A DNA stretch of 60,411 nucleotides, counting the filler. It is 5 parts of 5 records of this genome, joined end to end, with 100 filler letters (N's around TTAATTAATTAA, not from the genome) between each part and the next. Parts side by side here need not be neighbours in the genome. Positions count along the whole stretch, not along the records: positions 40,241 to 49,436 come from DRR723986_1775; 4 more parts are not named here. The stretch is one strand, 5' to 3'. Numbering within the stretch: the first letter of the stretch is position 1; the number at the start of each line of letters is the position of its first letter. This document shows positions 1 to 60,411 of this stretch, in pieces. The notes beneath the pieces were generated by a model that had not been told where the DNA came from, ran no database searches, and saw only the letters and a list, made by a program, of their open reading frames with translations. A program made the position numbers and the translations under genes.

Positions 1-153
1 GGTCTTTCCCGACCCCGATGGCCCCAACATCGTCAGGAACTCGCCCTTGGGCATGGTCAGGTTCAGATCCTTGACGACAAGCGTTTCGCCGTCATAGCTC
101 TTTTGCACGCGTTCGAAGGCGACGAATGCATCGCCGCTGGTCCCATCAGCCAA
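1..153 (-). CDS. ABC transporter ATP-binding protein, PotA/polyamine-like (5' part only, runs off window start)
   Basis: Manual translation from TTG at 153, preceded by GGGGAG: LADGTSGDAFVAFERVQKSYDGETLVVKDLNLTMPKGEFLTMLGPSGSGKT, ending in the Walker A motif. Confidence 0.85.
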   Translation of the reverse strand, partial: MADGTSGDAFVAFERVQKSYDGETLVVKDLNLTMPKGEFLTMLGPSGSGKT

Positions 154-509
154 GGCAGGCTCCCCGTGTTGTGGTTCCGCGGATTTGTTCCGCTGTCTTG
201 GGCTCATACTAAAGCGGCTGACGCCCTTGGTTGCAAGCTTCTCGCCCTTTGATGCGCAATCACACAGCAAATCCGGCACATCCGGTTACAATTGCGGCAT
301 CCGGCAGGACAAAGTTCGGGCAAAGCCGCGAAACTCAGGCGCTCTGCCTCCGTGTAACTGGGTAGAGGCCGTCGGAACCGCCACAAAAACTCACGGGACC
401 GGGGACTCACCCGCGAAGGCCGGGACGCCGGCGCGGCGCTGCAAGCCTTTGAATCCATGCCACCGGCAGCTATCCTGTCCGCCATGACACGACTTCCGAC
501 AGGACCGGC

Positions 510-1670
510 ATGACCCTTCTGACCCAGACCGAGCGCATCCTCTCCGACCTGATCGCCTTCCCCACGGTCTCGGCGGACAGCAATCTTGCGATGATGGACT
601 ACATGGCCGGCTGGCTCGAGGGGCTGGGCGCGCGCGTCGACCTGTTTCGCGACCCCTCCGGCACCAAGGCCAACCTCTTCGCCACGCTGGGCCCCGAGGG
701 CGACGGCGGCATCGTGCTGTCGGGGCATTCCGACGTGGTGCCGGTGGCCGATCAGGACTGGGCCCGCCCGCCCTTCGAGATGACCGAGGGCGGCGGCCTG
801 CTTTATGGGCGCGGCACCTGCGACATGAAGGGCTTCATCGCCGCGGCGCTGGCCATGGCCCCGCAGTATGCCGCGCAAAGCCTGCGCCGCCCGCTGCATT
901 TCTGCTTCACCCATGACGAAGAGGTGGGCTGCCTCGGCGCCCGCGCGCTGGTGCCCGAATTGCAGGCGCGGGGCATCAGGCCCGCCATCGCCATCATCGG
1001 CGAGCCGACCGAGATGCGCATCATCGAGGGCCACAAGGGCTGCTGCGAATACACGGTGCGTTTCACCGGGCTCGAGGGTCACGGCTCCGCCCCCGACCAC
1101 GGCGTCAACGCGGTCGGCTACGCCGTGCGCTACGTCACCCGCCTGCTGGAACTGGCCGAGGCGCTGAAGGCCCGCGCGCCCGCCGGATCGCGCTTCGACC
1201 CGCCCTGGACCACCGTCAACATCGGCAGGCTGTCGGGGGGCGTCGCGCATAACGTCATCCCCGGCAAGGCCGAGATCGACTGGGAGATGCGCCCGGTCGC
1301 ATGGTCCGACGCAGATTTCGTCAAGGAGGCCATCTCGCGGCTGGTCGAGGACGACCTGCTGCCCGCCATGCGCGCCGTCTGTCCCTCGGCCTCGATCACC
1401 ACCGAGGTCATCGGCGAGGTCGTGGGCCTCGCGCCGATGGAGGACAACGCGGCGCGCGACCTCGTGCGGCGCCTGACCGGGCAGAACGCCTGCGAACTCG
1501 TGCCCTTCGGCACCGAGGCGGGTCTGTTTCAGGCCATGGGGATGAGCGTCGTGGTCTGCGGCCCGGGCGCCATCGCGCAGGCGCACAAACCCGACGAGTA
1601 CGTCTCGCGCGACCAGATGATGCAATGCCTCGAAATGCTGAAGGGGCTGGGGCGGACGCTGGCGGCCTGA
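510..1670 (+). CDS. argE: Acetylornithine deacetylase (M20 peptidase family)
   Basis: SGHSDVVP, GRGTCDMKGF, DEEVGC, GEPT and AQAHKPDE metal-binding motifs; AGGA SD upstream. Confidence 0.9.
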   Translation: MTLLTQTERILSDLIAFPTVSADSNLAMMDYMAGWLEGLGARVDLFRDPSGTKANLFATLGPEGDGGIVLSGHSDVVPVADQDWARPPFEMTEGGGLLYGRGTCDMKGFIAAALAMAPQYAAQSLRRPLHFCFTHDEEVGCLGARALVPELQARGIRPAIAIIGEPTEMRIIEGHKGCCEYTVRFTGLEGHGSAPDHGVNAVGYAVRYVTRLLELAEALKARAPAGSRFDPPWTTVNIGRLSGGVAHNVIPGKAEIDWEMRPVAWSDADFVKEAISRLVEDDLLPAMRAVCPSASITTEVIGEVVGLAPMEDNAARDLVRRLTGQNACELVPFGTEAGLFQAMGMSVVVCGPGAIAQAHKPDEYVSRDQMMQCLEMLKGLGRTLAA

Positions 1671-1726
1671 ACGCGCTGCGGGATGGCGGGCGGGGCGATG
1701 TGGCCCCTGCCACGAGCGCCCGACCG

Positions 1727-2242
1727 TCAGCCCGCGAAGGTCTCGGGGACGATCAGCCGGGTGCCCGGGCCGATGCGCCCGACCAGCCAACGCAGGTGAA
1801 GCGGCGCGAAAGCGACGCAGCCCTCGGTCTCGAACCCCGGCCTGCGCCAGCGGTGCAGGAAGATGGCCGATCCGCGCCCCGGCTCTGCCTCGGGCCAGTT
1901 CCAGTCGGTCAGCAGCACCAGATCATACAGCGGATCGCCCCGCCGCAGCCGCTCGTGGCTGGGCGCATAGGGCGCCCGCACGAGCTGGTTGTAGGCCGCA
2001 TCCCCGGGATCGTCCGACCACAGGTCGCCGGGGCGGATCGGCAGCGCCCACCATGCCGGTTTCGCCATTCGGTCGGGACGGTAGAGCATCGCGGTGATGC
2101 GATGCTCCCCCGCGGGCGTCGCGCCGTCGCCTTCGCGCTTGTCGGTGCGGATGCCGCCGCGCCCCACCGTGCAGGGCAGGATGTGCCCGGCAAACCGCAC
2201 CCCCGTGCGCGTCAGGACCAAGTCCGCCGGGCTCGTGCTCAC
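1727..2242 (-). CDS. L,D-transpeptidase (YkuD-like) family protein
   Basis: [17 protein letters not shown] and GSAIFLH...TEGCVA (His/Cys catalytic pair). GTG start overlaps the upstream TGA (GTGA). The longer ORF-track N-terminus is out-of-frame overlap with the upstream gene. Confidence 0.85.
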
Positions 2243-3240
2243 GCCGGGACCGCCACGTTGCACTCCCGAAGGACCTCTGCCGCGATCTCGAAGCTGCGCA
2301 GCCGCGCCGCGTGATCGTGGATCTGCCCCGTCAGGATCACCTCGTCCGGGCGGTGCACCTCGACCAGCCGCCCGATCTGCTCGCGCACCTGCGCGGGCGT
2401 GCCAACGGCGCTGATGCGCAGCGCCTCGTTCAGAGCGGGCATCGCGCCTGCCGGCACCACCGAGGCCAGATCGTCCACCGGTGCGGGCAGCTTGCCCGGC
2501 TTGCCGGTGCGCAGCCGGTAGAAGGCCTGCTGCATCGTGGTGCGCAGGCGGTGCGCCTCGGCCTCCGTATCGGCGGCGAAGACATTGATCGCCAGCATCG
2601 CGTGCGGCTTCGACAGCGTCTCGGAGGGGCGGAAATGGTGCCGGTAGACCTCCAGCGCCTGCTCTAGCGCGGCGGGGGCGAAGTGCGAGGCGAAGGCATA
2701 GGGCAGCCCCAGCGCGGCGGCCACCTGCGCCCCGTAGAGCGAGGAGCCCAGCACCCAAAGCGGCACCTCCGTCCCCTCGCCCGGCAGCGCGCGCACGGCG
2801 CGGTTCGGCTGCGGCGGCCCGAAGAGGTCGCGCAGTTCCGCCACCTCGTTGGGGAAGTTCTCGGCCCGCTCGTGATGCACGCCCAGCGCCCGCATCACCG
2901 CGTGATCGCCGCCCGGCGCACGGCCAAGGCCAAGGTCGATGCGCCCGGGATAGAGCGTCGCCAGCGTGCCGAAGGCCTCGGCCACCGCAAGCGGCGCATG
3001 GTTCGGCAGCATGATCCCGCCCGCGCCGACGCGGATCGTCTTCGTCAGACCGGCCACGTGGCCGATCAGCACCGCCGTCGCCGCCGAGGCGATGCCGGGC
3101 ATGTTGTGATGTTCCGCCAGCCAGTAGCGGTGGTAGCCCCAGCGCTCGGCATGGACGGCAAGGTCCCCGGTGTTCTTCAGGGCCTGCGCGGCGTCGTGCC
3201 CCTCGGGGACCGGTGCCAGATCGAGCAGCGAATAATGCAT
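2239..3240 (-). CDS. LLM class flavin-dependent oxidoreductase (luciferase-like, YhbW type)
   Basis: [39 protein letters not shown] and FASHFAP motifs. Confidence 0.9.
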
Positions 3241-3357
3241 GGCGGCTCTCCTTTCGGTCTTCTATCTAAGCGCGCCACGGCCCTGTGCAACGGGTGGGCT
3301 GGTCTGCGTCCGGCGACGGTGAGGGGGCGTCATGCCACAGGTATGCTTTCAGCATGA

Positions 3358-3404
3358 CCCCCGCTGCTGGCGCAGCCCCCCGAGGTATTTTCGGACCAGA
3401 GAAG
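3358..3404. repeat. Short intergenic palindromic repeat-like element
   Basis: CCCCCGCTGCTGGCGCAGCCCCCCGAGGTATTTTCGGACCAGAGAAG resembles intergenic repeats of Rhodobacteraceae as I recall them; only one copy is in the window. Confidence 0.35.
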
Positions 3405-3416
3405 CGCAGGGTGTGC

Positions 3417-4496
3417 TTAAAGCAGATGGCCCGACTTCTGCGCCTTCACCGCAAGGTAGCGCGCGTTCTGCGGCGTCTCGCCGACCTTCAGGGGCACGCG
3501 CTCTGCCACGGCGACGCCCGAGCGTTCCATCATGGCGATCTTGGCGGGGTTGTTGGTCAGCAGCCTGACCGAGGAAAACCCCAGTGCCTGAAGCATCTGC
3601 GCGCCAAGGCGGAAGTCGCGCTCGTCATCCTCGAATCCCAGCCGGTGGTTCGCCTCGACCGTGTCGAAACCCTGATCCTGAAGCGCATAGGCGCGCATCT
3701 TGTTGGCCAGCCCGATGCCACGCCCCTCTTGCTGCAGGTAGAGAAGCACTCCGGCCCCCTCCTGCCCCATCTGCGCCAGCGCCGCGTTCAACTGCGGGCC
3801 GCAGTCGCATTTCAGCGACCCCAGCAGGTCGCCGGTGAAACAGGCGGAATGCAGGCGCGCCAGCACCGGCGCGGCCCGATCCGGGCGCCCGATCTCGATG
3901 GCGTAATGCTCTTCGGAGCCGTCCTCGGGGCGCCAGATGTGCAGCCTCGCCTGTTCCGCCGCCCGCAACGGCACCCGCGCCGCGATGACGTGGCCCAGAT
4001 GCGGCAGCGCCTCCATGATGCCCGCGGCCTCGACCGCCGGGATGCGTACCAGCCCGTCCAGAGCCTGCCCCGCCGCAACCGGCACCACCAGCGCGGCGGG
4101 CAGAAGCCGCGCCGCCTTGCACAGGCGCACCGCCAGCCGCTGCAACTCCGCCGAACCGCCGCGCCGCGTTTCCAGCGGCCCCTTCATCGGGCGGTCCATG
4201 TCGTCGGCCGGGTCCGCCACGCCGTTCAGCCAGACGAGCCCGGCGTCTTCGGGCACCACCACCCGCGCCACGTCGCCGTCATAGGCCCGCGCCTTCAGCG
4301 TCTCGGCCCGCCGCGCGGTCAGCACCAGATCCGGCGCACCCAGCGCCCGCAGCGCCGCCAGCCGATCCGCGCCCAGCGTCTCGACCGAGGCGCAGACCAC
4401 CGCGCCCTCCGCGCCCTCCAGCACCACCGGCACGCCCATGCGCAGGTCGCCGCGCGCCCGCGCCAGCACTTCGTTCAGATCCGGTCCAAGCGCCAT
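3417..4496 (-). CDS. ribA: GTP cyclohydrolase II with degenerate RibB-like N-terminal region
   Basis: [31 protein letters not shown] and LLTNNP motifs; start at MALGPDL after GGAGGG. Confidence 0.9.
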
Positions 4497-4636
4497 GACG
4501 CCCTCCGTTCCGGCCACCCATGGCCTGTAACATTCGCGCGATGCGGACACGTCCGCGTGATCGCCTGCAGCAAAACTTGCCGGGCCTCCCTGATGTCCAC
4601 ATCTCACGGAAAAGGCAACACACCGGAGGCCCCTCC

Positions 4637-5323
4637 ATGGCGCAACTGAGAAACATCCTGCTGGTCGACGACGACGAGGACCTGCGCGAGGCGCTGGCCG
4701 AACAGCTTGTCATGACGGAGGATTTCGAAGTCTTTGAAGCGGACAGCGGCGCCACCGCCATGGCCCGCGCCAAGGAACAGGCCTACGACCTGATCATCCT
4801 CGATGTCGGCCTGCCCGACACCGACGGGCGAGAGTTGTGCCGCCTGATGCGCAAGCAGGGGATCAAGTCGCCGATCCTGATGCTGACCGGCCATGACAGC
4901 GACGCCGACACGATCCTCGGCCTCGACGCGGGCGCCAACGACTACGTCACCAAGCCCTTCCGCTTTCCCGTCCTGCTGGCCCGCATCCGCGCCCAGCTGC
5001 GGCAGCACGAACAGTCCGAGGACGCGGTCTTCAACGTCGGCCCCTATACCTTCAAGCCCGCGATGAAGATGCTCGAGACGGAGGACAACAAGAAGATCCG
5101 CCTGACCGAGAAGGAGACGAACATCCTCAAGTTCCTCTACCGCTCGGCAGAGGGCGTGGTGCCGCGCGACACGCTGCTGCACGAGGTCTGGGGCTACAAC
5201 GCGGGCGTCACGACGCACACGCTGGAGACCCATATCTACCGCCTGCGCCAGAAGATCGAACCCGATCCCTCGAACGCGCGGCTCCTGGTGACGGAGTCGG
5301 GCGGCTACCGGCTCGTGTCTTGA
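4637..5323 (+). CDS. cenR: OmpR-family response regulator, CenR-like (cell envelope regulator)
   Basis: Receiver domain ([20 protein letters not shown]) plus winged helix ([29 protein letters not shown]). Divergent from ribA and near an L,D-transpeptidase, the context I recall for CenR. GGAGG SD. Confidence 0.75.
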
Positions 5324-5414
5324 GACATCAACCGGCGGGGGACTGCCCCCATCGGCACAACCGCAACAGTTGCGCCCAAACCGCCGGGATATAAGCCGAA
5401 TGTCGCAGAGATTT

Positions 5415-5444
5415 TTGACAGCGGCCAATGTAATATGACACAGT
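5415..5444 (+). promoter_or_regulatory. Putative promoter of the downstream sRNA
   Basis: Perfect TTGACA at 5415-5420 in an AT-richer patch; the -10 element is weak. Confidence 0.4.
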
Positions 5445-5453
5445 CATCTTCAG

Positions 5454-5539
5454 GATGACCGCAGGTTCCCGTCGCATATGCGGGTCATCATATGCACCTC
5501 CCTGTTGGACTTGGCCGGGCGTCTCGCCCGGCCTTTTTT
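5454..5539 (+). ncRNA. Putative SuhB/MmgR (alpha-r8)-like small RNA
   Basis: 5' hairpin GATGACC-GCA...TGC-G-GGTCATC, single-stranded anti-SD core CCTCCCT (5497-5503) followed by GTTGGACTT, then intrinsic terminator GGCCGGGCG-TCT-CGCCCGGCC-TTTTTT. Confidence 0.65.
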
Positions 5540-5657
5540 GTTCCGCCCCATGCGCATCCGACCGCACCCGCCCGGACCACGCAGCCCCCCCCGACAAACC
5601 TGGCCCTTCCCACGGCGGAGCACCACGAGAGGCCCGCGGATGGCTCGGCCAGACCCG

Positions 5658-6014
5658 CTAGGCGCCATCGCGATGGTCGAGGTAGTGCCGCACCGCGTCC
5701 GCGACGTGCCGAAAGCGATCCCCGCCAAGGTGCTTGCCGCCGTACCAGCGCGTGACCACGACGATCTCGTCCACGACCTCTTCGCGCTCCAGCATCCGGA
5801 GGATGACCTGCGCGGCGCCGCTTTCTCCGTCGTCGCTGCGCAAGGGGCCATCGGCGGTCAGGCAGGCCCACGTGTTATGCGTGGCCTTGGCGAATTTCTT
5901 GCGCCGCTTGAGTTCCTTCAGGAAGGCCGCGGCCTCTTCGGCAGAGCGGCAGGGGCCGCCCGACACGGCGTATCGGGACCCCCGGTCGGTGATGATGCCT
6001 TCGAAGACCTGCAT
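5658..6014 (-). CDS. YigZ/IMPACT family protein (short form)
   Basis: DRGSRYAV, KATHNTWA, DDGESGA and VVTRWYGGKHLG motifs; start MQVFEG. Confidence 0.85.
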   Translation of the reverse strand: MQVFEGIITDRGSRYAVSGGPCRSAEEAAAFLKELKRRKKFAKATHNTWACLTADGPLRSDDGESGAAQVILRMLEREEVVDEIVVVTRWYGGKHLGGDRFRHVADAVRHYLDHRDGA

Positions 6015-6108
6015 GGCACGGGGGTATTCCGCCGAAGCCTCTGCCGCAAGGCCGGGATGCCGGAAACCGTCGCCGCGCCCGTGCGTTGGCCCGCTGAAAG
6101 GACATCCC

Positions 6109-6525
6109 ATGACACCCACATTCGCTATCCAGACCTTCACCGAGTTCATGAAAGCCCGCGAGGACGCGGCGCGGGCCTATGTCACCGGACGACCCGACCT
6201 GTACCTGGAACTGTCCGCGCATTCCGGCCCGGCCAGCCTCTTCGGGTCCTCGGGAGAGGTCACCACCGGCGCGGAAGCCGTCAACGAGGCCAACGCGCAG
6301 GGCGCGGCCCGCTTCGGCGCCGGGGGGAAGACCTTCTTCGAGGTGCTCGATCAGGGCGAAGCGGATGGCCTTGCCTATTGGTCGGGCTATCAGGTCTTCG
6401 AGACCAGAACCGGCGAAGGCGTGGACCTGCAGCACGAGCGTCTGCGCGTGACAGAGATCTTCCGCGCGGGCGAGGACGGCTGGAAGCTGATCCACCGCCA
6501 CGCCAGCCCGGCAGCGGAGCATTGA
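6109..6525 (+). CDS. SnoaL/NTF2-like (DUF4440-type) protein
   Basis: C-terminal LRVTEIFRAGEDGWKLIHRHAS signature; AAGGA SD. Confidence 0.75.
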   Translation: MTPTFAIQTFTEFMKAREDAARAYVTGRPDLYLELSAHSGPASLFGSSGEVTTGAEAVNEANAQGAARFGAGGKTFFEVLDQGEADGLAYWSGYQVFETRTGEGVDLQHERLRVTEIFRAGEDGWKLIHRHASPAAEH

Positions 6526-6952
6526 ACCACCTGTAAGCCGCCAGAGCGAAACCCCGCCATGGCGATCCGGCCCCTTGGGCGATCGAAGCGACATGAGCGT
6601 TGGGTCTGGCCCCTTGCCCCGAGGCGCCAACCAGTACCGCGCGCAACAATCCGGCGCGCCCCGCCCGAGGGCGGTAGGGCCTTGGCTTCATCAGCCAAGG
6701 CCCTCGCCGTGCGCCCGGTCCGTGAGTGTACACAGGGGTCGCAACCAACGAGACGCCTTCTGACAGGTTTACCTTATACCGCAATACGTAAAGATATCCT
6801 GAACGGCTGCATTCTCCGCTGACGCTGCGTCACAATCCCGTCATGGTCGGCGCAAGCCCCCATTCCGTTGGAAGCCCCGGCACCGGACCCGTCAGTCGCC
6901 ACCCCAGCGCAGGGTGGAGCGCATCCCGGCCCGTCATCCGCCCCCCGAAATT

Positions 6953-6982
6953 AAAAAACGCCCCACGGTTTCCCGCGGGGCG
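6953..6982 (-). terminator. Intrinsic terminator of pnp
   Basis: AAAAAA followed by CGCCCC...GGGGCG hairpin, just downstream of the pnp stop on the - strand. Confidence 0.7.
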
Positions 6983-7014
6983 CTTCGTCGGTCAAAAGGC
7001 GTCGAGCCTGCCGA

Positions 7015-7276
7015 TCACTCGGCGGTCTCTTCCTTCGCCTCTTTTTCCAGCTCCTTGCCGGTCTCCTGATCGACCATCTTCATCGCAAGGCGCACCTTGC
7101 CACGGTCGTCGAAGCCCAGCAGCTTCACGTAGACTTCCTGGCCTTCCTTCAGCACGTCCGAAGGATGGTTCAGGCGGCGGTTCTCGATCTGCGAGACATG
7201 CACGAGGCCGTCCCGCTTGCCGAAGAAGTTCACGAAAGCGCCGAAGTCGACGATCTTCACGACCTTGCCCTTGTAG
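7015..7276 (-). CDS. pnp: Polyribonucleotide nucleotidyltransferase, C-terminal S1 domain (partial)
   Basis: [24 protein letters not shown]...[20 protein letters not shown], typical of the alphaproteobacterial PNPase C-terminus. Confidence 0.9.
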
Positions 7277-7376
7277 NNNNNNNNNNNNNNNNNNNNNNNN
7301 NNNNNNNNNNNNNNNNNNNNTTAATTAATTAANNNNNNNNNNNNNNNNNNNNNNNNNNNNNNNNNNNNNNNNNNNN
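7277..7376. other. Artificial contig spacer
   Basis: N44-TTAATTAATTAA-N44; stop codons in all frames. Confidence 0.98.
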
Positions 7377-7524
7377 ATCTGTCACCCATGTCTCGAGCCG
7401 CTCACCCCCGACCTTCGGATACGCCCTGATTGTGCCTCTGGCACGATAAGGAATACCATACATACACGATATATGGACGATATACCGACGCACTTTTGCG
7501 CTCGCCATCCGCCCCTTGCTCACT

Positions 7525-8379
7525 TCACCACCAAGGATAGCCGTCTGGCATGTCAGACGAGACCTTTCCGGGAAACGCCGGCGGACGTTTCTCCAGGAAG
7601 GCCGTAACGCCCTCTTTCACGTCCGGCGATGATCCGAGCGTCAGGGCGAACTGGCCATCGACTTTCAGTAAATCAAACGGGTCGGTCGCCGGTCCGAATC
7701 GCCAGAGCAACTGACGCACGAGAGCGACGGAGACCGGTGCCGTATTCTGCGCGATCTCGGCGACGATTCGCTTGGCCGCGGGCAACAGCTCCTCCGGCGG
7801 GTGGATTTCGCTGATCAGGCCGCCTTCCAGCGCCTCCTCGGCCCCGAACACCCTACCGGTCATGCACCAGCGCAGCGCCTGAGGCAGGCCGACCAGCTGC
7901 GGCAGGAACCAGGCACTGCCCGCTTCCGGCGGCAGGCCGCGCTGGGCGAAGACGAATCCGAATTTCGCCTTTTCTGACGCGATCTTTATATCGGTCGGCA
8001 GCACCATCGTAATGCCAACGCCAACCGCCGCGCCGTTGAACGCCGCGATCAGCGGTTTCTGGCAGGCATACATCGCACCGATAAAGCCGGCGCCGTCCCG
8101 GTCCTTGCCGGGTTCGGTGGTGCCGAAATTCTTCGCGCCTGTTCCGCTCTTTGTGTCGAAGGCGTCTGCGCCGTCGGAAATGTCGGCGCCCGCACAGAAG
8201 TGCCGGCCCGCGCCCGTGATGATGATGCCGCGGACGTCATCATCTGCATCACAGGCGCTGATTGCATCGGCGAATTCCCGGCCAAGCTGGTTCGTGAACG
8301 CATTCAGCTTTTCCGGACGATTGAGGGTAATGATGGCCGCAGGGCCATCCTTCTCAAGAAGCACCTGCTCGTAAGCCAT
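7525..8379 (-). CDS. Enoyl-CoA hydratase/crotonase family protein
   Basis: LNRPEKLNA, FCAGAD and KPLIAAFNGAAVGVG motifs. Confidence 0.9.
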   Translation of the reverse strand: MAYEQVLLEKDGPAAIITLNRPEKLNAFTNQLGREFADAISACDADDDVRGIIITGAGRHFCAGADISDGADAFDTKSGTGAKNFGTTEPGKDRDGAGFIGAMYACQKPLIAAFNGAAVGVGITMVLPTDIKIASEKAKFGFVFAQRGLPPEAGSAWFLPQLVGLPQALRWCMTGRVFGAEEALEGGLISEIHPPEELLPAAKRIVAEIAQNTAPVSVALVRQLLWRFGPATDPFDLLKVDGQFALTLGSSPDVKEGVTAFLEKRPPAFPGKVSSDMPDGYPWW

Positions 8380-8393
8380 ATGACCCTCCCCGC

Positions 8394-10201
<1,808 letters not shown>

Positions 10202-10212
10202 CTGGTCCGGTC

Positions 10213-11421
10213 CTACAGGCGCAGCTGTCCCTTGGCGAGAATGTTGCGCTGGATCTCGTTGGAACCGGCATAGATCGAACCTGCCCGGTCGTTGAAATAT
10301 TTCGCGGACGAAGTCACGCCGCTCTCCGGCCCGACCAACGGCGCATTCGATGGCGGCGCGGTCGTCACCGGCCCGCCCGGGCTGGTGTGGTGCGGCTGGA
10401 AGGGCTGCACGTAGAGGCCCGCCAATTCGATCGCGAGTTCGGTGATGTGCTGGCTGAGTTCCGTGCCGCGGATCTTCATCATCGACCCCTTGAGCCCCGG
10501 CGTGCCGCCACCGGCAAGCTCTGCCATCAGCTGCATTTCTGCCGCTTCAAGCGCGGTGGCGTTGGCTTCTGCGAGACTGATTTTGCGGGCGAAATCCGGC
10601 GTCAGCAGCTCCTGCTCTGCCGCGTGGCAGCGAAGCGCCTCCAGCCTGGCGATCAGGCGCGGACCATAGGCGTTCCCGCCCCGCTCGAATTCGAGAAGGT
10701 ATTTCGCGACCGTCCAGCCGTTATTGACTTCGCCGACGACATTTCTCTTCGGCACACGGACATCGGTGAAGAAGATCGAGTTCTGGATATGCTCGCCGGA
10801 TGTCATGATGATCGGATCGACGCGCACACCGGGTGAGTTCATGTCGATCAGGATGAAGGTGATGCCCTGTTGCAGCTTGCCGGAGGAATCCGTCCGCACA
10901 AGGCAGAAACACATGTTGGCGACGTGGCCGTGCGTGGTCCAGATCTTCTGGCCATTGCAGATGAAGTCGTCACCATCCTCGACCGCAGACATGGTCAGCG
11001 CAGCGAGGTCTGAGCCAGCGTGCGGTTCCGAATAGCCCTGGCACCAGAAATCCTCACCCGACAGGATGCGGGGCAAATAATAGTCTTTCTGCGCTTTCAA
11101 GCCATGGCCGATCAGGGCCGGGCCGCACATGCCGATCCCCATCGGCGAAAGCGGCGGCGCGCCAGCATGGGCCATTTCGACGTCGAAGATGTAGTGCTGC
11201 GCGAGGCTCCAGTCACAGCCACCATATTCCACCGGCCAGGATGGCGCCGCCCATCCCTGTTCGACAAGGATTTTCTGCCAGGCAAGGCCGATCTCTTTCT
11301 CCGCATACACGCTGGTCATGCGCGCGGCGTAGCGGCGGAGGTCTTCGGTCAGATTGTCAGCAAGGAAATCCCGCACTTCTTCGCGGAAAGCTTCCTCATC
11401 GGGTTTGAAGGCAAGATCCAT
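10213..11421 (-). CDS. Acyl-CoA dehydrogenase (PimC/FadE-like)
   Basis: WCQGYSEPHAGSDLA, NGQKIWTT and SIYAGSNEIQRNI motifs. Confidence 0.9.
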   Translation of the reverse strand: MDLAFKPDEEAFREEVRDFLADNLTEDLRRYAARMTSVYAEKEIGLAWQKILVEQGWAAPSWPVEYGGCDWSLAQHYIFDVEMAHAGAPPLSPMGIGMCGPALIGHGLKAQKDYYLPRILSGEDFWCQGYSEPHAGSDLAALTMSAVEDGDDFICNGQKIWTTHGHVANMCFCLVRTDSSGKLQQGITFILIDMNSPGVRVDPIIMTSGEHIQNSIFFTDVRVPKRNVVGEVNNGWTVAKYLLEFERGGNAYGPRLIARLEALRCHAAEQELLTPDFARKISLAEANATALEAAEMQLMAELAGGGTPGLKGSMMKIRGTELSQHITELAIELAGLYVQPFQPHHTSPGGPVTTAPPSNAPLVGPESGVTSSAKYFNDRAGSIYAGSNEIQRNILAKGQLRL

Positions 11422-11433
11422 CAGTTACTCAAC

Positions 11434-12351
11434 CTATTCTGCTGGGACAGATGCCTGGTGCGCGGCGGCCTCAAGGAGGCGGGCGCGTTCGGCATCGCTT
11501 TTCCACAGGAACGATCGCGGCAAGCCGAGGCGTTCGCTGGCATGGGCGGCAGGAGAAGACGGATCGGGGATCCGCTCGGCGGTCTTCGCCATCAGCTTCA
11601 CCGTCATTTCGCCTTTCCAGTGAAGGTTGTATTCGGGGCCGAGTTCCAGCCGTTCACGGACGGCTGGCGGCAGGATTGCCACGGCGGCATGGACAAGCGC
11701 GCTCTGCAGGCCTTTCGGCACACCCGGCGCCGCGCGGCCAGAGCACATGATGTCCAGGAATTCGGTATTGATCGGATGCGGCTCAAAGCGCGGCAGCAGC
11801 TTCTGCATCATCGCGTCGAAGTCTTCCAGGGAACGGATCGGATTCTGCACTCCGTAGAGCCGCGCAACCGGCACGCCCTCCTCGAAGAAGCGCTTCTTGT
11901 CGGCATCGGAAACCGGCTTCACGAAGCGGTCATAGGCCGTCAGGAAGCCGAAGCTCGCCGTGGCGCTGACCCAGTCGAGCAGTTCGACATCGAGGGCTTT
12001 GTAAGACTCTCCGGATGGCGTTTGCCCTTCGACACGGGCGTGCATGTTGGTGACGCCCTGGATGACGCGGCGGGCCGCATTTTGCGGACCATAGACGCCG
12101 ACCATGGCCGCGACCCCTGTGCGCTTCGAGCGGCCGATCGGATCGGTCTTGAAAACCGAATGGTCCCACACGCCGGAACGGATACGGGCATCGGCAAATT
12201 CGAGAAGCACCGCCGCCACGCCGCCGATGGCGAGCGCGATCGGATTCTTGAAGACCTGCCACGAGACGGAGTCCGGACCGGCGAAGGCCGGTTCACCGGG
12301 CGGATTCAGGTAGTCCACCTTCCAGCCGAGATAGGATTTGATCTCTGACAT
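11434..12351 (-). CDS. Oxygenase MpaB/DUF2236 family protein
   Basis: GPDSVSWQV, GVWDHSVFKTDPIGR, H..V.G and Y.A.D..LL.WV motifs. Confidence 0.8.
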   Translation of the reverse strand: MSEIKSYLGWKVDYLNPPGEPAFAGPDSVSWQVFKNPIALAIGGVAAVLLEFADARIRSGVWDHSVFKTDPIGRSKRTGVAAMVGVYGPQNAARRVIQGVTNMHARVEGQTPSGESYKALDVELLDWVSATASFGFLTAYDRFVKPVSDADKKRFFEEGVPVARLYGVQNPIRSLEDFDAMMQKLLPRFEPHPINTEFLDIMCSGRAAPGVPKGLQSALVHAAVAILPPAVRERLELGPEYNLHWKGEMTVKLMAKTAERIPDPSSPAAHASERLGLPRSFLWKSDAERARLLEAAAHQASVPAE

Positions 12352-12419
12352 GGGTTCCTCGCCTTACGTTTGCGCAAGCGTAACCCAGCCATCTCAAGTC
12401 AAAAAGGCCGTACCCGGCG

Positions 12420-13019
12420 TCAAGCAAACGCGCCGGAAATCCGTGCCCAGAGGCGGAAAAGCAGCCAGCACGCCCCGGCCAGCCCCAGCGCAGCAAGGAT
12501 CAGGACGAAGCCATCGCGCGCCGTCAATGCAAGGCCGAAAAGGAACACGGTGAGCCCCGGCAGCACCGGCCCGAATGGTACCAATCCCAATGGAATCGTC
12601 AGGATGGCGGCCGCGATGCAGATCAGCGCAACGAAAGGCGCGAACAATGGAGAGGTCAGGAAAGCGAGCCGTGGTTTCAGGAAACGGTCGACCTGACAGA
12701 CATAAGGATCAGCCAGTTTGATGCCCTGCAACAGCGCCTCACGGGGGAATTCGATTTTCAGGAAACGCGACGGAACCCATGGAAACGGCCGGCCGATCAG
12801 GATCTGGCCCGCGATCAGGAGCGTGATAATGCCGACCAGCCAGGTCGCGCCCGGGATAATGGTGAGCGGGCTGAGCGCAAGAAAGCCCAGCAACAATAGA
12901 ATCGGCCCATAGGAGCGCCGCCCCACAGCATTCAGCATGGCCCGCACGGTGACCGTATCACCTTCGGTATTCGTCTCCAGGCTGTGCAGCAGCGAAGACA
13001 GATTATTGACGGTGGCCAT
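12420..13019 (-). CDS. exoD: Exopolysaccharide biosynthesis protein ExoD family membrane protein
   Basis: GRRSYGPILLL, PL..IPG, PL..VPF...LPG and ARDG motifs; several transmembrane segments. Confidence 0.85.
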   Translation of the reverse strand: MATVNNLSSLLHSLETNTEGDTVTVRAMLNAVGRRSYGPILLLLGFLALSPLTIIPGATWLVGIITLLIAGQILIGRPFPWVPSRFLKIEFPREALLQGIKLADPYVCQVDRFLKPRLAFLTSPLFAPFVALICIAAAILTIPLGLVPFGPVLPGLTVFLFGLALTARDGFVLILAALGLAGACWLLFRLWARISGAFA

Positions 13020-13156
13020 GCGCCGCTCCCGGAGATCTCGATGCAATTTACTCTAGGATAGAACGCTCAACATTCGATTACGTTCACGGCAAGGCCGCCC
13101 TGTGAGGTTTCCTTGTATTTGGACGACATGTCCATGCCGGTCTGGCGCATGGTCTC

Positions 13157-13256
13157 NNNNNNNNNNNNNNNNNNNNNNNNNNNNNNNNNNNNNNNNNNNN
13201 TTAATTAATTAANNNNNNNNNNNNNNNNNNNNNNNNNNNNNNNNNNNNNNNNNNNN
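13157..13256. other. Artificial contig spacer
   Basis: N44-TTAATTAATTAA-N44. Confidence 0.98.
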
Positions 13257-13805
13257 CTCGGCTATCGCGGCATGAAGGAATACGAAATCGGCTTCGACGA
13301 CTTTAAAGTGAAGTCCGAGAACCTGCTCGGCGGTGTCGAAGGCCAGGGCTTCAAACACCTGATGGCAACGTTCGAAAGCGCCCGCATCCAGACCGCTGCC
13401 CGCGCCATCGGCGTTACGCAGAACGCGTTCGAAACGGGCCTTCAATACGCGCTCGACCGCAACCAGTTCGGCAAGCCGATCTTCGAATTCCCGCGCGTCG
13501 CCAACAAGCTGGTGATGATGGCGGCCGAACTCGTCGGCGTGCGCCAGCTGACCTATTACTCGGCGCGCAAGAAAGACGAAGGCAAGCGCTGCGACCTGGA
13601 AGCCGGTATGGCCAAGCTGCTCGGCGCCCGCGTGGCCTGGGCTGCGGCTGACAATGCCGTGCAGATCCATGGCGGCAACGGCTTCGCGCTGGAATACACG
13701 ATCAGCCGCATTCTACAGGATGCCCGTATCCTCAACATCTTCGAGGGTGCCGGCGAAGTGCAGGCCATGGTCATCGCGCGCCGCCTGGTCGAAGGGGGCA
13801 ACTAG
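13257..13805 (+). CDS. Acyl-CoA dehydrogenase, C-terminal part (partial; methylsuccinyl-CoA dehydrogenase-like)
   Basis: [34 protein letters not shown] and LNIFEGA motifs. Confidence 0.85.
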
Positions 13806-13844
13806 CCCCCATCACTGCCCATCAGGTGACTTCCTGCCTGAGGA

Positions 13845-14684
13845 TCAGTCCGTCGGCGGTACGTGTTCATAGACACGCACCCAGTCGATCACGAACTTGT
13901 CCGGGAATTTTTTTGGATCGGGTGTGTTCGCCCACCATTTGTTCGCCATGTCTTCCCGCGAGGAGACTTCGCCGGACAGCTTCACCCAAAGCGGGTGCTG
14001 GCTGACGCCGCCGGCGGATGAGCGCCAGGTTTCCTGACCGTCGACATAGAAGATGTATTCGTCGGGGAACCATTCCAGCGTGAAAGTATGCCAGCCCCGC
14101 CGGATGCCCGGCCGCACTGCGGAAAACGCACTCCACTGATGATGTTCCTCGTAACCGTCCCAGTGCAGCGCATGGTGCACTTTGTCGGTCCAGCCGAAGG
14201 TTTCCATGATGTCGACTTCCGTGCCGTCCCGGCCGGACGCATCTACATGGTGTACGGACTGTGAGAACAACCAGAAGGCGGACCACCAGCCTGGCGAATG
14301 AGCCAGCTTCGCCCGCACTTCATAGCGGCCGAAGGCCTGCTCGAACTTCCCCTCCGTCGACACCATGGCGCTGGCATAGTCGTAGGGGTCCGAATCCTCA
14401 TCCGGATTTCGGTTTTCGATAACACTGGTTTTAAGCACCAGCTTGCCCGACCCGTTCAGGTAGGCATTGGTGGGGTCCCACCAGCCGTCCGGGCCGTCAT
14501 CATTTGGCCGGCGATTGTATTCCTTGGAGATCCATTTGTCCGGATCCGGACGGCCCCTGCCGCTGAACTCGTCCTGGAAAACGAGCCGCCATTCGGGGGA
14601 CTTTTCATCCAAAGCCGAAAAGGTCTGTGTTTCACAGGCACCGACAAACAGGACGAGAAAAAGGGACGCAAGAAGGCGTTTCAT
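13845..14684 (-). CDS. Glycoside hydrolase family 16 lipoprotein
   Basis: WRLVFQDEF, GWWSAFWL and catalytic EVDIME motif; lipobox FVGAC. Confidence 0.88.
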   Translation of the reverse strand: MKRLLASLFLVLFVGACETQTFSALDEKSPEWRLVFQDEFSGRGRPDPDKWISKEYNRRPNDDGPDGWWDPTNAYLNGSGKLVLKTSVIENRNPDEDSDPYDYASAMVSTEGKFEQAFGRYEVRAKLAHSPGWWSAFWLFSQSVHHVDASGRDGTEVDIMETFGWTDKVHHALHWDGYEEHHQWSAFSAVRPGIRRGWHTFTLEWFPDEYIFYVDGQETWRSSAGGVSQHPLWVKLSGEVSSREDMANKWWANTPDPKKFPDKFVIDWVRVYEHVPPTD

Positions 14685-14690
14685 GCCTCC

Positions 14691-15587
14691 CTACCGGATC
14701 ACGCCGCCAAGCGGCTCGACATCGTCCGGCTCGTGCTGAAGGATCACCTTGGCACCAAGCTCCTCGGCCAGCGCCTCGAACTTGTCCATCGATTCCAGCG
14801 TTACCGGTTCGCTCCAGTTGAAGCGCGGCACCCGGCGCAGCTCGCGGCTTTCCTTGCGGTGATACAGGTCCCCTGCCAGCAGGACCGGGCCGCTTTCCGG
14901 CATGTCCAGCAGCAGCACGGAATGGCCCGGCGTATGGCCCGGCATTTCGAGGATCTTCACCGTACCGTCACCGAAGACATCATAGTCGCCGGAAATGGTC
15001 TTCGCTTCCATCGGACCGAAGGCGGCCCACATGGCGGCGAGCTGCGGGTCAACCTCACGCTCGGTGCCTTCCGGCGGGAACATGTCGTTGTATTCGTCTT
15101 CCTGAGCGATCCAGGTAGCGCCCTGCACCTGGTCCACCTGGCCGACATGATCGAAATGGTCATGCGAGAGGGAGACATAGTCGATGTCATCCGGCGTCAG
15201 GCCAAGATCGGCGAGCTGGGCGGTGATCGTCTTGTCCAGCGAGACATTGAAAATGCCGCTGACATTCTGCTCTCCGGCGCCCGCCAGCATGCCCGGCAGG
15301 CCGAGATCCCAGAGCAGGCGGCCATCCGGATGATTGATGACATAGCAGGTGTCGGTGAACGTGTCCGACTGGCCAGCATAATCCCCGGCGCTGGAAAAGG
15401 CATCGAGATCGAGAACATTGATCGTGCCGCAATCCAGCACGTTTACGTTCAGCGGCGCCGGCGCTTCGGCGTCGGCAACCACCTCGGTTTCCGGTTCGGC
15501 AGGCACCTCAGCAGGTGCAGACTTCGGCGCACAGGCCGGTGCAAGCGTAAACGCAGTTGTGGCGAGCAGCGCATGGATCAGGCGCAT
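14691..15587 (-). CDS. N-acyl homoserine lactonase-family (AiiA-like MBL fold) lipoprotein
   Basis: SHDHFDH, GHTPGH and AGDLYH motifs; signal peptide with LAPAC. Confidence 0.8.
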   Translation of the reverse strand: MRLIHALLATTAFTLAPACAPKSAPAEVPAEPETEVVADAEAPAPLNVNVLDCGTINVLDLDAFSSAGDYAGQSDTFTDTCYVINHPDGRLLWDLGLPGMLAGAGEQNVSGIFNVSLDKTITAQLADLGLTPDDIDYVSLSHDHFDHVGQVDQVQGATWIAQEDEYNDMFPPEGTEREVDPQLAAMWAAFGPMEAKTISGDYDVFGDGTVKILEMPGHTPGHSVLLLDMPESGPVLLAGDLYHRKESRELRRVPRFNWSEPVTLESMDKFEALAEELGAKVILQHEPDDVEPLGGVIR

Positions 15588-15631
15588 CAGCAGAACCCCC
15601 TTCAGTTCGGTGAAACCCACTGAAGGAAAGC

Positions 15632-16033
15632 CTAACCCATGTCCGGATCGTGCGAAAGCGCAGGCCCTTCAAAAGGGACTATCCGGTAAAAACAACTCGC
15701 CCGGCCGGTGTGACAGGCCCCGCCGGTCTGCTTCACCTTCAACAGGACCGCGTCCTGGTCGCAGTCGATCCGCACTTCCACCACTTCCTGTGTATGGCCG
15801 GAGGTTTCGCCCTTTACCCACAATTCGCTGCGCGAACGGGACCAGTAAGTGGCCCTGCGGGTCTCAAGCGTGGCGGCGAGGGCGTCGGCATTCATCCAGG
15901 CCAGCATCAGCACATCGCCGGTTTCTGCGTCCTGCGTAATGGCGGCGATCAGGCCGTCGGCATTGAATTTCGGGCGCAATTCGGGCGTCTCGTCCTGCGC
16001 ACTTCCGGAAAGGGGGGGCGGAAATTGTGTCAT
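15632..16033 (-). CDS. hisI: Phosphoribosyl-AMP cyclohydrolase
   Basis: [20 protein letters not shown] and [10 protein letters not shown] motifs. Confidence 0.95.
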
Positions 16034-16131
16034 ACCCGCTCCATACGTCACCCCTCCCCTTCGCGCCAGCCACAGTCTAGGCTGTGATCATACGAGTCCA
16101 TAACGGACCAATCCATGACGGAGGCATGACC

Positions 16132-16947
16132 ATGGCGGACTATGAGCAGATCCTGAGCGACCTGAAGGACGGGGTGCTGACGCTGACCCTCAACCGGCCG
16201 GACCGGCTGAACGCCTGGACCGACGTCATGCACAATGAGCTGAAACACGCGATTGTGACCGCCAGCAGCGACGACGCCGTGCGCGTGATCGTGGTGACGG
16301 GCGCCGGGCGCGGCTTCTGCGCCGGGGCAGACATGGACGTGCTGCAGGGCATTCAGGGCGGCGCGCGCGACCGGCTTGCCGAAGTCGAGGAAGCGCCGTC
16401 TGACCTGCGCGATCTCTATCCGGGCCGGTTCGGCTACATGTATGCCTGCCCGAAGCCGATCATCGCGGCGATCAATGGCGCCTGCGCCGGGATCGGCCTG
16501 ATCTTCGCCCTGTTCGCGGACCTGCGCTATGCCGCCGCCGAGGCAAAATTCACAACCGCCTTTGCCCAGCGCGGCCTGATCGCGGAGCATGGCATCGCCT
16601 GGCTTCTGCCGCGCCTCGTCGGGGAGGCGAAGGCGCTGGACCTCCTTTTCACCGCCCGCAAGTTTACCGGGGCCGAAGCCGCAGAGCTCGGCCTCGTCAA
16701 TGCGGCCCTGCCGGTCGGCGAGCTGATGGGCAATGTGCAGCAGACCGCCCACCACCTCGCCACCATGGTCTCGCCCCGCTCCGTCGCGGTGATGAAACAG
16801 CAGGTACGAAAGACCTATTTCCAGAGTTTCGGCGACTCTCTTGCAGAAGCAGATGCTGCAATGGAGGAAAGCTTCACCACATTCGACTTCAAGGAAGGCG
16901 TGGCGAGCTTTGTGGAGCGCCGCACCGCGCAGTTCAAAGGACGATAG
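16132..16947 (+). CDS. Enoyl-CoA hydratase/isomerase family protein
   Basis: LNRPDRLNA, FCAGAD and KPIIAAINGACAG motifs; alternative start at 16126. Confidence 0.88.
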   Translation: MADYEQILSDLKDGVLTLTLNRPDRLNAWTDVMHNELKHAIVTASSDDAVRVIVVTGAGRGFCAGADMDVLQGIQGGARDRLAEVEEAPSDLRDLYPGRFGYMYACPKPIIAAINGACAGIGLIFALFADLRYAAAEAKFTTAFAQRGLIAEHGIAWLLPRLVGEAKALDLLFTARKFTGAEAAELGLVNAALPVGELMGNVQQTAHHLATMVSPRSVAVMKQQVRKTYFQSFGDSLAEADAAMEESFTTFDFKEGVASFVERRTAQFKGR

Positions 16948-16954
16948 GAGCATC

Positions 16955-17869
16955 ATGACCCGCCGCATCGACATTGTGGAAGTCGGCCCGCGTGACGGAT
17001 TGCAGAACGATCCTGCAAACCTGACGGTCGAGCAGAAGCTGGAATTCATTTCCCGGCTGGAAGAGGCCGGCGTGAAGCGGATGGAATCCGGCAGCTTCGT
17101 CTCGCCGAAGGCTGTGCCGAAAATGGCGGATAGCCCCGCCGTCTTCGCCGGGCTCGACCGGTCGAAGCCGACGCGCCACATTGCGCTTGCCCTCAATGAA
17201 AAAGGCGTGCGCCGCGCCATCGATGCGAAGGCCGACGAGATCAATTTCGTCCTCGTCGCCAGCGAAACCTTCGGCCGGAAGAACCAGGGCATGAGCCCGC
17301 AGGAGAGCGCCGACATGCTGGCCCGGTGCGCGCCGCTGGTGCATGAGGCGAACATCCCCCTCTCCGCGACGATCTCGGTGGCGTTCGGCGACCCCTATGA
17401 TGGCGAAGTAGACATGGGCGTGGTCGGCAATCTCGCCGCACAGTCACAGCGGGCGGGAGTCGCGGAACTGGCGCTCGGTGACACGATCGGTGTGGCAGAC
17501 CCCTGGGCCGTGCGTCGCGCCATCGACCGGCTACGGATCGAAGCGCCGGACGTTTACCTGCGCATGCACTTCCACGACACGCGCGGACAGGCCCTCGCCA
17601 ATGTCGCAGCAGCGGTGGATGCGGGCGTCGATGTGATCGATGCGAGCTGCGGCGGCATCGGCGGCTGCCCCTTCGCCCCAGCGGCAACCGGCAATGTGGC
17701 GACCGAAGATGTCGTCTACATGCTGGAACGCGGCGGCTTCGAAACGGGGCTTGACCTCGCCAAGCTGATCGAAACCGCCAAATGGCTGGAAACCGTCCTG
17801 CAACACCCGGTCAGCTCAGCGCTCAGCAAAGCTGGCGGGTTTCCGGTAAAAAGCGCCGTTACTTCTTAG
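16955..17869 (+). CDS. Hydroxymethylglutaryl-CoA lyase
   Basis: [17 protein letters not shown] and [15 protein letters not shown] motifs; AGGAG SD. Confidence 0.92.
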
Positions 17870-19859
17870 CGCCCTTCACTTCCTGGAAGCTGGTGGTTTT
17901 CACGGCGCGGCCGATGTCGACTTTCTTGCCTTTGCCGTAAGAGGGCGCGCCGCTGGAAGCGCCTGAGACGGCGCCGGGGCGGACGGTGCGTTCCGTAAGC
18001 GGAGGAATGGCCATCGCCTTCGGATTCGGCTGGTTCTCGTCGAACAGGCTCGCCAGCTGGTCCGTCATCGCGCCGCCGAGCTGTTCGGCGTCCACGATGG
18101 TGACGGCGCGCTTGTAATAGCGCGTCACGTCATGGCCGATGCCGATGGCGATCAGCTCCACGGGGCTGCGCGTTTCGATCTCCTCGATCACCTGGCGGAG
18201 GTGGCGCTCGAGATAGTTGCCGACGTTCACGTTCAGCGTGGAATCGTCGACCGGCGCGCCGTCCGAGATCACCATCAGGATCTTGCGCTGTTCCGGCCGG
18301 GCCAGCAGACGGTCATGGGCCCACAGCAATGCCTCGCCGTCGATATTCTCTTTCAACAGGCCCTCGCGCATCATCAGGCCGAGATTCTTGCGGGCGCGGC
18401 GCCATGGGGCGTCTGCCTGCTTGTAGACGATGTGGCGCACATCATTGAGGCGCCCCGGGGAGGACGGCTTGCCTGCCTTCACCCAGTCTTCGCGGGAGAG
18501 GCCGCCTTTCCACGCCTTGGTGGTGAAGCCCAGCACTTCGGTCTTCACATTGCAGCGTTCCAGCGTGCGGGCCAGAATGTCCGCACACAGAGCCGCCACC
18601 ATGATCGGGCGGCCACGCATGGAGCCGGAATTGTCCAGCAGCAGCGTTACGATCGTGTCGCGGAATTCCGAATCGTCTTCCTGCTTGAAGGACAGCGGCG
18701 CGGTCGGATCGGTGATGACGCGCGTCAGGCGCGCAGTGTCCAGCACACCCTCTTCCAGGTCAAAGCTCCACGACCGGTTCTGCTGCGCCATCAGCAGGCG
18801 TTGCAGCTTGTTGGCGAGTTTCGAGACCGCGCCCTGCAAGCCCTGCAGCTGATGATCGAGATAGGCGCGCAGGCGCGTCAGCTCTTCGGCATCGCAAAGG
18901 TCCGGTGCTTGCGCGACTTCATCATGTTCGCGGGTGAAAACCGAATAGGTGAACCGGTTCCTGTCGTCGCCATCGCGGAAATTGGGGCGCAGCGGCTGAG
19001 TGCCGTCTTCGTCATCGTCCGGCGTGTCGTCGGACTCCATGTCCATGTCCTGATCGACAGAGACATTGGACTCCTCGCCTTCCATTTCTTCCGTGTCACC
19101 AGCTTCCATCTGCTCGGTGGAGGCACCCATCTCCTCCTCGGACTGCATTTCCTGCTCGCCCTGGTCCGGCTGCTGCTCGGACTCCATCTCGCTGTCCTGC
19201 TGGTCTTCGCTGGTTTCAGCGTCCTCGCTGGGCACATCGGTGGCCGTCAGGTCCCGGATCATGTCACGCACGGTGCGGGCAAAGCCCGGCTGGTCGTGCA
19301 GCTGGGAGATCAGCTTGTCGAGCGCGTCGCCGGTCTTCTCGGCGACCTGTTCACGCCAGACATCGGCCACGCGGTTTGCCGCTTCCGGCAGGGGCCTTCC
19401 GGTCAGACGCTCGCGCAGCAGGAATTCAATCGCCGGGGCCAGCACGGCTTCGGGCTCTTCTGTGCCCATGGCGAATTCGCCGGACTGGCAGCGATGGGTC
19501 AGCACAGCGTCCAGATTGTTCGCCGTGCCGCGCATGGCATTGGCGCCGAGGCTTTCGATCCGGGCGGTTTCGGCCGCGTCGTACACCTTCCGGGGCAGCT
19601 CGCCTTGCGGGCGGTGCTTGCTGTGGGCGGCGGCGTCATGGTGCGCCTTGCGCAGGGCGACGGCGTCGGCCTCACCGCGGATTCGGGCAGCGACTTCAGC
19701 CGGCAGGGTGACAGGCGGCGGGCGCAGCACGATGCGCTCGGCATCGGCGCCGGTATCATTGCCAAAGCCGACTTCCACATCCCGGTCCGCGCTCATCGCC
19801 TTGGTCGTCACGGCGAGCGCTTGTTTGAAGAGTTCCTGAGGGGTCGTGTCCTTGGCCAT
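17859..19859 (-). CDS. cobT: Cobaltochelatase subunit CobT (VWA domain)
   Basis: RG.AD..AL N-terminal domain, acidic linker, [12 protein letters not shown] (MIDAS), ENIDGEA and SDGAPVDD. Confidence 0.93.
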
Positions 19860-19890
19860 CTAAGTCTTATCTGGTGCGCCGGGGCGCAAT

Positions 19891-20571
19891 CTAGAAGCCC
19901 GCGTCGGCGGCGGCCTGGTTGAAAAGGTCGAGCGTGCGGCGGAAAGCGAGGTCGTCGGCGTGGGCGTCATGGTCGTCAGAACGCCGCCGGGCGAAGCCGT
20001 GGCCGGCGTCATAGACATAGACCAGCACATCTCGCCTTGCCTGCTCGAACGCGCGCACGCCTTCCATCGGAATGTGCGCATCGTGCTGGCCGAAATGAAC
20101 GATGGTCGGGCATTTCGGCGCCTGGTCCTTCGCGCCGGGCACGAGGCTGCCATAATAGCCGCTGGCCGCCGACAGGCCTTCCAGCTGGCAGGCGGCGAGG
20201 TAGGCCATCGATCCGCCATAGCAGAAACCGGTGATGAAGACCGGCGCCTCGAGTTCGGCGATGCAGGCCGAGATGTCCGCCATGGCGTTGTCGAGGCCGT
20301 TCGCACGGGCATAACCGCCGCCTTCGGCAATCGCTTCGGCGGAATGGCTTTCGGTGGCGAAGCCTTTTTTCTGGCGATCGAACATGGACGGGGCCAGCAC
20401 TTCATAGCCTTCGGCGGCAAAGCGCTCGCACGCCTCGATCATGTAGGAGTTCACGCCGAAGATTTCCTGCACCAGCACCAGGCCGCCCTTGCGTGCGCCC
20501 CTGGCCGGAACATGCAGCGCATTGAACCGGAAGCCGTCACCGCTCGTCAGCTCGATGACCGTGCCGCTCAT
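19891..20571 (-). CDS. Dienelactone hydrolase family protein
   Basis: QEIFGVN, GFCYGG and AGHGF motifs. Confidence 0.9.
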   Translation of the reverse strand: MSGTVIELTSGDGFRFNALHVPARGARKGGLVLVQEIFGVNSYMIEACERFAAEGYEVLAPSMFDRQKKGFATESHSAEAIAEGGGYARANGLDNAMADISACIAELEAPVFITGFCYGGSMAYLAACQLEGLSAASGYYGSLVPGAKDQAPKCPTIVHFGQHDAHIPMEGVRAFEQARRDVLVYVYDAGHGFARRRSDDHDAHADDLAFRRTLDLFNQAAADAGF

Positions 20572-20572
20572 C

Positions 20573-21556
20573 TCACGCCACCCGCACCATCAGGGCGCTT
20601 TCAGGCAGTTCCTCGGCGAAGCAGCGCTGATACATCTCGGCGACCAGCGGGCGTTCCAGCTCGTCACACTTGTTGAGGAAGGTCATGCGGAAGGCATGGC
20701 CGAGATTGCCGAAGATGGCGAAGTTTTCCGCCCAGGTGATCACGGTCCGCGGGCTCATCACGGTGGAGAGGTCCCCAGCCATGAAGGCGTTCCGGGTCAG
20801 GTCTGCCAGCGTCACCATCTTGGCGAGCGTGTCGTCGTCGACGCCGGTCGCCTTGGATTTCACGATCTCCACTTCGGCGTCGTGCTCCAGATAGTTCAGC
20901 GTTGTCACGATGTTCCAGCGGTCCATCTGGCCCTGGTTCAGCTGTTGCGTGCCGTGATAGAGGCCCGTCGTGTCGCCGAGGCCGACCGTGTTGGTGGTCG
21001 AGAACAGGCGGAAATACGGGTTCGGCGCGATAACGCGGTTCTGGTCCAGCAGGGTCAGCTTGCCCGAGCTTTCGAGCACGCGCTGGATCACGAACATCAC
21101 ATCCGGACGGCCGGCATCATATTCGTCGAAGGTGATCGCCACCGGGCGCTGCAACGCCCAGGGCAGGATACCTTCACGGAACTCGGTGATCTGCTGGCCT
21201 TCCTTCAGGACGATGGCGTCCTTGCCGACCATGTCGATCCGGCTGACATGGCTGTCGAGGTTGACCCGGATCATCGGCCAGTTGAGGCGCGCCGCCACCT
21301 GCTCGATGTGGGTCGATTTGCCGGTGCCGTGATAGCCCTGCACCATGACCCGGCGGTTGTGTTCGAAGCCGGCAAGGATCGCCAGCGTCGTCTGCGGGTC
21401 GAACCGGTAGGCGTCGTCAATCTCCGGCACATATTCGGTGCGGGTCTTGAAGCCATGTACCACCATGTCCGTATCGAGGCCGAACACCTTGCGGACATTG
21501 ATTTTCTCGGTCGGCTCCAGGCCGTCCAGGGCGGTGGTGTCACTCATTACGGTCAT
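20573..21556 (-). CDS. cobS: Cobaltochelatase subunit CobS (AAA+)
   Basis: [23 protein letters not shown] and TVMSPRTV motifs. Confidence 0.94.
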
Positions 21557-21678
21557 TGCAAATATCTCAGGCTTCGGGAGGTCTATTCATACAATTAGGC
21601 TTCTAGCACGGCTACGTGTCCGGGCTAGTGCGACGTAGGGTAAATCCTGCAGCCCGCCGCAAGACGGCGCGTGGGCGG

Positions 21679-22143
21679 TTAGCGGTCTTCCGGCGCAGGG
21701 GCGCCTGCCCCCATATCGGCGATCCACTTCCAGCTGCCATCCTCCTGGCGCTGCCAGATGGTGATGTATTTGCCGTAGGAGGCGCCCTCCTGCCCGCGCT
21801 GGGTGTAGGTGGCGTAGCCCCAGGTGTAGCCGAAATCCCCGCCCGCGCCGGCATGGGCCGCCTCTGGCGCCCATTCGATGATCATGTCGTCGGGCCATGC
21901 GGACGTCCAGTCTTCGACAGCCGCCTTGCCCGCGGCAGGCGCCGCCCCGGCGGGGAAGATGGTCACGTCATCGGCGGCGAACTCGACAAAGGCCGGCCCG
22001 GCGCCGATTTCCAACGCGCGGGCAGCGAACGCTCGGTCGGCGGCCAGCAATTCCTGTTCGGTGGCGGCGGGTGTGGAAACCGTGGCACAGGCGACAAGGC
22101 CCATCACCGGTAAAGCGATGAGACGCTGCATCAATCGAGGCAT
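21679..22143 (-). CDS. DUF4440/YybH SnoaL-like lipoprotein
   Basis: Lipobox LVAC; GDFGYTWG.Y and YITIWQRQEDGSWK motifs. Confidence 0.8.
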   Translation of the reverse strand: MPRLMQRLIALPVMGLVACATVSTPAATEQELLAADRAFAARALEIGAGPAFVEFAADDVTIFPAGAAPAAGKAAVEDWTSAWPDDMIIEWAPEAAHAGAGGDFGYTWGYATYTQRGQEGASYGKYITIWQRQEDGSWKWIADMGAGAPAPEDR

Positions 22144-22167
22144 TCGCCTCTCCTTTGAATCGTGCCC

Positions 22168-23850
22168 CTACTGGCCCTCAGCCATGCTGGCATCATACAC
22201 GATCTTGCCACCCACGACAGTCATGACCGTTTTGGCATCGAGGATTTCCGCTTCCGGAACGGTCATCAGGTCGATGTCGAAGACAGTGAAGTCTGCCAGC
22301 TTGCCGGCCTCGATCGTGCCGAGGTCGTCTTCCTGGAAGGCAGCGTAAGCGGCCGACGAGGTGAACAGGGCGAGTGCCTGCTCGCGGGTCAGCTTCTGCT
22401 CCGGATGCCAGCCTTCGGCTTCAAAACCTTTGAGGTCTTTCCGGGCGACGGCGGCGTAGAACTCGATCAGCGGCGAGCCGACTTCGACCGGCGCATCAGA
22501 GCCGCCAGCGACGACAGCGCCGTCATCGATCAGCGCTTTCCAGGCATAGGCGCCGGCCAGACGGTCGAGCCCGAGGCGCGAGGGCGCGAAATGCAGGTCG
22601 CCAATGGCGTGACTCGGCTGCATGGACGCGATCAGGCCCAGGGAACCGATGCGGGCAATATCGGTCGGGGCGAGGATTTGTGTATGCTCGATGCGCCAGC
22701 GCTTCTCAGGCGGGTAGCCGCCAGCTTCGTAGATATCGAGGAGGCGCTGATTGGCGAGGTCTCCAATGGCGTGGACCGCCACCTGGATGCCGGCCTGGTC
22801 GGCGCGTTTCATGAAGTCGGCGAGATCTTCATCGGTAATAAGGGAGAGGCCAGATGTCTCAGGCCGGTCTGAATAAGGCTTGATCAGCTGGGCCCCGCGC
22901 GAGCCGAGCGCGCCGTCCATATAGAGCTTGATCGCATGATTGGTGATCGTCGGCGCCTCATAGTCCTGCGCGGCAGCCAGCGCCATGCCCTCTTCGGTTG
23001 CGTCGAAGGCGTTCCACAGGCGGAGAGGCATTTTTCCCTCCCCGGCCAGCTCAAGCATGATCGGCGCCTCGTCCGGACCGACGCTCATATTGTGCACACC
23101 CGTCCAGCCACGAGAGGCATAGACTTTCGCGCCGGTTTCCAGAGCCAACGCCTTGGCGGCGGCATCCGGCTCGGTCCACAAGGATGAGACTAGGCCCATC
23201 GCATTGTCGATCAGTATGCCAGTGGCGTGGCCGTCCGCATCGCGTTCGATGGCACCGCCATCCGGGTTTTCGGTCTCGTCGGTGATGCCGACCGCAGCCA
23301 TCGCAGCACTGTTCACGACCATGGCGTGGCCGTCGGCGCGGGAAAGGATAACTGGATTGTCCAGGCTGACCGCATCAAGGTCTGCCGCAGACGGCATGCG
23401 GCCTTCCGGCCAGCCGGTCTCGATCCAGCCGCGGCCATAGAGCAGCACGCCCGGCTCCAGTCCGGTGAGTTCCGCTTCGATCCGGGTGACCAACTCGGCG
23501 ATAGAAGCCGTGCCTTCGAGGGTGAGGTTCAGTTCTCGCTGGCCAATGCCCAGGAGATGGACATGGGAGTCGGTGAAGCCGGGATACATGTAGGCACCCT
23601 TCAGATCGACGAGGTCGATCTCAGCCTCGCTCCAGTCCTCGGAGAGCGGCGGGGCAGTGCCGACAATGCGGCCATCCTGGCCGACCACAACGGCATCGAC
23701 GGTCGGAAGGTCAGGGTTTCCGGTATAGATCGTGCCGCCGGTGAAGACGGTCAGTTTCTGAGCGGGGGCCGTGTCTTCAGGCTCTGCCGATTGGCCAGCG
23801 CCGCAGGCAGCAAGTGTCAGGGCGAGGGCAAGACTGGCAAAGCGCAACAT
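22168..23850 (-). CDS. Amidohydrolase 3 family (YtcJ-like) lipoprotein
   Basis: PGFTDSHVH, KLYMDGALGSR, HAIGD, RIEH and GSDAPVE motifs; lipobox LAAC. Confidence 0.9.
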   Translation of the reverse strand: MLRFASLALALTLAACGAGQSAEPEDTAPAQKLTVFTGGTIYTGNPDLPTVDAVVVGQDGRIVGTAPPLSEDWSEAEIDLVDLKGAYMYPGFTDSHVHLLGIGQRELNLTLEGTASIAELVTRIEAELTGLEPGVLLYGRGWIETGWPEGRMPSAADLDAVSLDNPVILSRADGHAMVVNSAAMAAVGITDETENPDGGAIERDADGHATGILIDNAMGLVSSLWTEPDAAAKALALETGAKVYASRGWTGVHNMSVGPDEAPIMLELAGEGKMPLRLWNAFDATEEGMALAAAQDYEAPTITNHAIKLYMDGALGSRGAQLIKPYSDRPETSGLSLITDEDLADFMKRADQAGIQVAVHAIGDLANQRLLDIYEAGGYPPEKRWRIEHTQILAPTDIARIGSLGLIASMQPSHAIGDLHFAPSRLGLDRLAGAYAWKALIDDGAVVAGGSDAPVEVGSPLIEFYAAVARKDLKGFEAEGWHPEQKLTREQALALFTSSAAYAAFQEDDLGTIEAGKLADFTVFDIDLMTVPEAEILDAKTVMTVVGGKIVYDASMAEGQ

Positions 23851-23905
23851 TTAGGACCTCCATTGATCATCGGCCCTTGTCCTGCCACGTGTTCTGATGG
23901 CGGGC

Positions 23906-23935
23906 AAAAGAAAAGCGCGCCAGAATGGGCGCGCT
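23906..23935 (-). terminator. Intrinsic terminator after rpmB
   Basis: A-tract followed by AGCGCGCC-AGAATG-GGCGCGCT hairpin. Confidence 0.65.
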
Positions 23936-23975
23936 GTTCCGTTTCTGCAAGTTTCGCTGCAGCTATGGGCAGATA

Positions 23976-24260
23976 TCAGGCAACGGCCTTTTTAGCGATA
24001 TCGCGCTTGATCTTTAGGGCCTTGGCCGACAACGTGTCGTCCTTGGCCTTGGCCAGGAAGCCGTCGAGGCCGCCCAGCTTGTCGACGGTGCGCAGGGCCG
24101 AGGCGGTGATACGCATCGGGAAGTTCTGGTTCAGCGCTTCGGAGTGAAGCGTGACGCGCACGAGGTTCGGACGGAAAATCCGCTTCGTCTTGATCTGGGA
24201 GTGGCTGACACGGTGGCCGACCATCGGCTTGGTGCCGGTAAGTTCACACTCGCGGGACAT
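23976..24260 (-). CDS. rpmB: 50S ribosomal protein L28
   Basis: MSRECELTG...GHRVSHS..KTKR.F.PNL. Confidence 0.97.
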   Translation of the reverse strand: MSRECELTGTKPMVGHRVSHSQIKTKRIFRPNLVRVTLHSEALNQNFPMRITASALRTVDKLGGLDGFLAKAKDDTLSAKALKIKRDIAKKAVA

Positions 24261-24517
24261 GGTCTCGCTCCAATAAATGGGTCTTATCTCGAAGGCGCGC
24301 TGTTAAAACGCCTGAGGCCTTCCTGTCAACTCCGGTGTGCGGCGAATCCTCAGTTCACAGGGCCTGTAACTGCTTGTCACAAGGTTTGACCGCAAATCCG
24401 CCCGATTAAGGCGGGAAAACGACAGCCTTGTTCAGGCAGCGTTGGCACCGGATGCCTATATATGGCTTAACGAAAGTGACCAGCCCTCCCGGCCGGTCAG
24501 GAAACGGTACAGTTCAG

Positions 24518-25450
24518 ATGATGAAACGTTCGATCTTCCTTGCTTCCGCCGCCGCGCTGGCCCTGACCGGGCTCGCCACGGCGGGATGGGCCACGGCAGG
24601 CCAGGCCAGCGCCGACAAATCGCCTGCCCCGAAGAACGCTTCGGGCGCCATTCTTACCAACGTGAAGGCCGGCACGCCGACGCGGATGGAATACGAGCTG
24701 CAGGCCAAGGCCTATGTCTTCTTCATTCCGGCCACCGGGCGGGCCACGTTCACGACCGACCTGCAGTCCGATACCTACACGATCGACTCGCGTGTGAAGG
24801 TCACCGGCATCGCGGACTGGTTCGTCAATTACGACATGAACATCCATGCCGAGGGCGAAACCCGCGACAATGAGCTCAAGACCCGCACCTATGTCTCGCA
24901 GAACAAGGACGGAAAAAAGAACCGCAAGGTGGAGATGGAAATCACCGATACGGATTTCACCATGAATGCCAATCCGGTTTTCGGGAACCTTGGTGATCCG
25001 GCGGCCACAACGGAACAGGTGCTGAAGACGAATGATCCGATCACGGCGCTGATCACGTTCGCGCTGGAGCCGCGGGCGCCGGGCGCAGACCCCTGCGGCG
25101 GTCCGATCCGTATCTTCGACGGTCGGCAGCTGACCTATCTGCACCTCAAGAATGCTGGCACGAAACGCGTCGATACGCCTGTCTGGACCGGCGAAGCCAT
25201 CGAGTGCCATGTCACCATGGACAAGATCGCCGGCTACAAGAAGGGCGAAGCCGACAATGACAATCTCACCGGCATCGACGGCCCGCTGCGCATGTGGCTC
25301 GCCCCGCTGGACAATGGCGCATCGGTACCGATCAAGATCGCCGCCGATTCCAAGAAGATCGGCGATGTGACCCTGACGGCGAAAAAGCTGCGCTTCGAAC
25401 CATTGGTCACGACTGAAGCCTCGGCCGGACAGGAGATGGCCGAGAACTAG
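24518..25450 (+). CDS. DUF3108 domain-containing exported protein
   Basis: Signal peptide; DP+T.....C.....IFDGR motif; adjacent to rpmB as is usual in alphaproteobacteria. Confidence 0.75.
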   Translation: MMKRSIFLASAAALALTGLATAGWATAGQASADKSPAPKNASGAILTNVKAGTPTRMEYELQAKAYVFFIPATGRATFTTDLQSDTYTIDSRVKVTGIADWFVNYDMNIHAEGETRDNELKTRTYVSQNKDGKKNRKVEMEITDTDFTMNANPVFGNLGDPAATTEQVLKTNDPITALITFALEPRAPGADPCGGPIRIFDGRQLTYLHLKNAGTKRVDTPVWTGEAIECHVTMDKIAGYKKGEADNDNLTGIDGPLRMWLAPLDNGASVPIKIAADSKKIGDVTLTAKKLRFEPLVTTEASAGQEMAEN

Positions 25451-25463
25451 ACTGTTTTCGCCA

Positions 25464-26495
25464 CTAAACCTGTTTAGGAAGGCGCCGCAGCGCCGCGATC
25501 AGACCGCTCATATCCTCAGGCAGGGGCGCTTCGAACCGGAGCGCCTCTTTCGTTATGGGATGCACGAAGCCGAGCACGGCGGCATGCAGCGCCTGGCGCG
25601 GAAAGGCGCGCGCCGCATCGAAGCCGGCATCGCGGCCCGGCCCTGAGCCCAGCGCCGAGACGCCCTTGTGGCGGCCATAGACCGGATCGCCGACCAGCGG
25701 GGTGCCGATATGCGCCATGTGCACACGGATCTGGTGGGTGCGCCCGGTTTCCAGACGGCACTCGACGAGCGCGGCTGACGGGAAATTCGTGCCCTTTTCG
25801 CGGATGCCGAAGGTTTCCAGCGTCTTGTAGTGCGTTACTGCATGGCGCCCGAACCCGGCCTCCGGATTCTTGACAACGGCCATCTTCTTCCGGTCGCCGC
25901 TGGAGCGGGCGATATGTTCGTCCACCGTCCCCTGCGAAGGCCGGGGCGCGCCGCGAGTCACGGCAAGGTAAGCGCGTTCGATGTCGTGCGAGCTGAAAAG
26001 CGCCGAAAGGCCCTGATGGGCCTGTTCCGTCTTGGCGGCGACCAGCACGCCGGTCGTCAGCTTGTCGATCCGGTGCACGATGCCCGGCCGCTCCACCCCG
26101 CCAATGCCGGAGAGCTGGCCCTTGCAATGATGGAGCAGCGCGTTGACCAGCGTCCCGTCAGGGCTGCCGGGTGCCGGGTGCACGGCCATGCCGGACGGTT
26201 TGTTGATGACGATCAGATGCTCGTCCTCGAACAGCACGTCGAACGGGATGTCCTGCGGTTCGGGCTCTGCCGCCACCGGTTCCGGCACGGCGACTGCGTA
26301 CTCGGCCCCGGCAACCACCGGCTTTTTCGGATTGGTCTCTGCCGCGCCGTCTATCGTGACACCCCCCTCCAGGATCAGGGCTTTGAGGCGCGAACGCGAA
26401 AGGTCCTCCGCCGCTGCGGCGAGGAAAACATCGAGGCGCTTGCCGGCATCATCCGGGGCGGCGGTGAAGGTCAGTCGGTGGGTCGGGCGGGTCAT
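25464..26495 (-). CDS. rluD: RluA-family pseudouridine synthase with S4 domain
   Basis: RLD S4 domain, NKPSGMAVHP, GIVHRIDK and LETGRTHQIRVH motifs. Confidence 0.9.
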   Translation of the reverse strand: MTRPTHRLTFTAAPDDAGKRLDVFLAAAAEDLSRSRLKALILEGGVTIDGAAETNPKKPVVAGAEYAVAVPEPVAAEPEPQDIPFDVLFEDEHLIVINKPSGMAVHPAPGSPDGTLVNALLHHCKGQLSGIGGVERPGIVHRIDKLTTGVLVAAKTEQAHQGLSALFSSHDIERAYLAVTRGAPRPSQGTVDEHIARSSGDRKKMAVVKNPEAGFGRHAVTHYKTLETFGIREKGTNFPSAALVECRLETGRTHQIRVHMAHIGTPLVGDPVYGRHKGVSALGSGPGRDAGFDAARAFPRQALHAAVLGFVHPITKEALRFEAPLPEDMSGLIAALRRLPKQV

Positions 26496-26525
26496 CGGGC
26501 GGCTTATAGACGAAAGGGGCCGCGC

Positions 26526-26543
26526 GCGTCATGCTATTGTCTC
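26526..26543 (+). promoter_or_regulatory. Possible Pho box upstream of phoD
   Basis: GCGTCAT-GCTA-TTGTCTC, a degenerate match to CTGTCAT-N4-CTGTCAT. Confidence 0.3.
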
Positions 26544-26585
26544 GAACCGGCGTTAGACCGGCCCCGCCCAGTTGGAGGATACCCC

Positions 26586-28280
26586 ATGACAAACGTCACA
26601 CGCCGCGGCCTGCTTGGTGCTGCCGCCACCGGAACACTCAGCCTTGCCGCTTGCGCGACCCCCGCCTCCAGGACCGGCCCGTCCGGTTACGCCGGCGAGG
26701 TGGAATTCCTTCACGGTGTCGCCTCCGGTGACCCGCTGACCGACCGCGTCATCCTGTGGACGCGCGTGACGCCGAAATCCGGCGAAGGTGCGATCCCGGT
26801 GAAATACGAAGTGTTCGGCCAGGACGGCGCCCTCGTGACCTCCGGCATGCTGAGCGCGGATGCCGCACATGATTTCTGCGTGAAGGCGGACGCGAAAGGC
26901 CTGAAGCCTGCCACCACCTACACCTACAAATTCACCGCCCTGACTGAAGGCGGCGATGTCACCTCCCCGACCGGGCGCACGCGCACGACGGCCGCTTCGG
27001 GCGACGCGCCGGTGAAGATGGTCGTCATCTCCTGCTCCAACTGGCAGTTCGGCCAGTTCAACGCCTACAAGGCCTTGTCGGAAGAGCCGGACCTCGACGT
27101 GATCCTGCACCTCGGCGATTACATCTACGAATACGGTATCGACGGCTATGGCAGCGAAGTGGCCCAGAAGATCGGCCGCCTGCATGATCCGGTGACGGAA
27201 TGTATCACGCTTGCCGACTACCGCCTGCGCCACGCCCAGTACAAATCCGACCCGAACCTGCAGGCCGCCCATGCGGCCGCCCCGTGGATCTGCACATGGG
27301 ACGACCATGAAAGCGCCAATGACTCCTACCGGACAGGCGCACAGAACCATAATCCGGAAAACAATGAAGGCAGCTGGTCTGACCGCAAGATGGCCGCCAT
27401 CCAGGCCTATTTCGAATGGATCCCGGTGCGCGAGCCGGAGCCCGGCAAGATCACTTCCGCCGTCTGGCGCAGCTTCGAATTCGGCGACGTCGCCACGGTC
27501 CACGCGCTGGAATCCCGCCTGACCGGCCGGTCGCCGGAGCTCGAATGGTATTCCGTGCTCGCCGGCAATCCGTCTCAGGAAGAAATGATGGTCCGCATCG
27601 AGGCGAAAGTGGCCGAAGTCAATGATCCAGCCCGCACGATGCTTGGCGCCGAACAGGAAGCCTGGCTGGAAGGCGAGCTTGGCAAGTCCGTCTCTGCCGG
27701 CAAGACCTGGCAGGTGCTGGCCAATCAGGTGATCATGGCGAAGGTCGCCCTGCCGAACATGGTCGAAGTTCTGACGCCGGAACAGATCGCCGCGCAGGAC
27801 AGCCCCTATGTCGAAGGCATGGTCGGCTTCTCCGCCCTCGGCCTGCCGTTCAACCTCGATGCCTGGGACGGTTTCCCGGCCGCCCGCGAACGCCTCTATG
27901 CTTCAGCCGAGAAAACCGGCGCGCGCCTCGTCACCGTGACCGGCGACACGCACACAGCCTGGGCAAACACGCTGTATGACGCCAAGGGCGATCAGCGCGG
28001 CGTGGAGTTCGGCTGCACCTCGATCACCTCGCCGGGCATGGGCTCCGTCATCAAGGATGTTCCGAACCTCGGCGAGCTGCTGGCAGATGCCAACAAGGAA
28101 GTCGACTGGTACGATCCGTTCGGTCACGGCTATATCGTCATGACCCTGACGCCGGATACGGCGCATGCGGAATACAAGAAAGTGTCCAGCATCCTGTCGA
28201 CGGACTGGTCGCTGGAATCGGTTGCTGCATGGAAGGCAACGGCAGAAGACGGCGGCATGTCGGGCCTGATGCCCGCCTGA
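26586..28280 (+). CDS. phoD: Alkaline phosphatase D family, Tat-exported lipoprotein
   Basis: TRRGLL Tat motif and LAAC; F.HGVASGDP, HLGDYIYE, WDDHE, DAWDG and TGDTH motifs; GGAGG SD. Confidence 0.92.
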   Translation: MTNVTRRGLLGAAATGTLSLAACATPASRTGPSGYAGEVEFLHGVASGDPLTDRVILWTRVTPKSGEGAIPVKYEVFGQDGALVTSGMLSADAAHDFCVKADAKGLKPATTYTYKFTALTEGGDVTSPTGRTRTTAASGDAPVKMVVISCSNWQFGQFNAYKALSEEPDLDVILHLGDYIYEYGIDGYGSEVAQKIGRLHDPVTECITLADYRLRHAQYKSDPNLQAAHAAAPWICTWDDHESANDSYRTGAQNHNPENNEGSWSDRKMAAIQAYFEWIPVREPEPGKITSAVWRSFEFGDVATVHALESRLTGRSPELEWYSVLAGNPSQEEMMVRIEAKVAEVNDPARTMLGAEQEAWLEGELGKSVSAGKTWQVLANQVIMAKVALPNMVEVLTPEQIAAQDSPYVEGMVGFSALGLPFNLDAWDGFPAARERLYASAEKTGARLVTVTGDTHTAWANTLYDAKGDQRGVEFGCTSITSPGMGSVIKDVPNLGELLADANKEVDWYDPFGHGYIVMTLTPDTAHAEYKKVSSILSTDWSLESVAAWKATAEDGGMSGLMPA

Positions 28281-28292
28281 TCAAACGCCTGA

Positions 28293-29051
28293 TCAGTCCA
28301 GAATGCCGGCGAGGCCCGAGCGTCCCCCATCGAGGCGCAACACCTCGCCTGTAATGATGGCCGCTTCCGGTGACGCCAGGAAGGCAGCAGAATCGGCGAT
28401 CTCATCGGCCAGCGCCGCCCGGCCGAGGGGCGTGCGTTTGCCCGTCCAGGTTTCCATTTTCTCCTCCCGCGGACGGATCGCAACGATCGCGTTCACGCGG
28501 ATGCCTGCCTCGGCAAGATCCAGCGACCCGGCCCGCATCACGCCCAGAACACCGGCCTGCGTCACGGATTCGGTGAAGCGGCCCGGCATCGTCGCCAGCG
28601 CAGAATAGGACAGGACGAAAGTGATCGTCCCACGCTGGCGGATGCGCTCTGCGCCGGAGGTCGGCAGGTCAGCCTGTTCCTCGATCCGCTCGGAGAAGAC
28701 TTTCAGGCATTGCGCGGCGCCACGCACCGTCTTGGCCAGCGCCTTGTCGAACTTCTCCTGAGAGAAGTCGTGAATGGAATCGGGATCTTCGATACTGGGG
28801 ATGACGATCAGATTATCGATCCGGCCGAAGCCCTCCACCGCCGCGGCCACAGCGTTGCGCAGGCCGAGCTTCGTGTGCAGGTCGCCCAGATGCAGGAGCA
28901 CTTTCTCCGGCATCGCGTTCTGCGCCGTCAGCAGGCGGTCGCCGCTGGAATCGGCAGCCAGCACATTGTGCCCGAGTTCATGGAAGCGGCGCGCAACCGC
29001 ATCGCCGACCTCGCGGCCAAGGCCCAGAATGGCAGTGACGGGCGATCCCAC
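28293..29051 (-). CDS. SDR-fold protein with degenerate catalytic motif
   Basis: FGRID, GIRVNAI, TPLGR and ITGEVLRLDGG scaffold present, but YxxxK is replaced by ESVTQ. Confidence 0.8.
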   Translation of the reverse strand: MGSPVTAILGLGREVGDAVARRFHELGHNVLAADSSGDRLLTAQNAMPEKVLLHLGDLHTKLGLRNAVAAAVEGFGRIDNLIVIPSIEDPDSIHDFSQEKFDKALAKTVRGAAQCLKVFSERIEEQADLPTSGAERIRQRGTITFVLSYSALATMPGRFTESVTQAGVLGVMRAGSLDLAEAGIRVNAIVAIRPREEKMETWTGKRTPLGRAALADEIADSAAFLASPEAAIITGEVLRLDGGRSGLAGILD

Positions 29052-29056
29052 GGCGA

Positions 29057-29362
29057 TCAGTCCTCGTCCGCGCTGCGGACAGACCGCAGATCATCACCAA
29101 GGACGGTCAACCGGTCGTTCAGGCGATGCAGCGCCGCCAGCAGCTCGGTCAGCAGGCGCACGACAAGGAAGAGGAAGCCCAGCACAGCGAAGGCGCCCAG
29201 GGTTTCCAGAAAGGCACCGACGAAATGCCCCGTGAACAAGAGGCCGAGGCCGCGCAACACGGCCAGCAAGACCAGGGCGGCCAGAAGCAGGTTGAATATG
29301 CCTGCGGCCTGGCGGATCGCGCCGAGGCTCAACGATTTGTCCTGATCAAAAATGTCCCGCAT
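29057..29362 (-). CDS. Small two-TM membrane protein of unknown function
   Basis: Two hydrophobic segments plus a C-terminal coiled coil; AAAGGA SD; 5 nt from the SDR gene. Confidence 0.7.
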   Translation of the reverse strand: MRDIFDQDKSLSLGAIRQAAGIFNLLLAALVLLAVLRGLGLLFTGHFVGAFLETLGAFAVLGFLFLVVRLLTELLAALHRLNDRLTVLGDDLRSVRSADED

Positions 29363-29421
29363 GGAACCCGTCCTTTCGGCTGCTGCGTGTGCCGGCGAAA
29401 GGACACTGGTCCGTTCAGCCG

Positions 29422-29589
29422 TTAGCTGGCTTCAAGCCATCGCAGCTCTTCTTTAATCTTCAGTTTCTGTCGCTTGAGGTCTTTGAGGCGAAGGGTGTCG
29501 GCAGCCGGGCGTTTTTCTTCTTCTTCGATGATCTGGTCCAGCTGGCGGTGCTTGTTGGCGAGCTCACTTTTCCGGCCCTGTAGCGACAT
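29422..29589 (-). CDS. YdcH/DUF465 family small coiled-coil protein
   Basis: L..KH..LD..I..E..RP..D......LK.QKLKIKEE; AAGGAG SD. Confidence 0.85.
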   Translation of the reverse strand: MSLQGRKSELANKHRQLDQIIEEEEKRPAADTLRLKDLKRQKLKIKEELRWLEAS

Positions 29590-29704
29590 ATTCGTCTCCT
29601 TCTGCATGTTAAGTGGCTGTGTCTTAACAGCAACACTTAAGCATAAGGTTGGCCTTTCGTCACCCTGATCTCAAATGAATCCTCCTTCAGAATCGTTCTC
29701 CGCT

Positions 29705-30391
29705 TCAACTGCGGGCAGAACGCCCGCTTTTCCTGTTCGCTTTTTGCGCAAACATGGCCTGATCGGCCCGTGCAATCAGGTGCCCGGCATCTTCACCGGG
29801 CTGCCAGGCCACAACGCCGCAGGAAGCCCCAATGCGCAAACTCCGGTCCGGCGCATCGCCCGCGCCGCGCACCGTCAGGGCATCGATCCGCTCGGTCAGC
29901 TGGGCGGCCTTGCGCTCCGAATCGGCCAGGGTCGCCTGTGACAGCACGATGCCGAACTCGTCTCCGCCGAGCCGGCCGACAATGTCGGTATCGCGGGTCA
30001 GGCTGAGCAGGATCTCGGACACTTTCAGCAGGACTGCATCGCCTGTGGCGTGGCCGAAAATGTCGTTCACCGGCTTGAAATGGTCCAGATCGGTGAAAAT
30101 CAGGCTGAGCGGCGTGCCGAAACGGCTAGCCAGCGCGATCTCGCGGCGGACTTCGCGTTCAAAGGCGCGGCGGTTGAACATCGGGCAAAGGGTATCATGG
30201 TCGGCCAGCAATTCGGCCTCTGTCAGGGCTTTGCGGGCGCTGGCCAGCTCATCGCGAAGGGAAATAACCTCATCGCACAGCGCCTCGATGGCGGCGCGCG
30301 TGTGCCGGTCCGTGCTGTCCAGATCGACACCGAGGATGTCGATCAGCGCCCGCCGCCGGTCTGCCTGCACATGGAAGCCATCATCTGCCAT
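29705..30391 (-). CDS. Diguanylate cyclase (GGDEF, short coiled-coil N-terminus)
   Basis: [20 protein letters not shown]-site and GRLGGDEF. Confidence 0.9.
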
Positions 30392-30504
30392 TTCCTGACG
30401 ATACGTGCAGTCAGGCCCCTTGTGGAGCGAGTTCCCCCAGCAGGCGGCAGTTGACGAGGCAAGCCGCCTGCATATGGTGCGCGCTTTCCGCCAGCGAGGA
30501 TGCC

Positions 30505-30999
30505 ATGGCAACAAGCGAATCCCCCAAGGTCGGCATCATCATGGGCAGTCAGTCGGACTGGCCGGTGATGAAGGAAGCCGCTCGCCTTCTGGGCGAACTC
30601 GGCGTCACCTATGAAGCCCGGATTGTCTCGGCGCACCGTACGCCGGACCGGCTGGTCAGCTATGCCAAGGGCGCGAAGGCAAAAGGCCTGAAAGTGATCA
30701 TCGCGGGCGCTGGCGGCGCGGCACACCTGCCCGGCATGGCCGCCTCGATGACCCCCCTGCCCGTTCTGGGCGTCCCGGTTCAGTCGAAAACCCTGTCCGG
30801 CCTCGACAGCTTGCTCTCAATTGTCCAGATGCCGCGCGGTGTACCTGTCGGCACCCTCGCCATCGGTGAGGCCGGCGCCGTGAATGCCGGCATCATGGCC
30901 GCCTCCATCGTGGCGCTGGAAGACGATGCCGTTGCCGCCAAGCTCGATGCTTACCGTCAGGCGCAGACCGATGGGGTCGGGGAGACGCCTGAGGGATGA
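30505..30999 (+). CDS. purE: N5-carboxyaminoimidazole ribonucleotide mutase
   Basis: [14 protein letters not shown] and [10 protein letters not shown] motifs. Confidence 0.97.
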
Positions 31000-32075
31000 C
31001 ATCTGTCGCGCCAGGCAGCGTTATCGGGATCCTCGGCGGCGGCCAGCTGGGCCGCATGCTGGCGAATGCTGCGCAGCGGCTGGGCTTCGATGTCGACATC
31101 TATTGCCCGGAAGACGATCCGCCCGCCGCACGCGTTGCCCGCCATCACTGGAAAGGCGCCTATGACAACGAGGCCCTGCTGACCGAGTTCGCCAAGGCCT
31201 GCGCCGTCATCACGCTGGAATTCGAGAACATCCCCGTCATCGCTGCCGACGTGATCGAAGCGACAGGCCACCACCTTTATCCCGGCGCAAAGTCGCTCGC
31301 CGTCTCGCAGGACCGGGCCGAGGAGAAGGCCTTCCTGAACGATATCGGCATCGCCACGGCGGACTATCGCGTGATCAATTCGGATCATGACATTGCCAAG
31401 GCCTTGCCGGAACTTGGCGGAACCGGACTGCTGAAGACCCGCCGCGACGGCTATGATGGCAAGGGCCAGGCCTGGATCCGGTCCCCCGATGACATTGCAG
31501 CCGCATGGACCGAAGTCGGCGCAGCGCCCTGCGTGCTGGAAGCGCCTGTTCCGTTCGAGCGCGAAATCTCCGTCATCGTCGCCCGTTCCAGCCTCGGTGA
31601 GACGGCGACCTGGGCGCCGCCGCACAATGTGCACAAGGACGGCATCCTTTCGACCTCCACCGTCCCCTCCGGCCTGCCGATTGCCGGGGAACAGGCCGCA
31701 CGGGAGAAGGCCATCGCGCTGGTCGATGCGCTGGGTCATGTCGGCGTGCTGGCGCTGGAGCTGTTCGTGCTGCCGGATGGCAACTTGCTGGCCAACGAAT
31801 TTGCACCGCGCGTCCACAATTCCGGCCATTGGACGCCGGAAGCCTGCCAGACCGGCCAGTTCGAGCAGCATATCCGCGCCATCTGCGGCTGGCCGCTGGG
31901 CGATACGCGCCGGCTGTTCGATGCCGAGATGGAAAACCTGATCGGCGAGGCCGGCAATGTCGACCCGGCCAGCCTTGCCCCCGGCGACGTGCTGACCCTT
32001 TATGGCAAGCACGAAGCCCGCCCCGGCCGCAAGATGGGCCACATCACGCGGCGCCTGGCGCCCCGGAAGGCCTGA
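30996..32075 (+). CDS. purK: N5-CAIR synthase
   Basis: [27 protein letters not shown] and GRKMGH motifs; ATGA overlap with purE. Confidence 0.96.
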
Positions 32076-32091
32076 ATAGAGGACAGATCAC

Positions 32092-32847
32092 ATGCTGCTT
32101 CCCGTCTCCACCTGGCAGGATATCGAAGCCTGGCTGCAGAAATCGCGCACCATCCTGATCCCCATCGGGTCGATGGAACAGCACGGGCCGAACGGCTTTA
32201 TCGGCACTGACGCGCTCTGCCCGGAAATCATCGCCCGACATGCCGAGGCGAGTGCGCCGGACGATGTGCTCGTCGGCCCGACCTTCTCTGTCGGCTGCGC
32301 CCAGCATCACCTCGGCTTCCCTGGCACAATCACGCTGCGCCCGACCACGATGATCGCAGCCATGGCGGACTGGACCGAGAGCCTGATGCGCCACGGTTTC
32401 GAGCGGATCTACTGGCTGAACGGCCATGGCGGGAACATCGCCACGATCGAGGCGGCCTTCTCCGAGATTCACTCGCGGCGCAGCTTTGACCCGCGCGGCG
32501 CCGACAACCGCCCCGGCCTGATGCTGAAACTGCGCAACTGGTGGGATTTCTCGCCGGTCATGAAGCTCTGCAACGAGCTCTATCCCGTCGGCCATGGCAG
32601 CCACGCCACTGCGTCTGAAGTGTCAGTAACCTATTTCGGCTATCCGGACCGCGCCCGGCCGGATGTGGAGATGAGCCCGAAAATCGCGCCAAACGGCAAG
32701 ATCGGCGACGCGGTCCAGTATCGCCGCGACTTCCCGGATGGCCGCATCGGGTCCGACCCGACCCAGTCGAGCGCGGAAGACGGCCAGAAGATTGTCGAAG
32801 CCGCCGCTGCTGCAGTTCTGGAAGAGGTGAAACGCTTCGCGGCGTAA
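32092..32847 (+). CDS. Creatininase family protein
   Basis: PIGSMEQHGP, NGHGGN and HA...E motifs. Confidence 0.88.
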   Translation: MLLPVSTWQDIEAWLQKSRTILIPIGSMEQHGPNGFIGTDALCPEIIARHAEASAPDDVLVGPTFSVGCAQHHLGFPGTITLRPTTMIAAMADWTESLMRHGFERIYWLNGHGGNIATIEAAFSEIHSRRSFDPRGADNRPGLMLKLRNWWDFSPVMKLCNELYPVGHGSHATASEVSVTYFGYPDRARPDVEMSPKIAPNGKIGDAVQYRRDFPDGRIGSDPTQSSAEDGQKIVEAAAAAVLEEVKRFAA

Positions 32848-32944
32848 CCCAACCTTACTGACAGCGTAATTTTCCGGACTCTGGCCAGATGCGGCCAAGG
32901 ACGGTATCAGAATCTCTCATCATAAGAGGCGTCTGAACCAGAGA

Positions 32945-33676
32945 ATGCTCGACATTCGCAGTCTGGAAAAAAGCTTTGGCGCCAAGCGCGCCGTGCAGGG
33001 CGTATCCTTCACGCTTGAGAAGGGCACGGTGCTCGGCTTTCTGGGCCCCAATGGCGCGGGAAAGTCCACGACCATGCGCATGATCGCCGGCGTGCTCGAA
33101 CCGGATGCAGGCGACGCGCTGATCGACGGCAAGTCCATCGTCTCCCATCGCCGTCAGGCACAGGCCGCGCTTGGCTACCTGCCGGAAGGCGCGCCGCTGT
33201 ACGACGACATGACGCCGCCGGAATTCCTGAACTTCATGGCCGCTGCCCGCAAGATCGACCGGACGAAACGCAAGGATGCCGTAGAGCGCGCCATTGCCGA
33301 TGCGCGGATCACGACCGTCGCGGGCCAGCGCATTGGTTCGCTCTCCAAGGGCTACCGCCGCCGCGTGGGCCTTGCCGGGGCGATCCTGCACGACCCGCCC
33401 GTCCTCTTGCTGGACGAGCCAACCGATGGCCTCGACCCGAACCAGAAGCGCGCCGTGCGGGCCCTCATCGCCCGCATGGCGCCGACCAAGGCGATCCTGA
33501 TCTCGACCCATACGCTGACCGAAGTGCCTGCCATGTGCACGCGGGCCATCGTCATTGACCGGGGCCGTGTGGTCGCCGACGGCACACCGGCAGACTTGGC
33601 GAAGAAATCCGATGACGGATCGCTGGAAAGCGCCTTCATGCGCCTGACCGACCAGGCCGAGGCGAACGCACGATGA
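32945..33676 (+). CDS. ABC transporter ATP-binding protein (GldA-like)
   Basis: GPNGAGKST, LSKGYRRR and LLDEPTDGLDP motifs. Confidence 0.9.
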   Translation: MLDIRSLEKSFGAKRAVQGVSFTLEKGTVLGFLGPNGAGKSTTMRMIAGVLEPDAGDALIDGKSIVSHRRQAQAALGYLPEGAPLYDDMTPPEFLNFMAAARKIDRTKRKDAVERAIADARITTVAGQRIGSLSKGYRRRVGLAGAILHDPPVLLLDEPTDGLDPNQKRAVRALIARMAPTKAILISTHTLTEVPAMCTRAIVIDRGRVVADGTPADLAKKSDDGSLESAFMRLTDQAEANAR

Positions 33677-34431
33677 TGGAGTTCCTTCGCCAGCAGATGG
33701 GCGGCTTCGGCGCGACCTACCGGCGGGAGCTTGGCGCCTATTTCGCCACGCCCATGGCTTATGTCTTCCTTGCGGTGTTCCTGCTCGCCCTTGGCGTGTT
33801 CACATGGGAAGCGGGCGGCTTTTTCGATACCGGCACAGCCGACCTTGCAACTTTCTTCGTCTGGCACCCCTGGCTCTACATGATCTTCCTGCCGGCGCTC
33901 GCCATGCGCCTCTGGGCGGATGAACAGGGTGCGGGCACAGACGAACTCCTGCTGTCGCTGCCGCTCGGCATGCCGGGGCTTGTCCTCGGCAAGCTGTGCG
34001 CGGCCTGGACGGTAGCCGGTGTCGGCCTGCTGCTGACCTTCCCGATGTGGATTACCGTGAATTACCTTGGTGGGCCGGACAATACGGCCATCGCGCTGAC
34101 CTATCTGGTCAGCTTCCTGATGGCGGGCGCTTACCTTTCCATTGGCTCTGCCATTTCCGCCCTGACGGGCAGCCAGGTGACGGCCTTCGTCATCAGCGTC
34201 CTGATCGCCTTCGCCTTCACGGCCGCAGGCTGGCCACTGGTCCTGTCCACCGTGAAAGCCGTGTTCGGGACGAGCCTTGCCGACCTGGTCGCCCAGTTCT
34301 CGTTCCTGACGCAGTTCGAAGGTGCCCAGCGCGGCGTGCTGGAACTCCGCTCGGTCATGTTCTTCCTTGGCTTCACCGCCTTCTGGTCCATCCTCAATGG
34401 CCTCTGGGCTGCACGGCAGAGGCTCGGCTGA
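33673..34431 (+). CDS. ABC-2 type permease (GldF-like)
   Basis: REL..YF.TP.AYV, PALAMRLWADE...GT.ELL; six TM segments. Confidence 0.85.
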   Translation: MMEFLRQQMGGFGATYRRELGAYFATPMAYVFLAVFLLALGVFTWEAGGFFDTGTADLATFFVWHPWLYMIFLPALAMRLWADEQGAGTDELLLSLPLGMPGLVLGKLCAAWTVAGVGLLLTFPMWITVNYLGGPDNTAIALTYLVSFLMAGAYLSIGSAISALTGSQVTAFVISVLIAFAFTAAGWPLVLSTVKAVFGTSLADLVAQFSFLTQFEGAQRGVLELRSVMFFLGFTAFWSILNGLWAARQRLG

Positions 34432-34432
34432 G

Positions 34433-36331
34433 ATGAAGTCGAAGCACTACCTCCTGATCGCCACCGCGCTGGTCACTGTCATCTTCGTGGCCGGAAACCT
34501 GCTGGCGCAGAAAGTGCTGACCGGTGCGCAGATCGATTTCACTGAAAACCATCTCTACTCGCTGTCGAAGGCGACGCGGGAGAAGCTGTCGGACATTGCC
34601 GAGCCGGTGGACCTGACGCTCGTCTATTCGCGCAGCGTCGCGCAGGATTATCCCTCTGTCCGCGCCTATGCCGCCCGCGTGCGGGAATTGCTGAAAGCCT
34701 ATGAATCCCAGTCCGGCGGATATGTCCGCGTGCGGGAAATCGACCCGACCCCCTTCTCCCCTGCCGAGGACGAAGCGCTCGCGGCCGGCATCACCGCCAT
34801 CGACACGAATGGCGACGACCCGCTCTATTTCGGCATCATCGGGCACAACACGATCGACGACCAGCGCGTGATCCCGTTCCTGGCACCGGAACGAGAAGTG
34901 TCGCTGGAATATGACCTGACGCGCATGGTCTCCCGGCTGGACGATCCGGATCCGCCGCGAGTCGGCATTCTGACAACGCTGCCGGGCATGTCTGCACCCG
35001 GCGGACAGGGTGGCTATACGCTGCTGGCGGATATCGACCGGTCCTTCGAGATCGTTCCGATTTCGGACCAGTTCCAGTCCCTGCCTGCCGATCTCGACGT
35101 ACTGCTCGTGGCGCATCCGCCGCCCCTATCGGACCGTCAGGAATGGCTGATCGACCAGTTCGTGCTACGCAAGGGCCGGGCGGTCTTCCTCGTCGATCCG
35201 GCGGCGAAGACCGCTGTCGGACCGGGCCTGTTCGATCTGTCGGACGCCGAAGCACGCTCCGATCTCGGCAAGCTCGGCGAATCCTGGGGCATCACCCTGT
35301 CGCATGATGCGGTGGCCGATGCGGCCGGGGCGCTGCCTGTGCCGGTCGATACCGGCGACGGACGGATCGAGGAACAGGCCCATCCCCTGTTTATTGGCGC
35401 GCCAGCCGGCGACATGAATCAGGATGATCTGATCACGGCAGACCTGACCCGCGTGGTGAACTTCGGCGCGCCCGGCGCACTGGTCGTCTCCGAATTGCCG
35501 TCCACCATGACCTTCTCTCCGCTGATCGAGACAGGCCCGAGCCCCTCTTACATCGACGCCGAAAAAGCCGTGCGCGATATCACCCCGTCGGACACGCTGA
35601 AATCCTATCAGACGCAGCCCGGCCCGCTGGTGCTGGCCGCGCGGCTTTCCGGACAGCTGGCAACGGCTTTCCCGGCCGGTGCTCCGGCAATGGACGAGCC
35701 GTCCGACCCCGTTATGGCGGAACTTGCCCGCGCCGATGCCGCCAATGCGCCGCCCCATATCTCCGCCAGCGAAACAGACGCCGAACTCGTCTTCATCGCC
35801 GACGTCGATTTCATCGCGGACGATTTCTACATCGTGCCGGGCCGCGACATCGTTGTGGCGGACAATGGCGCGCTGGTGCTGAACGCGCTGGATGCGCTGG
35901 CCGGCGGCGGAGAACTTTCGCGGCTTCGGTCCCGCGCGCCCAGCCTGAGACCCATGAAACGGATCGACGACATGCGCGCCACGGCCGAGGCCAAGTATTT
36001 CCGCCAGCAGGCCGAACTGGAAGCCAGCCTGAACGAAGCACAGGGGCGGCTGGAAGAGCTCCAGGCCATCGGCTCCACCGACGGCTTCTTCGAAGGCGAC
36101 GACTCCGCTGACCTGACCGTCGACGAACGCACCGAACTCGCCCAGCTGCGTGAGCGGATCGTGTCCCTGCGCGGGGAACTCCGCACCATCGAACGCGACT
36201 ACCGGCGCGATATCGACCGGATGGAAGCCACGCTGAAGGCGATCAACATCTGGGGCGGGCCGATCCTGATCGCGCTGGCTGGCCTGCTTGTCTGGCGCCG
36301 CCAGCAAGTGCGCGCGCGGAGGGAGTCATGA
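34433..36331 (+). CDS. GldG-family ABC auxiliary membrane protein
   Basis: DFTEN.LYSLS..T, LEYDLT and IDQFVL.GG-like motifs; N- and C-terminal TM; long coiled coil. Confidence 0.85.
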   Translation: MKSKHYLLIATALVTVIFVAGNLLAQKVLTGAQIDFTENHLYSLSKATREKLSDIAEPVDLTLVYSRSVAQDYPSVRAYAARVRELLKAYESQSGGYVRVREIDPTPFSPAEDEALAAGITAIDTNGDDPLYFGIIGHNTIDDQRVIPFLAPEREVSLEYDLTRMVSRLDDPDPPRVGILTTLPGMSAPGGQGGYTLLADIDRSFEIVPISDQFQSLPADLDVLLVAHPPPLSDRQEWLIDQFVLRKGRAVFLVDPAAKTAVGPGLFDLSDAEARSDLGKLGESWGITLSHDAVADAAGALPVPVDTGDGRIEEQAHPLFIGAPAGDMNQDDLITADLTRVVNFGAPGALVVSELPSTMTFSPLIETGPSPSYIDAEKAVRDITPSDTLKSYQTQPGPLVLAARLSGQLATAFPAGAPAMDEPSDPVMAELARADAANAPPHISASETDAELVFIADVDFIADDFYIVPGRDIVVADNGALVLNALDALAGGGELSRLRSRAPSLRPMKRIDDMRATAEAKYFRQQAELEASLNEAQGRLEELQAIGSTDGFFEGDDSADLTVDERTELAQLRERIVSLRGELRTIERDYRRDIDRMEATLKAINIWGGPILIALAGLLVWRRQQVRARRES

Positions 36332-37380
36332 CCGAACTCCGCCAGCGACAGCGCCGCAAGCGCCTACAGATCCTTGGCGCAGCCGCCGCCGTGCTGACAC
36401 TTCTGGCCGTGCTCGTGAACCTCGATTTCAAGGGCGGGCCTGCCCAGACCGGGCGGACCGGACAGCCGGTCTTGCCGGACTTTGCCGAAATCCGCGCCGA
36501 AGCCGCAGAGATCCGCGTGACGCTGGCCGACGAATCCTACCGCCTGCTGAACAGTGTCGATGGCTGGACGCTGGAAGGCACGCATGGCTATCCCGTCCGC
36601 GCCGACCGGCTGGCGGACCTTGCCACCGGCCTTGGCGAACTGACCTGGGGCGAAGCACGCACGCGCGACCCGGGCAAGCTGAACCGGGTTGGCCTCGGCG
36701 ATCCGCGCGAAGGCGGCACCGGTGCCCTGATCGAGCTGGCAAACAGCGAAGGCGAGGTCACCGCCGCCATCATCACCGGCCGCAAGGGCGAGCATCTCTA
36801 TGCCCGACGGCCGGACGAAATGCAGGCCTATCAGGTCAGCGGCGACCTGCCGCCGCTCTACAATGCAGATGCCTGGCTGGACCTCGACATCCTCGACATC
36901 AGCCCGGATGCCGTCTCGGCCGTCCGCCTGTTCGACCGGTATGGCGAAAGCCTTTACCTGCAGCGCGCCGTGGGCACGAGCGAGCGCAGTTTCCGTCCGG
37001 GACCGCCTTATCAGGATTTCCGGCTGATCAGCCGGCTCGCCGCCTCCACGCCGGCACTGGCGCTCAACCGCTTCCAGGCGATCGGGGTGAAGCCTGCCGC
37101 GGACCTCACGACTAAATCCGTGGGCCGCCACATCACCGAAACGCATGACGGGCTGGAAGTGGAAGTCGAGGCCTATCGTGAACCGGACGGCTTCTTCGTC
37201 ACACTCCGGGCGGTCGAGGCGGGCGAAGGCGCGCATCGTGGCAGCACGATCAACGACAAGGCGACCGGCTGGGCGTTCGAATTGTCCGAATACGACTGGA
37301 ACGATTTCACGCCTCTGGTGAGCTCAATCGTCCGCCCGCCGGAAATTGCCGTGCCGGACACGCCAGCGGAGACACAGTAG
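36328..37380 (+). CDS. DUF4340 domain-containing protein
   Basis: N-terminal TM anchor, W......YP motif; fourth gene of the GldAFG-like operon (ATGA overlap). Confidence 0.7.
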   Translation: MTELRQRQRRKRLQILGAAAAVLTLLAVLVNLDFKGGPAQTGRTGQPVLPDFAEIRAEAAEIRVTLADESYRLLNSVDGWTLEGTHGYPVRADRLADLATGLGELTWGEARTRDPGKLNRVGLGDPREGGTGALIELANSEGEVTAAIITGRKGEHLYARRPDEMQAYQVSGDLPPLYNADAWLDLDILDISPDAVSAVRLFDRYGESLYLQRAVGTSERSFRPGPPYQDFRLISRLAASTPALALNRFQAIGVKPAADLTTKSVGRHITETHDGLEVEVEAYREPDGFFVTLRAVEAGEGAHRGSTINDKATGWAFELSEYDWNDFTPLVSSIVRPPEIAVPDTPAETQ

Positions 37381-37382
37381 GC

Positions 37383-38045
37383 CTATTGCTCCGGCGGCAG
37401 GGCCAGCGGCATCGTGGCCAACACCGGGCCGAAGCCGGCTTCCTGCACAATCACAGCGCAATGCGAGGCGCAGGCCGGCAGCGTGATCTGCGTGCGGCCA
37501 CCGAGCCAGGGACCAAGCGCAGTGACCTGCGTCACCGGATGAACCATGTCGGTCGTATTGTCGGCACCATCCAGATAATCGACATACCAGATGTCGGTCA
37601 GCCCATTGGCCTTGCCGCTCAGCTCTACCCCATCGCCCTTGCGGACGAGTTTCACGCCTTCCGGTGTTTCCTTGCGGGCCTTGGAAATGGCCGCGTCCAC
37701 CTTGGTAGGCTTGTTGCCGGGGCATTGCTCAACGCCATTATAGACGGTTTGGGGCGTGTAAGGCCCGCGCAGTCTGAACCGGTCGACATAGGCGCGCTGG
37801 CGTTCCTTGGACTCGCCCATGGCCATCGGGTCCTTGCCGCCGAGATAGTCCCAATAGTCCACCGACCAGGTCAGGATCAGGACATCGTCGCGCGCCGCAT
37901 CGACCTCTTTCAAGGTCGCATGCGCTTTCGGACAGGCCCGGCAATTCTGGGACGCGAACAGTTCAATCAGGGTCGGTGACTCCGCCATGGCAGCGGGGGC
38001 GGCGACCGGAGACAGGACGAAAAGGGCTGCGAGCAGGCGTTTCAT
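37383..38045 (-). CDS. DUF1223 thioredoxin-like exported protein
   Basis: ELF.SQ.CxxCP, VDYWDYLG.KD and YTPQ motifs; signal peptide. Confidence 0.85.
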   Translation of the reverse strand: MKRLLAALFVLSPVAAPAAMAESPTLIELFASQNCRACPKAHATLKEVDAARDDVLILTWSVDYWDYLGGKDPMAMGESKERQRAYVDRFRLRGPYTPQTVYNGVEQCPGNKPTKVDAAISKARKETPEGVKLVRKGDGVELSGKANGLTDIWYVDYLDGADNTTDMVHPVTQVTALGPWLGGRTQITLPACASHCAVIVQEAGFGPVLATMPLALPPEQ

Positions 38046-38106
38046 GACGGTTTCTGTATAGATCACCCTTGCGCTGACAACACAATCACACCGGTGTGAG
38101 GGCTGC

Positions 38107-38140
38107 AAAAAACCCCGCAGCGTCTGCTGCGGGGGGTTTT
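38107..38140. terminator. Bidirectional-type intrinsic terminator after acnA
   Basis: AAAAAA-CCCCGCAGC-GTCT-GCTGCGGGG-GG-TTTT. Confidence 0.75.
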
Positions 38141-38165
38141 GACTGTTAGGTTCCGGTCAGCAGCC

Positions 38166-40140
38166 TCAGGCAGCGCCGCGGGCCAGGTTGCGCAGCACAT
38201 AGTGCAGGATGCCGCCATTGCGGTAATAGTCCAGCTCGTTCTCGGTATCGATGCGGACCACCGTGTTGGCGGTAAAGGTCGTGCCGTCTTCACGGGTGAT
38301 TTTCACTTCCAGCGACTGGCGCGGCTTGATGTCGTTGATGCCTTCAATGGTCACCTGCTCCTTGCCGGTCAGGCCGAGGGCCTTGGCGCTTTCGCCTTCC
38401 GCAAACTCCAGCGGCAGGACGCCCATGCCGATGAGGTTTGAGCGGTGGATCCGCTCGAAGCTGCCAGCGATCACGGCGCGGACTCCGAGCAGGACGGTGC
38501 CTTTGGCAGCCCAGTCACGCGAGGAGCCATTGCCGTAGAGGTCGCCGGCGAAGATCACCAGCGGCGTGCCTTCGGCTTCGTACTTCATGGCGGCATCATA
38601 GATCGCCATCTGTTCGCCGTCCGGATAGTGGACCGTCACGCCGCCTTCGACGCCCGGCACCATCTGGTTCTTGATACGGATGTTGGCAAAAGTGCCGCGC
38701 ATCATGACTTCATGGTTGCCACGGCGCGAGCCGTAGGAGTTGAAGTCCAGCGGGGAGACCTGATGTTCCTGCAGGTAGATGCCTGCCGGGCTGGAGGCCT
38801 TGATCGAACCGGCCGGGGAAATGTGGTCGGTCGTGATCGAGTCGCCGAAGACGGCGAGGACGCGGGCGTCCTTCACGTCCGCCGGGGCGTCCACATCAAG
38901 GGTCATGCCTTCGAAGTAAGGCGGGTTCTGGACATAGGTCGAGGCAGGCGGCCAGCTATAGGTCTGTCCGCCGGAGACTTCGATTCCCTGCCAGTGTTCG
39001 TCGCCCTTGAAGACGTCGGAATAACGCTCGGCGAACATTTCCGGGGTCACGGCCTTCGCCATGATCTCGGCAATCTCGTGCGAGGTCGGCCAGATGTCTT
39101 TCAGGTAGACGTCATTGCCGTTCTTGTCCTGGCCGATCGGATCCTTGGTCAGGTTTTTGCGCAGCGTACCGGCGATGGCATAGGCGACAACCAGCGGCGG
39201 CGAGGCGAGATAGTTCGCCTTAATATCCGGGCCGATCCGGCCTTCGAAGTTCCGGTTACCCGAGAGCACCGAGCAGGATACGAGGTCGCCATCGGCAATG
39301 GCCTTGGCGAGATGCGGGTCCAGCGGGCCGGAGTTACCGATACAGGTGGTACAGCCATAGCCGACAAGGTTGAAGCCGAGGGCATCGAGATCGTCCTGAA
39401 GGCCAGCTTTTTCGAGATAGTCGGTCACGACCTGCGATCCGGGCGCCAGCGAGGTCTTCACCCACGGCTTGCGGGTCAGGCCCAGCTCGTTCGCTTTCTT
39501 GGCCACGAGGCCGGCAGCGATCAGCACGGAAGGGTTTGACGTGTTCGTACAGGACGTAATGGCGGCGATGAACACGTCACCATGGGTGACCGTGTAGTCT
39601 TCGCCTTCCACGGCAATCGGCTCGGCCGCGTCGGAGGCCTTGCCGAATTCTTTCGACATGGCTTCGGCAAAGGCGATGTCGCCTTCGGAGAGGAGCACGC
39701 GGTCCTGCGGGCGTTTCGGGCCGGAGATCGACGGCACAACGGCGCTGAGGTCCAGTTCCAGCGTATCGGTGAAGACCGGCTCGGCCTGCTCCGGACGCCA
39801 GTAGCCCTGGGCCTTGGCGTAAGCTTCGACGAGGGCCACGCGGTCTGCGTCACGGCCGGTATTGGTGAGGTATTTGATCGTGTCATGATCAACCGGGAAG
39901 AAGCCGCAGGTCGCGCCGTATTCCGGGGCCATGTTGGAGATCGTTGCCTGGTCTTCGAGGGTCAGGTTCGAAAGGCCCGGGCCGTAGAATTCGACGAACT
40001 TGCCGACAACGCCCTTCTGGCGGAGCATCTGCACGACCGTCAGCACGAGGTCGGTTGCCGTCGCACCTTCGGCCATCTTGCCGTCGAGACGGAAGCCGAT
40101 GACTTCCGGGATCAGCATGGAGACCGGCTGGCCGAGCATG
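38166..40140 (-). CDS. acnA: Aconitate hydratase A (partial, 5' end missing)
   Basis: [32 protein letters not shown] and [10 protein letters not shown] motifs. Confidence 0.97.
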
Positions 40141-40240
40141 NNNNNNNNNNNNNNNNNNNNNNNNNNNNNNNNNNNNNNNNNNNNTTAATTAATTAANNNN
40201 NNNNNNNNNNNNNNNNNNNNNNNNNNNNNNNNNNNNNNNN
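40141..40240. other. Artificial contig spacer
   Basis: N44-TTAATTAATTAA-N44. Confidence 0.98.
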
Positions 40241-41858
40241 GGGCAAGCAGATGGCGATCGATGCGGATCTGTCCGCAGGCCTCATCGACGAAGCCGAAGC
40301 CAAGTCTCGCCGCAAGGCTCTCGAGGACGAAAGCGCCTTCTTCGGGGCCATGGACGGTGCGTCCAAATTCGTACGCGGCGACGCCATTGCCGGCCTTCTG
40401 ATCACCTTCATCAACATTCTCGGCGGCATCTTCATCGGTGTTGCACAGATGGAGCTGACCTTTACCGAGGCCGCCAACAACTACACGCTGCTGACCATCG
40501 GCGATGGCCTTGTCTCCCAGATTCCGGCACTGATCGTTTCCACGGCAGCCGGCCTTCTTGTTTCCAAGGCAGGTGTGCATGGGGCTGCCGACAAGGCGCT
40601 GACCAGCCAGTTCACCGGCTATCCGAAGGCACTCGGCATGTCGGCCGCGGTTATGGTGATCCTGGCGCTGCTTCCGGGCATGCCCATGGTCCCGTTCTTC
40701 GGTCTTGCAGGTCTTGCCGGTTACCTGGCCTTTTCCGTCGGGTCGAAGAAGAAGAAGGCCGCGGCAAAGGCCGAGATGGTCAAGGCCGTGGAAGCTGCGC
40801 CGAAGCCGCCGCCAGAGCCGCCGATTACCGATGCCCTGAAGATGGACGAACTGCGGATCGAGCTCGGCTATGCCCTGTTGCCGCTGATCAATGGCAAGGC
40901 AACGGGCGACAACGATGTTCTGACCGAGCAGATCAAGGCATTGCGCCGCCAGATCGCGGGCGACATGGGCGTGATAATGCCGCCGGTGCGCATCCTCGAC
41001 AACATTCAGCTTGGCGCGAACGATTACGTCATCAAGGTGAAGGAAGTCGAAGCCGGCCGCGGCGTGCTTTACCCGAACCACTTCATGGTCATGGATCCCG
41101 CAGGTGGGCAGGTCAAGCTGCCGGGCACGCACACCACGGAACCGACGTTCGGCTTGCCGGCAACCTGGGTGGAGGCCCAGTACCGCGAGGATGCTTCCCT
41201 GCGCGGCTACACCGTGGTGGATCCGGCAACCGTTCTGTCCACGCATCTGACCGAGACGATCAAGGCCAACATCAGTGAACTCCTGACCTATGGCGACGTG
41301 CAGAAGCTGCTCAAGGAGCTGAAGGGCGAGCAGGCCAAGCTGGTCGAGGACCTGATCCCGTCGCAGATCACCGTGTCCGGTGTCCAGCGTGTGCTGCAAA
41401 CCCTCCTGGGCGAGCGGATTTCGGTTCGCGATCTCGGAACCATTCTGGAAGGGGTGTCCGAAGCAACCGGCATGACCCGCAACACGGACACCATTGCCGA
41501 GCACGTGCGCACCCGTCTTGGCAGGCAGATCTGCGCCGCCAATCTGGCGCCCGGCGGCTATCTGCCGCTCATCGCGCTGTCGCCGCAATGGGAGCAGGCT
41601 TTCCTGGAATCCATCATCGGCGAGGGTGATGACCGCCAGCTAGCAATGCAACCCAGCAAGCTGCAGGAATTCGTCGGCAGGGTCCGCGATGCGTTTGAGC
41701 AGGCTGCGCAGCAGGGCGAGGTTCCCGTGTTGCTGACATCCCCGCAGACCAGGCCGTTCGTTCGCTCCATCGTCGAGCGTTTCCGCGCCCATACGACGAT
41801 CATGAGCCAGGCGGAAGTTCACCCGCGGATCAAGCTCAAGACAATCGGTTCGATCTGA
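40241..41858 (+). CDS. flhA: Flagellar export apparatus protein FlhA (partial, 5' end missing)
   Basis: GKQMAIDADL, FFGAMDGASKFVRGDAIAG, IGDGLVSQIP and EPTFGLPA.W motifs. Confidence 0.96.
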
Positions 41859-41870
41859 GGCGGGGCAATC

Positions 41871-41910
41871 ATCAGCGCGTTCAACAAAGCTCTGTTGAAC
41901 GCCCGCTGAT
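41871..41910. terminator. Hairpin between convergent flhA and the small paralogue
   Basis: ATCAGC-GCGTTCAACA-aagctc-TGTTGAACGC-cc-GCTGAT. Confidence 0.55.
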
Positions 41911-41925
41911 GTCATGCCCGTTGTG

Positions 41926-42201
41926 CTAGACGACCACGTTAATCCTGGCCATGGCGGCGGTCTGACTGGCGTATGTGCCCAGCCGGCCCTGGTTCTGCAG
42001 GACAAACAGCGAATTGGCCTGAGAGGCCTGCGTGTTGATCGATTGCATCACGTAAGCGAGGTTGTTCAGCTGGTCGATACGCTTTGCGGCTGTCTGGCGC
42101 CGCTTTGTCCAGGCCTTGTTGTAGTCGGCCAGGGACACCTTGCGACTGGAGCTGAAACGTTTGGAATAATCTCGTTGGAAGTAGTTGCCGACCTTAGCCA
42201 T
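41926..42201 (-). CDS. Hypothetical 91-aa basic Q/N-rich protein, copy 1
   Basis: AAAAGG SD; 60/91 identical without gaps to the adjacent copy 2, with many synonymous codon differences. Confidence 0.85.
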   Translation of the reverse strand: MAKVGNYFQRDYSKRFSSSRKVSLADYNKAWTKRRQTAAKRIDQLNNLAYVMQSINTQASQANSLFVLQNQGRLGTYASQTAAMARINVVV

Positions 42202-42247
42202 GCGATTGCCTTTTCAAAAGACTGAAACAGCATAGCTCCCGAAGGAA

Positions 42248-42262
42248 TGAACAAGCTCTTAA
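42248..42262 (-). promoter_or_regulatory. CtrA-like box (one mismatch) upstream of copy 1
   Basis: - strand TTAA-GAGCTTG-TTCA; same spacer and position as the box of copy 2. Confidence 0.6.
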
Positions 42263-42350
42263 CGCGCGTTTCTGCAGAAAACGCTACGTAACTTTTTTCG
42301 AGAAAATATCATCTTCCCGGGCCTTTGCCCGGCGGTTTATCCGGGAAAAT

Positions 42351-42626
42351 CTAGACGAGCACGTTGATGCGGGCCATCGCGGCGGTCTGGTTCGCATAAC
42401 CACCCAGCCGGCCTTGGTTCTGCATGACAAACAACGTGTTCGTCTGAGCTGCCTGCGTATTGATGGTCGCGAAGGTGGATGCCAGGTTCCGAAGCTGCTG
42501 CATTTTCTGCGACGATGCCTGACGGCGCCCGTTCCAGGCCTTGTTGTAGTCAGACCAAGTCGACTTCCGCTTCGTGCTGAAAGTTTTGTGGTAGTCCCGC
42601 TGGACGTAGTTTCCGACCTTTGCCAT
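42351..42626 (-). CDS. Hypothetical 91-aa basic Q/N-rich protein, copy 2
   Basis: AAGGAG SD; paralogue of 41926-42201. Confidence 0.85.
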   Translation of the reverse strand: MAKVGNYVQRDYHKTFSTKRKSTWSDYNKAWNGRRQASSQKMQQLRNLASTFATINTQAAQTNTLFVMQNQGRLGGYANQTAAMARINVLV

Positions 42627-42670
42627 GGCAGCTCCTTCCTGGAGATCTGAACAGACTGTGTGCGAAGATG

Positions 42671-42686
42671 GTTAACAAGCCCTTAA
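42671..42686 (-). promoter_or_regulatory. Consensus CtrA box
   Basis: - strand TTAA-GGGCTTG-TTAAC, an exact TTAA-N7-TTAAC match. Confidence 0.75.
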
Positions 42687-42770
42687 ATCAGCGCAATGTG
42701 CACAGGGCGGCTTGGCGACAAGCGTTCCAGCTGTTAAGCCCGGAAAAACACGCGAGATTCTGGAGTTTTC

Positions 42771-43382
42771 ATGTCGACGCAAGCGCTTAACCTCGATGGC
42801 TACACGGATATTCCGGAGGGCAAGGTTGCCTTCGTGGTCACGTTCCTGGAAATGCTTCAGGCGCCTGAGCAGCCTCTTGCGCCATCACGCAGCGACGTGA
42901 CATTGCAGCGGTGGCAGACGCCGGATCTCGACAGCTATCGCAAGCTTTTCCGGGAGGTTGGTGAAGACTGGATCTGGTTCGGCCGGCTGGTTCATGACGA
43001 CAAGACGCTGGAACAGTTGCTCGCCGAGCCTGCCCGCGAGAACTACCTGCCGATCATCGATGGCAAGCCGGTCGGTACGCTGGAGCTGGATTTTGCCAAC
43101 CCGGAAGAGCCCGAACTTTCCTATTTCGGCCTGGTCCCCGGTGCGATCGGTGGCGGGCTCGGCCGCTGGCTGATGGCCCAGGCGCTGGACATCGTCTGGT
43201 CACGCCCGGAAACGAAACGGCTCTGGGTGCATACCTGCACCGGCGACAGCCCGCAGGCGCTGATCTTTTACCAGACCTGCGGTTTCAAACCCTACAAGCG
43301 CGCTATCGAAGTTGCCGAAGACCCGCGTCTGCAAGGACTTCTCGGCCGCAAGCGCGCCCCGCATGTGCCCGTGATCGAGTGA
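42771..43382 (+). CDS. GNAT family N-acetyltransferase
   Basis: YFGLVP..IG.GLG and WVHTCT.D.P.AL.FY...GF motifs. Confidence 0.88.
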   Translation: MSTQALNLDGYTDIPEGKVAFVVTFLEMLQAPEQPLAPSRSDVTLQRWQTPDLDSYRKLFREVGEDWIWFGRLVHDDKTLEQLLAEPARENYLPIIDGKPVGTLELDFANPEEPELSYFGLVPGAIGGGLGRWLMAQALDIVWSRPETKRLWVHTCTGDSPQALIFYQTCGFKPYKRAIEVAEDPRLQGLLGRKRAPHVPVIE

Positions 43383-43440
43383 GGACGCACTTCAGCGCGA
43401 TCTCGAAGGAATGGGGCTGCCCGCTCGCAAGCACACCCGT

Positions 43441-44547
43441 CTAGGCACTTGCCCGAACCCGCTCCGGAAAGGCATCTGCAATGGCCTTGCGGTTTGCCTC
43501 CAGCACGCCGCGCTCGGTGATGAGGCCGGTCACGAGACGGGCAGGGGTGACGTCAAAGGCCGGATTTCCGACAGGAGATCCGTCCGCAACGATGTCCACC
43601 GTTTCGATCTCGCCTGTGCTGGTGCGGCCGGTGATGCGGCTGACTTCTTCGCCGCCGCGTTCCTCGATCGGGATCTGCCGGATACCGTCCGACAGGGAAA
43701 AGTCGATGGTCGGTGACGGCAGCGCGACGTAGAAGGGCACACTGTTGTCCTTTGCAGCCAGTGCCTTCAGATAAGTACCGATCTTGTTGCAGACATCACC
43801 GGTGGCCGTGGTGCGGTCCGTTCCGGTGATCACGATATCGACCTCGCCATGCTGCATCAGGTGTCCGCCGGCATTGTCGACAATCACGGTGTGCGGGACA
43901 CCATGCTGACCGAGCTCCCAGGCGGTCAGAAAAGCCCCCTGATTGCGCGGTCGGGTTTCATCGACCCAGACATGAACAGGAATGCCGCCGTCATGGGACA
44001 TGTAGATTGGTGCTGTCGCGGTGCCCCAGTCGACGGTGGCCAGCCAGCCGGCATTGCAATGGGTGAGGATGTTGACCGGCTCACCGGCGCGTTTCAGCCG
44101 CGAGATCGCGGCAATCAGCTCCATCCCGTGCATGCCGATGGCCATGTTGATGGCGATGTCCTCGTCGCAGATGTCATTGGCCAGCTTGAAGGCGGCTTCC
44201 TCGCGGATTTCAGGTGCCAGCCGGACCAGTGTCCGACGCGCCTTGTCGAGGGCCCATTGCAGGTTGACCGCTGTCGGCCGGGTTTCCAGCAGGGACGAGC
44301 AGGCAGCATGGAGATTGTCGTCTGAGGCGTCGGTCCGCATGGCCAGCGCGACGCCGTAGGCGGCTGTTGCTCCAATCAAAGGCGCGCCGCGCACCTGCAT
44401 GAACCGGATCGCATGGGCGGCGTCTTCCATTGTATGCAGTCGGATGGTCTCGAACGTGTGCGGAAATCTGGTCTGATCGATGATCTCGACCGAGCCGCCA
44501 TCTTCCGCCAGCCAGATCGTGCGATATTTCTTGCCGTCCACGTTCAT
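43441..44547 (-). CDS. mtnA: Methylthioribose-1-phosphate isomerase
   Basis: [36 protein letters not shown] and NPAFDVTP motifs; start MNVDGK. Confidence 0.93.
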
Positions 44548-44641
44548 GAGCGAAACTCCGCAATCGCAATATGTTTTTTGCATAACCCATGAACAGGCTT
44601 CAGGCCAGTCGCGCGTTACTGGCGTGACTGTCAAAAATACC

Positions 44642-44766
44642 TTAATCTCCGTTAACCATGTTTGGATCATTGCCAGTGGATAGCTCGCAGGTGGAGGCCA
44701 TGCGGCTGTTTCACTCGGGATAGAGTCAGTTAAGACTTGATTCACCAACGGCAGTACAACGGAGTC
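44642..44766 (+). promoter_or_regulatory. Cell-cycle-type regulatory region (CtrA-like sites plus GANTC cluster)
   Basis: TTAA-N6-TTAACCAT (44642-44659), TTAA-N7-TTCAC (44730-44745), GANTC at 44723, 44739 and 44762. Confidence 0.5.
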
Positions 44767-44777
44767 ACGTGTACCCC

Positions 44778-45359
44778 ATGTCTGAAATGCAGGATAACGT
44801 TGTCCCACATACGCGCATGCGGTCCTTGCGCGATGCGATCCGGAAGGTTCAGCTTGGCGAAGTCGAACGGTCGGACGTGGTTGTTGAGCTCCAGGAGACC
44901 GAGCGTGCCCGGCTGGACATGCTTGCAGACGAACTCAAGGACGTTTTCAGGGAAATCCCGGAAGACGACGACCAGTTTTCCCTTCAGATCATATCCGGTT
45001 CCACGCCACGGCTCTGGATCGATGCGACCAGCCACGTCGCCGTTGGCGGTGACAGGCGCACCTATCGGTTCCTGAAGGACACGCGCCTCGGCCGGGTGGT
45101 CATTCTGGAAACGGCCAACATCGATGACATGGCAGACTGCCTGACCGAATATATTGCCGAACGCGTTCTGGAGCGGGAAAAGGCGCTGGAAGGCGACTGG
45201 CTCAACAACCGGCTGCGGCAGGTCGCGCTCGACAGCAAGGTCGTGCGTGTCAAGGAAAGCCGTACGCCCTGGATGGCGGTCGCTGGTGCCTTCGGGATCG
45301 GTCTTGCGGCGGGCGTCATCGGCCTCATCGTCTTTGCCTGGTTCGCCAACCCGCTCTAA
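44778..45359 (+). CDS. Conserved hypothetical protein with C-terminal membrane anchor
   Basis: [18 protein letters not shown] and YRFL.DTR.GR blocks; single C-terminal TM; GGAG SD. Confidence 0.8.
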
Positions 45360-45463
45360 GGCGGTTTTTGTGAACGACGTCCAACACTCTCCAGTCTCGG
45401 TCCTGGTTACCGCAAACCTGTGAGTGCCTTTCTGGGCAACTCGTCAGGCCTGCAGGAAGGGCC

Positions 45464-46402
45464 TCAGGGCTTGCTGCCCGGAATGGCGACTTCTCGTTCC
45501 GCGAGCAGCTTCACCGGCTCGTCTGGCGCGGCAAAGCCATGCTCTTCCATTTGGCAGGACCAGCCCTCGTTTGTCTTTTCGATCCGGAACAGGTTGTAGC
45601 GCGCCGCCGGTTTCTTGCCACCAGGTGCGCTTGTGGCAGATGGCACACCAACCACCGGGACGAGCCCGTCCGGTCCCTCGATATGCTCGAAACTGTCGAC
45701 ATGGGTGTGGCCATGCAAGATGAGCTCGGCACCGGCTCTCTTGACGACGGCGCGCACCCTGGAGGCGTCCGACAGGCGCTTGTGCCAACGGGTGGCATGG
45801 GGGAACGGCGGGTGATGCAGCATCACCACGCGGAAGAAACCCTCCCGGCCAAGGTCGTCGAGAATTGCCCGCAGACGCTTGCTCTGCTTGCTGCCGACAC
45901 GGCCCGTAGCGAACCAGGGGCCGCTGGCACGACCGGTCGTCACGCCGACAAGTGCGATACCGTCCCGCTTGCGCACATAGGGAAAGGTTGCTTCCGAGTT
46001 GGTGCCGTTTGACGGCACATTGCCTGCGCCATCGCCGCGCATGTACGGCCACCATGCCGCACGAGCCCTGCGCACGGCTCCAGGCACATAGGCGTCGTGG
46101 TTGCCCGGAACGACGGAGACATCCTCCGGCGGGCCGATATCTTCAAGCCAGGTTCGCGCACCGGAAATTTCCAGGGGCAGCGCGATATTCACCAGGTCGC
46201 CGGTGACGGCAATATGGTCGGGCGCCTGCGCCTGCATGTCATCGACGAGTTGTTCGAGATAACTGCCGCCCATGATCCTCGACCGGTTGCGGCGCCAGTT
46301 GAGGTAACCAAGGATCCGCTTGGAAAAAAGCTGCAGCAGCTTGGGGTCCGGAAGCGGGCCGAGATGGGGGTCGGAAAGATGGGCGAGCGTGAATGTGGAC
46401 AT
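45464..46402 (-). CDS. Metallophosphoesterase (calcineurin-like)
   Basis: SDPH, TGDLVN, PGNHD, HHPP and HGHTH motifs. Confidence 0.92.
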   Translation of the reverse strand: MSTFTLAHLSDPHLGPLPDPKLLQLFSKRILGYLNWRRNRSRIMGGSYLEQLVDDMQAQAPDHIAVTGDLVNIALPLEISGARTWLEDIGPPEDVSVVPGNHDAYVPGAVRRARAAWWPYMRGDGAGNVPSNGTNSEATFPYVRKRDGIALVGVTTGRASGPWFATGRVGSKQSKRLRAILDDLGREGFFRVVMLHHPPFPHATRWHKRLSDASRVRAVVKRAGAELILHGHTHVDSFEHIEGPDGLVPVVGVPSATSAPGGKKPAARYNLFRIEKTNEGWSCQMEEHGFAAPDEPVKLLAEREVAIPGSKP

Positions 46403-46416
46403 GGTCGCGCATCTTC

Positions 46417-46460
46417 AAAACGAAAAGCGCCGCGTCAAGGGGAAATGACGCGGCGCTTTC
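46417..46460 (-). terminator. Strong intrinsic terminator closing the two-sORF cassette
   Basis: 14-bp stem AAAGCGCCGCGTCA/TGACGCGGCGCTTT; on the - strand the loop is TTTCCCCT and the tail is T-rich. Confidence 0.8.
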
Positions 46461-46490
46461 AAGTGAGTTCAGGAACTGCCGGGAAACCGG

Positions 46491-46604
46491 TTACTTGACC
46501 GGTTTGACTGCCTTTGCGGCTTTCGGCGCTTTCTCGGTGTTATTGTCTGCGGAGCGCGTGGTTTCGCGCAGCGTCGCGCCAACAACATTCACGAATCCGA
46601 ACAT
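46491..46604 (-). CDS. Unannotated small protein B (37 aa)
   Basis: MFGFVNVVGATLRETTRSADNNTEKAPKAAKAVKPVK*; GGAGAAG SD just upstream of ATG; below the ORF-track cutoff. Confidence 0.65.
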   Translation of the reverse strand: MFGFVNVVGATLRETTRSADNNTEKAPKAAKAVKPVK

Positions 46605-46637
46605 GGGTCTTCTCCGTACAGGTTCCTTCGACCGACC

Positions 46638-46757
46638 TTAGTTGGTCGGGAAAGTGGTCAGGGTTGCGACGATGCGCGGGTTGGTCAGGTCGATAGCCGG
46701 CTTCCACTGGTAATTGTTGCGGTTGCGGCGGCGTTTTCCAAACAGAGCGTTCAACAT
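46638..46757 (-). CDS. Unannotated small protein A (39 aa)
   Basis: MLNALFGKRRRNRNNYQWKPAIDLTNPRIVATLTTFPTN*; AAGGA plus A-rich spacer before ATG; GC3-biased codons. Confidence 0.7.
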   Translation of the reverse strand: MLNALFGKRRRNRNNYQWKPAIDLTNPRIVATLTTFPTN

Positions 46758-46819
46758 TTTATTTTTCCTTCAGGTTCGGGCGGTCAGAAGGGCTGCCCTC
46801 GAATTCATCAACTTGCCCG

Positions 46820-46886
46820 ATATATATGCATGCGGTGCATAAAGGAGGAGCGTTATTCTCACGGGTCAGCCCTGCGGGGATTGCAT
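46820..46886 (-). promoter_or_regulatory. LysR-type operator/promoter of the sORF cassette
   Basis: Palindrome TATGCA-N5-TGCATA (46825-46841, contains T-N11-A) abutting CATATAT, plus upstream ATGC-N7-GCAG on the - strand (46872-46886). Confidence 0.55.
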
Positions 46887-46934
46887 GGGTTAAAAAAGTT
46901 TTATTTCCCCTCTGGATCCGGTAACGTCCTGAAA

Positions 46935-47420
46935 ATGTTGAAGATATTATCAGTTTTGCCGAAGTCGGTGACCACACGCCTGATCCAGGGAATTGGACTT
47001 GTCCGAAACCCGTTCACGCTTGGGGTGCGCGTGATCGTGGAAGACCGGGACAGCCGGGTCCTTCTGGTGCGGCACAGTTATGTCACGGGCTGGTATCTGC
47101 CGGGTGGGGGCGTGGACAAGGGCGAGACGATGGAAGAGGCTGCCTGCCGGGAGGTTCTGGAAGAAGCAGGTGTCGTCTCGGTCAGCCGCCCGCAGCTACT
47201 CAATATCTTCCTGAACCAGGAAGCGACAGGCCGGGATCATGTCGGCCTGTATCACATGCCCGAGTGGAGACAGGCGGACACCTTCCTTCAGCCCAATGCG
47301 GAAATCGAGGAAGCGGCATTCTTTGAGTTGGAGGCTTTGCCGGAGGGGCTTACGCGGTCCACAGCCCGGCGGCTTGACGAGTTTCGCTCCGGCCGCGAAC
47401 CGGAAAGCGGCAAGTGGTGA
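46935..47420 (+). CDS. NUDIX hydrolase
   Basis: Nudix box GGGVDKGETMEEAACREVLEEAG. Confidence 0.9.
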   Translation: MLKILSVLPKSVTTRLIQGIGLVRNPFTLGVRVIVEDRDSRVLLVRHSYVTGWYLPGGGVDKGETMEEAACREVLEEAGVVSVSRPQLLNIFLNQEATGRDHVGLYHMPEWRQADTFLQPNAEIEEAAFFELEALPEGLTRSTARRLDEFRSGREPESGKW

Positions 47421-47497
47421 GGCTTGCCGCCCCAAGGTCTGTCATGTCGTCTTCCGAGGTAAGCCGGAGCCGGCTCACCTGGAAATTTCAAACCTGA

Positions 47498-48472
47498 TCA
47501 GGCAGCAGCCTTGAAACGCTCACGGTCGTGAGGGCGGGTGAAATCCAGCGCTGGCCCGACAGGGACAATCCTGGTTGGATTCACACTCTCATGTGAGCCG
47601 TAGTAGTGCTGCTTGATCGTTGTCATATCGACCGTGTCTGCAACACCCGGGACCTGATAAAGCTCCCGCAGGTAGTTCGACAGGTTCGGATAGTCGTCGA
47701 TCCTGCGGATATTGCATTTGAAATGCCCGACATAAACCGCGTCGAAGCGCACCAGCGTCGTGAACAGTCGCCAGTCGGCTTCCGTCAGCTGGTCTCCGAC
47801 CAGATAGCGCTGACGGGACAGGCGATCTTCCAGCTCGTCCAGTGCCTTGAACAGTTCCGTGACGGCTTCTTCATAGGCTTCCTGTGTGGTCGCGAAACCG
47901 GACTTGTAAACACCGTTGTTGACGGCGTGATAGACGCGCTCGTTGATACTGTCGATTTCGGTGCGCAAGGCAGTCGGATAGAAATCAAGGTGTGAGCCGG
48001 TCAGGTCGTCGAACGCCGAGTTGAACATCCGGATGATCTCGGAGGACTCGTTGCTCACGATCGTGTTCTGGTGCTTGTCCCAGAGGATCGGCACGGTCGC
48101 ACGGCCGCTGTAGTGGGGGTCGGCCTTGGTGTAGACGTGCCAGGCGTATTTCGCGCCGGTCAGCGGATCTATCTCCGGAAACTCCCAGCCGTTCTCCAGC
48201 ATGAGCGGCTCTACGGCGGAGACGGAAATCAGGTCTTCCAGTTTCTTGAGCTTTCGGAATACCAGCGTGCGATGCGCCCAGGGGCAGGCATAGGAAACGA
48301 ACAGATGATAGCGATCCGCTTCAGCCTTGAAGCCGCCGTTGCCCGTGGGGCCGGCAGTCCCGTCCGCCGTGATCCAGTTCCGAAATGCCGCGTCCTTGCG
48401 GACGAAGCGTCCACCGGTGGATTTCGTGTCGTACCATTTGTCTTTCCAGACGCCGTCGACCAGCAGTCCCAT
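47498..48472 (-). CDS. Glutathionyl-hydroquinone reductase (YqjG-like GST)
   Basis: SYACPWAHR, TVPILWD, NESSEI, NNGVY and RFD.VY motifs; start MGLLVDG. Confidence 0.92.
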   Translation of the reverse strand: MGLLVDGVWKDKWYDTKSTGGRFVRKDAAFRNWITADGTAGPTGNGGFKAEADRYHLFVSYACPWAHRTLVFRKLKKLEDLISVSAVEPLMLENGWEFPEIDPLTGAKYAWHVYTKADPHYSGRATVPILWDKHQNTIVSNESSEIIRMFNSAFDDLTGSHLDFYPTALRTEIDSINERVYHAVNNGVYKSGFATTQEAYEEAVTELFKALDELEDRLSRQRYLVGDQLTEADWRLFTTLVRFDAVYVGHFKCNIRRIDDYPNLSNYLRELYQVPGVADTVDMTTIKQHYYGSHESVNPTRIVPVGPALDFTRPHDRERFKAAA

Positions 48473-48689
48473 GATGCGCTCCCTTGTTGTGCTTCGTCTG
48501 GTTAGGTTGTGCACACAGGCGGAAAATCAATCAATTGAATGCTCTGTTCCGGCTCGGTGAACAATCAGCGGACCGTTGAGAAGGGACAAAAAAGGCTGGA
48601 CCGAAGCAGCCATTGCGTGGTAACCGCTTCTCCTCTTTCTGGAAATATCGGCTTTCGAACACGCTGATATCGCAACGAGACTGGGATAA

Positions 48690-48761
48690 ATGACCGCAGG
48701 TCTTACGCTTCGACGACGAACCAGCCGACGAGATAACTCTCGTCCGCACCGTCGCGGCTGA
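48690..48761 (+). CDS. Putative Arg-rich leader peptide (23 aa) / structured 5' leader
   Basis: MTAGLTLRRRTSRRDNSRPHRRG*; 8 Arg, 5 of them CGA; GGGA upstream; nested hairpins. Confidence 0.55.
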   Translation: MTAGLTLRRRTSRRDNSRPHRRG

Positions 48762-48848
48762 CCTGATCCTGGATCTTCCTTACGTTTTATCCAGGCACTG
48801 GCAGGCGCGCATTTCTCCAAAGACTGCATGCTTGCTGGAACCAGCCAA

Positions 48849-49361
48849 ATGAAACAGACCACATGGGTCATCCGGCCCGAAGACGCGACCGACACTTCCG
48901 CAATTGACGATCTGCAGGCCGAAGCTTTCGGCCCAGGCCGGTTCGCACGAACCGCTTTCCGGATCCGCGAAGGCGTCCCGCACCGTCCGGATGTCTCTTT
49001 CGTCGGCCTTGCGGGTGAGCAGGTGGCAGGGTCAATCAGACTGACACCGATCAGGATTGGCGAGAGTGACGCCCTGCTACTCGGTCCATTGACCGTATCT
49101 CCCGACTTCAAGAACCGGGGTCTCGGCAAGGCGCTTATGCGTACGGCGATGGAAGCGGCGGCTGCGGCCGGAGACAAGGTCGTGCTGCTGGTCGGCGATG
49201 CGCCTTACTACAGCCCCTTCGGCTTTCAGCAGGTTCCGTTCGGACGCATTACGTTGCCCGGGCCCGTCGACCCGGCGCGGCTCCTCGTCGCGCTGTTGAA
49301 TGATGGCGACATTCCGAGCGGAATGGTGCACGGCGGAGCCTCTGCTGCGGTCGCTTCCTGA
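48849..49361 (+). CDS. GNAT family N-acetyltransferase (YhbS-like)
   Basis: FGPGRF..TA.R.RE, LLLGPL.V.P..K.RG.G and LVGD..YY..FGF motifs; alternative start at 48828. Confidence 0.88.
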   Translation: MKQTTWVIRPEDATDTSAIDDLQAEAFGPGRFARTAFRIREGVPHRPDVSFVGLAGEQVAGSIRLTPIRIGESDALLLGPLTVSPDFKNRGLGKALMRTAMEAAAAAGDKVVLLVGDAPYYSPFGFQQVPFGRITLPGPVDPARLLVALLNDGDIPSGMVHGGASAAVAS

Positions 49362-49404
49362 GGTTGTTTCTGCGTGACGCGGGGCGGGTTAACTGTGGGT
49401 GTGG

Positions 49405-49436
49405 CCCATCCTTCGAGACAGGCCTTCGGCCTTCCT
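49405..49436. repeat. Start of an alphaproteobacterial REP-like palindromic element at the contig end
   Basis: CCCATCCTTCGAGACAGGCCTTCGGCCTTCCT, truncated by the contig break, which is typical of repeat-caused assembly ends. Confidence 0.55.
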
Positions 49437-49536
49437 NNNNNNNNNNNNNNNNNNNNNNNNNNNNNNNNNNNNNNNNNNNNTTAATTAATTAANNNNNNNN
49501 NNNNNNNNNNNNNNNNNNNNNNNNNNNNNNNNNNNN
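49437..49536. other. Artificial contig spacer
   Basis: N44-TTAATTAATTAA-N44. Confidence 0.98.
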
Positions 49537-49971
49537 GCCCATGGCGACACGCTGGCGCTGTCCGCCTGAAAGTTGCTTGGGCAGGCGTGCTGTCAGATTG
49601 CTCAGGCCAAGTGTCCTGGCAGCTTCCTGCACCTTGCTTACCCGCTCCTCGTTGGCCGCTTTGCGGATTTCCAGCGAGAAGCCCATGTTCCGCGCCACAT
49701 CCATATGCGGATAAAGCGCATAGGACTGGAAAACCATGGCCATGTCACGATCACGGGGCGGCACTTCGTTCATGCGTTTGCCGTCTACCGTGAAGTCGCC
49801 TCCGGAAATCGGTTCCAGGCCGGCGATCATGCGCAGCAGAGTGGACTTGCCGCAGCCGGACGGGCCGACCAGTACGATGAATTCGCCATCATCGATGGAG
49901 AGGTTGATATTGCGCATAACCTCGACGGAGCCATAGGCCTTGGCGATGTTCTTGAGTTCGATACGAGCCAT
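49537..49971 (-). CDS. Carbohydrate (CUT1) ABC ATP-binding protein, MalK/UgpC-like (partial)
   Basis: GPSGCGKSTLLR, MVFQSYALYPHM and LSGGQRQR motifs. Confidence 0.92.
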
Positions 49972-49983
49972 GGTCTGGGTCTC

Positions 49984-50826
49984 CTACCCCTTGACGGCGC
50001 CAGAGGTAAGCCCCTGGACCAGATAGCGCTGGATGAAGATGAAGAACAGGCAGGACGGCACCAGTGCGAGCACGCCGGCGGCCATCATCTGCCCCCAGTC
50101 GACAGAGAACTTCGAAACGAAAGTCAGAAGCCCGACGGGGAAGGTCATGGTGTCGTTGGAGTTGATCAGCATGAGTGCGAAGAGCAGCTCGCTCCAGGCG
50201 GCGGTAAAGACGAAACCTAGCGTCGCCCCAAGCCCCGGAAGCGTCAGCGGCAGAATGATTTTCCTGAGCGCTTCGAAGCGGCTGCAACCGTCAATCATGC
50301 CGGCCTCCTCGAGATCCTTCGGAATGCCGTCAAAGAAGGACTGCATCAGGAAGGTGGCGAAGGGAATGTTGAAGGCCGTGTAGACGATGATCAGGCTGGT
50401 AAGCGAGTTCAGCAGGCCGATCGCTGCAACGATCTTGTAGATCGGGGCAATGATCATCAGAAGCGGAAACATCTGGGTGATCAGCATCAGGGCGATGATC
50501 AGCCGTTTGCCGCGAAAATCGAACCGCGAGAAAGCGTATCCGGCAGCCGCCGCAATCGCCGTGGTGATGGCCGCGGTGCCAATGGACACGATCACACTGT
50601 TCTTGAAATAGGACAGGAAATCCGTTGCGATCAGAACGGTCTGGAAATTCTCGAAGGTAAACTCGCTCGGAAAGAGCGCCGTCCCTTCCGTGAAGATCAG
50701 TTTGTCCGGCGTGATCGCGATCTTGACGAGCCAGTAGAGCGGGAAAAGCGCAAAGGCGACGTAAAACCCCAGAGCCAGATATTTTCCCGTGACCGCCAGA
50801 GGCGAGCTATTACGAAGCGCACTCAT
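49984..50826 (-). CDS. Carbohydrate ABC permease (MalG-like)
   Basis: IPKDLEEAGMIDG EAA loop; QRYLVQGLTSGAVKG C-terminus. Confidence 0.92.
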   Translation of the reverse strand: MSALRNSSPLAVTGKYLALGFYVAFALFPLYWLVKIAITPDKLIFTEGTALFPSEFTFENFQTVLIATDFLSYFKNSVIVSIGTAAITTAIAAAAGYAFSRFDFRGKRLIIALMLITQMFPLLMIIAPIYKIVAAIGLLNSLTSLIIVYTAFNIPFATFLMQSFFDGIPKDLEEAGMIDGCSRFEALRKIILPLTLPGLGATLGFVFTAAWSELLFALMLINSNDTMTFPVGLLTFVSKFSVDWGQMMAAGVLALVPSCLFFIFIQRYLVQGLTSGAVKG

Positions 50827-50835
50827 CGAAGCACC

Positions 50836-51768
50836 TCAGATCTTGACCAGTTTCCGGCGCAGCACCAGCAGGATTGCCGCATAGATCAGCAGCAGACCCA
50901 GGAGCGCGACCGCGATTGCGGAGGCATAGCCGAAATCGAGTTTCCGGAAGGCTGTTGTGAAAATATAGGTCGACAGGATCTGCGTCGAGTTTGCAGGTCC
51001 GCCGCCGGTCATGACGAAGATGAGATCGGCGAAATTCGCGATCCAGATCGTCCTCAGCATGACGGTGATTGCGATCATCGGTGCCAGGAACGGCAGCGTG
51101 ATCTTGGTGAAGGTCTGCCAGGCGGTCGCGCCGTCAATTTCCGCAGCCTCGTAAAGTTCGCCCGGGATGGACTGCAGCGCAGCCAGCAGTGTGATGGCGA
51201 AGAAGGGAATGCCGAACCAGACGTTTGCGGTCACAGGTCCCCACATGGCGAGGTCCTTGTCACCCAGGATGTTGAACGGCTCCGAAAGGATCCCGAGAGC
51301 AGCCAGCCAGTGTGGCAGTGGTCCGATGGTCGGGTTGAAGAGCCAGGCCCAGGTGAGAGCCGACAGGAACGTCGGTACGGCCCAGGGCAGAAAAACCAGT
51401 GCCTGAACAATGCGCTTGCCGTGGAACTGTGTGTTCAGCAGCATCGCGAGGCCAAGTCCCAGGAAGAACTGGAAGAAAATCGACCCGAGCGTCCACCAGA
51501 ACGTGTTGGTGAGCGCCAGCCAGAACTTCCGGTCAGACCACAGGGCCTCGAAGTTGGCGAAGCCGACCCAGCCCGACTGGAACGGGCGCAGCAGGTTGAC
51601 GGCCTGGAAGGCATAGGAAACGCCGATCACCAGCGGCACCAGCATCACCAGGGCAATCAGCACGATTGCCGGGGTCAGGTAGAGATAAGGCTCCACCATG
51701 TAACGGAAGTAGAAGGTGGGCCGAGCCCGGGATTTTTTCCCGGGCACGGCAGTGTCGATGGTGGTCAT
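50836..51768 (-). CDS. Carbohydrate ABC permease (MalF-like)
   Basis: LQSIP.ELYEAAEIDGA and TGGGP motifs; ATGA overlap with the SBP gene. Confidence 0.92.
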   Translation of the reverse strand: MTTIDTAVPGKKSRARPTFYFRYMVEPYLYLTPAIVLIALVMLVPLVIGVSYAFQAVNLLRPFQSGWVGFANFEALWSDRKFWLALTNTFWWTLGSIFFQFFLGLGLAMLLNTQFHGKRIVQALVFLPWAVPTFLSALTWAWLFNPTIGPLPHWLAALGILSEPFNILGDKDLAMWGPVTANVWFGIPFFAITLLAALQSIPGELYEAAEIDGATAWQTFTKITLPFLAPMIAITVMLRTIWIANFADLIFVMTGGGPANSTQILSTYIFTTAFRKLDFGYASAIAVALLGLLLIYAAILLVLRRKLVKI

Positions 51769-53021
51769 TGCGCGGCTTTCCAGCGGCCATATTCTTCCGT
51801 CAGGAACTCGGCCCATTTGTCGGCCACTTCCTGAGCGGAGATTTCACCCAGGAGGGCTTCCTGGCTGGATTCCAGGGCGATGGAGTCCGCGAAGTAACCG
51901 AACTGCTCCAGATAGGTCGGCATGACCGTCGGGATGTACTGGTCGCCGTTCAGGGTGTCGAACCAGCCCTTGAACTGCTCGGTCTTGAAGTACGGATCCT
52001 GCTCTGCACCTTCATGGATCGGAATGACGCCAACGCGCTTTGCCCATTCCTTGTTGGTTTCCGGGCTGGACAGATGCGCAATCAGCTTCCACGAAAGGTC
52101 TTCGTTGCTGGTCGTGTCGAACATCGCCCAACCGGCGAAACCGATGGTCGGGAAGGCCTTGCCGGCCGGACCGACAGGCATCGGAACCACAGCGAAGTCT
52201 TCTGGCGCCATACGCTCGGCAACCGCGATCAGCGCATCCGGGTCCTGATCGAGGAACGCACAGGTTCCCGAATAGAAGCCAGCCACGATCTCGTTGAAGC
52301 CCCAGCTGACGGAATCCTTCGGGGCATAGCCGTTCTGGTACATGTCGATCAGGAACTGGATGCCTTCGACGGAACCCGGCTGGTTGAGCGTGCTCTTGCC
52401 ATCCGCGTCAAAGAAGGTGTTGTCCCCGTTCATGGTGGCGGCCATCATGATCCAGCCGTTGAGCCCACCAGGTCCGCCCCGGAGACAATATCCGTATTTT
52501 CCGTCCAGTTCGGAAACGGCCTTGGCCGCATCCATGAATTCCGCCATCGTGCTCGGCGGATTTTCGACACCGGCTTCCGCCAGCAGCTTCTTGTTGTAGA
52601 ACATGGCGCGCAGATAGAAGCCGTAGGGGATCATCCGTGCCGTCTTGCCGTCGGTCTGGCGGCCCATGTCCAGAGTTTTCTGGGTCAGCGTGCCACCATA
52701 TTCCCAACCGGCGATCTTGTCGTTCAGATCGACCAGCCTGTCCTTGTAGATGCCCGCCCAACGGTCCGGCATTTCAACGACATCGGGAATGTCGCCACCG
52801 GCCACCATGGTTGCCAGCTTTTCAAAGGCCTGGCCCCAGGGCAACGAGACGATTTCAACTTCCGTGCCCGGGTTCGCTGCCTCGAAGGCGTCCACTTGCT
52901 TCTGCAGTACTTCCGTGCGCTCCGGGCTGGTGATCACTTCCACCAACTTCAGGGTTTCCGCGCTCGCTGCCGAGCCTGCCAGAAACGCCAATGCGCTAAT
53001 TGCTCCTATCAGTCCCCTCAT
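51765..53021 (-). CDS. Carbohydrate ABC substrate-binding protein
   Basis: Signal peptide; FEAANP..EV and MFYNK.L...G...PP.T motifs. Confidence 0.9.
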   Translation of the reverse strand: MRGLIGAISALAFLAGSAASAETLKLVEVITSPERTEVLQKQVDAFEAANPGTEVEIVSLPWGQAFEKLATMVAGGDIPDVVEMPDRWAGIYKDRLVDLNDKIAGWEYGGTLTQKTLDMGRQTDGKTARMIPYGFYLRAMFYNKKLLAEAGVENPPSTMAEFMDAAKAVSELDGKYGYCLRGGPGGLNGWIMMAATMNGDNTFFDADGKSTLNQPGSVEGIQFLIDMYQNGYAPKDSVSWGFNEIVAGFYSGTCAFLDQDPDALIAVAERMAPEDFAVVPMPVGPAGKAFPTIGFAGWAMFDTTSNEDLSWKLIAHLSSPETNKEWAKRVGVIPIHEGAEQDPYFKTEQFKGWFDTLNGDQYIPTVMPTYLEQFGYFADSIALESSQEALLGEISAQEVADKWAEFLTEEYGRWKAAQ

Positions 53022-53065
53022 GGTTCAACTCCGCTTCTTTCAGGTTTGGTTTGAATTGCGCCGTC

Positions 53066-54229
53066 TTATGTCCGGGCGCTTTTGCTCAGGGCCGCCTCGA
53101 AGTCGGCCCAAAGATCGTTGGGGTCTTCCAACCCCAGGCTGAGGCGTACGATCCGGTCGGATACGCCAAAGCGTTGCATTGAATTCTGCTCACCGGCCTG
53201 GTTGAGGCCGATGCGTGTCGGCAGAATCAGGCTTTCGAAACCACCCCAGCTCACGCCAAGGCGGAACAGCTTCAAGCTGTCGGCAAGGTTCGGGATGTCG
53301 ACGTTGTCGTTCAGCGCGACGGACAACAGGCCCGAGCGGCCAGTCAGACCGGGCACGATGTTCGGACCGGGCGAATGCACCGCACTGACATGCGGGTGGC
53401 TCGCCAGCCGGTCAACAAACAGGTTCGCGGTCGCCTGATGCTGGCGCATGCGCGGGCCGAGGGTGCGCAGTCCCCGGGTCAGCAGAAAAGCCTCGAATGG
53501 GGCAAGCTTGCCGCCGAGCAGCGGCAGGGTCAGGTCCCGGATCCGATCGATCAGGTCCTGGCCCGCCACCACCACACCGGCAACCGTGTCGGAATGGCCG
53601 GACAGGTACTTGGAGGCAGAATGCAGAACGATGTCGATGCCGAGGGTCAGTGGGCGCTGGAAGAGCGGTGTTGCCCAGGAGTTGTCGATTACGGTGATCG
53701 TGCCGTGCTTTTTCGCATGTGAGGCGACAACTCCGAGATCCAGCGTCTTGAAGACGACGGAGGTCGGGCTTTCCAGATAGGCGAGCTTCACGCCCTTGAG
53801 CAGATCCGGATCCGACTGGAACTCCTCAATTGAATGATAGGTAACCCCGACGCCAAACGGGCGCAGCATACGCTCGAACAGGCGATAGGCGTCCGGATAG
53901 ACATGTTCGATGCAGGCGATGCGGTCACCCGGCTTGACGAAGGCAAGAACGGTGGAGGAGACCGCTGCCATGCCGGACGCAAATCCGACAGCAGCTTCAC
54001 CCTCTTCCGCCTGGGCCATCAGCTTTTCAAAGGCTGCCACAGTGGGGTTCTGAACCCGTGTGTAGAGCGGCTCGTTGGAGCGGCCCGCCATCCGGTCTTC
54101 GAAGGCCTTGTAGTTGTCGAAGGTGAAGAGAGACGTCTGCACGATCGGCGGCGCCACAGCGCCTCCTGTCTCGGCAGCAGCCGCCAGCAGCGTCTCGATC
54201 GAATATCCACCCGGCACAGCGTCAGCCAT
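53066..54229 (-). CDS. Cys/Met metabolism PLP-dependent enzyme (cystathionine gamma-synthase/lyase family)
   Basis: YTRVQNPT, FASGMAA, LESP, DNSWATP, SASKYLSGHSD and SWGG.ESL motifs. Confidence 0.9.
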   Translation of the reverse strand: MADAVPGGYSIETLLAAAAETGGAVAPPIVQTSLFTFDNYKAFEDRMAGRSNEPLYTRVQNPTVAAFEKLMAQAEEGEAAVGFASGMAAVSSTVLAFVKPGDRIACIEHVYPDAYRLFERMLRPFGVGVTYHSIEEFQSDPDLLKGVKLAYLESPTSVVFKTLDLGVVASHAKKHGTITVIDNSWATPLFQRPLTLGIDIVLHSASKYLSGHSDTVAGVVVAGQDLIDRIRDLTLPLLGGKLAPFEAFLLTRGLRTLGPRMRQHQATANLFVDRLASHPHVSAVHSPGPNIVPGLTGRSGLLSVALNDNVDIPNLADSLKLFRLGVSWGGFESLILPTRIGLNQAGEQNSMQRFGVSDRIVRLSLGLEDPNDLWADFEAALSKSART

Positions 54230-54980
54230 CGTGTTCCTCTGAAATTTTCTGGGTTTCGGCACAGACCATATCGATGATCATCTCGGTCAGTTCCGCTGCC
54301 TTGTCCTCGTCACCGGCGATGATCGCGTCGGCAAGCGGGCGGTGCAGCGGAATGGTGTCCTGGCCGAGATGCGGCTTGCCGAACGGTGTTTCGTAAATGT
54401 CGTGAAAGGCTTTCTGGATCTGTTCGATGAACTGCCTGAACAGGGGATTGCCGGTCGCATCGTGAACGGCGTTGTGAAACCGATGGTCGGCCGGGCGCCA
54501 GTCTTCACCGGCTTCGAACACAGCCATCAGTTCCGCCGCCCGGGCATTGATGATGCGGCGCTGTTCCGGCGTTGCGGATCTCGTTGCGATACGCACCGAT
54601 TCGATTTCCAGAGGCCGTCGAACCTGCTGCATTCGCAACAGGCTCTCGGCTTCATGTTTGATGGTGAGGGCCACGCGCAGTGTATTGGTTGATATTTCCG
54701 CGATGAGCCTTGTGCCGGCTCCTTTGTTGCGGCTGACGACGCCCATGCTTTCCCAGGTCTTGAGCGTCTCGCGAATGGTCGACCTGCCAAAGCCGAGACG
54801 GCGCACAAGCTCCAGTTCCGGCGGCAGACGATCCCCGATCTTGAGGCCTTCCTGCTCGATGAGGCTGATCAGGGCTCGCGGCACATCCCGCGGCTCACTC
54901 GCTGCTGCAGACCCCGTTTCCGGTTTCGGCTGTTGTGCATTTTCCGGCATGGACAGATGTCGACCTTCTTTGTTTGCCAT
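54222..54980 (-). CDS. FadR/GntR family transcriptional regulator
   Basis: GDRLPPE.EL...G.GRST.RE HTH plus FCD domain (D..FH...H); start may be 54950. Confidence 0.88.
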   Translation of the reverse strand: MANKEGRHLSMPENAQQPKPETGSAAASEPRDVPRALISLIEQEGLKIGDRLPPELELVRRLGFGRSTIRETLKTWESMGVVSRNKGAGTRLIAEISTNTLRVALTIKHEAESLLRMQQVRRPLEIESVRIATRSATPEQRRIINARAAELMAVFEAGEDWRPADHRFHNAVHDATGNPLFRQFIEQIQKAFHDIYETPFGKPHLGQDTIPLHRPLADAIIAGDEDKAAELTEMIIDMVCAETQKISEEHDG

Positions 54981-54990
54981 CTCACGTTAC

Positions 54991-55041
54991 CACTTTGTCT
55001 GACATTGTAAACACTTTGTCTGACATAATTTTCAGACAAAG
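54991..55041. promoter_or_regulatory. FadR-type operator array
   Basis: Exact 15-bp direct repeat CACTTTGTCTGACAT at 54991 and 55012 (21-bp period), plus inverted TCAGACAAAG at 55032-55041. Confidence 0.8.
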
Positions 55042-55145
55042 CGCCACCCCGTTTAAACAATTGTTTTATTGAGTGAATTTTACAATCTTGCGAAGAGCAC
55101 CTGCCACCGCAGCTCCACGCCTCTCACAACAATCACCCTCACCAT

Positions 55146-55276
55146 CGTCATCCCGGCCAAGCAACGCGCGAGCCGGGATCGGGGAGCCGCCGGCAGCGGC
55201 GGCAAGTCCCCCCGCCCTATCGACTGGCCCCGGTTCCCCGGTCCCGGATCTTCACTGCGCTCCGTCCGGGAAGACG
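55146..55276. repeat. REP/RPE-like palindromic intergenic element
   Basis: CGTCATCCCGG...GCGAGCCGGGATC...GGTCCCGGATC...CCGGGAAGACG with terminal inverted repeats. Confidence 0.7.
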
Positions 55277-55328
55277 AAATCGAGGTGGGAGATTGTCCCG
55301 AAGGCGGCCTGTCGCGGAGGCTGTAAAC

Positions 55329-55354
55329 AAAAGCCCGGCACGAGGTGCCGGGCT
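55329..55354 (-). terminator. Intrinsic terminator after the RidA gene
   Basis: AAA-AGCCCGGCAC-GAG-GTGCCGGGCT. Confidence 0.7.
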
Positions 55355-55385
55355 GCTGATGGTTCCAACAGGACTGTTTTGAGGG

Positions 55386-55781
55386 TCAGCCGACCTGGGC
55401 GGTTGCCTCGATTTCGATCAATGCATCGTCCTCGATGAGGCCAGCCACCACGACGACCGACATGGCCGGGAAATGCCGCCCCATCACCCGGCGGTAGGCT
55501 TCACCGACTTCTCTCTGCCGGGCAAGATATTCGCGTTTGTCCGTAATGAACCATGTCAGGCGGGCGATATCGGTCACGGCTCCACCGGCGGCCTCGACGA
55601 TAGCCACAATGTTGGCGAGCGTCTGTTCCATCTGGCCGACGAAGTCACTGGTTTCAAAGACCTGGTCCTTGTTCCAGCCGATCTGGCCGCCGATATGGAG
55701 CGTCTTGCCCTCCGTCAACATGCCGTTTGCATAGCCTTTTGCCGGGGCCCAGCCGTCGGGTTGAATGCTTTTGACCGTCAT
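55386..55781 (-). CDS. RidA/YjgF family protein
   Basis: P.GW...KGYANG, GQIGW, G.HFPAM and EIEATA motifs. Confidence 0.9.
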   Translation of the reverse strand: MTVKSIQPDGWAPAKGYANGMLTEGKTLHIGGQIGWNKDQVFETSDFVGQMEQTLANIVAIVEAAGGAVTDIARLTWFITDKREYLARQREVGEAYRRVMGRHFPAMSVVVVAGLIEDDALIEIEATAQVG

Positions 55782-55881
55782 TGATCCTGACTTTCCTTGT
55801 CTTCCGGATCAGCTGAAAATCAATCCGACTGGATTGAACTCTCAAGGCTGATCGCTCCCTACCTGTTGAACCGGTCGGCGC

Positions 55882-56286
55882 TCAAGCGAGTGCCGACTGG
55901 TCCAGAAATCGTTGTTTTACCTGTTCCGGCCATGGCTCCGGTTTGCCGCTGCTGTCCACGTTGACGATGGTCAGCTCGGTCTGGAAGCGCACCTCGCCAT
56001 CGCATTGCGCGCTGATTGCGATGCCGCAACTGGTCCGGCCAACCTTGGTCACGTTCAAGCCGAGCACCAGAAGATCGCCCAGTTTGCTCGGAGCCATGAA
56101 ACGCGTACGAATTTCCGCAGTCGGTACGGCCCCCACCTTGTGAATGTCCTTGAACGGCCATTCGACGACCTTGTCGAAAAAGGCTTCGACACAATCGTTC
56201 ATCATCTCGAAATAGCGGGGATAGAAGACAATCCCCGCCGGATCGCAATGCTTGAACAAGATGGGTTGCTCGAACCGGAACATCAC
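55882..56286 (-). CDS. Acyl-CoA thioesterase (4-hydroxybenzoyl-CoA thioesterase family)
   Basis: F.HCDPAGIVFYPRY motif. Confidence 0.9.
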   Translation of the reverse strand: MMFRFEQPILFKHCDPAGIVFYPRYFEMMNDCVEAFFDKVVEWPFKDIHKVGAVPTAEIRTRFMAPSKLGDLLVLGLNVTKVGRTSCGIAISAQCDGEVRFQTELTIVNVDSSGKPEPWPEQVKQRFLDQSALA

Positions 56287-56976
56287 TCAAACTCCGATGT
56301 ACTTGGCAGTGACGTCGTCGGTCAGAGCATCAATACCGCCAGTCCAGACGGATGTGCCGCGCTCCAGGATCGTCGCCCGGTCGCAAACCTGGCGCAGTTC
56401 CTTGATCGACTTGTCGATGACGAGGATCGCGAGCCCCGTTTCCGCCTTCAACTGACGGATCACGGCCCAGATTTCCTGACGGATGACAGGGGCCAGACCT
56501 TCGGTCGCTTCGTCCAGGATCAGCAGCTTCGGGTTGGTCATCAGGGCTCGGCCAATGGCGAGCATCTGCTGTTCGCCACCCGACAGCGAACCCGCCCGCT
56601 GGCCGCGCCGTTCACCAAGCCGCGGAAACATGCCGATGACGCGTTCGAAGGTCCAGTCGCCGCGCCGAGCTGCCGCGATCAGGTTTTCCTGAACGCTCAA
56701 GGTGCTGAAACAGCGACGGCCTTCCGGAACAAGGCCCAGTCCCAACCGGGCAGCCTTGTGGCTCGGCAGGCGGGCAAGGTCATGACCGGCAAATGTCAGC
56801 GAGCCTTGCGCGGAGAGCATCCGGCAAATGCATTTGACCGTGGTCGACTTGCCCATGCCGTTGCGGCCGAGCAGTGCCAGCACTTCGCCCTCGCCGATTT
56901 CCAGATCCACGCCGAAAAGTGCCTGGCTGGCGCCATAGGAGGCCGTCACGTTGGACAGTGTCAGAAGACTGCTCAT
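56287..56976 (-). CDS. Liv-type ABC ATP-binding protein (LivF-like)
   Basis: GRNGMGKST and LSGGEQQML motifs. Confidence 0.9.
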   Translation of the reverse strand: MSSLLTLSNVTASYGASQALFGVDLEIGEGEVLALLGRNGMGKSTTVKCICRMLSAQGSLTFAGHDLARLPSHKAARLGLGLVPEGRRCFSTLSVQENLIAAARRGDWTFERVIGMFPRLGERRGQRAGSLSGGEQQMLAIGRALMTNPKLLILDEATEGLAPVIRQEIWAVIRQLKAETGLAILVIDKSIKELRQVCDRATILERGTSVWTGGIDALTDDVTAKYIGV

Positions 56977-57722
56977 GCTTCGTCTCCCAGGTAAGCTTCC
57001 TTGACGGCGGCGTTGGACCGGATTTCATCGACCGTGCCGGTGGCAATCACCTCGCCGTACACCAGCACACTGATACGGTCTGCCAGCGAGAAGACCGCGT
57101 CCATGTCGTGTTCGACGAGAAGGATCGGCGCTTCGTGCCGGAGCTGATCGAGAAAACCGGTGAGCAGCTTCGAGCCTTCAGAGCCCATGCCTGCCATGGG
57201 TTCATCCATGACAAGCGCCTTTGGTTTCTGCGTCAGCGCAACGGCCACTTCCAGCTGACGGCGCTGACCGTGACTGAGCTCCGCCGTGCGCATGCGGGCC
57301 TGGTCCAACAGGCCGACACGGGCGAGCGCTTCTTCGGCGGTTTCACGCAAGGAGGTGTCCTGGGTCACGTTGGAGAAGAACCTCCAGGGCCGACCGCTGG
57401 CGCCCAGTGCCCCCAGCAGAACGTTCTGGAGAACCGTGTCTTCCATGGCCAGCGAAGAGATCTGGAAGGTACGCCCGAGGCCGGCACGCGCACGGGCGCG
57501 TGTCGGCTGATGCGTCACGTCCCTGCCCAGCAGGCGAACCGACCCGGCATCAGGCCGCAGTGTTCCGCAAATCTGCCCGATCAGGGTGGACTTGCCGGCG
57601 CCATTGGGACCGATGATCGCGTGGATCTCGCCAGGCTTCAGATCGATGGAGATGTCACGGCTGGCTCGCAAGGCACCAAAGCTCTTGGAAATGCCGTTTG
57701 TTTGCAGGACAGCATCAGTCAT
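56973..57722 (-). CDS. Liv-type ABC ATP-binding protein (LivG-like)
   Basis: GPNGAGKST, RTFQI, LSHGQ, VEHDM and AYLG motifs. Confidence 0.9.
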   Translation of the reverse strand: MTDAVLQTNGISKSFGALRASRDISIDLKPGEIHAIIGPNGAGKSTLIGQICGTLRPDAGSVRLLGRDVTHQPTRARARAGLGRTFQISSLAMEDTVLQNVLLGALGASGRPWRFFSNVTQDTSLRETAEEALARVGLLDQARMRTAELSHGQRRQLEVAVALTQKPKALVMDEPMAGMGSEGSKLLTGFLDQLRHEAPILLVEHDMDAVFSLADRISVLVYGEVIATGTVDEIRSNAAVKEAYLGDEA

Positions 57723-58698
57723 GAACAGCCTCCCGTCCGCAAATCATGCCGATCACACCGCCCTTGCCGAAGAGCACGATGACCAGAAGCAACAGCCCCA
57801 GGTAGATGTGCCAGAAGTCGCTCAAGGCTCCGAGCCAGTGCTCCAGCGCAACAAAGACCAGCGCACCGACCACAGGACCGAAAAGCCGTCCCACCCCACC
57901 GATGATGATGAAGATCATGATCTCGCCACTGGTCTGCCAGCTGAACATCGTCGGACTGACGAAACGGTTGAGGTCGGCAAACAGCGCCCCCGCGAGACCC
58001 GTGATGGCGCCGGACACAACGAAGGCAACGAGCTTCAGTCGCACCGGGTCCAGTCCCGCGGTCTCCACGCGAACGGGAACCTGCCGGGCAGCATTGAGAG
58101 CAAGACCAAATGGAGACCCCGACAGCCGCCATGTAAACAGCAGCACAAGGCACAAAAGCCCCAGGCAAAGCCCGTAGAACTGGATTGGGTCCAGCGTATT
58201 GAGCCCCGGAAATCCGTTGCGGACATAGATCGACAGTCCGTCCTCTCCGCCATATTCCGCCCAGGAAATGGCAAAGAAGAAGAACATCTGGCCAAAGGCC
58301 AGCGTGATCATGATGAAGTAGACCCCTGCCGTTCTCAAGGACAGGATCCCGATCACCAGCGCAGCCAGGGAAGACACCACGACGGCTACAAGCCAGATCA
58401 CCGGCATGGACTTCGTGCCTTCGATCAGGAATGGCCACTCGGTGAGCGCGGTATAGTTCTGGGCATGGTAGGCGAGGATACCCATGGCATAACCGCCGAG
58501 GCCGAAGAAGACCGCGTGACCGAGACTGACCAGCCCGCCAAGGCCGAGCGCGATGTTGAGGCCAACGGCCGCGATCGCAAAGACGACGGCACGCGTCATC
58601 AGCGTAATGGTGAAGGGTTCTTCCGCCGAGATCGCCCAAAAAGGGATCGCGACGAAGAGCGCCAGCGTCAGCGCATTGAGATAGCGTTCCCGGATCAT
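57715..58698 (-). CDS. Liv-type ABC permease (LivM-like)
   Basis: G.GGLVSLGHA, GVYFIMITLAF and GG.DG motifs. Confidence 0.9.
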   Translation of the reverse strand: MIRERYLNALTLALFVAIPFWAISAEEPFTITLMTRAVVFAIAAVGLNIALGLGGLVSLGHAVFFGLGGYAMGILAYHAQNYTALTEWPFLIEGTKSMPVIWLVAVVVSSLAALVIGILSLRTAGVYFIMITLAFGQMFFFFAISWAEYGGEDGLSIYVRNGFPGLNTLDPIQFYGLCLGLLCLVLLFTWRLSGSPFGLALNAARQVPVRVETAGLDPVRLKLVAFVVSGAITGLAGALFADLNRFVSPTMFSWQTSGEIMIFIIIGGVGRLFGPVVGALVFVALEHWLGALSDFWHIYLGLLLLVIVLFGKGGVIGMICGREAVHD

Positions 58699-59615
58699 GC
58701 GCGCGCTCCGAACAGACCGGCAGGACGCAGGATCAGCACCGCAGCCATGAGGATATAGATCGCCATGGAGGCGAGCGAGGATCCGACGGACGTGGCTGTC
58801 GACGGATCGAGGAACAGCTTCAGGATTTCCGGCAGGAAGATGCCGCCGAGCGTATCGGTCAATCCAACCAGGATAGCGCCCACAAGCGCCCCCTTGATGG
58901 AGCCGATGCCGCCGATGACGATGACGACGAAAGCCAGGATCAACACCGGTTCCCCCATGCCGACCTGCACCGACTGGATGGCACCGACCAGGGCGCCGGC
59001 AAGACCTGCCAGAGCGGCGCCAAGCGCGAAGACGATGGTATAGAGCCGCGCAATGTCGATGCCGAGGGCCGCGATCATCTCGCGGTCATTTTCCCCTGCC
59101 CTGATCTGCACACCGAGACGCGTCCTGGAAATCAGCATCCAGAGACCGAGCGCAACGGCAAGGCCGACGGCAATCAGCGTCAGCCGGTAGAGAGGATATT
59201 CGATGCCGCCCGGCAACGTGACCGGGCCGGACAGGAATTCCGGCACGTCGAGAAACAGCGGAAAGGAACCGAAGATCCAGCGCGTTCCTTCGGAGAAGAT
59301 CAGGATCAGCGCGAATGTCGCCAGCACCTGATCCAGATGATCCTTGGCGTAAAGCCGGCGGATGACCACCAACTCGACCAAGGCGCCCGCGATGGCAGCA
59401 CCGGCAAGTGCCGCCACGAGGCCCAGCAGAAACGATCCGGTTGCAGCCGCAACAGCCGCCGCGCAGAACGCCCCGATCATGTAAAGCGAACCATGGGCAA
59501 GGTTGATCAAACCCATGACGCCGAAGATCAAGGTCAGCCCGGCGGCCATCAGAAACAGCATGATGCCGAATTGCAGGCCGTTCAGAACCTGCTCTATGAG
59601 CAATATCAGTGACAT
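58695..59615 (-). CDS. Liv-type ABC permease (LivH-like)
   Basis: GLTLIFGVM..INLAHG, GG.GSI.G and RP.GLFG motifs. Confidence 0.9.
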   Translation of the reverse strand: MSLILLIEQVLNGLQFGIMLFLMAAGLTLIFGVMGLINLAHGSLYMIGAFCAAAVAAATGSFLLGLVAALAGAAIAGALVELVVIRRLYAKDHLDQVLATFALILIFSEGTRWIFGSFPLFLDVPEFLSGPVTLPGGIEYPLYRLTLIAVGLAVALGLWMLISRTRLGVQIRAGENDREMIAALGIDIARLYTIVFALGAALAGLAGALVGAIQSVQVGMGEPVLILAFVVIVIGGIGSIKGALVGAILVGLTDTLGGIFLPEILKLFLDPSTATSVGSSLASMAIYILMAAVLILRPAGLFGARA

Positions 59616-59672
59616 GAGTACCCCGCCCCTTTGGCCGGCGCGGTTTCCCGCACCGGCTTTTGGGTCAATACC

Positions 59673-60411
59673 TTACATGTTGCACTCGGACCAGTAGGCA
59701 TCCGCATGGCTGGTCAAGGCCTTGCCGATGATCTTGTTGGTGTAGACGTCACCTTCCTTGATGACTTCGCGGACGTAGATGTCCTGGATCGGGTGATGGT
59801 TCGGACCGAACTTGAAGCCACCACGAGTGGAAGCGAAATCAGCTTCTTCCAGCGCCGCGCGGAACGCGTCAGCATCCTTCACGTCCGCCTTGGCCATGGC
59901 CGAAAGCAGCAGATTGGCGGTATCGAAGCCCTGCGAAGCGTAAAGCGACGGCAGGCGGCCGTACTCGGCCTGGAAGCTCTCAACAAAGGCCTTGTTGGCC
60001 GGGGAGTCGATGTCCTTGCTCCACTGGCTGGTGTTCTTGACACCAAGCGCCGCATCGCCAACGGCCTGCAGAATGCCCTGATCGAAGGAGAAAGCAGGTC
60101 CGATTACCGGCAGGTCGACACCGGAGTCCTTGTACTGCTTCAGGAAGGAGATCCCCATGCCGCCCGGCAGGAAGAAATAGACACTGTCTGCACCGGAGGC
60201 ACGGATCTGCGCGATTTCAGCCGCGTAGTCGGTCTGACCCAGCTTGGTGTAGATTTCGCCCGCGAACTCGCCCTTGTACATGCGCTTGTAGCCGGTCAGC
60301 GCGTCCTTGCCGGCCGGGTAGTTCGGCGCAAGCAGGAAGCTGTTCTTCAGGCCTTCGAAATTGGCATAGGCGCCGGCAGCTTCATGCAGGTTGTCGTTCT
60401 GCCAGGCGACG
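59673..60411 (-). CDS. Liv-type ABC substrate-binding protein, aromatic-acid-binding type (partial)
   Basis: WQNDN.HEA, APNYPAGKD..TG.KR, F.PGGMGI.F.KQ and RG.F.F..NH.P.Q motifs. Confidence 0.88.
   Translation of the reverse strand, partial: VAWQNDNLHEAAGAYANFEGLKNSFLLAPNYPAGKDALTGYKRMYKGEFAGEIYTKLGQTDYAAEIAQIRASGADSVYFFLPGGMGISFLKQYKDSGVDLPVIGPAFSFDQGILQAVGDAALGVKNTSQWSKDIDSPANKAFVESFQAEYGRLPSLYASQGFDTANLLLSAMAKADVKDADAFRAALEEADFASTRGGFKFGPNHHPIQDIYVREVIKEGDVYTNKIIGKALTSHADAYWSECNM

Follow-up and report, generated by a model that had tools for sequence, protein, structure and literature searches.

A leader open reading frame (ORF) with a run of CGA arginine codons lies upstream of a GNAT acetyltransferase gene in the window, by which we mean the whole 60,411-nt stretch of DNA analyzed here. 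Its frame, the identity and position of its Arg codons, and the hairpins in which it is embedded are conserved. The conserved core comprises a start codon, six poorly conserved codons and an Arg run, CGA-CGA-CG(A/C), from codon 8 onwards. Since the frame and the CGA run are conserved across genera and Rfam holds no matching family, its identification as an undescribed, codon-specific leader element is well supported. As to its function, we give about an even chance to a translated cis-regulatory leader in which the dwell of ribosomes at tandem CGA codons would set access to the GNAT start, with the supply of tRNA-Arg(ICG) or arginine as the likeliest input.

A CGA-rich leader ORF precedes a GNAT acetyltransferase gene

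The leader ORF extends from ATG to TGA at 48690-48761 on the plus strand (23 codons plus TGA) and encodes MTAGLTLRRRTSRRDNSRPHRRG. Just as the earlier note had read it, the first five Arg codons are all CGA: CGA-CGA-CGA at codons 8-10 (48711-48719, plus strand) and CGA-CGA at codons 13-14 (48726-48731, plus strand), the latter lying in the 5' arm of an apical stem, where it pairs with TCTCGTC. The remaining three Arg codons are CGT, CGT and CGC. The ORF sits inside a divergent gap of ~375 nt between the GNAT gene and a glutathione S-transferase (GST)-family gene on the minus strand (47498-48472), beyond which lies a NUDIX gene.

The impression that CGA is rare in neighboring genes held up on counting. 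Of the 351 Arg codons in the coding sequences (CDSs) of the 31 GNAT orthologues, 8 (2.3%) are CGA, the rarest CGN codon here. In 32 crudely delimited long ORFs of the window the count is 102 of 1151 (8.9%), to be read as an upper bound given that spurious ORFs may be among them. The same 32 ORFs contain no CGA-CGA pair, and with them as background the probability of finding at least five CGA among eight Arg codons is 2.4e-4. To our knowledge, CGA is decoded in these bacteria by tRNA-Arg(ICG) only, via inosine-adenine wobble. Such I-A decoding is slow in E. coli.

The presumed regulated gene (48849-49361, plus strand) encodes a GNAT acetyltransferase of 170 aa, with Pfam matches to Acetyltransf_1 (36.5 bits; cutoff 20.7) and, also above cutoff, to Acetyltransf_7 and Acetyltransf_9; no NCBIfam model reaches its cutoff for this protein. 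The start codon, ATG 48849, is conserved and is preceded by GGAAC (48837-48841, plus strand), a weak Shine-Dalgarno (SD) candidate, while an ATG at 48828 is not common to the relatives. Compared with PDB sequences, the protein matches 4zbg (E = 5.8e-9) and, weakly, 4rs2 (E = 3.5e-5), which we take to be E. coli YhbS; the label "YhbS-like" derives from this weak sequence match. There are further weak matches to a puromycin N-acetyltransferase (PDB 7k09, E = 0.002) and to AAC(3)-XI (E = 0.007). A short N-acetylglutamate synthase was considered as an identity and rejected, no such chain being among the four PDB sequence matches, and a GNAT beside odc2 in S. meliloti was looked for and not found, so that this idea was dropped.

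Upstream of the leader ATG, a conserved purine-rich stretch, ACGAGACTGGGA (48675-48686, plus strand), is a weak SD candidate. Its duplex with the anti-SD motif has an energy of -3.4 kcal/mol as compared to -2.7 +/- 2.5 kcal/mol at random positions, 33% of which match the anti-SD equally well; being weak and no better than random, the candidate is no evidence by itself. Farther upstream, the alignment of 31 sequences described below contains two conserved blocks. One (48521-48568, no strand assigned) harbors two inverted repeats, TCAAT-N2-ATTGA and TGTTC-N9-GAACA, and is kept even in loci whose far-upstream sequence differs; it may represent an operator or promoter. The other, AAAAA..GCTGGACC..TTGCGTGGTAACCGCTT (48590-48635, plus strand), is a candidate promoter or 5' end of the leader transcript, and the hairpin of a terminator-like match to its minus strand is not retained in relatives. 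Scanning the upstream region for sigma-70-like promoters returned no site, and a sigma-54-like promoter at TGGCAG and CTGGAC was rejected on account of its spacing, judged wrong by eye only. Just 5' of the leader ORF start region, a hairpin termed H0 (ATATCGGC ... GCTGATAT; 48645-48670, plus strand) recurs at this position in most single-sequence folds of the 31 sequences, although its stem differs considerably in sequence. Since H0 is kept upstream despite its differing stems, the transcript probably begins upstream of the leader ORF. We discarded H0 as an intrinsic terminator, as a U run follows it in few species only.

The Rfam check suggested in the earlier note found no family that matches the leader, be it in the window, in six loci or in the Sinorhizobium leader: the best match across 48300-49000 was unrelated (E = 1.5), none reached the gathering score in the six loci, and none was obtained at E <= 5 for Sinorhizobium. 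Searching plasmids by blastn with the leader yielded two matches of 25-35 nt only, at chance level (E = 0.6), and an exact look-up of 10 leader peptides in a collection of 15 billion proteins retrieved 0/10. A pattern search across the window matched the leader site and nothing else. No description of the CGA leader element was found in the literature searched, and the Sinorhizobium leader string is absent from one supplementary file each of two S. meliloti papers, PMC13285730 on uORFs and PMC10117765 on Ribo-seq, besides which others may exist.

Frame and arginine codons are conserved in the Roseibium clade

A genome scan with the GNAT as query returned 32 loci, 30 of them in genomes and metagenome-assembled genomes named Roseibium, Labrenzia or Stappia (75-98% GNAT protein identity) and one each in Pleomorphomonas and Methylobacterium. 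The window and these 30 loci make up the 31-sequence Roseibium-clade set. When orthologues were aligned, as the earlier note had proposed, the frame proved unbroken and exactly 23 codons long in 31/31 sequences, with the CGA run retained throughout. Across the leader alignment, 49 of 72 columns are invariant and none is gapped; in the spacer from leader to GNAT start, gaps occur in 21 of 95 columns. Nucleotide identity between pairs of sequences averages 90.4% in the leader versus 75.3% in the GNAT CDS.

All eight leader Arg codons, including both CGA runs, are identical at the nucleotide level in 31/31 sequences. To put this into perspective, parsimony changes were counted on a tree derived from the aligned GNAT codons. 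Four-fold sites of the GNAT (n = 41) changed 9.46 times on average and at least three times, with 0/41 unchanged. Given this average, 75.7 changes would be expected at the eight Arg third positions of the leader, where there are none. Nor is a single codon retained in any of the eight invariant-Arg columns of the GNAT CDS (0/8).

With regard to coding versus RNA-level constraint, Roseibium offers a mixed picture. Leader changes comprise ~52 non-synonymous versus 13 synonymous ones, are spread 19/29/27 over the three codon positions, and cluster in the loops of the hairpin H1 described below (codons 5-7, 12, 15-16 and 19-20); every variable site either lies in a loop or keeps its pair by wobble. 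Because the changes sit in loops and because of these two distributions, RNA structure accounts for most of the pattern seen within the genus. There are also signs of coding. Leu codons 5 and 7 change three and four times on the tree, each time synonymously; the leader ATG, which lies in an unpaired stretch, never varies; and the third bases of CGA codons 8 and 10 (A54 and A60) do not vary either, although the consensus structure leaves them unpaired. Among the replacements that do occur in Roseibium, some are conservative (T/S, A/S, D/E), and positions 12, 15, 16, 19 and 20 vary freely among the 31 sequences.

The leader ORF is embedded in conserved hairpins

Consensus folding of the 31 sequences with RNAalifold gave three hairpins, H1-H3. 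H1 (48698-48764, plus strand) is one long imperfect hairpin whose 5' arm holds the CGA runs and whose 3' arm has the stop codon at its base; pairing in the three helices of H1 amounts to 97-99.6%, and C-to-U changes occur opposite G on the plus strand only. H2 (CCTGGAT/ATCCAGG; 48768-48795, plus strand) has a G-poor loop of variable length, one pair that is CG in 26 and UA in 4 sequences, and two pairs that alternate between GC and GU. H3 (48798-48838, plus strand), whose core pairs GGCAGGCG (48800-48807) with TGCTTGCT (48829-48836), adjoins the GNAT ribosome-binding region and displays GC/GU alternation at 5/8 pairs. Alternation between G-C and G-U through changes on one strand fits pairing at the RNA level on the plus strand. 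Standard pairs fill 98.2% of pair cells; shifting the 3' partners by 1-3 columns lowers this share to 33-49%. Support from covariation is thin, since double-sided changes are seen at only 2/35 pairs. In the window, the fold of 48680-48860 reaches -60.1 kcal/mol (z = -3.36; 0/200 shuffles as stable) and that of 48690-48770 reaches -29.3 kcal/mol (z = -2.97; 2/200 shuffles as stable).

The stems that the earlier note had picked out are all present, and its CCTGGAT/ATCCAGG hairpin, our H2, is kept in the 31 sequences. Its description of the hairpins as mutually exclusive is not supported: GACGAGA/TCTCGTC, CGACG/CGTCG and CAGGTC/GACCTG are nested segments of one hairpin. The pairing CAGCCG/CGGCTG does compete with them, but its 5' half is unconserved, with codon 12 being AGC in 17/31 sequences. 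Folding the 31 sequences with a ribosome footprint masked left H3 and the accessibility of the GNAT start unchanged, which lends no support to the ribosome-dependent switch that had been envisaged. The sole alternative found by masked alifold pairs the H1 3' arm with the H3 5' arm. Relative to H3, this pairing costs an average of 4.4 kcal/mol more, the penalty running from 0 (in 4/31 sequences) up to 11.9 kcal/mol, and it is absent from partition-function folds. No terminator-like site was found on the plus strand in 48300-49450, and neither H2 nor H3 is followed by a U run. Of the attenuator put forward in the earlier note, then, conservation and the Rfam result uphold an undescribed codon-specific leader, whereas its exclusive hairpins and its switch find no support in nesting and masked folding.

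Two ways of joining leader and GNAT into one product were rejected. Fusion by UGA read-through is in frame in the window, with the TGA as sole stop, but that frame is common to only 17/31 sequences and open in 7/31. As for a frameshift at CGA-CGA, neither Sinorhizobium nor Roseibium has reading frames that would fit it.

The CGA run recurs at codon 8 in other families

A tblastn search of the GNAT against a plasmid collection, in which several matched records are megabase replicons, recovered orthologues at 46-49% identity, and four of the records were examined. Upstream of the orthologous GNAT in three Rhizobiaceae genera lies a leader of 10 codons, M-x6-RRR-stop: MILSGSLRRR in Sinorhizobium (two records), MFISRNPRRR in Rhizobium (R. 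leguminosarum) and MFYTGTPRRR in Shinella, with the ORF ending in CGA CGA CGC TGA in each case. A 16-nt core, CGACGACGCTGATGCT, is invariant among them, and codons 2-7 have diverged. The R. leguminosarum plasmid pSK03 has the same neighborhood as the window, namely NUDIX, GST (minus strand), N-acetyltransferase (plus strand) and a hypothetical gene (minus strand).

The Pleomorphomonas locus (L031) has a leader, MPMHPGAGLRRRREDCGVRPHPSRARRG, with CGA CGA CGA CGC in the arrangement ...GLRRRR...RRG-stop. Its end, ...CGC GGC TGA CC, is the same as in Roseibium, a ...RPH..RRG-stop tail is common to both leaders, and its hairpin is built like H1, though its interior differs. Codon 8 is the first of the Arg run in Roseibium as well as in the three Rhizobiaceae genera; for Pleomorphomonas, the run starts at codon 8 when counted from the second in-frame ATG and at codon 10 from the first. 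CGA-CGA-CG(A/C) thus stands at codon 8 in L031, L033, L034, L035 and L037, and the distance from ATG to CGA is 21 nt in all five genera (from the second ATG in Pleomorphomonas), with the intervening sequence diverged. That the run recurs at this position in three Rhizobiaceae genera and in Pleomorphomonas strengthens the earlier suggestion of an undescribed leader element. Such a leader was found at 36 of the 41 loci with GNAT homologues examined, a count that forms the basis of the taxonomic range and leaves out two further Sinorhizobium matches. The five loci that lack it belong to two Methylobacterium, M. aquaticum, Paracoccus and Pseudorhodobacter.

The leader lies differently relative to the GNAT start in the two forms. 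In Rhizobiaceae, codons 3-7 pair with a segment 5' of the GNAT ATG in 3/3 single-sequence folds, and the pairings, GGGAAGCC/GGUUCUC, CAGAAACC/GGUUUCUG and GGGAACC/GGUUCCC, exhibit compensatory differences across what are only three sequences. The leader stop moreover overlaps an ATG (TGATG), and this overlap is invariant. Its ATG shares the GNAT frame in Shinella and in Rhizobium, serving in the latter as the annotated start; the Sinorhizobium ATG begins a frame of 22 codons that ends in ATGA on the GNAT start. Rhizobiaceae keep ATG-N18-CGACGACGC plus stop in a fold that differs from that of Roseibium. The Roseibium form has 87 nt from leader stop to GNAT start, with no overlap, and no masking of the GNAT start by a leader arm is predicted.

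Three of the loci without a leader have neighbors of possible interest. At the two Methylobacterium loci, the GNAT follows 10 nt after a gene for a YejB microcin C-type ABC permease, which scores 523 bits in NCBIfam against a cutoff of 445, and in M. aquaticum it follows an Orn/Arg decarboxylase gene. We treat the YejB-type importer and the decarboxylase as weak hints to the GNAT substrate.

How a codon-reading leader might act on GNAT

ATG, 21-nt distance, tandem CGA and stop survive while flanks and fold have changed, as a translated codon-reading element would predict; a pure RNA motif would not be expected to preserve these features amid changed sequence and fold. That the leader is translated and that ribosomes pause on it is inferred, as are the signal and the direction of control. 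In the model, a ribosome dwelling on the CGA run would keep open the large hairpin whose 5' arm bears the run. In the Rhizobiaceae form, a ribosome paused while decoding codons 8-9 would occupy the leader's 5' arm, leaving the GNAT start free, and a terminating ribosome could re-initiate via TGATG; because the partner arm adjoins the start and because of the TGATG overlap, leader translation and pausing would here feed the GNAT start or make it accessible. The hairpin of the Roseibium and Pleomorphomonas form closes within the ORF, its base containing the stop, and two more hairpins intervene before the GNAT start; the presumed link to GNAT would be refolding of the freed 3' arm. Arginine status, read as the availability of charged tRNA-Arg(ICG), would be the most likely input.

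A bolder and, to our mind, doubtful reading would make inosine-adenine wobble itself a bacterial regulatory sensor. Conserved tandem CGA, fixed at codons 8-9 across at least three Hyphomicrobiales families, would then report how well tRNA-Arg(ICG) can decode, as set by its charging or inosine modification, and would switch on a GNAT that counters, for instance, an arginine analogue or aminoacylation poison entering by a YejB-type importer.

The same device may answer to another input. It could be a general sensor of elongation stress, triggered by ribosome antibiotics or synthetase poisons, with the GNAT as a detoxifying or resistance-type enzyme induced by stalling, in the manner of ermC-type or toiL-type leaders. 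The YejB-type permease gene 10 nt ahead of the Methylobacterium GNAT would suit this idea, as would the weak matches to puromycin N-acetyltransferase and AAC(3)-XI, and upstream ORFs (uORFs) that sense several classes of antibiotics are known, according to an excerpt of PMC12121999. We nevertheless deem it unlikely: those family matches are far under cut-offs, the neighborhood comes from one genus and is thin, and invariant codons repeated for a single amino acid are more typically found in a sensor of that amino acid. Rather unlikely, too, is a structured cis-regulatory RNA, be it a leader that binds a protein or ligand or an RNase target, in which the frame would be incidental and the bases would serve folding or recognition. 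Both hairpin arms would encode Arg simply as CGACG pairs with CGTCG; the variable Roseibium sites are confined to loops and wobble pairs, the invariant bases in bulges and internal loops are typical of recognized RNAs, and the SD match of the leader is weak. An RNA of this kind would, however, leave unaccounted for the retention of ATG-N18-CGACGACGC plus stop under another fold in Rhizobiaceae, the 21-nt ATG-to-CGA distance across a diverged interval in five genera, and the invariant ATG in an unpaired stretch, while Rfam has no match and double changes affect only 2/35 pairs.

Were the nascent Arg-rich chain rather than its codons to stall the ribosome in response to a metabolite, the leader would be an arrest peptide that senses a ligand, as in SpeFL or TnaC. 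The conservative replacements in Roseibium and the ...RPH..RRG-stop tail that Roseibium has in common with Pleomorphomonas are what such a peptide might display. Between families, however, the peptide is unconserved beyond RRR, the Rhizobiaceae form has only 10 residues, five positions vary freely within Roseibium, and a peptide sensor does not require frozen synonymous sites in its Arg codons, all of which renders this very unlikely. That the ORF encodes a small basic peptide acting in trans, like peTrpL of S. meliloti, seems to us highly improbable: the ORF is conserved and trans-acting leader peptides exist in this order (in the part of PMC10117765 consulted), but the peptide diverges strongly between families, its position is fixed relative to one gene, and the frozen choice of codons would be left unexplained. 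A translated leader on which ribosomes dwell at tandem CGA remains the reading that we prefer.

Relation to known leader systems

In attenuators of the trpL, hisL and leuL type, the leader ORF lies among hairpins and contains a series of codons for a single amino acid. The CGA leader is similar in possessing a run of candidate regulatory codons (RRR at codons 8-10, RR at codons 13-14) but differs in that no intrinsic terminator was found and the folds give no clear antiterminator/terminator pair, and the GNAT is not a recognized arginine-biosynthesis gene. In systems of the ermC and cat type, a ribosome held on the leader melts a hairpin that masks the start of the next gene, and the stall depends on the drug together with the nascent peptide. 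The same dependence on drug and nascent peptide is reported for the toiL leader in an excerpt of PMC12121999. The Rhizobiaceae form would fit this picture, a leader arm being predicted to pair with the GNAT start region in 3/3 genera. The CGA leader differs in that its candidate stall site is a codon run and in that no start masking is predicted in Roseibium.

By our comparison, the nearest known system appears to be orf34/speFL, the leader of speF. In the portions of PMC6386406 and bioRxiv 10.1101/604074 at hand, this leader has two consecutive rare Arg codons and pausing refolds it; swapping rare for frequent Arg codons in Salmonella orf34 left arginine regulation unchanged (PMC6386406, same portion). 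Both systems feature a short leader ORF with consecutive rare Arg codons and a hairpin containing the ORF's 3' end. As far as these portions describe it, orf34/speFL belongs to Gammaproteobacteria (Salmonella, E. coli), spans 34 codons with a conserved ornithine-sensing arrest domain, has its Arg codons (AGG-CGG) at positions 12-13, and works via Rho-dependent termination and RNase G upstream of an ornithine decarboxylase gene. The CGA leader, in contrast, is CGA-specific from codon 8, precedes a GNAT gene, and encodes a peptide that is otherwise unconserved.

In yeast, tandem CGA read by an inosine anticodon stalls ribosomes, and codon-pair inhibition has been demonstrated there, in contrast with bacteria (both from an excerpt of PMC7829197). 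As presented in that excerpt, the CGA-CGA pair is a eukaryotic phenomenon tied to quality control, as opposed to the gene-specific regulation proposed here. Closer in phylogeny, stop-start overlaps couple uORFs to main ORFs in S. meliloti (excerpt of PMC13285730). The Rhizobiaceae leader resembles that arrangement in its TGATG, to which Sinorhizobium adds ATGA, and the Roseibium leader differs, its stop lying 87 nt from the GNAT start with no overlap.

The leader bears on gene annotation, since the R. leguminosarum GNAT is annotated from the very ATG that overlaps the leader stop. Control by leader peptides is known as such, but for an Arg-codon leader whose rare codon is frozen and keeps its position across families, the literature searched holds no description. 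If the bolder reading, with wobble as the sensor, is true, it would be the first arginine-codon leader in Alphaproteobacteria and the first case outside yeast of the CGA-CGA inhibitory pair being put to gene-specific regulatory use. The element provides a natural bacterial system in which to ask whether slow I-A wobble decoding serves as a signal, and it may offer the first functional clue to an uncharacterized acetyltransferase of marine and plant-associated Hyphomicrobiales.

Spacing and reading frame between the leader ORF and the GNAT gene

Leader ATG and GNAT ATG lie 153-159 nt apart in every one of the 31 sequences aligned (the window, 48690-48849, and the 30 Roseibium-clade loci L001-L030). 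This narrow spacing persists although the loops of the two intervening hairpins, H2 (48768-48795) and H3 (48798-48838), carry many indels. Within the window, leader ORF and GNAT share a reading frame, with a TGA as the sole intervening stop; this shared open frame is not conserved, being open in only 7 of the 31 sequences. In Rhizobium leguminosarum pSK03 (locus L034), the annotated N-acetyltransferase CDS (1438-2001) begins at an ATG overlapping the leader stop codon, which sets its putative GNAT start 63 nt 5' of the one matched in the alignment with the other genera.

The locus of Sinorhizobium meliloti Ak57 (L037; CP090106.1, labeled pSymB and 3.7 Mb in length) is a separate case. Read from the conserved GNAT ATG, the frame closes after only 45 codons; tblastn matches the gene in two separate segments, and the record carries no CDS annotation across 2501-2999. 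The GNAT orthologue of this strain appears to be disrupted.

Conserved blocks upstream of the leader

Two non-coding blocks 5' of the leader, at window positions 48521-48568 and 48590-48635, are strongly conserved in the alignment of the 31 sequences. Inverted repeats lie within them (TCAAT-N2-ATTGA and TGTTC-N9-GAACA), and all four Rhizobiaceae sequences carry a related, invariant GAACAGTGCGT block. A sigma-70 scan of 48300-49450 found no promoter consensus. The blocks may represent an operator common to the GNAT gene and the divergent, minus-strand glutathione S-transferase-family (GST) gene.

Contig joins and the gene downstream of the GNAT

Four sites in the window (7277-7376, 13157-13256, 40141-40240 and 49437-49536) each consist of 44 N, TTAATTAATTAA and a further 44 N, a unit that resembles an artificial linker for joining contigs, with stop codons in every frame. 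The window is therefore a chain of contigs, and the leader ORF and GNAT gene sit on the one spanning 40241-49436. Relatives encode a convergent ORF of ~691 aa downstream of the GNAT, for which neither Pfam nor NCBIfam returned a match; in the window it is cut off. The same convergent ORF, of ~693 aa, follows the GNAT orthologue at both Methylobacterium loci (L032 and L036).

GNAT neighborhoods lacking the leader

At these two Methylobacterium loci, whose GNAT orthologues show 53-55% identity, the leader ORF is absent upstream of the GNAT, and only 10 nt separate the stop codon of a YejB microcin C-type ABC permease gene from the GNAT start (2491-2501 in L032). On Methylobacterium aquaticum pMaq22A_1p (L040), a 43% identical GNAT homologue (1501-1968) lies ~200 nt downstream of a same-strand Orn/Arg/DAP decarboxylase gene (70-1293; Pfam PF02784, PF00278). 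Gene order offers a weak hint that the M. aquaticum GNAT could be linked to ornithine, arginine or polyamine metabolism. The YejB-type permease gene next to the GNAT in L032 and L036 is a possible functional pointer to imported peptides or peptide-nucleotides.
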